DNA of 62,415 nt, counting the filler, from Rhabdomonas costata (taxonomy: Eukaryota), in assembly GCA_019059605.1 (NCBI GenBank). It is 30 parts of 30 records of this genome, joined end to end, with 100 filler letters (N's around TTAATTAATTAA, not from the genome) between each part and the next. Parts side by side here need not be neighbours in the genome. Positions count along the whole stretch, not along the records: positions 25,013 to 26,995 come from JAHMHO010006731.1; positions 27,096 to 29,078 come from JAHMHO010006732.1; 28 more parts are not named here. One strand, 5' to 3'. Below are positions 1 to 62,415 of the stretch, piece after piece; the stretch's first letter is position 1; each line of letters begins with the position of its first letter. Position numbers and translations under genes: made by a program. Under the pieces are notes generated by a model. That model ran no database searches, was not told the origin of the DNA, and saw only the letters and a list, made by a program, of their open reading frames with translations.

Positions 1-411
1 GTTGGGGGGGTGAGGCAAATCAAAGGACAAAATTGTCCTCATCGAAAGAAATACGCATTTGGAAGCGCTCGGAACAACGAACGGCAACGTATGGTAACGA
101 AACCGAGTTCTGGGAAAATTTGCTGCAGTCTTGACTTCAGAATTGATGCTTCGTTGACTGACTGATGAGAATACGGTACCAACCCACAGAGCATGTTATA
201 TACAAAGGCAGTGTACAGTGGCAAAAACCACTGGCGGAGTACTGGTAACTTACGTCCACTAGTAAAGTGGGAGTCAGAAGTAAAAAGTACTGCGAGGGGC
301 TGTGTGTATGTGAATGAAAGTGAGAATGTTGCGGAAGGGAATTACCCAGACAACCAGCACTCAGACGAACAATAAAAGGGGTGGAAAGAGAGGGATAAAG
401 GTGTCATTCAC

Positions 412-1985
412 CTTTCGAGAGTCTGGACCTGGGGGATGAGCTTCTGCACCACTTTCGAGAATGCTGAAAAGACAGCAATTCCCCATAGACAAGATGTACA
501 AAATGCGAAGTTTCGAAGGCAGTGCCATACAAAGGTTGGAGTATAATCCAGTTGAGTCCAGAACATTCCTTCAAAAACGCTGTGGTCGTAGATGGACGTG
601 AGGTGGAAAGCCAAGTGGGGCACCGAAGGGATGTGCCCAGAGAACCCTGAGGAAGGCCCCGCGGTTCCAGGCGCGGGGAGCGGTTTCTGCAGACCAAGAT
701 CCTCGTTAACCTGTTGTTGTGGTAAGGAAGGGGAGACTGAACACGCAGAAACCGCAAACCACAGTAACTGTCCCATTCTCAAAAACCCCTGGAGGTTGTT
801 CTGTGGTTGTGAATGTGGTCGCTGCATGTCCAATTTTGTTTGGATATGTGATGGGTCAGAACAGTTCTGCTACAGAGTGGGAAAAAAACTTGAGGTGGAA
901 GTCTCAAAGATTGCAGAAGAGGGAGAATACTCAATATTTTTACGCACTCGCTATCTCGGTTTGTACACTGTTCTTCTAATTCAAAAACAACTATTTTGAA
1001 TTGTGCCATTTGCAATGATCGTCCGTTTCAAGCCAGAAAATGAAGAAAATGGAGGAGATTTTCTCAAAGAGGACTAAGCCGATGCAGGCCCGGGGCCTTC
1101 AGGCCGATACCCGTGCCCCTTGGCTCTTTCCTTTATTTTTTTCTTTGCAGTGTCTTGCATCTTGTGCCTTGTGTCTTTCCCCAGTGCAGCGGTAGGTTTG
1201 AGGACAACACCAACAAAGTATGTACAAAAACCCACCTGCCTCTGTCCCCGCGAAAGGGGACCCAGGCAAATGGCTCTCGGCCGCTTGTTACCCACCAAAA
1301 TTACACAGTGGCCGGGATCAGGTCCACACCTGGAGCTCGTTCGGAGGAGGAGGAGGAGGAGGAGGAGAACATGAAGCAAGAGAACGGAAAGGACGAGAAC
1401 TTCACGCAGACCCTCTGCTGTAAGTTGCGGTGCAGCTCGTTTTTGTGGTCGTCCGAGAGCCCATCGATTTTATGGATAAAGACCTCAATGTTGAGGTGTG
1501 GGTTGATCTCCCAAGCCTTTGCAGCAGTCTTCACCAACGTGTCTTCTGCTTCCAAAGTGTCATCCTGACGAAAGAGAAAACCCAGCTGAAGAAGACGAAG
1601 TGTTCCCACAGCAAATCAGGCGATGGGAAGGGACGACCATCCCAAGTAAATCTACACTCTCAATGCAACCTGGAGCCCGCTATGTCAACAGGCTCTGGTA
1701 ACTCTATTCGAGGTCACCCAGATCAAAAGGCAAGGGAGGACGAGGTTTCGGAACCAGGCGCCACCCCATTCTCCTTGAAGTGTGTTCGAAGACAGGCGAC
1801 GTCGTCACGCAGAACGACGAAGACGAAAAAGGCGAATTGGGCGCACGAAGACTTCCTTGCCAGTTAACATGTGCAGCGTCAAAAGCACCCCAAGAAATTA
1901 GGCTGCTGGGCAAAAGGTAAAAGGAAAACCCACAGACCTGGGAATCAACCACGAAGATTAACGAGCCGCACTGTGCCACAACCAC
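412..1985 (-). CDS. RRAGC: Rag C/D (Gtr2-like) GTPase, partial; exons 1985-1938, 1564-1412, 710-569, 463-412
   Basis: Spliced peptide GSLIFVVDSQ|DDTLEA...NIEVFIHKIDGLSDDHK...QR|VNEDL...LAFHLTSIYDHSVFE|AFSKVVQKLIPQVQTLE matches the RagC/D motifs EVFIHKxDGLSDD and TSIYDHSxFEAFSKVVQKLIP. Exon phases are consistent. Confidence 0.93.
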
Positions 1986-2085
1986 NNNNNNNNNNNNNNN
2001 NNNNNNNNNNNNNNNNNNNNNNNNNNNNNTTAATTAATTAANNNNNNNNNNNNNNNNNNNNNNNNNNNNNNNNNNNNNNNNNNNN
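1986..2085. other. Artificial contig spacer (N44-TTAATTAATTAA-N44); first of 29 such spacers, one every ~2.08 kb
   Basis: The same 100-nt N-padded linker with stops in all frames recurs throughout. Flanking sequences are unrelated, so no synteny can be inferred across spacers. Confidence 0.98.
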
Positions 2086-2370
2086 TTGGTGTGTGTGGGT
2101 TCGCCTTTCAGTCGGCACACACATTTTTGCGGGCGGTGTTTTGCGCAGGGTTGGATGGTTGAGGCCCCATGCGGCTGCCAAGACATGGTCCATCTTGGAC
2201 CCTTGTGGCCATGTGCTTGCCCGTGTGGGAAAACAAGCCGCTGTGTGTATGAAGCGGACAGGCAGCAGGAGAGTCTTCGAAAGCCCGCTGGAGGCAGGAA
2301 ACACCTCCGCCAAACGGGTGTCTTGCGCACGTTGTGAGTGATCCGGAGAAAACGTTACATTAACATTTTA

Positions 2371-2430
2371 GGAAAGGAAAGGAAAGGAAAGGAAAGGAAA
2401 GGAAAGGAAAGGAAAGGAAAGGAAAGGAAA
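2371..2430 (+). repeat. (GGAAA)12 microsatellite
   Basis: Perfect pentanucleotide tandem array read directly. Confidence 0.97.
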
Positions 2431-5400
2431 TACTCCCGCCGTTGAGGGAAGTGCCTTGTCACAAAAACGTAGACAAAAGCCAAGCACAACTTCAACAGGT
2501 CGACAACCAAACGACGCCTTGTGCACGTTGTGTGTGTCTGCTTCTCCATATCTGCGCCTGACTCCAGTCAGGGCGCACAGAAACCGCGAGTGCATTCCTT
2601 GCAAGTTGTGCACTGACTTTTTCCTTTCTGTGATTTTCATTGGTCTTTTCCCGCGGAAAGGACTAGAACAGAGTGTGCGCCTCGGGTCTACATGGCAGTT
2701 TGCTGCATTGCAGGTCTTGAATCGCAGCTGGGTGAAGCGTTGTTGCTGCCAACTGACAAATGAGCTGGATGTCCAAGAAGAATTCTTGTGCTGGATTTCG
2801 GTTTAGGTCCGCCAGGATCGCCATTTTCCCCTCTGATGATTTGTAAAAGCAAAGAAAGTTTGTATTTGTATGCTCGGTTCTCTATTTCGTCCCAGGTCGC
2901 TCCCCGTATCCCCGACCAGCCCGCCCAAGGCAGCAAGCAAGGCAGTTCACTTTTCCGAGCCTGAAGTGCAGCAGCAGCAACAGCAGCAGCAGCGCTCCAT
3001 AGCAGTCTCATTGTAAACATCTCATACGCATTTATACATACATGCACACACGAACGCACGAACGCACGTACTCACTTGTACACTGAGAGAGACTCACTCA
3101 CTTACTAGAGTCAAACAGATGTACACGTATACAAATCGCGTACGTACTCTGCACTCACTGCACGCGAACCCTGACACATGGAGCCCACCGCGGCACATCA
3201 GTTCCCCCTCCCACGCCCTGTCTCCAAATTGCAAGCTCCCTCTAAAGCATGAGGTCTCTCTCCTTCTCTTTCCCTTTTCTTTTTTTCACTGAAGCACTGC
3301 CACCGCTTTGCCCTCCTTCTGTACAAAGCCCAGAGTGACGGTGATTCTCCAAAGTCCCCTCCCCTCCCCATTTCCATCCAAACATCCTCCCGTCACAATA
3401 CCTTCACCTCCCGCCCCCTTGTGGATGCGGAGGTCCTGCCTGATGCCTATATACCCCTTTCCCGTGCCTACCTCTTGACTGTTCGTCCTTCCTCGAATAA
3501 ATTGGGTGCTTTTTTCGCATTGTGGCGTTCCCTGTGTCTTCACGTGTTGTGCTGGTAACGGTCGGGGAACAACAGCGCCACCGCCCTTGCAAAAGCTGTC
3601 TCTCCTTCTTGCGCACCCTGTCCCGAAGCTTCTTTACGCTCAGTGCTCGGCAGGCAATACCAGGCCCCACCTCGTTGGAAAGGAGGGGTCGTGGTAAGTT
3701 CTGCTCTTCCTTGCTGTGTACTAAAGTGCCAGTGTGTTCAGGGGCTCAGGCGGTTCCCTCCCATTCCCGCATTTTCTTTTCTCCTCATGCTATGCTCGGT
3801 TTGGCAAGAAAGCCCCCCCCCCATGCTTGAAGTCATATGAAGCTCGTGCTTTCCTTCCTGTGTACTAAGATGCAATTGATATGCCTTGTCCGGAGCCCTA
3901 CTTTCCCGAAACTGTGCTTCCCATCTTTCGGATGGGTCGTTCTGGGCCATCTTGCCCAGCTCCCTCTCGCTGCTGCTGCTGTTGCTGCGTCGTGCTGCCT
4001 TGCCTTCCCTTCCCTGCACAACGTTGTTGCAGTTTTGTGGGATCTCTCTTTGTTGGGGCCCCTTTTCCCNNNNNNNNNNNNNNNNNNNNNNNNNNNNNNN
4101 NNNNNNNNNNNNNTTAATTAATTAANNNNNNNNNNNNNNNNNNNNNNNNNNNNNNNNNNNNNNNNNNNNGGGGGGGGGTGGTGGTTCCTGGTGCGCTTGA
4201 CCTTGGTCTTCCTTGGTCTCCTCAAGCTTCAGCTTTCCTTCCGCCAAGGGCCACGGAGCGTTTCGAGCCCCCCTGTGTGCGTAAATTACGAAAAGACTCC
4301 GGGCCTGCTTCGGCTTTGCCCTCATATATCCGCTTACCTTTCCCTTTCCTGCTGCACTCTGTGCACTTCTGTCAGCTGCAAGTTTCTTGCCAGAATTTCA
4401 TTATTCAAATCAAATTGGCCAGTTTATCCGAACTCGGTTGGGCGTGCCCCCCTGCCGGTGGGCCAATAGGGCCTGTTTCGCGTGCTGGTGTGTGGCCGCA
4501 ACAGAACCAAATTGGAGAGGACCATGTGCACGTGATCATGGCGGACACCGGGTACAGTGACATGAAGGCGATGGACTCGCGAGGCAAGGCTGTTTCCGCG
4601 GTCACGCTTTGCGGAAAGGGCACCTTCGTAGAAGGACTGCTTGAAGTATGTGTGTATGCTGGCCAAGTGCTCAAAGTGTGTTTGCATCCTGAACGATTCA
4701 ACGAGACACACGGGTTCTTCCATCACGAATGTGGTATGCATCGCCTCTGGATGGAGTTTCTGGATGGTCTCGATTTGGTTTTTGGGATTTCAATAGGGAG
4801 TCACTGAAAAAACTGTGGTTTCGCGAGCATGCTTACACTTTCCTCACCGCGTCCAGTTCACTTTGTACTTTCTCCTGCGCGCGTGTCCTCCCCGCCTCAA
4901 TTACCCGAGCGACGAACGCCGGACCCCCTCGGCAGCTATGCTGTGATGCTGTGACCGTTGCTCCTACACCTTCCCGCGAAACGGAAATCTCCGATAGAAA
5001 CGTATGGTTTATACCAAAAAAGTATTCATTCATTGAATGCGCAGGTATTCTGGTTTTTTTGTGTGCGGTTATCAAGGTGCAATCTTTGCTTCCGATGATG
5101 TTGTGGACCCTATAACGGTGTTCCGATTCCCGTCATACCCTCTGGCTAGAAGCGGCGCACGCATTGTAGATGAGGCACCAAAGCGAAAGTGCACCAGCGC
5201 CAGGCAGTTGTTTCCCAAACTTTGGCCGCAGGCGTGATGATGGTTGTGACGCCCCCAGCTTTCAAATGGAAATCTCAGACCAAATCTCACCCCTAATGTC
5301 GCGCCCCCCCTCCCCCTGCCAGCCTCCTTTGCTTCCCAATGCTATGTCCATTCCCCTCTTATTTCTGTCTGCCTCATCTTCTTTTGTGCGGCAGTTCCAT

Positions 5401-5577
5401 GTGGAGGACCGCTGGACATTCATTGGCCTTGTGTTGACTGATAGTACAGTTTTGTTTGAAAATGGAAGGCAGGGGTTTGCCCTTTAGCTTTGTTGGTCAA
5501 CAGTCATACAAGAGTTGGTTGCGAGGGCGCGCATCTTTGGCTATCTTCCCCACACACATGCCGTTGTGGCCGGGCAG

Positions 5578-5730
5578 GCGGATGACCCCTCCGTTACGGT
5601 AATTGAGGCCCTGCAGCAGGAGATCGTCGCGCTGAAATCGGCCCACGAGTCCCGGGTCGCGGGGCTGCAGTGGCAGCTCCGCTCCAAGCAGATGATGCTG
5701 GACATGATGCGCGACCGCCTCACAGCCGAG
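5578..5730 (+). CDS. Isolated exon of a coiled-coil protein
   Basis: GC-rich 153-nt exon (ADDPSVTVIEALQQEIVALKSAHESRVAGLQWQLRSKQMMLDMMRDRLTAE) after a CAG acceptor. It ends GAG|GC before a pyrimidine-rich stretch. Confidence 0.6.
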
Positions 5731-6396
5731 GCACCCTCCCTTCCCTTCCTCCTGCGTCTTCGTTTTGATTCCTGTCGGTTTCTCGATTGCTCTCTTTTTC
5801 TGTGGTGATTCTCGTTCGTCTCACTCAAGTCACTCAAGCGCATGCGCGCACGAGGCCAAACACAAAGAAAACGTGTTCAACAAAAACAAAGGTGCACATG
5901 ACAACGATGTAGCCCTGTCCTGTGCGGTCGTTTTCTGTCACCACACACAAGGTCCACACACAACAACGGTACAAGACGGAGGTCGCTCTTTCCCTGCCCA
6001 CCTTCCAACTCCTTCTCAAAGGCGGGACTCAGGTTCTCTCTCGCTCGCTCGCCCGCTCGTTCTCTTTGCAGTTCCTTCTTGCGACTCCCAAAGACCGATT
6101 CTCTTCCGAACTCCTTAATTCATTAACACCCCCACAACCACACACACCCACCACNNNNNNNNNNNNNNNNNNNNNNNNNNNNNNNNNNNNNNNNNNNNTT
6201 AATTAATTAANNNNNNNNNNNNNNNNNNNNNNNNNNNNNNNNNNNNNNNNNNNNGGTGGGGGGGTGGTCATCCATCATGATTTTATGGAACCCATCTCGC
6301 ATCGCTTTTATGAACGGGTTTCCAAGAAGCGAAAGAAAGCTACCGCTAAGGAAGAGAGCCCAAAAAAAGAGAAAGTGTGAGCCCCAGTAACCAAAC

Positions 6397-7945
6397 CTTT
6401 AACGAACAGCCCAAGCTGCCCGTCGTACTCGAAACCCTCAAGGCCTGCGTATGGTGCGCAGCTTTGCCGGTGCTGCTGGACAAAGGCCTGCAAAACTGAG
6501 TACCAAAGTTGAAATGCAGAGGAAGAGAACGAACTGATACAGGGATGTAATACAGGAGGAGGAGAGAGAAAGGACGACGGTCAACACCGCCCAGCAGGCG
6601 CCCCTCCCCCCTGAAAATGTTCGGGGTCCGTTTGCAGTATGAGCAAACCATATTTTCACACAACCCACTGCGTTCAATGCCTGTCACACAGGCACACACA
6701 CACACACACACACACACACTCGCCTCACACACACACTTGAGTGATGTCCACAGGCAGGGAGACCCTGACACTCCCCTCGAAGTTCAGCCAGTGCAGCATG
6801 CAAGGAGAGCCACGCAGAAATGGGACCAGGTTTATTCCAGCAGTGCACTCTGAGCTGTCGCAACCCACGAGAGGAAACTCCACGCATGGAAATCAAAGGC
6901 AAGGGCACAGCTTCACAACAACCGAATCAGCAAAGAGCAACCCAAAAACGCAATGGAGGGAAGGAGTATGGTTGTGTTGAGTATAGTTGCCCCTCCAAAA
7001 CACACGCTCGCAATTCGAAGTCGACACACTTCTCCCAGGGCAGGGCAAGGCAAAACAAGGCACTGCCTCCAACCTGAAGTACAACTTTGTCCTTCAGCTC
7101 GTCGAGTTTCGTGTGAGCTGCAGAGGAAAAAGGGCCGGATTCCTGGTAAAGTTCTTTCATGTGCCAGCACTCCGACCAAAACCACCCCAGCAAACTCATC
7201 ATCAACGAGAGGACAAAAAGTTCATGGGAATGCTCGCACAAACGGGTGCTAGCTTGCGACAGTTCCTCACACACCAACCCCCCTCGCTTTGAGACATCCA
7301 AATAGAAAAAGGAGCCGACCTCTATACAGGATGCGCCCGGTGTGTGACAGTTGACTCATTATGGCATCATTTGCGTGAGAGCTGCGAGGCACAAGAAGGC
7401 TTGCAAGGGACCAAACAGTGCGAGGTATACCTGGAGATGACATTGAACCACCGAATACGAATGCGGCAACCCTGTGGATGAGCACCACCTCCGGGACAAA
7501 CTGAAAGGAAAGGTGCCAAAAGAGGGAAGAAGAGGGCTACGCCGAAGCAGGCCTGGGGTCTTTTGTACATACAACAGGCCTCCCGAAGCGTCTGAAAGGG
7601 AAAAGACACGATTGTGCCGTGCGGTGCGGAAGTAAAAATGATGCGTTACAGGGAAAGAGGCTGCGAAGCTGTAAATTTGTCCTTGTTGCCTCAAAAGGAA
7701 GTAACACACAAGTTGGGTGGTGCAAAAACTCGATTGTATACGCAGACCGGTCTTGCTCCGATTATGGAAAGGGACCGGGACGTTCTTCTCTTAGCATCTT
7801 CTACTGAGGTGAACAAGGAATTACAAACATCGCCAAGCCCCGTCCACCGGCTTCCGTACCTTAGTTGGGGGAAGCCGCTGGTGAACGTGGTGCGCAATGA
7901 TGCAGCCCGCAGGATGAAGCGGGAGGACCTGCAGAAATGGCGTAC
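6397..7945 (-). CDS. Multi-exon protein fragment of unknown function
   Basis: Exon-like blocks with AG/GT borders, e.g. ...TKLDELKDKVVLQ| and AFVQQHRQSCAPYAGLEGFEYDGQLGLFVK|. No family recognised and boundaries are approximate. Confidence 0.35.
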
Positions 7946-9661
7946 CTGAAAGAAGACAGGCCCCATTCGAAACTCAGGCGACGTCAAGCATTGTGTGCTC
8001 GATAGATCTTAAGCTGGTTCCTTGGCGTCTCTGTCCCGAGCAGCTCTTGCAAGCACATTAGGAGACAAAATGTTGGGTGAAGTACAACAAAGCCCAAACC
8101 GCATAATACATTATTCTATCCAGTCACGTAGCAATGCCTGCTCACCAAGCCGCCACCACACGACGTGCTTTGCGCCCGACAGAGGATGACGAACACTACA
8201 AAATTAATCAGCATGAAAACACCCTGCGACCACACAAACANNNNNNNNNNNNNNNNNNNNNNNNNNNNNNNNNNNNNNNNNNNNTTAATTAATTAANNNN
8301 NNNNNNNNNNNNNNNNNNNNNNNNNNNNNNNNNNNNNNNNTTGGTGCCATGCGACGCTCACGGTGCGCTACTCCCTGCGTGTGCGTGCTGCCTGTCTGCC
8401 CTAGTTGTGTGTTTGATGAGATGGGTGGGACTTTCGCTCCACCGCATGTATGTTTGTAGAAGATTGGTCGACCGCGGGGCGGTGAAGATCTTTTCATGCG
8501 CGCCCAACTGTGCACGTTTCAAAAGATGCGTTCGTTCTCACTTCCCGTCACCGTTACCGCCACCATCTCTTCCTTGACCAGTGCACATGCAAGCCTCTCT
8601 CCCTCCTTCGTCCTCCTCCTTGGCGATTCGTCGGCCGACCTTCCCGAGGATTTTAGTGCGGGGGCCAGGGGATTGGGGATCGAGTTGCGGAAACCTGTGG
8701 TATTCTCCAACGCGTCCTTTTTGTCGCCCTGACGCGTTCAAACCGTGCGCGCACTCGCGCGTGTTTTGCCTGCATGCTTGTACGTGACTTTTAACTCTCA
8801 TCCAACTGCGCCCACCTTTGCGGGCACCCACGTCCCTTTCCTCCCAAGAGGAGTCTGTGGTGCCCTTCCCTGTACCTGTCACCGATGCTGTTTGCTGTTT
8901 CGATGCCTTGCTGCTTTGTGGAGTTGGGCCATTTGTCCTCCCCTGCTCTCACATGGGCACTCGTCGATTTTAGTTTGTTAGGGGGAGACCTTTGATGAGT
9001 ACAATTCCACAAGTCCATTTGAAATAACTTGTGCCCTTTCCATACCCGTGTGATAATGACCCTTCCAGCGCAGGCACCCCACGGCTCCCGCCGTACCCCT
9101 TTGCTCGAACGCCCGAATAGTGGGACTTGAGTTGGACTTGGGACTTGGGTTCTCACTGCTACGGCGAGACCAGCAATCACCGATCATCGATCAGGAGGTT
9201 TGCAACCCCACACAGTGCGACTAACCCAACTTCCTCACTCAAGGACCACACAAAGCTTCAGCCCATGGGGATGACAATCTGGCCTGTAATTAACTGCCCG
9301 TTTTTGCTTTTCGCATGGAAGCAATGCGCCTGCAATTGAAATGAGAGGATTCAGATTTTTTTTTGGGGGGGGGGATGGGTTGCCGTCGCACCCGTTCCAA
9401 TCTTAACCTCAAGCCCGCCATGACCCACGCTGGTGGTTCCTGGACTGCGGCCGCTGCAAAGAAGGCTAGCAACTCTTTCTCACCTCCCTCAGCAGTTTTT
9501 TCAGTGGTCTCAGGTTGTGTTTTTCGGCTGGTCCAAAAGCTGCTGAGGGAGGGTCTTCGGGCAGTCTTCGAGTTTGCCCTCGAGAGGTGGGCGCCTGTTG
9601 AGTGTTTTGCTTGACCGCTCCCTTGCCTTGCACGAGTTCCTGAGCAGAGCCCACTAAAGAG

Positions 9662-10118
9662 ATGGCGCTCCGTGCGGCCGCCCTGACCTGCCAGCTCTCC
9701 AGGCTGACCGAAAGCAGCCGGCCGATGGTCACGCGGTTCTGCGAGATCCTGATCCAGCAGAACCCCTCTGCCTCGAAACAAGACCTGCTTCAGGTTGTTG
9801 CCGTGGGCCTGTGGGTGAGGGGAAGTGGGAGTGGTTGCTGGCGTACTTGTATTTCGCCCCATCCCTGTGGTGCCCGCGCAGTAAATTGTATTAATCTCGG
9901 GCTGCTGCGTCCTTGGCTTGGCCTAGCGGTAAATGACACTGGTGCCTGTGCCCTGGAGCTGCAGTTCGCAGTATTTTCTCATAGCAAAACGGAGCCAGCT
10001 CCTCCTTGCCTCCCTCTCTCCTCTGTGCATGCGCTCTGGCCTTGCAGGTTGCCCGAGTTTTCTGCCTGTTGAAGTTTCGCGGTAGCGCGAAGCTCAGGAA
10101 GTTTGAGCAAAAGCAGAG
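9662..10118 (+). CDS. Two exons of an unknown helical protein (9662-9793, 10048-10118)
   Basis: MALRAAALTCQLSRL...KQDLLQ|GT ... CAG|VARVFCLLKFRGSAKLRKFEQKQ; canonical borders and compatible phases. Confidence 0.45.
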
Positions 10119-10904
10119 GTCCGTCACCTATCTTTCACTCTGCCCCCCTTCGACTAGTGGTGGGAAGTTGAAGGGAAGCAGGAAGAGAGGGAGGGGTTAT
10201 CATAGGCAGTGGTGGTGTCTCCGCCCTTTTATACACAATTTCCCAGTTCGCCGCCCCCCTCCCCCCGCCCCACCGACGGCGAACTGGGAAATTGTGTATA
10301 AAAGGGCGGAGACACAACCACCACNNNNNNNNNNNNNNNNNNNNNNNNNNNNNNNNNNNNNNNNNNNNTTAATTAATTAANNNNNNNNNNNNNNNNNNNN
10401 NNNNNNNNNNNNNNNNNNNNNNNNGTTTTTTGGTAAGCTTAGGAATGCTCGGGGAGAAGCACCATGCACCATGAGTCCCCACTGCTTTCTTTGCTTGAAC
10501 ATCATCCAAGGACCAGAAAACCCCGCCACCAGCGTGTGGCACCCAGCGCTTTTGTCCCCGAGCATTCCTAAGCTTTCCAAAAAGGAACAGGCGCTCCCTC
10601 ATGTCCAAGGTCCAAACGGAAGGGCCCGTAGTCCCAGTGTGGATGCTGACAAGCACAACAAACTGACGAACAGCAGCGGCGGATGGAGAGACCAAGCAAA
10701 CGAAAGGTTGTTCCGAAAGAAACAAGGAGCACGAGAAAAGGCACCCGAACGGACAAGCGCGAGGAGACCCCGCCCGCCACAACCACAGGCCCCTCCGAGG
10801 GAAAACGGAAGCAGCAACGCCGCAGAAGAAGCACAGGAAGCAGTGGAAGAAGAAGACGAAAGGGGTGTCCACATCTGTGGAACCCCCAGTGGCCATCTCT
10901 TGGT

Positions 10905-12297
10905 CTAGATGATCTCGTCGTCGTCGTCCTGCAGGGGGACGGCAGCGGCAGCAGCACTTTCTGCCTCCAGCTGCTGCTTCCTTGCCTCATCGATGTGCAC
11001 CTCACTGGGCTGCAGGGCGGGTGCCTCCACAAAGGTGAGGTTGTTGTCATTGGCCAGTTTCTTTGCAAGCCCTGAGCGACAAGGCAAAACATGTGCTTTC
11101 AAAACGACGGGCTCCCTCCGCGTTGAGACACGAAGAACCCGGGAGGAAGGACAAAAACTATGCCAGAATGTCGCACACAAGAGTCACGTTTTGTCTGCGG
11201 CGACACAAACACACACAGGACACAGGACACACTGGACCCTCACTGTTGTTGTTGTTGCCACCCATTTCTGTGTGTGTGTGTGGGGGGGGACGGTAAGTGA
11301 CCATCCAAAAGCAAAAGCACACGATGCAGCGGTGCACCGCTCACCCAATTTTTAAAAGAGATTTTGAAGCGTGCAGCGGAGCTTCGGTACGTTTTTGTTC
11401 AGGAAGGGCTGCTGTCGGCTGTTGTCAGGCGCGAACCGTGCCGGCCACGCCCCCCTTCCTCACGTACAAGATCACAATTTGAAGTTGGAGATTTAAGGTC
11501 TCGAAACATGGCGCCAGCGATACGTGGCGTCATAACCTGTCTGCATGTTTGAAATGTTTGACAGTCCCGGGACACCTAGGAACCACGTATGAAACCAAGG
11601 AAATCTCGCTCACAACGACACGCAAAGTGTGGTTGTGTGCAGTTGCACTGAACACTTACAAAGAAAAGGCTTCTCAAAGTTGTAGTTCGACTTTGCGGAG
11701 ACGTCATAGTACTGCAGGTTCTTCTTCCTGTGGAATGTGATCTGCTTGGCCTTCACCGCGCGCTCCATAACGTCCACCTTGTTGCCCACCAAGACAATAG
11801 GGATGTTTTCGCACACCCTGACAATGTCACGGTGCCAGTTGGGGACGTTTTTGTAGGTTTGCCTCGAGGTGACGTCAAACATGATGATAGCGCAGTTTCC
11901 CTGAATGCTGTGAAAAAAGGAGCAAAAATGAAAGAAGAAAGCTGAATGCGAGGATTTCTTTCACCACCGCCACTACCAAACAAAATACGAAAACACCTGT
12001 CATGCCTCACAGCTGAAATCCTAGCAACGATGCATTTTTTTGGGTTGAAAGTAAAGGAAAGATGTCATACTAGTAGCCGTCTCTGAGACCTCCAAACTTC
12101 TCCTGGCCCGCAGTATCCCACACATTGAAACAGATTTTACCCCTGTTCGTGTGGAACGTCAGCGGGTGGACCTCAACACCGATGGTTGCAATGTACTTTT
12201 TCTCAAATTCTCCTGTGAGATGCCGCTTGACAAACGTGGTCTTCCCAGTACCACCGTCGCCGACCAAAATCAGCTTGAAAGTTGCCACAACTTGATC
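10905..12297 (-). CDS. RAN: Ran GTPase; exons 12297-12071, 11907-11660, 11071-10905 (start exon outside contig)
   Basis: [48 protein letters not shown] and an acidic tail (DDDDEII*). Two GT-AG introns restore the YY and W codons exactly. Confidence 0.98.
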
Positions 12298-14820
12298 CTG
12301 GAGTGAGAAACACGCAGCCCTTCAGGAAAAAACCGAAAATACCCGCCTGCTTCAAAAGGACGTTTCTCTCGTTTTTTTTGAAGCGCTTCAGCCTTCCCAC
12401 CCCCCAACNNNNNNNNNNNNNNNNNNNNNNNNNNNNNNNNNNNNNNNNNNNNTTAATTAATTAANNNNNNNNNNNNNNNNNNNNNNNNNNNNNNNNNNNN
12501 NNNNNNNNGAGCTACCTGAGTACCTGACGCGTAAAAGCTGGGGTTTTTTGTGTGCGCTGAGAGATTCGCACCTTCCCCGTGTTTTTTTTGCTGGTATGGT
12601 ACTCTCTTTGTTACCTTTCTCCGCTGCTCGGTGACGCCGCAAAGTTCTTCCCAGGCAAATTCCTTCTTATTAAATATTCGATTTCGATGTTAGGTTTTAG
12701 AAGAAACGCACGATATTGTGCCACAGGCACAGGAGTTTGGCAATGATGTCGAGATTTTAGGTTCTGCAGTCATTTGCTCAAGGGTTTCAGACCCTGTTAG
12801 GTTCTGCGCCGCAGTGTTGTTCTCAGGGGTTTCAAACCGTGTCTCCTCGAATCAGTGATGCTGGATTCTCACCGGATGACGCCAATGAATATGCGCTGTC
12901 ATTCTGAAACTGTGGGCGCTACTTTGAAGTGCCTTTGCTCTCACCGCTCTTTCTCTCCATGTTGATTTTGAGGGTCCTTTCTTCAGCACCCAGTCTTTTC
13001 ACAACTGACCTCCGGACCTCCACCAAGCTTCAAGGGGGTCTTTCTATTGTTGAGGGTGCACTCGAGTTTCCACCCCGAGACATAAAGCTCCAGGATTTAC
13101 CGTAGTCTCTTGTCTTGAGGTCTCTTTTGTTGGGATTCTGGCCGTAGTATCGCAATTGACCACTTTTCCACGGTTGTCTTTACCTCAATGCCAAGCTGTG
13201 AGCCCTTTCAAGGTTGAAACCGCGGGTTTTCGACTTTGTTTGGTGGTGTGGTCCTTTGGGGGGAAGCTTACCGTATAACTGCGTTTTTTAGTCTAATTTT
13301 GCCCTTTAAACAGCCTTATTGACCACCTGGACCGCCCTGGCTGGATATTCCACCGTAACCGCGTTCCCTTGGTCCGCTCGTCTCGAGCTGTGGTGGGATT
13401 CTCGCGGGATGACCTTCAATGGCCTATGATACCAATGAACGCACTACCGACTGATGCGAGTTCCTCGTTTTTCGGAGTTTTTTTTCTACGTGGAGCACTT
13501 TTGAGGACCTTTCTGCCTGTGGTTAGCCTCTCGACTTTAATTGTGCCTTTTCGGAAGAAGGGTGATTACTAGCCCTGCTTTGATGCTCGATGATGGTCTC
13601 ACTGATAGTAGTATGACTCCTTTGTTTTGCTTTTTGCTGGTTGTTTCTTTTTCCCTTTTTGACGGCTGGACGGCTTTTGACGTTGTGCTTTGTTCTACTT
13701 CACCCGCCCTCCCCCGGCCGCACACACACACACACACACACACACACCAAAACCAAAGAAAAGAAAAGAAAAGAAAAAGAGAGAACCTCGCGGGAAGCCA
13801 CCGCCACCGCGAGCGACCCAAGGTGGGAGTCAAGGCGGCGCAGCCGCGGCAACACGGCCCGCTGCAAGAAAGACAAAAAACCACAACTGCACCGTACACT
13901 TGATAATCAGCCCTGCCGCCTCTCGGGGCTGAGGGATGTGGCAGCAGCGAGGAAGGTGGGAGGGGTATTTATCCCAGGGGCCCTCCACAAGGTCAGCGAC
14001 GACCAGAAAGAAGGGGATCAAGCACTGAGCATCCAGGGAGAACAGAGACGCAGAGCAGGAGAGGTCGACGGCAGGAAAGAGACCCTCGACACTCCCAGGG
14101 GCGAGACATGAAAGCCGCAGCCGAAAGCAGGTGGAAGACGAGCACGTGTGCTCCAGGAGTGCGATGCTGGCACGGGATATCACAAGTTCCAACGGTGTCC
14201 CTTTGTGCACCCGACGGAGGAGCACCTAGAACAGACCCGCGCAGAGACGGACCCAGTGCGCAGAAAGCGGAGCATCGCAAGAAATCAAAGCCCTTATGCT
14301 AGGGCCAACGGGAAGCCAAAGTATTCGCAGACGCACCAGGGCAAAGAGTCAGTGAGGCAGCCTTGAGGTACCGGAGGCTCAGCGGAAGAGGTCAGGAATA
14401 GCCGAACCGCAAAGACAGAGCGAGGTGCTGGCATGGCGACGCCTGCAGATACTGGTGCTGCCCGTTCAACCACCCCCCCCAAACCCTCCCAACACANNNN
14501 NNNNNNNNNNNNNNNNNNNNNNNNNNNNNNNNNNNNNNNNTTAATTAATTAANNNNNNNNNNNNNNNNNNNNNNNNNNNNNNNNNNNNNNNNNNNNCTGG
14601 GTGTGTTTGGGGGTTTGTGGCCCCGCGTACACCATCGGTCGTACGTCCCGAGGGGGATACCAACCCTGTGAGGAAGAGTAACGTGAGGCAGCGAGGCGTA
14701 AAGGAGAGAGAAGGGAGTGAGGCCCGATGGGTCCATGCCCCATCGAGGGTGGGGAGCGGGAAAAAGAAACGCCAGTCTTTCCAGGCCAAGTGTGCAACGT
14801 ATGTGTGTGCGTGTTGGTAG

Positions 14821-16576
14821 TTCCTGGAGCGGATCGAGCAGAAGAATAAAGAGCTGGTGAAGCTGAAGCTCACCACGGGCAACACCGTGCAGATCATGAA
14901 CGCGCTCACGGAGCGCCTCAACAAGCTCAGTGCGGACCAGGTGTGGCTGCGGAAGGAGATCAAGCAGCGCGAGGAGCACCTCCAGAAGCTCAAGGAGGAG
15001 ATCGCAGAGGTAGGACACCTCATGCGCGTGCTTACTTTTGGGCGGCGCGGTTTGTCTTTCGATCTGTCGTCGTTCGGAATGGTTTTACGCGCAGAACAAC
15101 TCTAGCTGTGGTCCCTGTTTCTATCTCTGCTGCAGTGCAGGGCACCTGAATGTTGTTCTTCCCTTGTTCTTTGTTTGTGAAAGGTGTATGAGAAAGGAAA
15201 AGCGGCTCTCTGCGCGCGTGTGTGCATCTGTGTCGGGTTTCCCAAGACCCCGCGTACACTGCGCATCGAGGGTCACATGGGGTAAGGTGATCGGCGGGGA
15301 TCCTAGAAAACAGAGGCATGCGAGCGATAAAATTCTGACTGGCGCGGCACAGTATTTAATCTTCTGCCGAAATCGAGGTTTTTTGTAAAGATCCTCCACC
15401 CAGCAGCAGAGAGGCGTCCCAAGAAGCGGCCTGGGAGGAAAAAATTTGGAAATGCCCGCTGAAGACAGAAAGACCTCCTCAACGTCAATGCGGGAGTGTT
15501 TACGTTTGGTTCAATTGGTGCTCAAAAAAGGTCGATCGATCCCGACACGCGACTCGCCCATCTGCACTGCATATGTATTCAGTTGCGATGCACGGCCGAT
15601 TGAAAATGCACCCACAGGTCCAAGTGGAGAAGGAGGCCTCGGAGAAAAAGAACACCCACCTCAGACTGCAGCACGAGGCGGTGAAGGTGCCCAAGGTGGA
15701 GGACTACATTCAGCAGAAGGCCGAGATGTTTGAGCTGGAGAAGGCCGCGATCAACTGGAAGAGGAAGGTCACAGCTGCTGCTAGCCTTTTTTTGTGGGTG
15801 CATGGAATCGGTGTGGTTGATGCATGTCATTCGTGCTGCCTTCGGCTGTGGTATCTTGCAACTGCGCCGCGTGACGCCGGGAGTACAGAGAGTTCGTATT
15901 TTGTACTTCAGAGTTTGTGTGGCCCCTTATGTGTGCCGTGGAGTTGGCGCAGCCTCCCGTTCACGGACCTATGTGTGACCCAAGGAACGATTGTTTGTTT
16001 GACCTTTCCGTTTTCCCGTTTGTGCAGGCCAGCTCATGGTTTTCTGCGATATGTTTTGATTTGATTCAGCAGTAATGTGCCAATTTTTGCGGTTCCATGG
16101 CGGGTCGACCTTTCGAAAACCTAACCGAAATCTTGACGCAGATTTTGGATATAGCTTGTACCTAGCCCCGCAGTTTGACTTGGTCTGGCACCAGCGACAT
16201 CGCGTCTTGTCCTCCTCCAGTATGGCGTTGATGTGTCATGTGTGGTTCTCCTGTCAAAGATGCACCCCCTTCCTCTTAAATCCATATAGATGCGGAAACC
16301 TGCAATATTTACCCAATCTCTTTAAGAGATGGCAAACCATGATGCCCTTCTCTCCCAGCGTGACTGCGCAGAGTAAAAGCGCCTTTGCGTTAGAATTAGT
16401 TATACTACTCAGGGAAACGAGAGAAGGCAGCCGTCACCTGTGTCGTCGACCTGTGGGGTGGGATCTGGCCTTCAGGTGGAAATTGCGGAGGGCCAGCGCA
16501 AGATTGTGCTGCAACAGAGGCGAAGCCTGAAGAACGCCTCGAAGGCCTCGATGTCACGCAACGTGCCCCACCAAAA
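14821..16576 (+). CDS. CCDC113: CCDC113/CFAP263-like (DUF4201) ciliary coiled-coil protein, C-terminal exons 14821-15009, 15618-15767, 16476-contig end
   Basis: ERIEQKNKELVKLKLTTGNTVQIMN and VPKVEDYIQQK...WKRK|VEIAE resemble the CCDC113 C-terminus. Both introns are GT-AG, phase 0. Confidence 0.8.
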
Positions 16577-16880
16577 NNNNNNNNNNNNNNNNNNNNNNNN
16601 NNNNNNNNNNNNNNNNNNNNTTAATTAATTAANNNNNNNNNNNNNNNNNNNNNNNNNNNNNNNNNNNNNNNNNNNNGGTGGGGTGTGGATCCCAAGCCCA
16701 TTCCAGGGTCCATTTCTATGAATCTCCTTGGTGGGTGTGGGTGCGACCTTTCTCGTTTTGAAAGTTGCTGTTTAACGGTGTAAAAAACGGTGTTAAACGA
16801 TTAACACCCACACACCCCAAATACAGCAGCCCCTGTTGTTCCGGTATTTCCGTGCGCACGGGTTGCAATGTGTCCTACAG

Positions 16881-18336
16881 GCCGCTGCCTGTGAGGCCCT
16901 GCAGGCGGCGTCGGAGACCCACAAGGACGCGGACCAGGCGCTGTCGGGGGCCCATGCCCGGGTGGAGGAGCTGGAGGCAAAGTTGGCCAGACTTCAGGCC
17001 GCTTCTCCGCAGCCCACGGTTGTTTCTGTGCACCCTATTCCTTTCGGGAGTTGGAGTGTGGTTATTTTGTCTTATGCGCTGGTCGTCCAAAATGGCACCT
17101 GCTTGCCACTTGTCTTCCCCCGTCAGCTGTTCTCTTGCACTGTGTCCTCACTGCGCTGTTGAGTGATGGTTGTTTTTACATGGCTCCACATTATGGTCTC
17201 TACTTTATTTTTGTTGTTAGAATTCGACAAGTCCGTCAAGTTGCGAACTATGGCTCTCTTTTCAGCGGTCTGTATGGCATCACAGGATGCAGTGCAAGAA
17301 AATGAGCCGCAGGGGACGCTTTCGGAGATGAGGTCGCCGAGTCGGCGTGGAGAGGTCATGTTTTCACCAGCCCACCGGTTCCGTTTCTTCACGTTTTTCT
17401 TTTTCCTGCTGCAAAGTGTTTGTGTGCACTGGGCGCATCCGGAAGATTCGGAAGTATCCCGCTCCAAGTTGACCTTCAATTCATCTCAACTGTTCTTTGT
17501 CTTCCCCCCCCCCTCTCTCGTTGCTTATGTGCTCCTGTGGTTTGCTGCTAACTTTGAACACTGGACAAGCTGTAATGTCCAGTTGCGTGATACTCCTGTA
17601 TGTGCATTGCACCGATGAAATCACACATCACTCCCCAGATCGGCGACCGCGCATGCGCATTGCTGCGAAGATTTAAGGGCCTCTGAGATTGTGAGTGAGG
17701 CTCAAGCTCTCAAGCTTCTTCTAGTCCACTGCGCCCATCTCCCTTCCTTGCTTCCGTTGCTTTCTTTTTGAGGTTCAGACCGAGCCTGCCACCGAGGAGC
17801 CACAACCCGGGGAGGATGAGCGAGAGGTTTGAGACGGGATCAGTGGGCAACTCGGGAGGGGGATGAAGCCTTCTCTGGGCAAAGCCCCATAACCGGGGAT
17901 AGAAGCCGACTGTTTATGAAGCACGTTGCCATTAGTGTCATGTGCAGGTTAGTTCACGTGCGCAAGCGTCTGAACTCGAGAGTATTCACAACTGAAACCT
18001 TGTACAGTAAAAGCCCACTTTTTCGCCAAGAATTTGTCTTCCTGTTTCTGTTGTTCCTGTGATTCCAAAAAAAACGACTGTAAGCCCTGTGTGGAGGAAC
18101 ATGGATGGCAGTTACTACATATGCAGCGAAGCCGTTAAGGACAGGAAGTCAAATTGCCTGAGTCGTCTTTTGTCCGATGCGCGTTCACGTAAACGTTTGT
18201 AGACTTTTTTATCGTGCAGGAGCTCTCCAGGCTCCGGACTTACGCCGAGCAGCTCCGCACAGAGCTGCAGGCAGAGAGGGCGATGCGAGAGAAGGCCCAG
18301 GTCGAGGCCAAAGCCGTGACAGACCTTCTGGGCAAG
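16881..18336 (+). CDS. Coiled-coil protein fragment; exons 16881-16997, ~17779-17826, 18220-18336
   Basis: Heptad-rich in-frame exons (ARVEELEAKLARLQ; ELSRLRTYAEQLRTELQAER) after CAG acceptors. The first ends CAG|GC. Confidence 0.65.
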
Positions 18337-19345
18337 GTGCCGCCTCTTTCTCCTCCACACAAGGAAAGGAAGGTCCTTTTCCTCCCTTTCCTTTCTTTTA
18401 CTTTCTTTTTGGCAAACCTTACCTATTTTCCTCCAGTGCTTTTGTGCGCCTGTGACTTTTGACGTCTGCTGTTCTGCATACTGTACACTGTTGTGGCCAG
18501 ATTGAGAGGTGTCCCGTTGCAAGGGTCTGCAGCAAGCCCGAGAGTGCTGTGAGCGATGCACCCCGAAAAATACGCGAGGTTGAGTTGAGTTTCTCACTTC
18601 ACTTTGGGGGGAGGCGGTTTTTTCAACTGGATGATACTATTATTAGAGTACAACACAAAANNNNNNNNNNNNNNNNNNNNNNNNNNNNNNNNNNNNNNNN
18701 NNNNTTAATTAATTAANNNNNNNNNNNNNNNNNNNNNNNNNNNNNNNNNNNNNNNNNNNNGGTGGGGTGGGGGGCAGGGGTAAATGTGCTCGTGAACAGC
18801 CCTCTGGACGCGGTGAAAGTCAGTCAGCACTTGCTCGATAATAAAGCAGGCAAAATTGTGAAGAGTTTTGCGCATCTTTACACAATGGGACACAATGTAA
18901 ACCTTCTCAGAAACAGCGGCATTGCTGACGTTGTCGAGGTTTGCTTCTCTCGTTTTCGGGGTGTAAGCAGGCTTTATTGACAATCCAAACTTACCAAACT
19001 TATAGTCCCTTCTCTTGTTTCGACGTACGCGTGAGTCGGGGGGAGGGGAAGGTTGTGACAGCGAGCCGAATACCAGAGAAAAATTCCCTTGCTCGAGCCT
19101 CTTCAGCAGAGCTGATAGGAATCCCATCCAAAGCCTGAGCGCGTCGCGCACACATCAACAAACGCTACCGAAACTCCCCACTCACCAAGCCCAAGAGTCT
19201 CTACGATCACCTCAGAAGAGGACGTTGCCCATGCCAAATGTGAACTATGTCCCAATTCAGTTGTAAAACAAAACCAACGTAAAGGCGTCCTGCATCCCTC
19301 ATGTAAGGGATGCAGGGCTTGAAACCAACAAAAATGTGGGCCCAC

Positions 19346-20500
19346 CTTCAGCCTGCGTAGAGTGTAGATGCTGTACATCCGGTAGTTCTCCAGAGAACAG
19401 CAGGGGTTGTCCCGGAGATCGAGCACAAGAAGGCGCTCCAGCGGGCGCAGTGCATTCACCTGTTTTGTGCATTTTTTCCAGTGCGATGGCGGATGACCTC
19501 TGGGAAGGAGGACGGAGTGAGAGCTCTGATACGCAACAATGACTGCCTTTTTGTCATTGGAGACACGCGAAACCCGTCTCAACGGCCAAATTGCCGACGA
19601 CCTGCACAAGAAGGACGCTTTTCGGCTTCAGCGTGGAAGTGTAAAGAATATCAAAAGACAGAGAAATAGAGGCAGGAACCGTTCACAGTCGACACGGCAC
19701 ATGCTGCAGAGGAAAGCAATCTCGGTTTGTATGTTCTTATGTGAAAGGCCTCCTGTGCGTGCGTGCGTGCGAGCTTTGCCCATATATGTGATGTGGTGCA
19801 GAAGACGGGCGCACAGTATCCGGCATGGATGTATCAGATATCATTGCGATGGGTAGAGAAACCAATCTCTGGGAGTGAAGAGAGTTCTACCTGAGCAAGC
19901 TCCCCCAGAGCGTTCCCACCAAGGTAGAGCTCCAACAGGGTGGTGAGCTGGGTCAGGGGGCCTGACATCGCGCAGATGTGGTTGTCTTCCAGGCAGAGCT
20001 TACGCAGTCCTGGCACCTCAGAGAGCAACTGCAAGTCGCGGATCTGAAGGTCATCAGAAGACAAAAAGAGCAGCCTCGTCTGCATGCCACAGATTCCTCT
20101 AATTCCCCTGAATTCTCGCCACAAGTTCTGCCCATATTCCTCCCTCCAGTTGCTGAGGCAAACAGAGGACGGGAAAAAACGGGTCCAGAGCTTGTACGCA
20201 CCACGCACAGATGTGTGCGTATGTACCCAAATGCACGAGTGAGCTCTTTTGGTTTGCTTCGCTAACAAAACAACTGCTGAGGAAGGGTTGTTTGGAGCCA
20301 AGCCAATTGAAACAGGACCAAAACCATTTCCAAGGTCAGGAGTTACCTCGTTGGAGCCCAGGTCGAGAACCTGCAGCCTGGAAAGCCCACTGGCAATCTC
20401 CAGCGCTGCCTCATTGAGTTCATTGTGGTGCAGGACGAGCTCCACAAGCCCAGGGCAGCACCGAGGAAGGTCGGCTGGAAGGCTCCGCAGGAAGTTATGG
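19346..20500 (-). CDS. Leucine-rich-repeat protein with LRRcap; exons 20500-20347, 20043-19891, 19459-19346
   Basis: LxxLxLxxN repeats (LVELVLHHN, LQVLDLGSN, LRKLCLEDN, LLELYLGGN, LLVLDLRDN) followed by the cap NPCC...YRMYSIYTLRRLK. Introns are GT-AG. Confidence 0.9.
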
Positions 20501-21099
20501 CTGCGAATTGCGAATGCACCACTTTCTATTTGCGGATCTACAAAGCCCGAAGCGGGTGCAACGGAAGTTGGGGTGGGGAGTGACAACCGTTACCAGTGGG
20601 AACAATTTTTACTAAGGAAGCATATTTAAAAACGTTGTTAAAGGGCCCTCAGGTCACGTCCCCGCCCCAACCGCCTGCTCCGGCCATGGCGCACACTGGC
20701 CTTAGCCCCTGAACTAATGCTGTCCTACTCGTTCCACCCAAAACNNNNNNNNNNNNNNNNNNNNNNNNNNNNNNNNNNNNNNNNNNNNTTAATTAATTAA
20801 NNNNNNNNNNNNNNNNNNNNNNNNNNNNNNNNNNNNNNNNNNNNGTGTTGGTGTGTTTGGGGGTTGGGGGGGGTGTCAGGCAACGTGGTGGTTGGGCACT
20901 GCCGCCTGTTCTTATTGCCGTCCCAGGAACGATTACCATGCGGTAACCGAGACGAATGAGCAGCGCGCGTAACTACTGCCAGAAATCCGCGAGGTGACGG
21001 TCGGCTGCAGACCTTTTCAAAGGGTCGTTTCCTATTTCCTGCTTGTATATCGAAGATAAAAAAGGAAACCCACAACTCTCAAAGAGGAAGGAAGGCTAC

Positions 21100-21545
21100 C
21101 AGTCAGACAGCTGTGGAACAGCCCTTCGCCGTGCAAAGCGGCAAGGCCTTCCAACAGGCCCACGGCAACATTCCTGCGATACACAGCCATCAGCGCAGGT
21201 GAAGCACACGCGGATGACAATAAAAAACGGGAAAATGCTCCTAATTTACGTTGTGTTTTTTCTTTACAAAAAACTGAAGCGCAGAAGCACTTTGGGATGG
21301 TCACCTCCCGCGGGTCACTGCAGTCTGATCTCAGGAAATGTAAAGAGGTGCTCCGTCCGTCAGCTGCGCTACCTGATGAGGTTGAACGACAGCGGGTGGT
21401 GCTGCTGAACCACTGCCAGCAGACCCACCTCCGCCGGCAACCGCTCCCAAGTCAGAGCTACGCGGAGGTCCCCTGTGGCGCTGCACTCCAGAAGGCTCAC
21501 CACATGGCCGCGGCGGAGCTGCAGGAGCTTCTGGATGTCCTTCAT
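21100..21545 (-). CDS. Protein-kinase-like fragment, probably a pseudokinase; exons 21545-21373, 21173-21100
   Basis: LRRGHVVSLL...LTWE...LIR|NVAVGLLEGLAALHGEGLFHSCLT follows kinase subdomains IV-VIb, but HRD is replaced by HSC. Confidence 0.6.
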
Positions 21546-24449
21546 CTGCGCAGGAAAAAGCAACCGTCCTTGGACCAGTGTCATCTTGGTAAAGGGTCAC
21601 ACACACAAACACTCACTCAACCAGGCAGACAACACTCTTTCTGTGCGTGCGGCATCATAATTGGCGTGACTTCCTTACCTTCGGGGGGGGGGGGGCAGAC
21701 TGCTACTCGCTTGCTCACACAGCCGGAACCTTTTCTGGGTAAACTCCGTACTTTCCAGAAACCAGACCCGACCCAAACCGGCACGACCCCATCCAACCCC
21801 GAGAGCGAGGCATGCGACACGAAAAAAAGACCTTGTCCTCCGACCTCGGCCGGACATCGAGAACTTCGTCCGGAGGATCCTTCGAGGAGACCTTCGGGGG
21901 AGGGGGGGGCACCAACAACATGAGCAAAAGCGAACGGAGTGATGAAAAGGCAGAACTATTGCACGTCATAGGGGCACCGCGAAAGGTCCTCCGGCATGGA
22001 GAGCAATGCAAAGTATCCCTGAGAAGCCAATAAAAAACTGCGCAGGGGTAGGGGGCGAGTCCAATGGGCTGTTTTTCTCTCTGGGGGGAGGATGGGCCAC
22101 GGTTCTTTGCAAAGTGCTTTGTTGGGTGTTATTTCGGTGCTGTCCGGTAGCCATTCTACTTTAGTTTTCCTTTGTGGGGCGGCCGCGTGTACTGCACTTC
22201 GGATGCGATGGGGCGGTGGGAAATGGGCATTTTGCTGACCGCTCATGGTCCACGCACCCCGGGCTTCTTCGGAGTGTACTTAAGTGACAACTGAATTGCC
22301 CCAGTGAGCGGATTTTATGAGGCCATGGAACAGCCCAGCTAACCCGGCTGACGAAGATGCATCTAAGGGTCGCTTGTCCCGTTCTGAAAGGGGCTGACCC
22401 AGCAGCGCAACAAAGGCGGTCGGCCCAGGCAACTTTGGGGGAGGAGCAAGTGGGAGGGGAGGGCACGAAAATCGCTGCATTTTTGTGGGCGGGTGGTGGT
22501 GGTGGTGCTGGTGGTGGGGCAGCACCCCTCAGTGAGATTCGCCCCAAAAGGCCATCTCCGAAAACTGATGCCCACACACATACTGCGTCGGGAGAAGCAG
22601 CGGCAGCTGGTGCCACGTCTTTGACATCACCACGGAACTCCGCAGGCCGTCGCTCAACATCGCTTTGACCTGAGGGGACCATGGATGGGGCGCAAACGTG
22701 TGTGTGCTGCTGGCTGGCGAAGGCAAGTATGACACTGGACTGGTGACACTTGAAATCGAACTGCACTCGTCCCAACCGGCGTGAGATTCCTGTGCGCAGA
22801 CGTTCAGGCCCTTGTAGGCTGCATATTANNNNNNNNNNNNNNNNNNNNNNNNNNNNNNNNNNNNNNNNNNNNTTAATTAATTAANNNNNNNNNNNNNNNN
22901 NNNNNNNNNNNNNNNNNNNNNNNNNNNNTTGTGTTGGGATTCCCACGGTGGATCTGTTCAGCCCGACGCTGAGCTACTGGTCAAACTGGTGCGAAGGGAG
23001 GGGGGACTGGGTGGGCACTGTCGAAGAACTTGCGTGGACTTACATTACCCACTTTGGACTTCGATTCCGCAGGTGCTGGGAAAGGTCATTCAGTTGAGGG
23101 CATTTTTGTGAAGAACTTCCTTTTCTTTTTGGTTGCTACGACCCCGTGCATCAGTGCAATCAGACCGGTACCGTCGGTCCCCGTTAGTTTTTGTAAACGC
23201 AACACCCACACACCCCACAACACACTAGTCGCACGTTTCACGGATCCGCATAGAAGCTTTCATCCAGCATCCTGCGCGCGCACACACACACACGCACACC
23301 AGCTTTCCTTGCTAGTCTTCTTTTTGAACACAACACCTTCTCATCTCTCTCTCTCTCTGCGTCACGTGAACGTTGGAAGATGATCATTTGCTCTTGCTAC
23401 CGCGACTTTTGCGGGAGAAAATCAAAGAAAGCTACCAAATGATAGATGGCTCAGATAACCTGAAGATAATGCAGGCGCGATTTATGATCCAAATATATAA
23501 GTACGGTGACAGGCAGAAATCGGCACATGTTCGGCAGCACCAACAACGCTTCAGAGGCACAGTCAAAAGTATTTTCCCATCCGCATGTGCGTCAACAGTG
23601 CTCGCTCGATGGGCAGCGGAAGGTTTGGAAGGTTTTTTGTCCATCCTGGAGCAGAGAGCGAGCGTTGACCTTTGTCCCCTGACATATGGGATGACGTTTC
23701 CATTCTTGTACTCCACACAGGGAGTTTATCCAAGACGGAATCCATTACAAGGTAAGCGTGTTGCCCTTACCCGTGTTTGACCTTTTTTGGAAATATCTCC
23801 CAGGCGTAATCAACATCGCATCAGCATCATTATCGGTGCCCCCTCCAGCCAACAAGAGTTGGGCCGCAAGCTTTTCAACCTACCTTTTCCTTGTCCAGGC
23901 TTGGGTGGACTCCATTCTGCGGGACATGTTGTTCCAGTTCCTTTTAGGGTGAGCGGCACAAGCTGCTCTGCCGTTTTGAAGCCGAAGCTGCGGCGGTATG
24001 CCCGCCTCCACGGTTCACGAAAGGATTCCGCTCGTGGCCACTCAGTTACGTGGAACCCTGGCATTCGCGTGAAGCAAGACGTCTGATTGACGGTTGTTTT
24101 TGTGGACTGTTACCTGGCAGTTTATTTATATTAGCAGTATGCACAATGTTAACATCGCATTTTTGCTGAAATATAACAGGGATCGGTGACACCCTGCTCT
24201 CTGTTCTCACAGCAACAAAAGCGTTGCCCATTGGTATGCCAGGACACAGCCGGCCGACTGCCTCATCCTACTGGTCTCCAGATTTCTCGGCGGATGCATC
24301 CATGTCATATTTTTATGTGTGTTAAAAGACAGGCGGGTTGGGATTTTTTGGGCTGAACTTCGGCCATATGTATGTTCCCAGGCTGTTCCGAGCTTTTGCA
24401 TTGTTATGCAGACGTTTCTTTCTGTTTGTTTGTTGTACTTTTGATGAAG

Positions 24450-24594
24450 GATTTCGAGTATGCCGTGGCTTACGTGATCTATAACCCGGAGCGCACCCAG
24501 GTTCTGATGGTTCAACCCCCGGAGACGGACCCTCACATTCCTTCCGTGTGGGGCCTGCCCGCTGGCAATGTTCATCCAACGGAGACTTTCCAGG
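24450..24594 (+). CDS. Nudix hydrolase exon
   Basis: AVAYVIYN...QVLMVQ...WGLPAGNVHPTETFQ matches the start of a Nudix box (GxxxxxE). Borders are AG and GT. Confidence 0.75.
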
Positions 24595-25538
24595 GTAACC
24601 CCTAGCTTTTGGTGTCCCGAGATTTATCGGGCGTGGCTGCCTGGAGCGGCCGCAGTGCATACTGCACTTGGAGCTCTTCGAGGCCGCGGTTGTCAGTGGA
24701 GAGCCCGTTGTGCCCCAGGCGGTGCCTGGGGTGACCCAGTATCGGCAATGGAAATGGGGCAGCCTGGGGGATCTGCAGCCTGCGGCTGAGGCGGGCTCAT
24801 TATGCTCGCGGATTGCTCTGCGGAATCTTTGACCGTCTGCTGAAGTACACATGAAGTGCGGCGGGAATAGCTTCTAATTTCGAGAAGCAACCCTACTTCA
24901 AAACCACAAACCNNNNNNNNNNNNNNNNNNNNNNNNNNNNNNNNNNNNNNNNNNNNTTAATTAATTAANNNNNNNNNNNNNNNNNNNNNNNNNNNNNNNN
25001 NNNNNNNNNNNNACTGTGCTGAGCTCCATGCATTTCATATTCTGGTTTAAGAAGGGTAAGCAGGATAAATGTTTACCAGTGATACAACCTAATTCCCAAT
25101 TGTGATGGAATTCATGAAACGGGATCTTGCCACTTCAACGTAGAATCCTGGAATAAGAGAGGAGACTCACATCAATCCCTGTGGTTGAACCCTGTGTGTG
25201 CGCCGAATGGGGAGTTGTGCACTTTTTTTTTACTCTACTCTGTACAGCAGCTGAATGGACGTCTGTTCTTTGGTGCTTGTTCCTGCATTGGGGATTAATT
25301 TTCCTGCATTGGGGATTTCGAAATTTTGGCGATTTCTTTCCGTTTCTTATCGAAGGGTGTGGCACACTTCTCGTGGTTCAACCCTGTTGCTTTTGCGTAC
25401 TCTTCAGCACATGTTTGTCCGATTTCTTGTAAGTCGTGTTTTTTTGTAAGATGGGTGGTCTTGTTTCCTTTCCTTTGTAAGCTCTGGCTTCTTTGACAAG
25501 CTTTGTTGCGGTGCCCTTTTTTGGTGCCGCACCTCAAG

Positions 25539-26550
25539 ATGTCCTACAGTAGCAGTGTGAGGCAAACTCGCGCGAAGGGCATGACAGGAGCCCGAGAAGC
25601 CGTGACATTGAGTGGGAACATTGAGGAACTTCCCATTGATCTCTGGGGTGTTGCGTTTTCCCGCCTGTCGCCTGTGCTGCGCTGAGGTGGTGAAAGTTGG
25701 GGTGCTGATGTGCGGAGTGTCGCAGGACCTGCGGCGGTGGGTGGCGGAGATGATGCGGAAGAAACTGGGGTCGCGACCTCAGCCAAGAGCGTTTGCAACG
25801 GCCCCTCAATGAGAGTGTGGCGCCAAGCTGCAGGGGAAGAGTTGCTGTGCGTTGAGTCACCCCAATATGATGTGAGCAGTGTGTGCTTCAGCCCCGACGG
25901 CACCCGCCTCCTCTGTGGCAGCAAAGACGACAATGCAGTCCTCCGCGACTCGCACAGTGGGACATCAGAGGTGACCTATCAGGGTCACTCCAGGAGGGTA
26001 CGCTGTATGCGCCGCTCCCGGTGGCGCTTTTTCGAATGGACCTCCCTTCGTCTTCATTTCCTTAGTGTATCAACCTTATCCCTTCAGCAGATTCGGTGGT
26101 GCAGAAGAAGAGGGTTGCAGTGGGTCGGGCAGCGCTACCTGCGGCATTTTCAGATAAAATTTTCTGCAGAAACTCACGGTCACATGTTCCACACATCTGA
26201 ATAGATGTGTAGGTGGGGAAACCTAGCGGCACTCTCTGGTCATTCACCTCATGTACAGGTTACAGGAGTGGCGTTCTCCCCGGCAACTGCCACCCCGCCA
26301 GTTGTCGCCACGGCCTCCATGGACCGCACAGCTCGGGTCTGGCCCAAGACGGGCGGGCCTCCTGTGTGTGGCAGTGCTTGAGGGCCATGCCCTCCCCTTG
26401 ACCTGCGTGGCCCTCTGCGGCCTGCAGGCTGTGACAGGCTCAGGGGACCGCACAGCCCGAGTGTGGGACTGGCCCGCAGGCCGGCCGCTGCTCACCCTCT
26501 TGCACCCAGCGGGCGTCTTCTCGGTGCAGTTTGGCCCGGACAGCGCAAAA
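25539..26550 (+). pseudogene. F-box/WD40-repeat gene with three frameshifts (exons ~25539-25997, 26259-26550)
   Basis: F-box-like IEELPIDLWGVAFSRL...VSQDLR and WD repeats (VCFSPDG...GSKD, ATASMDRTARVW, LEGH...TGSGDRTARVWD) are spread over different frames. Confidence 0.7.
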
Positions 26551-27096
26551 GTACGCAGGAGAGTCTCCCCTTGCGTCTTCTCTCTCAGCGAAAACCCGAA
26601 ATATTCCGCATCACCTCAAAAATCGACAACCGAAACAATTGCACTCTAAATCAGGCATTTTCCCACTTGAAGCAAAGGGAGGGGAGGGGGGATGATAAAC
26701 TGGATATTGCCTTGCGGTGGTATTGCTATTTTCGACCTGTTTGTTGTGTGCCTATCCCTACCTCGTACTTTTGAGATGACGTAGGCCCTATTTTTTTTTC
26801 GTAGCTGGCGGCGCCATTTCATCTCATGCAGCCATGCTCACCCTTTCCTGTCCATTCCTGTTCAACGCATCCTGATGGTGGTTTTTCCTTTGCACTGACA
26901 AGGAGGGTAGAGGCGATACTCCGAAATTCAGAAGGAAATTCACCCCGCCCCGGAGATGCATCATTATCGGATTGCATTATTACCCCCCCCACACCNNNNN
27001 NNNNNNNNNNNNNNNNNNNNNNNNNNNNNNNNNNNNNNNTTAATTAATTAANNNNNNNNNNNNNNNNNNNNNNNNNNNNNNNNNNNNNNNNNNNNA

Positions 27097-27219
27097 AAGC
27101 AAAAAACATATAGATTTCGTTTGAAAGTCCCAAATGAAGCAATGTATGAGTATAGAATTAAACCATTTGAGGATGGGGTGAAGGCAGTTATTGGCATACC
27201 ATTTTACCAAATATATTAA
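27097..27219 (+). CDS. 3' end of a small hypothetical protein on the AT-rich contig
   Basis: Open frame from the contig edge: KQKTYRFRLKVPNEAMYEYRIKPFEDGVKAVIGIPFYQIY*. Confidence 0.65.
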   Translation, partial: KQKTYRFRLKVPNEAMYEYRIKPFEDGVKAVIGIPFYQIY

Positions 27220-27251
27220 TTTCGTACGTAAAATTTTATTTCGATTTTAAA

Positions 27252-27274
27252 AAAATTATGTCTATTAATTATAA
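27252..27274 (+). promoter_or_regulatory. Candidate promoter AAAATTAT...TCTA upstream of ORF 27275
   Basis: AAAATTAT ends 15 nt before the ATG. The same octamer lies at 27796-27803 and 28999-29006, before the other two start codons. Confidence 0.5.
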
Positions 27275-27745
27275 ATGTTAAGAAGAACTGATAAAGTTAA
27301 GCTCGTAAAGATAATACAAAAAATGTTAACAAAACCAACACAGAAAAAAAACAAAATTAAAAGCGGTGGTATGATGATAGATCATGATTATTTTTCGTAC
27401 ACTGAAGATACAGTTATTGATAAAGCAAAACGTTTATTCACAAAATATATAACACATCCAAATGACATATACACAGTTTTTACATGTTATAATCTTAGCG
27501 CTGGTGGTAATAGAGTGTACGAACAATATACTTATATTGGTAGAAAATTTTTGAATAATGATTTTTCTGAATTCCCACCTAATTTTACAGTGATTGGTAT
27601 TGCTCATAAGGGTCATTTAATCTTCAACCAAGGCATGCCCTACCGTTGGGAAGAATTTAAATACCGCCAAGTAGGGCAAGAAATGCCCACAAGATCATTG
27701 AAAGATATTGTTGGCAATTATGTAAACTATGCTGGTTTACGTTAA
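27275..27745 (+). CDS. Hypothetical protein (156 aa), basic N-terminus, intronless
   Basis: Long ORF in very AT-rich DNA, with an upstream motif shared with its neighbours. No family recognised. Confidence 0.8.
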   Translation: MLRRTDKVKLVKIIQKMLTKPTQKKNKIKSGGMMIDHDYFSYTEDTVIDKAKRLFTKYITHPNDIYTVFTCYNLSAGGNRVYEQYTYIGRKFLNNDFSEFPPNFTVIGIAHKGHLIFNQGMPYRWEEFKYRQVGQEMPTRSLKDIVGNYVNYAGLR

Positions 27746-27795
27746 ACTAGTTTATATAATGATGTTGCCGTAATACAGTTATACTATCTCTTAAT

Positions 27796-27820
27796 AAAAT
27801 TATCTTATCTATTTATAAGA
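27796..27820 (+). promoter_or_regulatory. Candidate promoter AAAATTAT...TCTA upstream of the protease
   Basis: AAAATTAT at 27796-27803, TCTA at 27808-27811, ATG at 27821. Confidence 0.5.
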
Positions 27821-28552
27821 ATGACTTCGGAATTTCCATATAAATTAGGGTTGAAACGTGATAAAAAAGACGATAGAGACATTAAGTTACACGTTCCAAT
27901 GAATAAAGTACTACCTGAAAAATATGAGATCATACCACGTGCTATATACAACCAACAAAATATCGGATCCTGCTCTTCTCACGCTATCGCCAATCAAATA
28001 ATGGCATTAAAAGATTATTCAGATAATGATTACCCATCAAGACTATATCAATATTGGAATTCTAGATATTTAGAAGGAAATCAGAATTCAGATTCTGGAT
28101 GTAGTTTTCGAGACGCATATAAAGCAGTCTCGAACTGGGGTTTTTGTGATGAGAAATTATGGGATTATGATACAAGTAAAATATATGATCGTCCACCTGA
28201 TGAATGTTATGAAAAGGCAAATAAAACATTAATTAAAAGATATCAATCATTATATCAATCTTCATATGCCATTATGTATGCTATCTCAGAAAACAAAGTA
28301 GTTACGTTCGGTACTTTGATACACCAGAATTTTAATGATTTAGATGAGAACTTTATTGTTCCTCTTCCAAAAGGAGACGTGTTAGGTGGGCATGCTCTAC
28401 TGATTTCTGGATTCGATGCATCTAAAAAGTTATTTACAGTGGTTAACTCGTGGGGTAATAAATGGGGAAATAATGGTTTGTGTTATATGAGATTTGAGCA
28501 TGTTAAAAATTCTGACTGGTGTTTCGATTTTTGGACAATTGATAAAGAATGA
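27821..28552 (+). CDS. Papain-like cysteine peptidase (C1A, xylellain-like), 243 aa
   Basis: Oxyanion Gln and catalytic Cys in QQNIGSCSSHA, His in GGHALLISGFD, Asn in VNSWGNKWGNNG. It also has PSRLYQYWN and an N-terminal RDxxDxRD, with no signal peptide or long I29 prodomain. Confidence 0.95.
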   Translation: MTSEFPYKLGLKRDKKDDRDIKLHVPMNKVLPEKYEIIPRAIYNQQNIGSCSSHAIANQIMALKDYSDNDYPSRLYQYWNSRYLEGNQNSDSGCSFRDAYKAVSNWGFCDEKLWDYDTSKIYDRPPDECYEKANKTLIKRYQSLYQSSYAIMYAISENKVVTFGTLIHQNFNDLDENFIVPLPKGDVLGGHALLISGFDASKKLFTVVNSWGNKWGNNGLCYMRFEHVKNSDWCFDFWTIDKE

Positions 28553-28732
28553 AAGAACAATTTATTTTTATGCTCTATCATCATCTCTATTGTCATCTAT
28601 TTTCGGAGATCTATTTTTGTTTGCATTTTTAATAATTGAAATCATTGTTAATTTAAAAAAACCATGTGAACCAGCTGTAAGCTGTAAGCACTTAAATATT
28701 CAATCCTTAAAATGATATTACGAGTTGAATAT

Positions 28733-28969
28733 TTAATAATCAATTTTCATTACGTTTTCAAATATTTTCGTTTCATTTGCGTCTAAATAGTCGTTTTTGT
28801 AGGAAAGCATAAGTATTTCTAGACAATCTCTACTACAATATGTATAGGGTTGATTACATAATTTGTAATTGTAGCATTTTTTTCCGCATATTTCACAGCA
28901 TAAATACTCTACTGGTGTTATTTTTAATTCTTTTTTGCTATTTAATTCTGAAAATTTACGTTTCTTCAT
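28733..28969 (-). CDS. Small Cys-rich putative zinc-finger protein (78 aa)
   Basis: CEICGK...YCSRDC (CxxC...CSxxC, treble-clef-like) and a basic N-terminal KKRK. Confidence 0.7.
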   Translation of the reverse strand: MKKRKFSELNSKKELKITPVEYLCCEICGKKCYNYKLCNQPYTYCSRDCLEILMLSYKNDYLDANETKIFENVMKIDY

Positions 28970-29078
28970 ATATCTTAGGATTCTATAATATTATTCATAA
29001 AATTATAGAATCCTAAGATATATGAAGAAACGTAAATTTTCAGAATTAAATAGCAAAAAAGAATTAAAAATAACACCA
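28913..29078. repeat. Perfect 77-bp inverted repeat with 12-nt loop at contig end
   Basis: Arms 28913-28989 and 29002-29078 are reverse complements; the loop is ATTATTCATAAA. Confidence 0.95.
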
Positions 29079-30252
29079 NNNNNNNNNNNNNNNNNNNNNN
29101 NNNNNNNNNNNNNNNNNNNNNNTTAATTAATTAANNNNNNNNNNNNNNNNNNNNNNNNNNNNNNNNNNNNNNNNNNNNGGTTGGGGTTTAGAAACAAAAG
29201 GTCTGAATTCACGATCCCCAGACTCCTTCATCGGACGGAACACGCACACAGACCTTTTGTTTCTAAACCCCTTTTTGCGTGTGTACACGTGTGTACACAA
29301 ATACTGAGCACTCCCGCAGAAATCAAACATATCAAGCAGACCGGTGTTTAATCAATGGTTGAATCAAGAGATCCGTTTTTAATCAAGTATGCTTCCTCTC
29401 CTCCACCGTCAGCGCATTGTGCAAAGCGGGTGTGTGTTTGTTTGTGGAAAAAAGGACAAGACCTGTCACTAGAAGGAGACGCAGCCCGGTAACCCTCCCC
29501 AAATAGACTGGGAACCACCCAGGACACAAACCAGCATCGCATCCCAACCACCAAACTTTGTCTTGAAAGGTATTCCAAATACCTTTTAAGTAGTTATTGC
29601 GTTATCTGGGACACCTGGCAGGTGAAATAGGCAAATGAAAGCAGATCCGTTCTTATTCAGATAGTTAAGTCATGAGGATGTTAACATATCCGTGCTACAT
29701 ACTATAATTGGTGTTTGGGTTTGGAAGATTGAACAAGATCCGTTCTTAATCAAAATGGCTTGCTGTAACACTCCAGCCCGCCAGGCTTTTTTACATTGTG
29801 CTCGTCCTGTGCTTTGGTTGGTCTTCCTTGTGCGTTTTGGTTTCTGTATTTTTTCCCGGTGTGTCCACGCACACATTCTCAACCCGCAACCTACCCTGTC
29901 CACTCAGCGCTGCTGTACTCCCTGTCAAGCTACCCCCCAGCCTTTCCTTCCTTGTTTCCCTCTTGTGGTGGCTTCCTTGTGTGCATCCGAGACATTGTCC
30001 TGATTCCCTTTCTTGTCCTTTCGTGTCGTTTGCTTCCGCTGAAGATACCTGGCACCTGCTTCCCCTTTCACTCATTTGCAAAAACACAATGCGCTGGACC
30101 CCTTTCACTGTCGGGTGTTGTTTGCCGAAGAACGTTGGGAATCGCAACAACGCGAACGAGAAAATTCAGCATTTTCTAAGCCAAGCAAGGAGTGCACACA
30201 CGCAGGCAGCCGCAAAGTTGCTGCAAAGTTCACAGTAGCATTCCTCCTTCAG

Positions 30253-30867
30253 TTTGTATCATTTCATCGCGATGCTGCCCGCACCCCTCTTTCACTGGCT
30301 AACGTGTTTCATCATGAGTACCTCATCTACCGAGAAATGTTGTCTAAGAAGAATGCTATTTGACTCAGCAGGGCGTTTTCTTGTCAGGTTTTGGGCCCGC
30401 TGGTGCCCCAAGCGCAGCTTCTGCAGCAGCTCGCCGTGCACTACAACACCGCCATCGTTGTCGGTATGCAGCACTACTCACTGGAGCACTGGAGCTTTGG
30501 TTCCTGAGTCATTGTCATCGTGCTGCTGGTCGGTGGTGACGTCCTTTTTGCCCTTTCTAATACCGCTTTGAATACAAGAGCGGCACTCAAGAGATGCTGT
30601 GGAGGTGTTACACCATGCGCGGCGACCCTTTTTATTCAAAAGAAACCCTGTTGCTGGCCCAGTCCGGAACTGTGGCCGAAAGTCGTCTGCCTTTTGGTTC
30701 TCACCCTCCGACTTGCTGCGCGGTTCCTGCAGACGAAGCGGTTCGTGAGAGTGGCCCGCAGGACGCGCTTTTCCTGCTGGACGTGGTCCGGAGCACAAAG
30801 TGGGGAGGCCGGATGGTGAAGGTCTACCAGGTGGTCCCGGAGGCCTTGGCCACCACGGACTACGACG
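30253..30867 (+). CDS. Degenerate class III nucleotidyl-cyclase-like C-terminal region; exons 30253-30303, 30388-30463, 30733-30867
   Basis: NVLGPLVPQAQLLQQLAVHYNTAIVVDEAVRE...LLDVVR...VKVYQV follows the cyclase pattern GxxVNxAxRLxxL...YxTxIxxxExV...LDxV...VYE. Exon phases match. Confidence 0.5.
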
Positions 30868-32196
30868 GTGCGTTGCTCCCTGGTCTTTCTATTAAGGCAG
30901 GCTTGTATTAATGCCGTGTGTGTTAGTTTATGCTATCTACCTTTAACGATAAGGCCGGCCCGAAAGCAAGCTGTTCAACGGTGTACAGAACCAGCCTGGC
31001 CCCTTGTTCAAACTGAAAAGGCCCAGCGGAGACGAGGGTGAGTGTATGGTATGGTATGGTATGTAGAGAACGTTTTGGGGACATCCTTGTACACCATGAG
31101 TTGCGAGCGTCCAGCAAGCGCGACTTCCACCCCCCCCGAAAAGGGGAATGGACCCAAAAAANNNNNNNNNNNNNNNNNNNNNNNNNNNNNNNNNNNNNNN
31201 NNNNNTTAATTAATTAANNNNNNNNNNNNNNNNNNNNNNNNNNNNNNNNNNNNNNNNNNNNATTGTACAATAGGAAAAGGAAAAGGAAAATCAGCTTTAC
31301 AGCAGAAGCAGAAATTAAAAAACAGACTACACCGAATGAACAAACTGCACGAATAAACAAAACGCACAGGAACATGGGATGCAATCAACAGGGCGTTCAA
31401 CCGAGAAACAAAAAACCTGCAGCTCACAAAGTCCAACAACTGCTGGGGCAACTGACCCTGACCAGCCGATGGAACACGGTCATTCATGTTCATTCTTGTG
31501 CTTGAGTGTAAAGGCTGAGAGCTGCAGCAATGTACAACGTGAGTAGACATACTGAACAGCTGCATGGTGCCAGCTGCAGTTACTGAAACCTTCATCAATA
31601 GCATGAAAACCTTTCCGCACTTGTTCTCACATGTTCGAGCACTGCGTTCTTGTTCTCTGGGACCCCCCCCCCTCCAGACCCCAGACATTCTCCGTATCCA
31701 GACGACTCAAGGCACAACCTAGTCCCCGCAGTCAATTTCGGGGGTAGTAGGCAAGAAGCATTGCCATCTCACCAAAAAAAACCACAGCACAGCACAGCTT
31801 CAAGAGGTAGACAATTTACGACCCAGATATCAGGACATCACGACAACATGAAGTTAGCTGAACAAACCTTCATCAGCAGTGCTTTCGCTTTGACCCACTG
31901 CGCTCCGCGTATCCAACACAGATCCAATTAGATTCATTCTTGCTTACACAACAGTTGACACCGCACGAAGGAGCAACACAGCTATACAGAAAGCGGAAGA
32001 GAGCGGAACGTGAGGAAAGTGAGAGTGAGAGAGCGCACGCGAAAAGATCCCAGGGGGGGGGGATGCGCAACCGGCAACAGCAAACCGTCTGACACCCGTA
32101 CTGGCAGTGGGGGACCGGAACCTGACCGGACGTTCAAGAGACCGAAGAAAGAAATAACGCAGACAACAAAACAAGCAGAATCGCAATTTATTCATC

Positions 32197-32926
32197 GGAC
32201 CTCCTTCAGGTGCGCCCAAGGGTCGTAGACATTAGTGTCTGGCCGCTGCATAACCTGCAGCCCTGAGCTCGAGAGAGACTCCAATGCTGCACTGCGTTCT
32301 TTTCCAGGGTCCACGACCGCGGTTGAGGAGGATACCTCCGCTGGAGGGGCGGTGGCGGTGATACGCCCACGCTTCCGGCCCCCCGAGCCTGAGGCTGAGC
32401 GGCCTGTCGGCCAAGCGCACCACTGGAAAGGGGCACTACACATGCAGCACCGACAACACAAACATACACACCCTTGGGTGCTTGTGGTGCTTGTAGGGCA
32501 TTGGGTGGTTGTTCAGCTGCTGGTCAGAACGAGCCCGTGTTAAGCACGCACTGGGAGCCCAGAAAATTGGTTGCATCCGCCTGCTGGGTTGAGCAACTTA
32601 ATTAAAAATCACTGGTACACCTCAACATAAGGCTAGTCGGTTCACAAAAATGAGGCAAGGTAGTGGTGGTGGTGGTGGAAATAAACAGGGGAGCCAATTT
32701 TCCTCAGGAAAATGCCCTTTCCTCTTGCCGTGCCGTGCAACATCGCCGCTAATATAGAGCTCTACTCCAGTGCGCAAGTCCGCAACCGCAGCTGGCGTGG
32801 GAACAGGCGTCGGGGGAAGCGGGGTAGGGGCAGCCACGGCGGAGGCAGTCCCGATGCGAGGGGTGGCTTCCAGAGAGGGTGCGTCGGTGCAAACCTCCAG
32901 GTATCGCACGGAGTGGTAGTAATTGC
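32197..32926 (-). CDS. Exons of an unknown low-complexity (Pro/Ala/Ser-rich) protein
   Basis: GC-rich exon-like blocks (...PTPLPPTPVPTPAAV...; ...VYDPWAHLKE|GT). Boundaries are approximate. Confidence 0.4.
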
Positions 32927-35521
32927 TGTGTAAGTGAGTGCGTGTGTCGGGTTGTGCGCCACCTTGATTGTCGCTGTCTTCCTGACCCGTTGTTTACACA
33001 CGTGTGTACGCATGATGAAAAGCTGATTCACAACCGTTGACATTTTGTACTTGTTTGTTTGTTTCAAACCATGAAAGTCGTTTCAAAACGTGAAAAGGCA
33101 ACGTTTCCAGTACAGACAAATAGTCACCATCAAACAGCAGATACCTGATGCATCTTGCGAGCGGGTATCCGAATGCCGCGACGATCAGCACACTAGCGTC
33201 TGCCGCACCACAAATGAAGGCACTTCCCGAAAACCCACACAANNNNNNNNNNNNNNNNNNNNNNNNNNNNNNNNNNNNNNNNNNNNTTAATTAATTAANN
33301 NNNNNNNNNNNNNNNNNNNNNNNNNNNNNNNNNNNNNNNNNNTGTTTTGTTGAACACTTCAACCTTTGTAAGAAGCACTGCTGTGGACACGCAGGCGGCT
33401 GGGATGGGCGTTGCCTGTGAGGCTGGCTCCGGGGCATTTGCTGTACGGGTCCTTCGAAGGAAGGTGAGAAATGGAGTGCTCAGAGTCTTGACTAAGGAGT
33501 CTTTGTGTTGTACGTTCAGGGTGCCTCGGGAATCCGGACATGTGTGTTACACGTGCAATTGCCTTCAACAGAGAGGGAATATTTTGTTGGTGTCCATTTT
33601 TATGAAGGCCGAGGCAGAGAACGGGTCACGCGATAAAAAAAAACACGAGAAACACGAGAAACACGAGTAAAAAAAAGCGCGAGAGTACTGTACCTCTCCA
33701 GGAACTCCTTCACTGCAATCTCCAGCTTCACCGTGCCATGGGTGCACTGAGCGGACAGCACACAGTCATTCTTCAGACAGAAGGTCATGGCGATGACGTT
33801 CTTTTTGAAGGAAGCTCATTCTCGTTATTCTAGTTATAACTTGATGTCAGGAAAACATTCCAATGCTGCATTGGATGCGGATGCACAGGGAAACGCCGTG
33901 TAGAGCTGCCGAGCAGAAGGGAGGAGGGAACGGTGAGCAGGGAGAGGGGTCGGCATAGAGAGCTTGCAAAAATGAGGAGACCCTCCCTTACCAGATGAGC
34001 ATATCAGGACCCGAGAAGCAGTTTACCTCTTCCGACGCTTCTCTTATTCTCTTTGCCCCTGTTCTCTCACCGAAGGGATGGAAACGAAGTTGACCGGGTT
34101 GGCAGGCCCGAGGAACCCAAGAAAAGAAAGAGAGACAGGAAAGGCACATCTGTTTTAAACCAGCTTTCAACGATGCCGTTTGTCTGTGGGTTTTCTTAGC
34201 GAGGCATTGAATTGGGTCTCTCCGTGGGAAACGGGCTTGCACCTTGATCAGATCGGGCATGTGGCGGTCCTGCACCAGCTTCTTGCGAGAATCGTCCTTG
34301 GGAAGCTCCCGCTCTCCGTTCCTGCGCGGGAACAACGCATCCAACGAACTAATCTTAACGGTAAACCACTAATAATAATAATCACAATCAGCATGACGCC
34401 GAATATCATAAGACCTCGCAAAGGCTTTGCCCAGAAGAGAGATCCCAGTGGCAAACCGAAACATTCCAGCTCGGTTCCAGAATCAAGCACTCCGGCTCTA
34501 CCCTTAGCAGCGCCGACGAAAAAATAGGCTTAGTGTGCGGGGCAAAAGACCAAAACAAGGTGCTCACCCGGTACTTAAAATCCAACAAAAAGGCCTAAAA
34601 GGTCAAAATGTCAAAATTGAAGAGGCCCAGAATGTACCTTGCAAGATGAGATACCTACAAGCTGTCCGTTCCGGCGGGGAGCCCCCCGTGAAAAACCCAA
34701 AGCAAAAGCAAGTGTTTCGAGGTCTAACTTTCGGTTTGGAGGCCGGCAGACCATGACGGATGGGCATGGGTGCAAGAACAGCTAATTAGTGGCCTCAAAA
34801 CTTGGTCTGCTGGTGCAAAGGAAGCGGGGGAAGATGCACCTGCCCAGCTGTCGTCCTGCGACCAGAACGGTGATGTCTACAGGGATAAATGGCCGACCAG
34901 TAACATCTGAATAATGCGGAAAAAAACGAAATGGATCACCTCCCCACTGTTGCAGGCGCAAAAGTACTGAAATGTTGTGCGCACAGCGACAGTGATTGCA
35001 TGCAGCGATTGCAAGTGATTGCATAAATATGGACCAAAGGCCCTTCGACGTGACCGAAAAGAAGGGAAATACTCGAGTGAAGGCAACATCCCTTGGTTTT
35101 GCCTCCCCAGACAATTAGAAAACCCCCTCCCAACCCTTCCCCATACCTTTGAGGCTAACGGCTTTGAAACGCACGAGAAAATCTGTGAGAAGACAACAGG
35201 CAATCAAAAATACTCGGAGGAAGATGAGCAGTATTCCCATGAACTTTGAACACTGTCCTTTGCTTCGGCCATGAACCCACGGGCTGACTTCGGTGGGTGG
35301 CTGGGCGTGGATGGCTTGGATGTGCNNNNNNNNNNNNNNNNNNNNNNNNNNNNNNNNNNNNNNNNNNNNTTAATTAATTAANNNNNNNNNNNNNNNNNNN
35401 NNNNNNNNNNNNNNNNNNNNNNNNNTGGTGGTTTGCAGCGATCCTGCTTGCCACGCTGCAAACCTCACTCGCTCGGTGACTAAAGCCTTTTTCTTTCGAC
35501 ACAAACATATAAAAACACAGG

Positions 35522-37388
35522 CACGTGTACCGTGGCCGCAGAGCCGTCGTCTAGCACGGCCGTGTATGTGAAGCCGTCTGCACTGAAGTTCAGTGACACG
35601 CTACAGTAAACCAGGCTGACGTTGGCCAGGACCACCGTGCCGATGGCAGCCACCCCACCGCCTCCGACTGTGAGGGTGCCCTGTGACGAGAGCAGTTAGT
35701 TAAGAGATGCTCGCTGTGCCATGCCACCCCCGAGACAGAGATAGAGAGAGCAGGAAACAACAAACGGCAGCGAGACTGGAGACAACAAGAGAACCCCGAG
35801 TACTGTGAGAATGGGCCGAAAACTTGTGCCGAGGAAGGCAGACAGGGAGGCGAACTGGGAAAGCGATCTGGCCTGGTGTTCGCGGGGCACCCGTCTGTCT
35901 TTGGTTTGTGTGTTCGCGCCTTCCCGCCCGCTCATCTGTCAAGAGCCTTAGATCGTGCGCTCTCCGTGCAAACACCTTCCCGAGGACTCACGTGATCGTT
36001 GTTTTATTGTGTCTCCCCTGTGAAAAACAGAAGTTTCCGAAATGCTCCGGCTCCAGTCCCAGAGAAAAAGGTTAACACTTGCGCCCAGGTAAGTGTCTTG
36101 CCCATTTCCGGGGTGACTCCTGCCCGACTGGTGCAAGTCCCGAGGTCGACAGACAAGTACTATCGATGATGCTGGAACTCTACCATCCCCTAATAAACCA
36201 CAATGTGAGAAATTGATGCAATCACTTCCTGCTGCACTTTGGGCGACTTTGCACCGAGACATAGACGAAGTTACCACGCAACAGTCTTGTCGTTCTGTCT
36301 GTACGGTGTAATGCTACAAAAAGCAATGCACAGGCCTTAACAAGTAGGTCTCCAAGATTGCACCGCCACATTTCATAAGCTCAACCACATGCACAAGCAC
36401 ACAACACATCCCACGCACTCCCACACGGGCCTGCGTTGGGAGCACGGTGAGGGTGCGGTCGAAGGCCTCCGTGAGCTCCACCGCGCTGCCGGGGATGTAG
36501 CTCACCACCACAAAAGGGCTCTTCGAGTGCAGCACCGGCGCGGCGACAGGGGAGGGCTCGGGCCGGCGCTGCGGTCCGCAGCCCGAGTCCCGAAGGTTAC
36601 CGGTGTCCACCAGCCGCAGGCTAATGTTCTGAGCAGAGAGGGCCTGGCGGCGGTCCGGGGAGAAGCCCCCAGGGTCATCGAAATGCCACTGTACTACAAG
36701 ATTGGGGGTGTCCTCGGGAAGCCTGCAGTGTGTGAGTGTGAGTGTGAGTATGAGTATGTGTGTGAACGTGTGTATGAGGACAGTGCGCGGTCTGAATGTC
36801 AGTTAATGTAAATGTAAACGTGTGTGGCACGTGTCTCCGCAATGTAAAGCATAGTAAATTACCCCTGCATCACTCCTCCCCCGCATCAGCATCGCTCATG
36901 GTAAATCGCCCTCTAACGGATCAGTGAAATCCTCGAAAAAACCTTAGCAAAAACCCCGATGCATCCGTAAAGTATGGAGTCACTATCGTTACCCAAGGGG
37001 ATTCATTGTCGTTCCGAACACCGTTGTTTTTTTGTACTAGCCTCTCCACAGCTATGCAGTCCTCAAATACTTTAAATACTTTGGCCCCAGACCTGACCAG
37101 TTTGGTCAAAACGAAGTCGAATGGACGGGGTCAAGCATGCCCACCAAACGCGAAATTATCAGCTGTCTGATTTCTTCAGCTCGCCCGTGCAATAAAACAT
37201 GTGGCCGAAGATGATGAGCAGCTCCCTCACCTTGAACACAACACACATAAAGAAACACAGCCACACAGGAATTCAGAAAGCAGAAACCAAAAAGAAAATA
37301 TAAGTCGCAATAGAACCTGGATAGAAAGTTGCTCTGGACTTGGGACTGGTTCAGGGCCACCTTCCAGATGCGAACCTCATCTACGTAC
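35522..37388 (-). CDS. Surface/secreted-type protein with a LamG (ConA-like) domain followed by a cadherin/Ig-like domain; exons 37388-37317, 36722-36431, 35680-~35522
   Basis: YVDEVRIWKVALNQSQV...R|LPEDTPNLVVQWHFDD is a LamG C-terminus. LTVLPTQ|GTLTV...DGFTYT is a cadherin-like motif. Phases are consistent. Confidence 0.75.
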
Positions 37389-37706
37389 CTGGAAAGAGAA
37401 AACAAACANNNNNNNNNNNNNNNNNNNNNNNNNNNNNNNNNNNNNNNNNNNNTTAATTAATTAANNNNNNNNNNNNNNNNNNNNNNNNNNNNNNNNNNNN
37501 NNNNNNNNGGGTGTTGTGGTATGGCAGTTTTGTGGCTGGTTTACCCAGTGCTACCAGTTGTAAAATTTGGAATAGGTAGTTGAGGGACGCGAGGAAGTCC
37601 CCCCCCCGAAAAAAAGAAACCTTGGGGCGGGCTGCGCCTGGTTTCCAATGGTTTGCGTGCTCTTAGACTCTTTCTGGTCGGCTTCTTTGCCTTTGCCTTT
37701 GCCCAG

Positions 37707-39352
37707 CGACCTGGCCATGCATTGTGGGGATGACCACCCGGAGCTGCAGTGCCGCGATCCCGGCTGCGAGTGCTGCACTGCAGGCTGCGAGGGACACGAC
37801 CACACCACTAACCCCTCCGCTGACCCCGAGAAGACACCGAAGGCCTCCTCCAAAAGCACCCCTACCACTGCTTCAGGTACGCAGCAGGAGCCCGAGCCTA
37901 AGCCGAAGTTCAACCTCTGGAAGCACTTTGTGGAGAAGCACTACCACCCACAGCCTCAGCCCGAGGGCACCCATGTGGTGGGCCAGGCTGAGGCTGCACC
38001 AGTTGAAGCCTCTACCCCGACCCAATCCAAGGAAGCAGAGCAGAACCGAGTCTCACCTCGAGCCACGGACAAGCCCACGACTCAGCCTTCTCCCGAGGCA
38101 ACTGCACTCCCCGAAAGCCCGCCTGCAGCTGAAGTTAATGCCTCTCCCGAGGAGAACAGTGCTACAGGGCAGGCAGCTGCACCAGCGTCGGCCAAACCTG
38201 GGAAGACCGAGGAGCAGAGGGCCAAGGAGAAGGCTGAAGTTGAGGCGCAGAAGAAGGCCTTCGAGGGGTGGTTCGTGAGCACCCACAGCGTGAAGTTGGA
38301 GCACCCGACGGCGGAGACGGTGCGGGTGCAGATCAAGGAGTTCACGGGGAAGTTCCTGGAGAAGCACAAGAAGGGTGCGCTGTCCGCGCTGGGCGTGGAT
38401 GGGGTGATGGCGGTGCACGCCTACACTCTTGAGACGGAGATCTATCGAACGGTCGGTTCTTATTTCTTTAATGATAGTGGACGTGTTGTTAAATCGAGGA
38501 CTAGAAGACATGGGCATGTGCATTGCTTGCGTAGTGTATCTACTCGACACTGCGTACTCGCACCCGCACTCTGGCTCGTATTCGCATGTCCTTGCAGATC
38601 AATGAGGTGCTTCGGGGGGAGCTTTCGGCGGGTGAGCTGGAGCGGTGGCGGGCGTTCATCCTGCACCTCAACCAGGGCCTGTCCAGGCTGCCCAGGGTCA
38701 TCCTGCCCCCGGGAGCCTGCCTGTTCCGCGGCATCAACCGCTCCGTGGACCCGGTCCGTTTGAGCTCTGCCCGCTGTGGCTGTGTGGCTGTGACGCGCTC
38801 TTTTCGAACCAAAAACAGTCCAACAGTCCAACAAAAAATTGCTTCCCCACAAATCTTGCGCTCTATGGCTCATTGTCTAGATCGAACCCAACACATTGAC
38901 GGACGTGTCGCTCGTGCGCTTCGAGACGGAGAGCGGTCCAGCCCTGTATAGAGCCCTATTTTGTAGCATTTGTGTAAAGTGTGGTGCTGCAGTGGAAAGC
39001 TCGAATTGCCTAAAACCAGGTGGTCTTTTCTTGTTGTGGGGGTTGCGGGGGTTGCGGGGTTAAATTTCCAATGTCTCTGCACTGATTGGATTTTGAGTGT
39101 CGTGGCGGTATGGCTTCCTATATTACGGAGGGTCCCGAGTGATTTCTCCTTTTCCAGAAGCTCTACGGTGACAACAATTTTGTGGTGTGGCCGGCCTTCT
39201 CGTCGACCACGCTGGACCGCGAGGTCGCGCAGAACTTCTTCAGGAGCGCCACCGGGGACACCGAGGGCACGATGTTTATGATCATTCCTTTGCCCGAGGG
39301 CCAGAGCCGAGGCCACGAGATCGCCCCGCTGTCCGCCCTGCCCAAAGAACGA
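37707..39352 (+). CDS. R-S-E clade mono-ADP-ribosyltransferase domain protein; exons 37707-38451, 38598-38753, 39158-39352
   Basis: AVHAYT...IYRT|INEVLR...LNQGLSRLP...LFRG...WPAFSSTT...GTMFMI...EIAPLSALPKER| gives the catalytic Arg, the S-T-T motif and the first Glu of ExE. Introns are GT-AG, phase 0. Confidence 0.88.
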
Positions 39353-40137
39353 GTATCCCTCAATGCCTCCAACACACGCCGACATACGCGCTCTTACCCA
39401 CAGCATAGTAAGTGCACTTTGGTTTGCAGTGCAATGGCGGTTCGGGATTTGGGATTGGCTTCCCTGCCGCACACTCTTCTCCCCCACCCCCCNNNNNNNN
39501 NNNNNNNNNNNNNNNNNNNNNNNNNNNNNNNNNNNNTTAATTAATTAANNNNNNNNNNNNNNNNNNNNNNNNNNNNNNNNNNNNNNNNNNNNGGGGTTGT
39601 GTGGGTATAAATATTCTGGTGTAAGGTTTTTTTGCGTGGGCAATTTGCGTGAGCACTAAATAAGTAGATTTACAGTACTAATTTCTCCTGTAGATATTGG
39701 AAACAATCATTTGGAACTGCTTTGGCTATTTTACGTGTGAGGACAGTTCCAGTTTTTGGAACGCAGGAAACAAGGAAGCTCAGGCATGTGTGGCGTCTTG
39801 AAAAAATGAGGTGTCTTTCTGCATAGCCAAGACTGCGATTGTTGAACGTCAGCAGACTTCCCTCACTTCCCGGACCGCCGGTCTTCAGCGTTTCCACATT
39901 CCTCAGCCGACGAGAGGAAAGACGAAGAGAGTAGGCGGGGTCACTCGCCGGGGCCAGGTAATTAGGGAGAGGAGGACAGGCATTCAACTACCAACTGCTT
40001 TTCTCTCTAGCAACTGTCCCATCTGCATCAACCTGCTGGGGGAACACCTCGACCCTTATACGATGATGACCACACATGACCACACATGTGTAAGCTAACC
40101 AAAAAATCTTTTATCCCGCGTATACGCACACCAACAG

Positions 40138-41536
40138 TGGGACCTGGACGACGAGTTGTGTGAGCTGGCCGACGACTTCGCAGACAGACCCCTGCTCTCC
40201 AACAAAAGCTCCGAGCTCCGCAGCGTGCACATCTTGGACAGGCTGCCCTGCGTTCTCCTCCTCCTCCTTCTCTCTCTCGATCTCGCTCTCTCCTTTCCCT
40301 CAAACTCTGATCCCAAAGCGATTTCAGAACTCCGTGCCGTCTTGCCTTATGCGTCCTTCTTCCTTTCTGATCTGTGGCGCTTGGAAACATCTGTGCGGCG
40401 TTCCCTCTCATCTGCCCTTCCGCCACTCTGCTGCTGGCTCCCCAATCATTGCTAACCCTAATCATTGCTCACTTGCATAATCTCGCCTGTGCTCTGCTGC
40501 GCATTTATTCATGCCTCCTTCAGGAAACTTGAGGACCTGCAGCGGCACGCGACGGAGAAGCTGTTCTCGTATGGCCTTGTCCTCGCTTTGGCTTCGTGAC
40601 CTTTTCTTCTTGGCCATCAGTCTACCCGCTGGATTCACATAGGCCCTCACTTACTGGTGGTTAGTTACCTGCGGCCTTAGTTGTACCCGGAGCGTAGAGA
40701 GATGACATTCAGTCACCACGGGTTCTCCAGTTTGGCGTGGGTGTATAAGTTGAGAACTTGACGACAAAACCACGTGAACTACGGAACACGCTCTCAATGT
40801 GGAAGTCTTCACGACACCACCTCTCTGTGGAACACTTACTTACTGTGCCATATGGAAGCCCCCGGCATGATCCTTGGGTTGAGTGAGCGAGTAGGTATCC
40901 AGAAGTCATTTGTATTGGTGATCTCCTATTTTTTGAACCACGGGCAGTCTTAGGCAGCAGAGAAACGGGGTTCCGATGCAACATTCTGAATTGTTCTATG
41001 CAAACTAGTCGCATGGGGTGCAGGCAGATTGCACCTGCAGGTGGAGAGCCAGTTCAACTGGAAACGGAAAGTAAAAGGCAAATTTTCTGAAGGAGGTCTG
41101 CTCACAAGGTAACTGACGCATGAAGAGAGGGTGGGAGAGAGTCTTTGGAATGTGGTGAGGGGCGTGGCAACGGGAGGAAGTGAGGAATAGAGGGAATTCA
41201 CTGCTCGGAAAGCAACTGTGTGCTTAGGCTACTGCTGAAATCAATCAAGTAAGATTCTGCCACCAACTTACATGGGCTTAAGCTCTCTTTTGCGTAAGCT
41301 GTCATGGTTTCCTTCGCTCCATATTCTTGCGAATGCTGCTTGACGATTTCTGGATCCTGTGCGACATGGGTCCAGCTTCTACTGCGTCAGCGAGTCTTAG
41401 CGGCTTCATCTTTCATCTCTCTCGCTCGCTCGCTCTTCCCTTAGGCACTCCGTGGACAACGTGAGCAAGTTCGCGGCCTCTCTGCGGCCGTTCCTGCTGA
41501 ACGAGCCCGTGGAGTCCCAGCAGCAGCACCACCGCG
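40138..41536 (+). CDS. Two exons of an unknown protein (40138-40241, 41445-41536)
   Basis: WDLDDELCELADDFADRPLLSNKSSELRSVHILDR|HSVDNVSKFAASLRPFLLNEPVE joined through a phase-2 GC-AG intron. Confidence 0.55.
40470..41420 (-). mobile_element. Possible decayed non-LTR retrotransposon reverse-transcriptase relic inside an intron
   Basis: Disrupted frames contain MKPLRL (~41400), YLIDFSSSLST (~41235) and TQGS (~40875) in the order of the RT motifs RPIxL, D(F/L)xxAF and QG. Confidence 0.33.
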
Positions 41537-41674
41537 GTAGCATCTTTGGGGGGGAGCACCGCCCCACCCCCCCCNNNNNNNNNNNNNNNNNNNNNNNNNN
41601 NNNNNNNNNNNNNNNNNNTTAATTAATTAANNNNNNNNNNNNNNNNNNNNNNNNNNNNNNNNNNNNNNNNNNNN

Positions 41675-42852
41675 CGCCATGTCTTTCAGCGCGATGTCGC
41701 GGTGCTCGTGGTAGTAAGCCACTTGGTCGTCCCGGGAGACAATGCTGATCAGCTCCAGGAAGAACCTCGGGGGAATCGCGGGGGAGATGTAGATCTTCGT
41801 GGAGCGCTCCAGACGCACAACCTCGCTCCAGTGCAAATAGAAGGTCTGGTCTCCGTACACTTTCGCCAGGCTACTGACCGAAAGGCTGTCGAGGACGCTT
41901 CTCAGCTTGTCCTCTCCAAAATGGCCCTTGTAGTACTCCTCCAAGAAGGCCGCGGAGATGTAAATGTCGTTCCGGGGGGGAGGGTCTAGCTGGGAACGGA
42001 ACTTAACCACAGGAAGCCCCGCCGTTTTCCCGGGATCCATTTTAATCAGAAGCTGCATCTCGTGATCCGTGCCCTGCGTGAAGCCAATGGAGAGACCATC
42101 GAGGTAATTTCGGAAAGTAGTGAGGGGCTCGGGGAGAAATGAAAACGCAAACCCAAGTGGGTCCAATTCCAGTGCGGTCGTCTCCAGTCCCCCCCCCCCC
42201 GACGTTCGGACGGAAGGCAGTGGCACGCTGGACGGTTCAAAGTTACAACAACAAGAAGCTCCTCATTCCTTTACTCAATGCCGGGGAAGTCGAAGGCGAG
42301 GCATGTTTGCTCCCCATTTTGGCTTCCTGGCATATTGCGTTGAGTTAACAGGCACTAAAATAAAGCAAACGACGCAGCGAACCACACCAGCCTGTCCAGG
42401 AACAAGTGGGCCAGCCGCAGTTCCCAGGGAATCTTGCTGTCCAGGGAGAACTTCTTTTCGCCGCAGACCGCATTGTACCCATCAAAGGGCTCCCCCTGCT
42501 CCAGCACTCTCTGGTCCTCTCTGGTTGAGCTGTCCTCAGGCGCCTTCAGCAAAAGATAGCTTTTGTGCATCACCAGCTGCTTGGCGGCGCCCTCCCGCGG
42601 GCGGGAGCTGCTCTTCGAAGGGGTCACCACAGCAGAAGCGGGTAAAGAGAGCTTCCACTGGGCATATTCTGAAGAGTAGGCCTTCTCTAGCAGGCGGTGG
42701 AAGTCGTCGAAGAGGGACTTGGCATCATCGGGGCGGATGAAAAGGAAAGCGGAGAGCAATTGGTCCGCGAGGGGATACAGGCCCACCTTGCGGACGTAGT
42801 CGTAGTGCACGGCGTCGTACTGCCCACATCCGCGAGTTCGCGACATTACCAT
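41675..42852 (-). CDS. Unknown protein, two long exons (~42852-42388, 42127-contig end)
   Basis: Two long GC-rich open frames joined in phase by a GT-AG intron (LFLDRL|PLTTFRNYL). No family recognised. Confidence 0.7.
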
Positions 42853-45800
42853 ACAAACCGACAGGGAAAAATCACACAAATAGAAACAGAATGTCCAATG
42901 ACTACAATAGCAAGAGAAAAAGAAAGAAACAAAGGAAACCACTTTCAACAACTACGCGAGATCTGGGGCCTGCACCAAAACAGTGAGGTTTTCTCCAAGC
43001 ACCTCAAGACCCTGATTTGCTTGCCCCAACCACCCGAAGACCCGTTGCGGTTTTAGAAGCTGGAGTTTTCATTTTCCAGGGAAATTTCGATGTTCAGATA
43101 AAATGGCCAAAAGCGGACCCGCATTAACCGAGGCCGTACCGGCACCCCCGCTGCCTAACTAGGCTCCACGACAGTGAATACCGGAAAAACAACGCTTGCT
43201 ACGGTGTGGTACTTCCTCTTCTTTAAAGACGGCAAAGGAGCTTTTTCTTCAATGACAAACACTATTGCATGCTATATTACACTAGTCGCATAATTACGTT
43301 CATCGAGAGCTGGCCTGACCCCACTGTGACCCACGCTAACCTAAGCACAATCTTGCTGCTGCAACTGAATAACACCCGACTCTTGTGGTATCAAAGAAAA
43401 GAGAATACCGAAAGGAACAAAAAAAAGAACATCCAGAGAGTGCAGAGGGTGAGCCGCCTACCCTTTAAGAACCCTTTCACCTCAGCCCGCCAGGGCGACT
43501 TCTGGTCAGCTGTGCAGTCCTCGAAAAGGGCAGCCTTTCACAGCAGAAGGTGAAGGTGTGTGTGAGGTCCAGGGGTAAATGGGACCCCCTTAAAACCTCG
43601 TGCAGGACGCATCTGCGCCGCCAAAGCGACCCTGTCGTACTGACTTCGGAATACTGNNNNNNNNNNNNNNNNNNNNNNNNNNNNNNNNNNNNNNNNNNNN
43701 TTAATTAATTAANNNNNNNNNNNNNNNNNNNNNNNNNNNNNNNNNNNNNNNNNNNNTTTGTTTGATGTGCGGGTTGTGGTTCAGGGCTACATATACTACG
43801 AGTGCCGTGAGTGCCGTACGCGATGGAAGATCCTCTCGGCCAGGCGCCGCCTTGAGGTAAGGGGGCCAGCGATGAGGAAATGGGCAACGGCGCCCGGTTC
43901 ACTGTGAGTTTTTTCCCGCCCCCCGTGCGGTGAAGGCTCACAGTCCTTCTTTTTCCCATTGCACTGCACCTTTCTTGTGATAGGAGGCCCTTGGTGCTCA
44001 CTACGCAGCCCTGAGAAAGCTTTCTTATCAAGCGAGTTTCACTTTTTTTTGCTTTTAGATAGCAGCCTACTTCTCTGAGAGAAGAGGAAAATGGGGGAGC
44101 ATTCTCTGGTGGTTTCCCTGCTTCTTCGGGTTACTTTGCTTTTTGCTATACTTGGCTGTCCGAATCACCCGGGAATTGAGAGCTAGTCCATGGTTCACTC
44201 CCCCTTCATTTACCCCACCCCTTCCCGTCTGCTTTCTCTTTATGCTTTTATTGTTGTGGTTCAAGCGGCCCACCTGCAGAACTCCATTGGGCTGCGCTGT
44301 CTGCCCACTGGGGGGCCGTCTTTCGGTTTTGGAACGATGGCCGGATTTCTCAGGTTTTTTAGGCTGTGAAACCTCCTGCCCTACCTTTTGCCCATCCTGG
44401 TAAAATACGTGCTTGTGGGGGTTGCACAAAACATTTAGGGGTTTAAGGTATTCCAACTCCACTCGGGTGCGAGTGCGAGTGGTCTCCCAATCCCGCCCGC
44501 ACGCCCACTACGCCACCATTCATCAATGCATTACCCTTGCACAGCTGCAATGGCTGAGGTTAGCAGCCACACACATCCCTCCACACACACACTCACCCAT
44601 CGCCCGGCCGCCCCGAATGTCGAAACGCTACCTGCCAAGAGCAGAAACGAGCCCAGATCATCGAAATTAGGTGGAAAATAGACGTCAAAGTTTCATTTGT
44701 TTGTTTTTGATTAAGAGCCAGGGTTAGATAAACTAGCTTATGTCCTAGAATTTCTATTTTCGAAGTTGCAGGGTGTGACCAACCAGCCAGTGCACTACAA
44801 CGGTTGATTTCCAGACGAAGGTACAGGTTTTACCTTACGGGTCCAGAAACCCGCTTTCCCTTGGCACGTCCACCCCAGCACCTACCCATTCACCTCTTTG
44901 CTGCTCTCCTCCAAAACACTGAAACACTGAAACAGTGCACACATAGTGTTTGGGCACCGAATCATTTGGAGTCTTCATTCCTCGGAAATCTGCTGCTTTT
45001 TTTTGTGCACGCTTACTCGCTCTCTATCTCTATCTCTCTCGGCTTCCGCAGTGCAGTGCTTCCTGTGCGTTGCTGAGGTCCTTCGGAGCGTCGACTCTAC
45101 AACTGATGGAGCCACAACGGATGGGACGCGGCTGGGGGTGGATTTTCTGTCGGCTCTGACGCTCACGCAATACCGTTTCCAACCGCGGTTACATTCTCTT
45201 TGCACACAACTTTCTTTACATATACTGTGTTCACATAGATAGGTGGCTTGCTTCGTCCGAGCGACGAGTATGGGTTTCCCTTGGTTGCCGTTTGAGCCAT
45301 TCCATGATCATCTTAGTGCAGAAGAAATGTGCTCATTCCTTCGGAGAGGACATTTCTTGGTTCTACGCGCGCGTTGAAGTGTACGCGCGAGCATTTGCAT
45401 GCTCACTCCTTTCCCGGCGGAGGAGGATTCGAGCTCCTTATCGTGGACAAAGCCGAATATGTGGTCGTTCCGTGGGCGACATCCCTGTGGAGCTTTTGCC
45501 AAGCTTAACGGTTTGGTAAGTGGAAGGGAACCAGCCGCAGGGCAGTAATTGCATTCAAAATTCAGAGAACCGTGCGCAGCTTTCTAAAGCACCAGCTTGA
45601 TTGGCCACACGAGCCAGCATCATACTACAAATTTTTCCACGCCATGGTAGGCGTGTTGTTGGAAGCCGATGCCCGATACTCACGCTAGTAACCCTTGATG
45701 AACCCCTGAACACCGGAACCCAGCTATGCCAGAGCCTCNNNNNNNNNNNNNNNNNNNNNNNNNNNNNNNNNNNNNNNNNNNNTTAATTAATTAANNNNNN

Positions 45801-45979
45801 NNNNNNNNNNNNNNNNNNNNNNNNNNNNNNNNNNNNNNGGGGGGTGGTGGGAGCGTCAATGTTTTGGAAGAAGCTCGCCAACTCCATGTCGACGAGCTTC
45901 TTCCAAAACATTGACGCTTCCACAACCACCAGCAGCAGCAGCGGTAACCCTACTCCCTTCATTTCTGCGTGACTCACAG

Positions 45980-47188
45980 GGTCTCCTCCACCAGTGCGGT
46001 GGTCAACACTAGCGCGCCCTTTCCGGCGCCCCAGGCTCGCACCTTCCTGGGCTTCGGCACCCTGAGAGGATCCGCGGCGGACTTCACGGGGTCCCTGTTC
46101 GACGTCCGCCTGTACGCCCGGGCCCTCCTGCCCTCTGAGCTCGCCTTGCTCCGCAGCGACGGCTGTGGTGCGTGCGTGCATGCATGCACCTGCATATGTG
46201 CATTTTTGTGTCCGTGTCTTCCTTCGCCATCTTCCAAGTGCATTGAAGGCTTCCGTTCCGTGCTAGATAAGCCCGACCAATATGTATGTAGAAAGTTGTG
46301 GTCTGTGTGGTTTGGTTACCGTGGAGCCTACGCCATAGTATGGATTCCAACGTTTTTATTTGGGCGGCTTTGGGGGGAGATGTTCACTCTCGTGGATTCC
46401 AGATTGGGCCTTATTTAGCGCCGAACTTACACTTTCCCTTTAACGAAGTCAGCTGGAGGGCATTTGGAATGATCGACAATTCCTGCGCAGCATATTCGTG
46501 AGTAGTGTATTATGCCGGCCATAGTAAGGCTGTCTACAAGTTCGTTTTAAAGACTTGCATATTCTCATAGCCCCCCCCCCCTGGCAGGACTGGGCAGCCT
46601 TCGAGCAACCTTTTGTCACCTGACAGCGTTCCCGTGGACTGGAACTCAATGTTCGCAGGAAATAGGAGGGGGGGGGGAGAAGATCGGAGGGGCCCATAAA
46701 TTCACTTAAACCGAAGTCATCTCGGGATTTAGGAAGATTTGACACTTCAACCGTCAAACGTGCTGCTAACGGCTTTTTGTGTACCCCCCCACCTTCTTCT
46801 CAGGTTCTCACGGTCGGCATTTCTCCGCGCAACATGCACACTTTTCCCCTCTCAGGTGGCATCATTTCTCCGCGCAACATGCACACTTTTCCCCTCTCAG
46901 GTGGCATCACTCTCTCCGTCGCGGCGGCCATCTCGACCTCTACGGCGGTGACTCAGCTGCAGCGCTTCTCGAGCTCCTCGGGGAGTTCCAGTCAGTCCTC
47001 GGGGTACCCTGCGGCCCAGGGCAGCAGCGGCGTGGCCACCACCTTCGCCATCACCGACAGCCGCGGGCTTGGGGTGCTGAGCCCCGGGGTCTCTGCGGGG
47101 CCGTGGCTGCTGACGGTGAAGTCCACGGCGGCCCCGCTGTCCAGCGCAGGGACCCTTACCCTGGCGGGCTGGAGCCTGAGGATTACGG
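45980..47188 (+). CDS. Surface-type protein: LamG C-terminus plus P-domain-like beta sandwich; exons 45980-46167 and 46901 (or 46856)-~47188
   Basis: FTGSLFDVRLYARALLPSE is LamG-like. GPWLLTV...GTLTLAGWSLRI resembles the end of a proprotein-convertase P domain. Confidence 0.65.
46818..46909 (+). repeat. 45-nt perfect tandem duplication spanning a 3' splice site
   Basis: CATTTCTCCGCGCAACATGCACACTTTTCCCCTCTCAGGTGGCAT starts at 46818 and again at 46863. Confidence 0.95.
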
Positions 47189-49200
47189 GAGCCCGGCTCA
47201 TGAGTGGTGTGCAAAGCGTGCGTGGGTTCGGATACTTCCTGAATACTCATATGGATAGGATTTAAGAGAATGAACCTACGTCATCAAGGCTGCCCGGAAC
47301 AGGAAAATGGGGATCAAGGCTCAAGAATGCTGGTTCGCAACTGCAACGTGTGTGCGTTTCCAGCAGCACCAGAACAAAAAAAAATGCACTTCCGAGCTGC
47401 AGCAGTTCTTGGGAGAGGGGAAAAGGTGGTCAGTTCGAACGGTAATCTCAGCAACAGGTGAGAGCAGGAGGGGTGTACCACAAAGGGCGACAACGTTGCG
47501 TCACATTATGGAGGCCACGGGTTGCACGAGGATGGGATAATACTTCCCTCCCTCCCTCCCTCTCTCTTTGCGGGCCACACGGGTACTTATCTACACAGAT
47601 ACACATATGCACACCGCTTGCAGCTAAGTCCGTGCTGACCTTCAGTACCTCAGCCCTACCGCTGCGGAGCCCGAAAAAGCTGAACGAGCTGAACACTCCC
47701 CGCCATGGTGGGAGTGGGTGGGTGGGATATGTGGGTCTTCCGTTTCATTTTTAGGTGATAGGAGGTAAGAGGCACACGCACATCTCAGTATGACCCAGGA
47801 TTCTTTGACAGATCGCATCCNNNNNNNNNNNNNNNNNNNNNNNNNNNNNNNNNNNNNNNNNNNNTTAATTAATTAANNNNNNNNNNNNNNNNNNNNNNNN
47901 NNNNNNNNNNNNNNNNNNNNTGTTGGGTGTGTTGGGGTGGGGGTGGGGTTTTTGTAATTTGAGCAGGCCTCCCGATACACTGGGTGGCCTGTCGCTGGAA
48001 TTAAAATAATTCTCACCTTTCACCCTCGGCCGGTTGTCTTGTCCCCTGGCGGCTCTTTACCCTTTTTGCGCCGTTCTTGCCCCACTCAGTGGAGTGATTG
48101 TCGCAGAACCCACAACCTATCTAAAAGAAGAACCACCCACTTACCCCACGTCGAACGGGGCCGTCTGTGGCCCACCAAACACACAATCCAGCAGTCTTTT
48201 CTTGAGCCCCCTAAAGATCAGGAACACCACCACCGGCGTGGAATCCGTGCGGAGCCGAAGGTTCTCGGCCCGGAGTTTTCGCGATTCTTCACGTACGTCA
48301 CGTTTCAAGACACCATTCCACAAGTACAGAAAATTGCATAGAACACCAAACGCCAGAAAATGAGCAAACACAAAAAAGGCCAACTATTTAACGAGGTCTT
48401 AGTATTCACACACACACACACACACACACACACCTGTGCGATTTGAGCCCAGCTTTATGCACAAGGACGACGGAATGAGGAAATATAATCCAACAAAACT
48501 TTGCAGCTCATGGAGTTTTCCTTTTCTGAGCGGCTCCATCCCAACCAACGAACACACCGCAGAAAGAAAACTGCAGGACACAAGCATACCGCAGGGAGAG
48601 GATAGTCGTAATCAAGAAGAGGAAATCCGTGTTTGGGAAACTTGTCTTTATACTTGTGCTCGATGTCCCGAAAACCCAACCCTGACAAAAGTGTAACCGA
48701 CAAACGGAAAGCGAAAGAAACAAAAGAGAGAAAGCCCGAAAAGCAGAACAGGAATACCTTGGCTTCCTCCGGTTTGCCTGTCAGCGTCCGCTTCCTCCAA
48801 CGTTTTGTTCTCGTCGGACTTCGAGTTGAAGGTCTGATGGTAAGGCTTGGCCTTCCATTTATCTTGGATCCTTTCCCCTGCAAAAGAAGAATGTGGGGTT
48901 TTTGCCGGACCCAAAAAAACGCGATGCAAAAAACATTGCATTTCAAGCCAAAATTTGGCCCGAGGCAAATTTCGGTGAAATGATGCTTCGGGTCCTCAGG
49001 GCAGGGGTTTCGATAAACTCCACCAAGTTCCCTCTCGCTCACGTTCTCTAAGAAGCAGGGGGTTCGCGGGTTCGCTGAACGCTCCCCGCAAAGGCCACTT
49101 TTTGCAAGTCCAATATCCCAGATTCAGCCAAAATTTTCACAAAAATTTAAAAAATTTCTCAATTCAGTCTATGATGCCGTGAAATTGTCAAGAAGCAAGA

Positions 49201-49510
49201 TTTTATTTTAAGCGGGGCGCGAGGGGAAGGGCGAGGCCCACGACCCGCCCATCTGGGTGTGCACATCGCTCAGTTGTTCGCCACGGCCTTGCGCAGGGCG
49301 ACGGACCGACGCTGCCAGCACTCACCTTGGTGCTTACCAGGGAAGCCCACCTCGTCGTCGCTGGCCAATCTCTTAGAATATCTCTTGAAGAGTGCGCAGA
49401 CGAATTTCTTCCCCTCTTCCCCAAAAGCCCCAAACGTGTCGATGCCGGCGGCAGTCAGTTCATGCTTCAAATGTTTGGAGTTCTCAGCCTTGTCCACGGC
49501 TCTTTGAAAA
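49201..49510 (-). mobile_element. 5'-truncated 3' end of an RLE-type (CRE/SLACS-like) non-LTR retrotransposon
   Basis: GIDTFGAFGEEGKKFVCALFKR...ECWQRRSVALRKAVA matches the C-terminal ETxGxxGxxA...QRxSxAL pattern of CRE-clade ORFs. After a frameshift it ends TAAAATAAAA. Confidence 0.6.
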
Positions 49511-52444
49511 GGGTGCCATGCATGTGAGCGCTTGAGTGTGTGAACAATAGTGGACTACGTCGCCCAAAAGTTCCCAACCTGACCTGCCAAAATAAAAAAT
49601 CCGATTACAGTAGCGCTAGTAACACTTTTGGAAAAGACCACTTTTGCACCCCGGGCCCACCCGTTTTAGACGTAGATGCACAGTGTCTTGTCGATCTCCT
49701 TGTTTGACTTCCTTCCTTCGCTCCCGTTCCCCACATTCAATGTTGCTTTCTTCACAGGTTCCATCCCTGCGACTGGTTCCACCCAACCCTTTGCATGACC
49801 CAACTGCCATATTCTACGTCCCTTTCTCTCCCGTCCTCTCACGCGCATGTTGTCCTTTTCCTCCAACTTCTCCTCCCCCAACAGCCTCCGATCACCACCA
49901 CCCNNNNNNNNNNNNNNNNNNNNNNNNNNNNNNNNNNNNNNNNNNNNTTAATTAATTAANNNNNNNNNNNNNNNNNNNNNNNNNNNNNNNNNNNNNNNNN
50001 NNNACTTTCTCTCGCATCCTTATTCAGGGGTGCTCGCTGCAGCGAAAGGTTCCAGTTCTTCCCCAAGGGATCCGTGCGAGCACTGCAAACACAAATCAAT
50101 GCATGAGCAAAGCCGTGCCAATTGCGGAGAAGGTCTCCAAAGCTTCTTATGCGCTCACCTCATGAAACAACAACCTCACATCTCAAAAAGGATGACGAGG
50201 CTTTCTACCGCTAAATGTAAGCGAGGACAAAGACAAGCCCCCCCCCCAAAAAAAAACCTGTAGAAGAAGTGATGCACATTCAGCACGTCCCTCTCGATGG
50301 ATTCGGGGGGAATCAGAATGGAGACGGTGAACAGGCCCATCCGTTGCGCATTCAAGATAGCGACGAAATCCTGTGGCGAGGGGTGGGTGGGCAATGAAAG
50401 ATGTCTGGCAGCAGGAGGGAGCGACTAACCCCCACCGTACACTACCAAACCACAACCACCGTACACTATCAAAAACAAAAACGTTTGTAAGACACACAAA
50501 CCAGAAACCACCGGCTAAGCGGTAGCTGCAGCAGTCCTCGAAACCAGGTTGTGCATTTGTGTGAGTTCTATTCCATTCCAAGGAAAGCAGGAAAGCACAA
50601 AGACTACAGAAACGACCACAAAAAAACGACAGACGTCTTCATGGCAAAACCTTCCAGAAAAGACGCGTGTAGAGACACCGCACAACGACGCGCCCCAGAG
50701 AGCTTGACCTATAGAGAAAATCGCATACCGCGCTGTTCCGCATCTCCTGGAGCTTCACCAGCCCCGTAGGCTGCCGAGGGCGGACCCTCCTCCCCTTCTG
50801 CGTCTGTCGCGCATCGATTTGGGCGTTGCTGAGGTAGAACTTGCGGACCTTTCGCGAATCCACACGGAAAGACGAAGAAAACAGGAGTGGCAAGCTTCCA
50901 AATGGGTTCCAAATGCACAACTGACGCCACATTTTAAATCTTGGGTGGGCAGCAGCACTGGGTATATACGGAGTTGCAATGCTGCTGTACTCAGCAATGA
51001 TGGCCGAGTTTCAACCCCACGCACCCTCTCCGGGGTCTCCGGGGTTGGAGTGTAGGTACTTGGGTTGGGATGCGCACGTGCACATGAGCAAAGCAAAAGT
51101 GCAATTGGGGTGGAGAGTATGTGGGTGGTTTCGCTGAATACATGGAGAGGAAGAAAGAATTTGAATTGAACTCTACAGACCGCGATCACACGGGTGCTCA
51201 CGATCAGGAAAACCAAGTCACGCGATACTGAAACAATGGATCAGACATACTTCAAAGGCATTGATAGAAACACACCTCCGCTGCTATGAACGGTTCGCAG
51301 GCAATCTGCGTGGCCAGTACATGCTCACAACCTGCGCGATGGTGAATGCAGATTAGAATTCGATTTTGAGGACACTGGATATGGATGGATAGCGCGAGGT
51401 TGGGATGGAAATCCAAAGTATGCAAAGACACGTGAAAAGACCATGTGCCGAAAGGATGGTGATAAAAATATGCCCACCTGAAAGCAAACAGCTCTCTCAG
51501 CTGATGCGTGTGGATGTGTGCATGAGTGTGAGGGTTACGCTGTGCGTGGCGTGTACCTCGTAAAACTGCCTCTGGAGTTGGAAACCGAGGGCACACAAGA
51601 TTCTCGGCGGCGACCAGGGGATGGAACTGGAAACTCCGGGGCACGTCCCGATAGCTGTGACGCAGGTTGCTCGCGAGCTTCGAGGCAGACATCCCAAAAA
51701 AGCTGCCGTCCTGTGGGAGAGTGGGGGGAACAGTAGGTGAGGAGCCGCTCAGTTAAGTTCACCTGCACCTTCACCTCATTCGGAAGAATACAAAGGCAAT
51801 ACAGCATCACAAGGAGAAGACGTAGGGGAGCAAAGGGAAAGCCATGCCTACCTCCACTGGAACGTTCAGCTTGGATTCGAGACATTGCCGGTAGAGGTTC
51901 TTGCCGAGCACACTTCGTTTCGAGCTTTCCTGAAAAAAAGCACCCAGGGACATCAACCACTCACACTGAAATCCACCCAAAAAACNNNNNNNNNNNNNNN
52001 NNNNNNNNNNNNNNNNNNNNNNNNNNNNNTTAATTAATTAANNNNNNNNNNNNNNNNNNNNNNNNNNNNNNNNNNNNNNNNNNNNGGTTGTGTGGTATTG
52101 TTAGGACATGGGATGTTTTCACCAGATTATGCGCTGCGTGTCACCTGCGGTGGCATGAAACGATACGCTTATTAAAACATCATGGGTCGGGCGTACAATA
52201 CCCTGCAAATTTAGCTGTACCGCTTGGTTGGCATCCCTGTCCCCCACTGATACAAAACCCTTCTGCTTTCTAGGACGGTAATTGGAGAGTTTAGAATCCG
52301 TATGCACGAGTTCTGATGCTCTGAGCCACAGAAGATTTGCATCATGAGTACTTGCACTTGGCTTGTTGGTGTCCACCTCCACCCTTCCGCCCCAGCGCGT
52401 CAGAACATCCTTTGTTTCAAGGGGTTTTTTCCTGCATCACAACC

Positions 52445-53826
52445 ATGAGTATTGCTTCGCCTGAAGACCTGCGCATCACCCTGCATGCCCAGCGGTGGGC
52501 CTTCGTCAGACAACTGCTTTCCGAAAGGTTTTTGTACTTCCATATCTTTTGCTTCGATGTAGATACATTCATCAGGCTTTTTCAATGGGAATTCCTCAGC
52601 CAAGTCAGAGTAACGATTCTTTAGGCGTATTTCCTTCCGAAGGCATCCGTGCATTCCTCCCACCAACCCATTCGTCACAGGGGTATTCGCCGAGTTGTGG
52701 AGGTTGGATGCAATGAAGGTTTTGGTCTGAAGTATCTGAGCCGCCTGAAGTACACAAGTGGGGGAATTTCTCACGCCATCGGCATCGACAAGGTGCGAAA
52801 AGCCGCCCTTTTTTCCCGCCTTCCCGTCAGACAGAAGTGCTCTTGGAGATCGCGGACACCCGAGAAGCGCCTTTTTTTGTGGAGTACTTTCGACCTCTTC
52901 AACTTCTTTACCCATGCTAAACAACCAATCAGCATCACAGCCACTTTTGTTTTTTATGTTGTAATTATGTTGTTGCTGCTGCTGCTGCTGCTGCTGCTCA
53001 GCATTCTGATCTGTTCCTGTTCTTGCTTGAAATGCGGAGTTTCGTTCTCCACTTCAAAATGGAGTCTTCCCCGATGAGTTGCCTGGTCCTCTGTTCCCGT
53101 GTTGTTGGCAGACTTTGTCATTCTTCAGTACAGTCACGGTGTCAGCCCGTGACTGGCAAGAATTCGAGGCGTCGTGAGCCTATCGTCGGCACAGCTTTGG
53201 TTGATTGGTGCTTTCGCTGGCCAGGCTGCCGGCATCCATCTCCCCCTCGTTCCATCCAGCTACCCTCCTCCGGATTTTCCGATCTGCATCTGTCACCGTT
53301 GTACCGTGCGTGCAGGACGTCGAGGCCCTTGAGAAAGCCGTGAAGGTGCTGGCAGAACCTTTCGACCACAATGCCGCCGTCGGGCCGAATTTTCTGCTCC
53401 TTCAGGGCAACGGCTGTGAAGTTGACCCTGAACTTGCTCGAGAGCTCGTGCGCTCCAGGTGGTCTTCTTTGTCGTGTTGCTGTTCCTATCTGAGCGTTGG
53501 GTTGATTGGGAAGGCTTGCCGTACTTCAGCACATGACCGCTGTGGTGTGGGGGTCCCGCTGGCCCCTCGTTTTCGATTTCATTGAAAGTGCATGTTCAAA
53601 TGCATTGCGCCCCCCCCCCTTGCTTACCTATTCAAGGGTTTTTGGAGTTGCTTTTTATTTTCGATATAATTCTTGTTTCTTTCAAACTGCTCAGTTACGG
53701 CGCTGTGCTGTGCATTGAAGTTATCGAGCACATGTCTGTGGACGAGGCTCTCCAGCTAGTGCGATCATGGCTTTCAATTGGCTTGCCACTGATGATCCTC
53801 AGCACGCCCAACCGCGATTTTAACCG
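52445..53826 (+). CDS. HEN1: Hen1 small-RNA 2'-O-methyltransferase; exons 52445-52527, 52681-52792, 53316-53458, 53695-53826
   Basis: LHAQRWAFV, SAM motif VVEVGCNEG, IGID, CIEVIEH and STPNRDFN are Hen1 signatures. All introns are GT-AG with matching phases. Confidence 0.88.
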
Positions 53827-54652
53827 GTACGGTACCATACGCCATACCCTCATCACCTCTATCACAATTCCCTCCCTATTCTGCGAGCATTGGTCTCATG
53901 TGAGGTGCTTGGAACCAGAAGCTACCGATACCAACAGGCTCAGACTTTACTCAAAGTTCACACTTTTCTTAACCAGCAATGTTAACGAGAAGAGAAGAGA
54001 AGCTGACAAAGGCCCGGTGGGAAATTTGAAGATAAAGTCGAGCTAAGAGAGGTTTTGACCACCCAACNNNNNNNNNNNNNNNNNNNNNNNNNNNNNNNNN
54101 NNNNNNNNNNNTTAATTAATTAANNNNNNNNNNNNNNNNNNNNNNNNNNNNNNNNNNNNNNNNNNNNTGTGTTGGGGCTAACCTGGCTCTGCTGCTTTGA
54201 TTCAGGCTGGCGGTGTGTGTGCGCGCTGGTACATGTTAACTGGCAGCTTCCCAGGGTGCATCTCTTTGCCCAGTTATGGGTCCGTTTTTGGACTTTTCAG
54301 GCTTTATTCGACTTATTCGACGAATTTTCTAGGTCTTTAAGGCTTGGGGTGCACTTTCTGACCTTTCCAAGAGCCTGCACACTAAGCCAAGCTTTCCACC
54401 GGAGCCTGCTTAGCATACCTAAGGGTAGAGCCCAAGAGTACTGACACCGGGGTGGGCGGAAATGTCTCGGTTTGTAGCTGCTCTAGAGGTCATTTTCGGG
54501 CCTTTAGGTAACGTTTTCGTTCTGGCCTACCTGGCAGAATCAGGAGCTTTTGTTAGTTGGCACACGGGCAGGGCCGCAAGTGTGTCAACCGCTGATTTTT
54601 GTATGTGTCTATGTCAGTCTTTGTGTGCATCTATCCGTTCCCCTCCGCACAG

Positions 54653-56149
54653 GTGCTGAACCGGAATCCCAGCAACTTCTTTGCTGAGACCGAGCAGGTG
54701 GCGTTCTGTGTGAGCAACTTTGTGCCCGGGATTGGGCCCACTGATGACCCGCTAATGCAGGGGCATGTGGCCTCCCCCCTTCCTGGCCCCCTCACCCTTA
54801 TCCTTATCGCCTTCTTTGCCGTTTTCCTTGTGAGACAGAGGATTGGATCGTTGGATAAAGTTCAGAGTTGGGGCAAATACTCAAATACTCATGATTGATT
54901 CTGTGCCTCTGGGAGGAGATAATCGCATAGGAACCTTCGCTTGTGTCTACGAATGGGTTCGGGGGCGTTTTATTTTTTTAAGGTTTGCGATGCACATGGC
55001 GCATTGTCCATTGCAGCCCTTGTGTGCCCACACTTCACATTTGGGGCGCAGGGAATGAGCCTGCTGAGTTTCTCCGGCATTGGTTGAGGTCTCGGATTGA
55101 GAAATCATGCTCAGTGAACAAAGGTCAGAGAGTCAGAGGTCCTGCAAATTGCAGGCTGCAAAATGGACACAAGCATGAGCGCTTCCATTTTGCTTCCGGC
55201 CACCATTCTCTTGTCAGCTCTGAGTGGGCTGGTACTACGCGCTGATGGACGCTGTGTCACGGCCTCGTCGTTGTGCCGCTTTCCCTCCCCCTCTCTCACT
55301 TTTCAAATAGGCGGCTGCTCTCCTACTTTGACACCCAGCTGCACCGACTGGGGGGACCGAACTTCAAGAGCCTTCCGATTAACCGCCCTCTGTGCCCCGC
55401 AATGAACTTCAACTCCGACGGTACTGTCCTCCGATGCCTACTTTACTCTTGCTCGGTTGGCGAGTTAAGCTCGGGTTGTAACACGGCGGTTTTTATCTCA
55501 CGTTTCTCCCACGTCCTCACTTCTTATTTTTTAACCGCTCGAGTTCAATTGTGTCTTAGTCCGCGGTGGTTACGGTTGTTCCTATTCCTGGGTTCCACCG
55601 TATTAATGTCACTCAAGGGAGAATAATGTGTCTGCTGTGCATCCCGTTCCAACCACCCCCACACCTCCGGGTAAGGAAAAATTTATCCTCAAAAAATTTC
55701 CCCACCGCTAAATAAAGATCGCTTGGGGACCACGCCAAAGTCCAAGACGTTTTGGAGAGAAGGGAACCCTTGCCCCTGCAAAAGCTTCTACTGGAATCCA
55801 TGGGGTGCATGCATCGCTGCCCAATCCCTTGCAATGTCTTCTACGGGAATTCAGGAGATGCGGTCGTCCCCACCGCATATTAGTGGAATCCCAGGAGATA
55901 CCTGCGTCGCCCCCTAACCCCATTCAAAGTATTTTATCGGAATCCCCTGGGACACCTGCTTTGTCACCAAACGTTATTCAACTCATACAGTCCAATCACG
56001 TTCATTGCCTTTGAACGTGCCCTTCCACTGCTCCTCGCAGGGTTTCACACCTGCGTCATTCCCAAGGGCACGGTGAACTTCTCCCCGAACAGCCTGGGCC
56101 AGGGCCTCCCCGAGCCCTCGCCCACCGCGGGGTACCACTACCACCCACA
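54653..56149 (+). CDS. katE: Monofunctional heme catalase, large-subunit clade 2 (HPII/KatE-like); exons 54653-54762, 55311-55420, 56041-contig end
   Basis: [17 protein letters not shown]...[46 protein letters not shown]...NFSPNS includes the proximal Tyr. The RLGGPNF/PINRP motifs are typical of clade 2. Confidence 0.92.
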
Positions 56150-56250
56150 NNNNNNNNNNNNNNNNNNNNNNNNNNNNNNNNNNNNNNNNNNNNTTAATTA
56201 ATTAANNNNNNNNNNNNNNNNNNNNNNNNNNNNNNNNNNNNNNNNNNNNG

Positions 56251-56473
56251 GGTGGGGAAAGCGAAAAGAATAGAAAATGTGACAGTGAACATGCGCACCA
56301 CAAGAGAAGAAAGAGGAGAAAGCATGAGGAGAAAGACCTCCCATCCTTTCCGCATCGTGCCACGCATCTGTGGACCAGAAAGGGAGGTCTTTCTCCTCAT
56401 GCTTTCTCCTCTTTCTTCTCTTGTGGTGCGCATGTTCACTGTCACATTTTCTATTCTTTTCGCTTTCTCCACC
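56251..56473. repeat. ~90-bp inverted repeat at contig start, probably a fold-back artefact
   Basis: Arms ~56251-56342 and ~56381-56473 are near-perfect reverse complements, directly at the contig edge. Confidence 0.9.
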
Positions 56474-59400
56474 GTCATCACTCACTCCTCGTTTCCTCTC
56501 CACCTCCACAGCTGTGGTTCTTTTCCCCCACTGCGCCCCAGTTGCACACTGGGAGTATTTTCCACGAGCTGTGTACAAAAACAAAAAATACCGTGTGGTG
56601 GAGGTGGAGGTTTTCCGCGGATGCGGATGTATGAACCGTCAGAATACCTAGCAAGAGGGCTTCCCCATAAGTGTCCTTTCAATTTATTCCGCATACTGGT
56701 GCCTCTGCAGGTTAAGGGAATTTACTGACTTTCCAATACCAGGGCCACAACTCTTGCAAAACGCGCGTTGAAGAAAGTTGCGGCAGAGAACCCGCACAAA
56801 CACAATATGGGGAAAGGACTTATTGGACCAGAACCCATTAAGAAAGCCTTGGTTGATAAGATGTTTGAGTGGCATGCACGACCCCAAAACCCCAAATGCA
56901 AGCCCAAATAATATGATTTTTAATCTTTCGTTCGTTCACTTTGGCCTTCCGCTTCTCCAATAAGCTGGAAATCGACACTTCCCGATTGTCTTGCTTAGAA
57001 TGATGCTGTATTCCTGCTACCGTCTGCGGAGGATTTCGACTGCTTCCCGCCCGTCTGTGACGAATGGGGACTTCGGTGGGTAAACGACACACTTCTTTAG
57101 AGGATTAGGTCGAGGGGGTGACCGAAAGAAAGAATACCCAAACCATTTGGTTACAGAACTTGTCTGGATCGTGCCAAAACATCAATGAAAAGCAATGCGT
57201 GTGGACTTAACTTAATGTGGCAAAGAGCGTGGACTGAACTTGTTGCCAAAACATCAATGAAAAGCAATGAGTGTGGACTATGGTAATGGCACCGTTCTTG
57301 TTCCAACCACTGGCGCCGGTGTTATTACAACAAAACCGGTTACACTCCCCGCGGCTTGGCAACCTGAGCCACTCTTTTAACCTTGCTAGAAAAATTGCGC
57401 CGCGCCTGGGGGAAAACGAAGGCTTCCACCGCTTTCGCGGCCTGGCGAAAAACAACCTGCCTTGGAAATCTTGTAAAACCACATGCGCATCTGCAAAGCT
57501 GGGCGGGCGTAGGTCGAAAGTGTCCTGTTGTTCCACGGCGGGTGAACGACACACTGCTTTAGAGGATTTAAAGGTTTGTGGGACCAAAACGAAGAATACC
57601 CAAAAATTAAGTTATATAAATAAGAAATTAACACGTTCCCAAAAACAACTAGAACAAAGTTTCCCTAATTTCTTCCGTTGCCGCACCCGGAAAATCCATC
57701 AAAGGTACCGATTAATAGACTGTGAGAGATGAGTGGCATACTCTTGATATGCGCTGAAACTGATGTTTTACCCACACTGAATTTGCCTGTATAAAGTGAC
57801 TTCACGTTCCAGTGTTGGTTGCGGTTCCCGGCGAAAAGTAACCATCACACGTTTGCTGCTGTGTGTAAGACAGTGAAAGGCATGTAAGTGGACGTCACGG
57901 CAACCTTTTGCGTACAGACTGTGACGCCGCCTTAACGTTTCCATCTTGTCCTAGTACTGCCCATCAAGTTGTAATATGTTGCTCTTTTGTGCCACGTGGC
58001 ATCGGTACAGTCCGCAGTAATCAGCAGCATACTACTTGTTTAGTCAAACTTTCGTAAAACACTGGTCAAAAACGTACCATGGTGTATTGACAAATATGAT
58101 GTGGTAGTCTGTGTGTGCCGTCTGTGTGTGTAGATTATCAATGGAGTTTTAGTCTTCAGCAAAACGTTTCTCATGATCTTCTAAATCTGATGATGCTATT
58201 TTCTGTAAAATATATAAATATCCACACACAANNNNNNNNNNNNNNNNNNNNNNNNNNNNNNNNNNNNNNNNNNNNTTAATTAATTAANNNNNNNNNNNNN
58301 NNNNNNNNNNNNNNNNNNNNNNNNNNNNNNNCCTCGGGGACGGCCTTGAAGACCACCGTGGTGGCGGCATCGCACTGCAGGGTTCGCAGGGCAAGGTCGT
58401 GGCTTCGCGAGGCCTGGCAGATGGCGCACAAGGTTCCTGTATAAGAGGATCCTCCCTATAAGAGGACCCTAATAGAGGGTGGGTGGGTGGTGCCCACACT
58501 TACAAAGGTCGACACATTCGATTTCGATTGTATCCTCTGACGGGTGCGGCGGTTGACGGGCGACCTCAACCCCCCTCCCAACTATACTGTGCACTATACG
58601 ATTTCCAAACAAAACAGAATGCTTCTGAAAAATACGGCGATTACCACACGCTGCGCGGAGTGGGGACAGGATCCAGCAAAGCAAAGAAAAGATGAGACGA
58701 GAGCCACACAGACCCAGCAGAGAGAAGGGTGGTGTGTCCTTGTTGTGAGCCCGGACCATAAGAAGATTGGCGAAGGTGTTCACGACCGCCACCCACTTTC
58801 CAGCCATCACAAAAAATGAAACAACTGCTGAATTTCTGACCAACATTCCCCCCGCTAAGGCAATGTGGCCATATCTAGGCCCTTTTTTGTTTCGTTTGCT
58901 CCATGCCGACCAGAACCCGCTCACTTACTTGCGTCTGCAAATTGTCACTATTCACTCGAATGAAGCGGTGTGCGATTGGAAAAGAGCCGAGGCCAAATTG
59001 AAGACATGATGATAAAGGCAGAAGATGACACATACACAGATCTTGTGATCCGAAGTAGCTTGGCACCAACCCACTTATGTTGGATGGCTTTCAGCGCTTA
59101 TTATAATTTTCTTTGGGTGCCATGATGATGTCCCTTTTTGCTCGTTTGCTCGCGCGTGCGTGCTGTGAGTGAGATGTCGAAGCGCTATCAGAGGAAAACG
59201 TCTTTCATCAAGCATGGACGCTGGATATAGTCATCGCGTCCCGCAACCCGAAAACCGGGAGAAGGGCTGGGCAGCCACGGCAGAAGAAGCCCAACCCGCA
59301 TCCACTGGCACTCATGCAGACTTCCGGATGAAGTCTAAAAACCAAACCTTCTACCAAACACACACAACCACACACGCGTCCTCCCATACACTAAGAGAAC

Positions 59401-59571
59401 ATCATAGAGATTGCCACCGCACCCAAACGCAAAACTCAGGCGAGCCCGGCTGAAGCAGCGGGCCAGCGTGAGCACACCGAAGCAGACGCGCACGCACACG
59501 CAGCCACGTCCCCAAGGAAAACCCCCAAAAGAGAGAGGAAAGAAGAAAGCTCGAAAGCGCCCCCGTAAGCG

Positions 59572-60312
59572 TTAGATGAACTGCTGCATAATGGCGTCGC
59601 TGAAGTGGTCCACGTTCTGCGGGGTAATGCCCCGAGAAAGGATCACTCCCTTCACCCTGAGGCACGAAAGCCACAGAGAGACGGAAACCTCGAGCAAATC
59701 AGTGAATGAAAACCAACCGACATTCACAACGAAGGCCCCGAAATGTATGGTATAACCGGCTGACTGGAAAAAGTAAGAACCCACAACCCACATGGATCAG
59801 CTAATCGTGCTTGGAGACAACTGACAAAATGAGCCCTCTCCTTCAACTGCCGGACCAAGACAACATTGATCCCAGCGATATTTTCGGTTCCGGTAGATGG
59901 GGCAAACACACAGCACCTGTTATAAGCGGTCCTGTTCTCCATGTCTGATAAGTGGCGGAAGGCTCCAGCCCGTCGACCGATCTGAAAGAGAAGACAAAGA
60001 CAACAATAAAGTACCGAACCCCAAAACTCCCACCAGAGGCAACTGCACAACCACAGAGTCAACCGCAACTTGAATCCATCGAAAACATAGTTGGCTCCCG
60101 TCGCCGCTCTTCTTATTTCGTCCTTGCCCAATAGAGAGAGGAGAGGCAGCACGTACCAGGTAGACGACCTGCTCCTCCGGGGGCATCGCGAGGAACTTCC
60201 GCAGCACCGCAAGCATCGCGGGCTTGGCATCGGGCAGGCGCCCAGTGATCTCTTCGAACAGGTTCAGCATGTGGTCGGAGGTCACGGTGCTGGTGATGCC
60301 CTCCAGGCTCAC
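59572..60312 (-). CDS. C-terminus of a bacterial-type radical-SAM-family protein, split by two introns; exons 60312-60157, 59981-59917, 59656-59572
   Basis: Spliced: LEGITSTVTSDHMLNLFEEITGRLPDAKPAMLAVLRKFLAMPPEEQVVYL|IGRRAGAFRHLSDMENRTAYNR|VKGVILSRGITPQNVDHFSDAIMQQFI*. SDHxxNL..GxLPxxK and GRR are recalled from uncharacterised radical-SAM proteins of anaerobic bacteria. The CxxxCxxC motif is not in this contig. Confidence 0.65.
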
Positions 60313-60413
60313 ANNNNNNNNNNNNNNNNNNNNNNNNNNNNNNNNNNNNNNNNNNNNTTAATTAATTAANNNNNNNNNNNNNNNNNNNNNNNNNNNNNNN
60401 NNNNNNNNNNNNN

Positions 60414-61509
60414 CGGGGGCAGATTCCAGACTACAATGAGCCCGTCATTCTTCCTCAGGTGCGTGCCGCTGGTGCGCATTGCTGATGTCTCTTCTCACTT
60501 CATCTCTCCTCCTCACTTCATCTTGACACGCCTTGACCGCCCTTGCGTGTGGCAGCTTGGCTCTTCTTTGGAGGGGGTGAGGTATTTTAGCCGTGCAAGC
60601 CGGGCAAGGGAAAAAAGCCCTTTCTCTGCATTGCTGTCCTTCGGGCTCTTGATCCGGAAGTGTGTTGCCTTCGGACCATCACTAATCCTCAGTGGCTTCA
60701 CCGGAATTTGGACGGGGGGGGGGGTTCGGCCCCAAATCCCATTCCCATTCGCCAGGCGTATCGCATATGGACCGAAGCGGAACGGAAGTTTTTTAAGGTA
60801 AATTTTTAAGGTTGGTTTTTAAGTAAGTTGGCACCTAAACCCACAACAGTACGTAATGTCCAAGTCGAAAGCGCTTTTGCAGAACACAGCATGCAAATGG
60901 CAGGGGTGGGGATGAGAAAACAAATACCACAAAAAACCTTGGGTATGGGCAAAAAACGGAAGTTCCGGACAACCTCTCCCTGGTGCTGATTGAGCTGTTT
61001 AATGCGCTGTGGAGTTAACGTTTCAGTGAGAATGAAAGAAAGGTGAGAGTAAAAAGAAGCTTAAAACTCACTTTAAAAAAGCGAAAGCAAAGTCTGAGGT
61101 ACCTGTTGAGGTATCTCCATCGCATGAGAAGCCCACAATCGTAGAGGTGCAGAGTGCAGGAAGGCTGCCCCTGTCATTTTTATTTGTTACAGAACGCCAC
61201 TGTGGAGCAGTTCTGCAACAAGCTTCACCGCGCCATGATGAAGGCATTTAAGTATTCCTGGGTGTGGGGCGCTTCGGTGAAGCACAACCCACAGAAGGTT
61301 TGCCCTCTCGCTTCGTTCGGGGTGAAGGATGTCATGAGCGCTGGTATAAGCAGCTTCGCAAGGATTGGAGAATCACCACATCTAGTATCTGATTCGGTTT
61401 CTTTTATACTCAGTCGTGCTTCCATTTTGCTTCCTGATACTTGGGAGGTCTTCTCATTCGAATCCTTACGCCACCACCCCCTCATAACCTTTCCCCATGG
61501 TAAGGGAGA

Positions 61510-61549
<40 letters not shown>

Positions 61550-62379
61550 TGCGCGCGCGTCTGTGTGCGGATGCGCGTCCAACAAGACCCCATAGTGTGG
61601 TGATCCCGCCACGGCGATGCTCCCGTTTTCCGCGCAAAAATTGAGCAGACAAGAGAGGCCGCCTCGCCACCGGACGTTTGAAGTGCCGGTGACGAGCAGA
61701 GGATGGGAATAAGAGAGCGGGGCAAGGAGAAGTGTGAGGAGCCAGCCTGGAGAAGCAGCTCGAGCCCAAGAAACAACGATGCCTGACGAGATCTGCGAAA
61801 GCCGTAGAGAGCAACAGACATGGATCCAAAAAGGTCCCGAAGTCCCGTGCCGTGGGGGCCCCAGGGACGGCGCCGCGGCACGGGGGCTCTCCCTTGTAAG
61901 AAGATCCTGAGGATCCCACACAGAAGAAGAGTTGAAGAGATGCCGCATAGGGTGGGTGTGGCTGTGTTCAAAGGCAAACGAGGCGAAAAGCAGTGCATTG
62001 CCAACGAGCCGTGGAAAGCGACTGAAGAATGCCCAGTTTGTGGGAGAGAAAATATACCTTTCTCAGTCGTCATCTGCAGGCAACTAATGTCCCCAACCAG
62101 GCCTAGCCCCATGTTCCACAGGGTAAGACCTGATTGGGGTGGGGCCAGAGTTGTTTTCATCCTAACGCCTAATCGAGACCAGCTTGTTAGACCGTGATAT
62201 GGATTCAAGCAGACTTCGGTGCCCGAGCTGCTGCTAAGCGCTGAAGAGTCGTTGTGTCACTGTCTCTGCCTGCACCCCATTCGTCTCAAGGCGAAATGAG
62301 GAGTGAGAGAAATTATGGGGCTGCTGTGTTCTTTCAGGTTGGAAAAGACCACATCCTGAAAGACGAGGACATTGTGCAG
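60414..62379 (+). CDS. DRG1: Developmentally regulated GTP-binding protein 1, TGS domain; exons 60414-60458, 61193-61297, 62338-62379
   Basis: [24 protein letters not shown]...[35 protein letters not shown] introns. Confidence 0.93.
61514..61548 (+). repeat. (TG)n microsatellite; similar CA/TG tracts near 6694, 13721 and 48406
   Basis: Read directly from the sequence. Confidence 0.95.
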
Positions 62380-62415
62380 GTTGTGGTCTTTTCCAACCTG
62401 AAAGAACACACCACC

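Follow-up and report, generated by a model that had tools for sequence, protein, structure and literature searches.

A putative U2-type GA-AG intron in the RagC/D gene of an apparent euglenid

A 105-nt intron with GA-AG borders interrupts a RagC/D gene on the minus strand of the window (the whole stretch of DNA analysed, 62,415 nucleotides with filler, built of about 30 contigs of about 1985 bases separated by linkers of the form N44-TTAATTAATTAA-N44), and it is precisely missing from an assembled transcript of the same gene. We consider it very likely that this is an ordinary, putatively U2-type intron in which the mismatch at donor position +2 is compensated by strong pairing of the flanking positions, in what appears from sequence comparison to be a euglenid. 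Introns of this kind are already known; what is added here is transcript support, a match to the host's own U1 snRNA and a measured background of other donors. The features of the gene, in window positions, are given below; a slash marks a splice junction, and X1 to X4 denote four sequence runs that match the contig, all from one sample and one study.

1938..1979, minus strand: RagC/D exon, CGSLIFVVDSQ region (piece 1937-1979 of X4 record 24, past which it has 48 loose letters; further upstream exons lie off the contig)
1565..1937, minus strand: GT-AG intron of 373 nt, CAG/GTCTGT...TCAG (X4 joint skips 373, CT..AC)
1412..1564, minus strand: RagC/D exon, DDTLEA...HKIDGLSDD...LQQR (Pfam PF04670, E 4e-8; X4 piece)
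711..1411, minus strand: GT-AG intron of 701 nt, AGG/GTCTGC...ACAG (X4 joint skips 701, CT..AC; contains a repeated element)
569..710, minus strand: RagC/D exon ending ...HLTSIYDHSVFE plus the first base of an Ala codon (homology; X4 piece 569-708, 0 differences)
561..571, minus strand: GA donor AAG/GAATGTTC (U1 pairing at -2, -1, +1 and +3 to +7; mismatch at +2)
464..568, minus strand: GA-AG intron of 105 nt, phase 1 (sequence; X4 skip)
464..480, minus strand: acceptor with a pyrimidine tract, ...TGCTGTCTTTTCAG/; 8 of 10 letters at -14..-5 are pyrimidines (sequence)
412..463, minus strand: RagC/D exon AFSKVVQKLIPQVQTLE (homology; X4)
1..411, minus strand: start of the next intron, AAG/GTGAAT (in the loose end of X4 before 412 the frame goes on as LLDMFISNS; the intron end lies off the contig)

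The intron reads GAATGT...TTTTCAG from 568 to 464, lies in phase 1 and has its sole AG at the terminus. The original prediction had described an interval of 105 nt with a single AG, a length divisible by three and no in-frame stop, all of which was confirmed on the minus strand; its statement that retention would add 35 residues also holds, since keeping the interval inserts 35 stop-free codons. With the interval removed, the reading frame runs ...HLTSIYDHSVFE/AFSKVVQKLIPQVQTLE. Exon sequence on either side aligns with human RagC (residues 212-228 and 225-244) and matches Pfam Gtr1_RagA, and the exon at 1412..1564 matches PF04670 with an E value of 4e-8. The gene's identity as RagC/D (Gtr2) is further indicated by the presence of the Gtr1_RagA domain and by its PDB matches, all 13 of which are RagC, RagD or Gtr2. 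The contig (G000:C6719) is identical to window 1-1985, and window 300-800 has no other match in the assembly. Alternative junctions were rejected: the GT at intron position 5 yields a 101-nt intron that is out of frame, as had been predicted; other in-frame GT/GC-AG pairs (donors 600-541, acceptors 500-441) lose conserved residues; and the in-frame GC-AG (580-464) and GT-AG (578-444) cuts lose them too and conflict with the X4 contig.

Metagenome RagC loci were gathered by a pattern scan for an upstream RagC motif, and the counts that follow refer to the 119 matches listed. Continuity across the intron position passed the filter in 108 of these 119, four more read through with a different residue, and a GA intron at this position was found in none of those listed. 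GT directly follows the same Glu codon in seven of the 119 listed loci (L210, L230, L256, L258, L293, L308 and L310), in phase 0 and one base upstream of the GA-AG intron position; in two of the seven a GT-AG intron is completed (342 and 436 nt). These sites are either a near-intron pair or an independent gain. Protein searches with pieces of RagC, which are short and weak queries, returned no matches, hence no euglenid RagC ortholog for comparison. Compared with homolog L256, the exon at 569-710 (minus strand) has an additional stretch of about 18 residues, rich in Pro, Gly and Ser, ahead of HLAFHLTS; these are present in the spliced X4 contig and are therefore coding.

Removal of the intron is documented by X4 record 24, a 571-nt transcript-type contig (depth 6.8) that matches the window in four pieces. 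It joins 463 to 569 with exactly 105 nt left out, and it lacks the two GT-AG introns upstream as well, of 701 and 373 nt; this contig shows no retention. The predicted interruption of RagC/D by an intron with A at +2 in the assembly is thereby upheld. Because AG precedes both ends, the cut can slide by 2 nt, and GA..AG, GG..CA or AG..TC would yield an identical mRNA. Precise removal from the transcript, G at +1 and a YAG acceptor behind a pyrimidine tract (8/10) are all as found in U2-type introns. A spliced form of the RagC/D mRNA exists, and the contigs are compatible with a rarer retained form as well. Within the 701-nt upstream intron, a repeated element at about window 1207-1340 reaches a summed contig depth of 57-189 in three runs and has many loose ends, and at window positions 1073 and 1083 all three DNA-type runs differ in letter from the assembly.

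The assembly (97.2 Mb in 104,289 contigs) is mixed: one rRNA primer pattern retrieved three rRNA loci, comprising two differing eukaryotic 18S ends and one bacterial 16S. The divergent 18S end (L006) presumably is euglenid; the second, conventional one (L007, 101-648, minus strand) is, we assume, flowering-plant-like; and the bacterial 16S (L008, 1-448, plus strand) is accompanied by a tRNA. The second eukaryotic 18S and the bacterial 16S mean that the assembly contains foreign DNA. The window also has a Ran gene, on a different contig of this assembly from RagC; the Ran protein P0176, which matches its exons at 96-100% each, is placed in Euglenozoa at 100/99 and is 88.9% identical to Eutreptiella versus 79.5% to Diplonema, the branching within Euglenozoa being left unsettled by the tree. 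The host is thus, as judged from these sequences, apparently a euglenid. A dinoflagellate origin is rejected on the Ran tree, and in a euglenid the relevant rival is nonconventional or intermediate splicing, which the original prediction, with its dinoflagellate analogy, had not considered. The Ran gene itself (window 10908-12303, minus strand) has two GT-AG introns, with donors TA/GTATGA and T/GTAAGT, and a (TTTCC)n microsatellite occupies window 2370-2430, on the contig next to that of RagC/D.

Three identical U1 copies with different flanks were recovered among 42 scored of 2289 candidates; the 5′ end reads (U)AACAUACCUG and the RNA begins ACAUACCUG. In the host U1 an A replaces the Rfam-consensus U opposite donor +4, while opposite +2 the A is kept. 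Pairing of the donor AAG/GAATGTTC with this U1 takes in -2, -1, +1, +3, +4, +5, +6 and +7 (8 of 11 positions, the +7 pair being conditional on the predicted U1 start position), and within -2..+7 only +2 is mismatched. The duplex is worth -7.0 kcal/mol with the host's own U1 and -3.0 with the canonical end, against a GT-donor median of -5.7. The earlier list of matches to canonical U1 (-2, -1, +1, +3, +5 and +6, with A at +2) proved correct. Inspection of U1 and U6, suggested at the same time, uncovered a U1 variant opposite +4; of the 2289 U1 candidates 42 were scored, and among these a compensating change opposite +2 was not found. U6 has the canonical form of the ACAGAGA box. The branch-pairing region of U2 is that of the consensus. 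The 105-nt intron holds no match to a YTRAY/CTRAY-type branch point, a consensus not derived from this genome, and it has adenosines at -41, -34, -32, -23, -17 and -16. One U1 (L002 1501-1667, plus strand) and a U2 (2068-2259, minus strand) lie tail to tail and 400 bases apart on G000:C443. The U12-type donor consensus is RTATCCTT; this donor reads GAATGTTC and does not match it. In Euglena gracilis the donor consensus GTGTG is described as pairing fully with U1, with one wobble (PMC11170887), which implies the same CAUAC stretch; the U1 variant is therefore probably general among euglenids rather than new.

A background of other donors was obtained from dynein heavy chains. Family searches of the assembly gave 175 loci, reduced to 150 without contained ones (193,738 bases), and these were aligned with 125 of 150 reference dyneins (at least 800 residues), every in-frame donor/acceptor pair near a junction being scored. 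The resulting 141 rows fell to 120 when 21 overlapping duplicates were removed, and 102 introns passed both thresholds, three or more references and a score of 100 or more. Junctions were called by homology alone; where scores lay within 5 units of each other, GT was preferred to GC and GC to GA. The initial calls were 94 GT-AG, 6 GC-AG and 2 nominal GA-AG; one of the latter (L163) was re-called by hand to GT, being 0.3 units outside the GT threshold with its GA option in a CGC/ context. The final count for the 102 strong introns was 95 GT-AG, 6 GC-AG (95% CI 2-12%), 1 GA-AG (95% CI 0.02-5.3%) and 0 GG. The remaining GA-AG intron (L099 258-784, minus strand, on G000:C24360; 527 nt, CAG/GAACC...CCCACAG/) is the second supported by homology: its GT option scores 18 units worse, and its donor reaches 5/9 pairs, less than that of RagC. 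Set aside were 18 weak rows, with 13 GT-AG, 4 unresolved and 1 nominal GA (L078) that was judged not credible. One further dynein locus (L131, on G000:C2437) has the donor GTATCCTT, which we take to be the U12-type consensus; it is covered by 2 references only and shows no obvious U12 branch site, and may be a chance match.

Tolerance at +2, which the original prediction had ascribed to this lineage, is therefore real but modest. A base other than T stands there in 7 of 102 introns, and all seven of these donors follow an exonic AG, compared with 57 of 95 GT donors (Fisher p=0.044). The genome-wide donor census that had been proposed was carried out here as these 102 homology-called dynein introns, where GA is present and rare: its donors make up a small class, about 1%, a figure resting on 1 of 102, beside GC at about 6%. 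Among the 95 GT donors, -1 is G in 91, -2 is A in 60 and +5 is G in 50; +4 is T in 43 and A in 16, this A being expected from the variant U1. They trade exonic against intronic pairing, in that the 57 that follow AG average 1.4 of 4 matches at +3..+6 and the other 38 average 2.8 (p=1e-7). None of the 95 combines an exonic AG with RTGT, and the RagC GA donor has both. Outside +1/+2 this donor makes 7/9 pairs, as many as 2 of the 95 GT donors attain; at +3..+8 it makes 5/6, which none of the 95 does.

This background bears on whether the A at +2 (base 567) is genuine, since the direct evidence on that base is thin and the donor context was tested for that reason. Base 567 reads A, as in the assembly, in X1 record 1 (447-778, depth 2.7x), the sole DNA contig across it, which departs from the assembly in two further intronic letters, at 523 and 719; X1 may be the source of the assembly, X2 and X3 do not reach the base, and a spliced X4 contig cannot display +2. 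It is conceivable that the true donor is GT and that the A arose by amplification or sequencing error or as a rare allele, the transcript having come from a GT template. Depth is low (2-5x), and many contig ends in the assembly consist of G and T only, a feature associated with random-primer amplification. The runs differ from the assembly at 15 places in 1985 bases, three of them T to A; by our own arithmetic this sets an approximate upper limit of 0.2% per A/T base, alleles and repeats included. In a published table of euglenid intron borders, six other one-letter-off classes have word counts of 82-139 against 185 for GA-AG, each about half as common (PMC8219788). A random copying error, however, would be expected to strike an average donor, and the absence of any GT donor with both exonic AG and RTGT (0/95) argues against a T-to-A error, as do the rarity of 7/9 pairing, the A seen in X1 and the absence, from all 102 census introns, of any junction needing a change at +1, -2 or -1, where the commoner transition errors would have appeared. 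We therefore regard error as an unlikely explanation, and hold with high confidence that the GA donor is real, even though its strong match may have drawn the eye in the first place, which weakens the context argument somewhat.

Since the host appears to be a euglenid, the same mRNA could also arise if a nonconventional or intermediate intron were removed independently of the spliceosome, its register being slid to AG..TC or GG..CA. The 2-nt slide allows this, and the AG..TC register would have a purine start, a pyrimidine end and a next exon beginning AGC, three weak traits of such introns as described in PMC4770533. Nonconventional introns are reported to need pairing of their ends (PMC4770533), yet here the end pairing was equalled by 457, 359 and 285 of 500 shuffles, the fold z-score is -0.79 and the donor and acceptor ends are not paired with each other in the fold. 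The signature 5′-N3CDG...CHG-N5-6/R fits neither end of the intron in any of the three registers, a failure that is not final because the signature is found in 61% of nonconventional introns (PMC12501133). An intermediate intron would share the AG border, which is present, but its end-joining structure is absent from the predicted fold. Together with the strong U1 complementarity and the normal pyrimidine tract, which favour the spliceosome, this makes removal by such a route very unlikely. It is less likely still that the donor is a weak regulatory one by which some mRNA keeps the 105 nt, giving a RagC lengthened by 35 residues within the helix that follows TSIYDHS. The interval is a stop-free multiple of three and is short for the genome (3 of 102 census introns are of 105 nt or less), but its length and frame are unremarkable, as 32 of the 102 census introns have a length divisible by three and a stop-free run of 35 codons occurs by chance about 19% of the time. 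The sole X4 contig here is spliced, with zero depth at 470-536, although contigs drop rare forms, and a homolog with such an insert was not seen among the 119 metagenome loci listed.

Recognition of the GA-AG intron by the ordinary spliceosome would proceed as follows. U1 may bind across the A:A mismatch at +2, aided by the exonic AG and by +3..+7; the site could then be held in register by U5 loop 1, at the end of the exon, and by U6, with its ACAGAGA box on +4..+6 (UGU). G+1 serves branching and the step-2 contact with the last intron G, and with G+1 retained, branching and the G+1/G-1 step-2 contact would be expected to go ahead normally. Such a scheme would require no special snRNA, and none was found. 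Compensation predicts a donor that is strong on both sides, as is seen.

No new machinery is revealed by this intron. It offers a transcript-supported +2 mismatch in a donor fitted to its own variant U1, set against a measured GT background that is never strong on both sides. Gene finders restricted to GT/GC donors would miss or mis-model about one intron in 100 in this genome, and it would be wrong to class euglenid GA-AG borders automatically as nonconventional. A possible, if rather doubtful, extension is that GA-AG introns form a distinct class (about 1%) read by the spliceosome in euglenids, +2 being free once the exonic AG and an intron side matched to ACAUAC are satisfied, and that such introns could be a landing state of nonconventional introns that have lost their end pairing, en route to GT-AG. 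If that were true, conversion between the two euglenid intron types, which has long been debated, could be tested at this RagC position across euglenids.

GA-AG introns are already on record for animals, plants and dinoflagellates, for the fibrillarin gene of Euglena and in one euglenid supplementary table. As in core dinoflagellates, G at +1 is kept here and +2 varies (PMC7789003); GC and GA donors together reach 25-74% in three of seven columns of a headerless table row for those organisms, which belong to another lineage, versus about 7% here. In plants GA donors are rare but functional (PMC10668435). The RagC donor resembles the single GA donors of Trema SYMRK (PMC10668435) and FGFR1-3 (cited in PMC5714493), each efficiently spliced by normal machinery there; GA makes up at most 0.01% of donors in plants and vertebrates (PMC10668435, PMC5714493), and our census suggests a frequency that exceeds this by one to two orders, within a wide margin of error.

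Among euglenids, the pooled border words of Tables S2, S3 and S5 for the osmotroph Rhabdomonas costata give GT-AG 9461, GC-AG 634 and GA-AG 185 (PMC8219788). If rows are doubled, the 185 GAAG/CTTC counts correspond to about 90 of 11,418 introns (about 0.8%), with a noise floor of about half, and GC at about 5.6% matches our census, although that table may not be independent of this assembly. Its rows are automatic predictions, and section 7 of that paper neither names a GA-AG class nor tests U1 pairing. The term 'GA-AG' has no match in the main text of PMC11170887 or PMC12621601, and a paper treating it as a euglenid spliceosomal class was not found in the literature searched, mostly without subscription journals. 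The structured, intermediate GA-AG intron in the gene for fibrillarin of E. gracilis (Russell et al. 2005, cited in PMC3935182) likewise comes from a euglenid and has AG/GA...AG/ borders; there, however, a fold joins the ends and U1 pairing is weak (PMC3935182), whereas the RagC intron has no end pairing and strong U1 pairing. Another close likeness is to the U2-type introns of Eurytemora affinis and Oikopleura dioica, in which GA donors are common in an AG/GA-A context (PMC5714493, PMC7072748). In those accounts, as here, GA follows an exonic AG, A stands at +3, the acceptor is ordinary, removal is required for a full-length protein and U1 has no clear compensating change. The two cases differ in that GA reaches 3-12% in Eurytemora and Oikopleura, exceeding GC, with GG present (PMC5714493, PMC7072748), as against GA at about 1%, GC at about 6% and GG in 0 of 102 here, and in that the present host has a U1 with A, not U, opposite +4.

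Follow-up and report, generated by a model that had tools for sequence, protein, structure and literature searches.

The contig at positions 27,096 to 29,078 of the window (the whole stretch analysed, 62,415 nt from the Rhabdomonas costata assembly GCA_019059605.1) is foreign, co-assembled viral DNA from outside the genome of this eukaryote. It is tentatively read here as a piece of an uncultured AT-rich dsDNA virus, most likely of the tailed HK97 type (Caudoviricetes-like), carrying a protease module that would be associated with the particle. Such a module would have three parts, namely a stand-alone small domain, a lineage-specific orphan protein and a C1A protease without a propeptide, and a small zinc-ribbon protein would be encoded convergently beside it (Table 1).

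Table 1. Features of the foreign contig, in positions of the window.
Feature	Position	Strand	Description
Whole foreign contig	27096..29078		1983 bp, 29.1% GC; artificial N/TTAATTAATTAA spacers at both bounds
Small gene, 5'-cut	27097..27219	+	3' end only: 40 codons plus stop; full gene about 76 codons
ORF156	27275..27745	+	156 aa; orphan gene, rare but conserved
C1A cysteine protease, xylellain type	27821..28552	+	243 aa; Pfam PF00112
AT-rich imperfect palindrome	28692..28736		22-nt arms, 82% complementary; overlaps the Zn-finger stop codon
Cys-rich protein, FCS-like zinc ribbon	28733..28969	-	78 aa; CxxC ... C ... YCSxDC; convergent with the protease gene
Terminal fold-back	28913..29078		Arms 28913-28994 and 28997-29078, 82 nt, 1 mismatch

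Base composition and gene content

The window is made up of 30 contigs of 1980-2002 bp apiece, with runs of N around TTAATTAATTAA between them. With a GC fraction of 0.291, the contig stands far apart from the 29 others (mean 0.525, sd 0.024, range 0.460-0.581; z = -9.9), and the preliminary description of it as more AT-rich than every other contig therefore holds. The same description had called it intronless and gene-dense, which agrees with a coding fraction of 79% (82% when the terminal duplicate is left out) and with gaps of only 55, 75 and 180 nt between consecutive ORFs. Its suggestion of an endogenised element, in contrast, was not borne out; host-like flanking sequence is absent from the contig. 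The three complete ORFs are regarded as genes and not chance frames because all three have relatives elsewhere. A further forward frame with a TTG start (28494-28715), overlapping the end of the protease gene, found no relative among loci L001-L133 and is probably not a gene. A ciliate genetic code was ruled out, as related protease genes stop at their aligned C-termini with TAA and TGA alike.

Base composition is also where another source for the contig comes into view, namely an AT-rich member of the NCLDV (resembling mimiviruses or iridoviruses), a Polinton-like virus or a virophage, with the protist or some other eukaryote in the sample as its host, which is considered possible but rather unlikely. 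An AT content above 70% is given for Mimiviridae (PMC4402537) and a GC content of 29-32% for the genus Iridovirus (PMC5923455, Table 1), both close to the 29% GC found here, and the orphan genes and close packing of intronless genes on both strands are further points of likeness to Mimiviridae and invertebrate iridoviruses. The other contigs also look non-bacterial, although this is weak evidence consisting of an LRR match and a CCDC113/CCDC96 match just under the cut-off.

The C1A protease and its relatives

The protease matched Peptidase_C1 (PF00112) over residues 41-225 with 41.5 bits against a cut-off of 20.7 (E = 2e-10), placing it in that family, and phrog_16701 with E = 1.6e-17. Its closest solved relative is 3ois_A (E = 7.7e-32 with the protein and 9.1e-43 with the clade profile, the runner-up reaching 4.6e-9), so the earlier label of "xylellain-like" was well chosen; the paper on the 3OIS structure is named in PMC10380794. 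Like the xylellain-type peptidases (PDB 3OIS, about 240 aa), the protein is a short form, with relatives of 238-252 aa, about 40 residues ahead of Gln45, neither an I29-type propeptide nor any other propeptide family recognised by Pfam, and no signal-like extension. The Gln/Cys/His/Asn set of these peptidases is kept as well: Gln45, Cys51, His191 and Asn209 are invariant in both a 23-sequence and a 22-sequence (clade) alignment, and from their counterparts in papain we take Cys51 and His191 to be catalytic, Gln45 to form the oxyanion hole and Asn209 to be the orienting residue. The active-site residues of the predicted enzyme are intact, and the protein would be an active thiol endopeptidase in which the conserved N-terminal extension (about 26-40 residues) may act as a short internal lid.

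Relatives of 41-72% identity were confined to short (<2.7 kb), AT-rich environmental contigs, comprising 12 metagenome contigs (1026-1938 bp) and one genome-binned contig (1800 bp), and the contigs bearing close relatives have a GC content of 26-35%. In a tree of 43 rows this lineage forms a single clade (support 100/99), which, unlike the known xylellain-type peptidases, sits on a long separate branch (stem of 0.58 substitutions per site) and shares no more than 39% identity with any record outside it. The clade groups with L039, L042, L051 and L100 in a 15-row set (95/89), and L051 comes from a 65-kb genome that has terminal repeats and matches Terminase_6N. Xylellain-type C1A proteases have been reported in bacteria, Mimiviridae, myoviruses and siphoviruses (PMC10380794).

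Some of the more distant relatives favour a virus of eukaryotes, since they occur in six records named giant-virus MAGs (34-38% identity) and in a viral record of 1,259,197 bp (29%), and a cathepsin is listed among the virion proteins of IIV-6 (PMC5923455). The tree argues the other way: the 15-row set includes none of the six giant-virus rows (from giant-virus MAGs or the 1.26-Mb record), which are parted from the protease clade by the 95/89 branch, and the clade is not sister to them.

Ordinary cellular DNA from a bacterium or archaeon with an AT-rich genome (prey, symbiont or contaminant), including a prophage remnant or a genomic island, was also weighed and is judged improbable. In its favour, bacterial MAGs and plasmids carry annotated C1 peptidases of the xylellain type (27-35% identity), and a relative with 62% identity lies on a contig of a Francisellaceae-labelled MAG; GC content is 30.5-32.3% in the remaining contigs of that MAG. 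The contig with the relative, however, is only 1800 bp long, and its sole genes are those for the protease and a homing endonuclease. A scan of 41 genomes from the order to which the MAG belongs gave a strong match on this same contig only, plus a partial match (36 bits) in one other genome, and no homologue of the Zn-finger protein was found in the MAG. None of nine lineage proteins matched NCBIfam, and the variable gene order, orphan genes and mobile endonuclease of the lineage (see below) are usual for viruses.

The small upstream gene and ORF156

The gene cut by the start of the contig counts towards a tailed virus. Its product shares 53% identity with the end of an intact 76-aa ORF in L088 and has a small beta-alpha-beta-beta-beta domain, for which a confident model was obtained (pLDDT 91.4). 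The gene precedes the protease gene in L084, L088, L089 and L134, and the domain is present in 16 IMG/VR loci. When 12 proteins bearing the domain were scanned against Pfam, prohead proteases of the S78 or S78_2 families were found in six and Phage_portal in two, one of which also had Mu_F; three of the remaining four had no family at all and one had a DUF6582 match below the cut-off. The small gene is a member of a family embedded in head-assembly proteins of tailed phages. The family was found to be otherwise confined to such proteins, barring one structural match to a stand-alone iridovirus protein of 97 aa (E = 3.9e-5, TM 0.78), which counts in favour of a virus of eukaryotes. No solved relative of the domain was recovered by Foldseek from the PDB at E <= 0.001; the best VIA-align score was Z 4.1, and the rows for subtilisin prodomains (Z 3.3-4.1) were not significant. 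Nothing similar to the 76-aa protein was found in the GenBank phage collection.

The arrangement resembles the prohead protease modules of phages (Peptidase_S78, S78_2/XkdF and the portal-MuF fusions) in that the domain fused there is the one encoded here, a short way upstream of the protease gene. It differs in that the enzyme is a papain-type cysteine protease, as opposed to the S78 kind of serine protease in phages, and in that the small domain has a gene of its own instead of being part of a fusion. A neighbouring gene for a stand-alone head-associated domain also separates the present protease from the xylellain-type peptidases, and a brief literature search found no description of such a pair. 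The gene order and the phage fusions together suggest that the small domain would either deliver the protease to the head during assembly or partner it there.

ORF156, between these two genes, has a basic patch at its N-terminus and a conserved block of about 60 aa at its C-terminus. Only two relatives were found among 1.84 billion representatives, one of which (P0046) is 51% identical over its full length. The protein has no family in Pfam, PHROG or NCBIfam and no usable match in the Atlas; a word-based homologue search gave none from 69 candidates, an alignment scan of IMG/VR confirmed none of 101 pattern matches, and there was no match in GenBank phages. Its AlphaFold model was unusable (pLDDT 46).

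Gene neighbourhoods and hallmark genes

The order small gene, protease gene, Zn-finger gene is common to related short contigs. Among the close contigs the gene order nevertheless differs, orphan genes and a mobile endonuclease being present, and the gene products are 59-243 aa long. In L098 and L134 a GIY-YIG homing endonuclease gene is inserted next to that for the protease, an arrangement also seen in phage relatives such as L008. Across 23 IMG/VR loci the neighbours of the protease gene are tailed-phage genes, with head or packaging genes in five. Terminase and portal flank the protease gene in L033, and in both L033 and L011 the C1A gene is found amid terminase, portal and scaffold genes, a further likeness to prohead modules. 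The gene adjoining the protease gene in L091 encodes a product 41% identical to a protein of the jumbo phage XaC1, and in the T4-like contig L109 the same XaC1-like gene is again next to the protease gene. The GIY-YIG protein of L134 and the neighbour gene of L091 found nothing in IMG/VR. Neighbouring ORFs of the lineage had almost no matches in Pfam, PHROGs or NCBIfam, and PHROG matches were limited to the protease and two of 16 neighbouring ORFs. A 5'-cut ORF in L088 was tried as an adenain/Ulp1-type protease on its His...Asp...Gln...Cys spacing and was rejected, the Pfam Josephin/UCH matches being sub-threshold and the PDB giving none.

Capsid, ATPase, polymerase and integrase genes were all absent from the contig in Pfam and PHROG scans. 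Terminase, portal and HK97 capsid genes were not seen in the contig or in 13 close contigs, all too short for the absence to count, and in this the lineage as sampled departs from prohead modules. As regards a virus of eukaryotes, the double-jelly-roll capsid, A32-type ATPase, family B polymerase, D5 primase-helicase and VLTF3 were found neither in the four ORFs of the contig (<2 kb) nor in 16 neighbouring ORFs of its relatives (contigs <2 kb), which, as far as such short contigs can show, would set the lineage apart from Mimiviridae and iridoviruses. The virophage/Polinton set (capsid pair, packaging ATPase, adenain-type protease, integrase and protein-primed polymerase) was likewise not found on the contig, which is too short for this to count. 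The protease of virophages and Polintons is of the adenain type and not C1A, however, and this speaks against such a source. Genes of Mimiviridae and iridoviruses are also usually much longer than the short genes of the close contigs. The short contigs seen throughout the relatives would, on the other hand, be expected from a large genome at low coverage.

Searches of whole records should be read with care. The NCLDV capsid PF04451 was found in none of 37 IMG/VR records with protease relatives, nor in the Francisellaceae-labelled MAG, a count with no positive control that leaves out eight records, among them all six giant-virus MAG records; it is weak evidence against a virus of eukaryotes because there was no match anywhere and the giant-virus MAG records lay outside the count. 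Searches with Phage_portal and Terminase_6N missed L011 and L033, in which PHROGs find portal and terminase, so searches of this kind are insensitive.

The Zn-finger gene and expression signals

L086, L090 and L098 each encode a homologue of the Zn-finger protein (46-48% identical) 3' of the protease gene. The protein has a KKRK motif at its N-terminus and its homologues likewise start with KKRK-like motifs, which could serve as nuclear-import signals and to that extent favour a virus of eukaryotes. No match was found in GenBank phages, and none of 88 pattern matches in IMG/VR was confirmed. Its neighbours in the Atlas are clusters of small bacterial Zn-ribbon proteins, which count towards bacterial DNA as leads only.

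The motifs GGAG and GAGG are absent at -20 to -4 of all three complete ORF starts, as expected from the earlier remark that no obvious Shine-Dalgarno motifs precede them, and neither occurs upstream of any of 24 lineage genes. SD-like 4-mers were seen before only one of these 24 genes, whereas in two phage relatives that are also AT-rich they precede 14 of 34 (Fisher p = 0.0018). Other bacterial signals were at chance level (13 sigma-70-like sites against 12.7 expected; one terminator against 0.6 expected), which together with the missing SD motif argues against cellular DNA of a bacterium. The missing motif is consistent with a virus of eukaryotes. The Mimiviridae early motif AAAATTGA, by contrast, was found in none of the 24 upstream regions (100 nt) of lineage genes, which argues against a mimivirus-like source.

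Perfect AT-only hairpins of 12-15 bp start at the stop codon in four of 11 protease genes, a pattern seen in 3% of random windows and in 0% of shuffled sequences. This may favour a virus of eukaryotes: palindromes able to form hairpins mark transcript ends in Mimiviridae and Pithovirus, and hairpins at gene ends are described for Mimiviridae (PMC4402537). The contig itself has only an imperfect hairpin, at the Zn-finger stop, with a folding energy of -9.6 kcal/mol on the + strand (z -3.5) and -9.9 kcal/mol on the - strand (z -2.3). This palindrome between the convergent genes is a candidate 3'-end signal for both. Under the tailed-virus reading, the genes would be expressed without Shine-Dalgarno-guided initiation, with AT-rich hairpins marking their 3' ends; the host would then be a cell that does not rely on the SD motif, or a eukaryote.

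The terminal fold-back

The last 77 nt of the contig are the exact reverse complement of 28913-28989, with a turn of 12 nt between them, and the near-palindrome reaches within 2 nt of its own centre, which lies 26 nt upstream of the Zn-finger ATG. Such a fold-back was seen in only one of the 30 contigs of the window. A common largest k-mer of short-read assemblers is 77, and the fold-back is probably an artefact of assembly (de Bruijn graph) or amplification, which would be its simplest explanation. The exact arm and short turn, and their confinement to this contig, might also suggest other origins for all or part of the contig, namely contamination from reagents or another sample, or the end of a linear viral genome closed by a covalent hairpin. 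There seems to be only a very slim chance of either. An exact arm of 77 nt is what the assembly graph gives when reads fold back, whatever the cause, and in the relatives L086 and L090 the Zn-finger gene has a further gene upstream of it, which means that their genomes do not end at this point. A reagent contaminant would also fit poorly with relatives that are 28-59% diverged in many independent metagenomes, a pattern fitting a natural lineage.

Implications

Read from sequence, the few informative genes point more towards a tailed, phage-like virus than towards a giant virus. Observations counted against the tailed virus are the SD-poor genes, the iridovirus match of the small domain, the Mimiviridae-like hairpins at stop codons and the occurrence of C1A proteases in Mimiviridae; further points against it are the scarcity of PHROG matches, the lack of tailed-phage hallmark genes on these short contigs and, in the GenBank phage collection, the absence of anything similar to the DNA of the contig, ORF156, the Zn-finger protein or the 76-aa protein. 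The earlier proposal of a DNA virus fragment is upheld by the viral-looking gene content, whereas its giant virus, virophage or Polinton-like element is not favoured, given the lack of hallmark genes on these short contigs, the lack of AAAATTGA, the separate position in the tree and the phage head-assembly family of the small gene. An ordinary phage as the source of the best hits, which would have counted against that proposal, was found only in part, as the closest relatives are short environmental contigs and not a known phage.

It is conceivable, though a long shot, that unrecognised AT-rich viruses with a head module of the HK97 lineage infect eukaryotes or archaea, their genes being free of Shine-Dalgarno motifs and closed by AT hairpins, and that a C1A protease, partnered by a separately encoded small domain, has replaced the serine maturation protease in them. 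If so, the fold-back could mark where a linear genome really does end in a hairpin.

As matters stand, the contig is an ordinary co-assembled virus fragment that should be flagged as non-host and left out of the protist gene set. The lineage it represents recurs across many environmental data sets and has never been assembled past about 2.7 kb. If confirmed, the small fold (pLDDT 91), which has no solved relative and is common to phage head proteins and an iridovirus protein, would be worth specialist attention, and a papain-type protease in place of the serine prohead protease of tailed phages would be a notable finding.

The AT-rich contig and its genes

Thirty contigs of 1980–2002 bp each, seemingly ordered by length around 1983 bp, make up the window (1–62415), with spacers of 44 N, TTAATTAATTAA and 44 N; as these are separate contigs concatenated, any feature spanning a spacer is artificial. 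Among these 30 contigs, the one at 27096–29078 has a GC content of 0.291 compared with a mean of 0.525 (sd 0.024, range 0.460–0.581) in the other 29, which is 9.9 sd lower and confirms the AT-rich outlier of the preliminary description. Coding sequence makes up 79% of it, and its intergenic spacers measure 55, 75 and 180 nt. A frame at 28494–28715 was rejected as a fifth gene, having a TTG start, an overlap with the end of the protease gene and no relative. Sigma-70-like sites (13, 12.7 expected) and intrinsic terminators (1, 0.6 expected) occur on the contig at chance level, and no Rfam match was found anywhere in the window.

Features of the AT-rich contig
Feature	Position	Strand	Remarks
Small-domain gene, 3' end	27097–27219	+	Cut at contig end; last 40 codons
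ORF156	27275–27745	+	
Protease gene	27821–28552	+	243 aa
Imperfect AT-rich palindrome	28692–28736		Overlaps Zn-finger gene stop; fold -9.6 kcal/mol, z = -3.5
Zn-finger gene	28733–28969	-	Cys-rich protein, 78 aa; convergent with protease gene

On the other contigs, Pfam matches were obtained for two of the ten long frames tested, one to LRR_8 and one to CCDC113/CCDC96 (30.3 bits, cut-off 31.6), weakly hinting at a ciliated eukaryote. A perfect inverted repeat of 23 nt opens the contig that follows (50% GC), at 29183–29271; it is formed by GGGGTTTAGAAACAAAAGGTCTG and its complement, with 43 nt between the arms and the first arm 4 nt from the contig end, and could represent a transposon end or a small hairpin element.

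The final 77 nt of the AT-rich contig are the exact reverse complement of 28913–28989, with 12 nt between; with one mismatch allowed, the arms reach 82 nt around a 2-nt centre, which precedes the Zn-finger gene ATG by 26 nt. None of the other 29 window contigs has a comparable end. From reads that fold back, a de Bruijn-graph assembler makes a contig ending in an exact k-mer-long inverted copy, k = 77 being common, so all that the assembly shows is a turning back of some reads at this point. The fold-back point is not the genome end in two related loci (L086 and L090), since there the Zn-finger gene is itself preceded by an additional gene. The fold-back is probably an amplification or assembly artefact; as accounts of the contig itself, artefact or terminus readings are very improbable.

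The protease lineage

The protease matched Pfam Peptidase_C1 at 41.5 bits (cut-off 20.7) and PHROG 16701 'peptidase' at 1.6e-17. Among solved structures, 3ois_A alone reached E <= 1e-5 (E 7.7e-32); the clade profile matched it at 9.1e-43, the runner-up being cathepsin B-like at 4.6e-9. The C1A active site is intact, with Gln45, Cys51, His191 and Asn209 invariant across 23 aligned sequences; there is no long propeptide, and a conserved N-terminal KLGLKR..D.RD.KL stretch precedes the catalytic core. PMC10380794, which cites the xylellain structure paper, states that Mimiviridae on the one hand and myo- and siphoviruses on the other independently acquired C1A peptidases of the short bacterial, xylellain type.

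Relatives of the protease at 46–72% identity were found only on contigs of up to 2267 nt, with cluster members reaching 2619 nt. The metagenome scan gave 12 protease loci (41–71% identity) on contigs of 1026–1938 nt and 26–35% GC. Within this lineage the small-domain, protease and Zn-finger genes show conserved linkage: in L084 and L134 the small-domain gene is immediately upstream of the protease gene, in the window, L088 and L089 a single unrelated small ORF intervenes, and the Zn-finger gene is convergent and downstream in L086, L090 and L098. The remaining neighbours vary. GIY-YIG homing endonuclease genes are inserted downstream of the protease gene in L098 (395–820) and L134 (906–1625), in some relatives falling between it and the Zn-finger gene, and are absent from the window, a presence/absence polymorphism typical of mobile endonucleases. 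The protease gene of L091 (84–800) and the Zn-finger gene of L090 (580–880) are each interrupted by frame shifts, possibly through sequencing errors at low coverage or because the copies are decaying. L110, a metagenome contig of 24% GC that encodes a distant relative of the protease, carries at 4014–6934 a LlaMI-type restriction endonuclease gene next to a C5 cytosine methylase gene, the latter with an N-terminal C2H2 finger and an intein-like insert.

ORF156 has two relatives in 1.84 billion cluster representatives, one of them full-length at 51% identity, on contigs of 806–1789 nt; it is a genuine but very rare gene. Five Cys are conserved in the Zn-finger protein, in the pattern CxxC ... 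C ... YCSxDC; as an Atlas lead only, this protein may resemble FCS-type zinc ribbons.

The genome scan gave a single protease locus, L134 (62% identity), on a 1800-nt contig in a MAG labelled Francisellaceae. This label is doubtful: the MAG itself has 30.5–32.3% GC, so that composition-based binning would draw in such a contig. It has long ORFs, and no Zn-finger homologue was found in it. Across 41 genomes of its order, a strong protease match was confined to the L134 contig, one other genome having a 36-bit partial match. A cellular origin of the contig was considered improbable, and the contig is probably foreign and virus-like. No sign was seen of integration into the protist, one of the alternatives proposed earlier.

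The small domain

The complete 76-aa form of the domain (from L088) matched 16 IMG/VR loci, where it is embedded in larger proteins. Among 12 such proteins scanned, two contained Phage_portal (one also Mu_F), three Peptidase_S78 and three S78_2/XkdF; one matched DUF6582 below cut-off only and three had no match. Phage capsid and S78 genes are also present on the L141 contig. The structure model is of high confidence (pLDDT 91.4). In Armadillidium vulgare iridescent virus it matched a stand-alone protein of 97 aa (E 3.9e-5, TM 0.78), and it also matched phage proteins, among them one of 460 aa from Pseudomonas phage SM1. Foldseek found no solved relative at E <= 0.001, and VIA gave a best Z of 4.1, with some subtilisin-prodomain rows that were not significant.

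The 70-aa beta-alpha-beta-beta-beta domain of portal-MuF and prohead-protease proteins (L141/L148 2279–4579 and 15 other IMG/VR loci) is without a Pfam model and seems to be a separate, undescribed domain of phage head modules.

Proposed class of the virus

No hallmark gene of any virus class was found on the contig or its close relatives, all of which are short. A tailed, phage-like virus is proposed tentatively, at somewhat below even chances, on the evidence of the small-domain fusions, the protease tree, the phage gene context, the L091 neighbour and the GenBank phage match. In a 43-row maximum-likelihood protease tree the lineage forms a single clade (100/99) within a 15-row set (95/89) alongside L039, L042, L051 and L100, and all six rows from giant-virus MAGs or a 1,259,197-bp record fall outside that set; an earlier quick tree of 123 rows left grouping at this level unresolved. 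The record of L051, a genome of 65 kb, carries direct terminal repeats and matched Terminase_6N. The context scan covered 150 of 176 ORFs within 3 kb of the protease gene, in 23 of 25 IMG/VR loci hand-picked from 80 kept (omitting L050 with its 13 ORFs, L061 with its 11, and a single ORF from each of L032 and L064), and its matches were tailed-phage genes. Head or packaging genes were near the protease gene in 5 of the 23 loci (terminase, protease gene, portal in L033), lysis genes in 3 and homing endonucleases in at least 7. The product of the L091 neighbour shares 41% identity with a jumbo phage XaC1 protein, and the same gene adjoins the protease gene of L109, a contig of 130 kb and 29% GC that also encodes ThyX, class II ribonucleotide reductase and SegE. 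The top protease match among GenBank phages was an uncultured 595-kb phage (35.6% identity).

A eukaryotic large DNA virus or satellite was judged less likely; several features point that way. The absence of Shine-Dalgarno motifs, noted previously, was borne out: GGAG/GAGG occurs at -20 to -4 in none of 24 lineage genes, and relaxed SD-like 4-mers in one of 24, compared with 7 of 14 (L109) and 7 of 20 (L014) in AT-rich phage relatives (Fisher p = 0.0018). The 30 nt ahead of each lineage ATG are 3–30% GC. In 4 of the 11 protease genes a perfect AT-only hairpin of 12–15 bp begins no more than 2 nt from the stop codon (3% of random windows, 0% of shuffles), and such hairpins are described as the Mimiviridae polyadenylation signal (PMC4402537). 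The stand-alone iridovirus protein matching the small-domain model also favours this origin; genus Iridovirus is given as 29–32% GC, and cathepsin is listed as an IIV-6 virion protein (PMC5923455). Against it, AAAATTGA is upstream of none of the 24 lineage genes. The NCLDV capsid family was found in none of 37 records, in a search run without a positive control.

In L088, a 5'-cut ORF (3–305) upstream of the small-domain gene has a His-Trp ... Asp ... Gln ... Cys-Gly spacing recalling adenain/Ulp1-type cysteine proteases; it has sub-threshold Pfam matches only (Josephin 0.0071, UCH 0.034) and no match in PDB. If true, such a protease would favour a eukaryotic-virus origin.

Proposed function

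The protease is presumably active and may function within the virus particle or on it, where the small domain would be its partner or targeting module; the order of the genes suggests this particle role, as do the phage proteins in which the domain is fused to one or other of two prohead protease families. With a xylellain-type protease encoded on a probable fragment of an uncultured virus, the contig adds another member to known kinds and is of modest interest.
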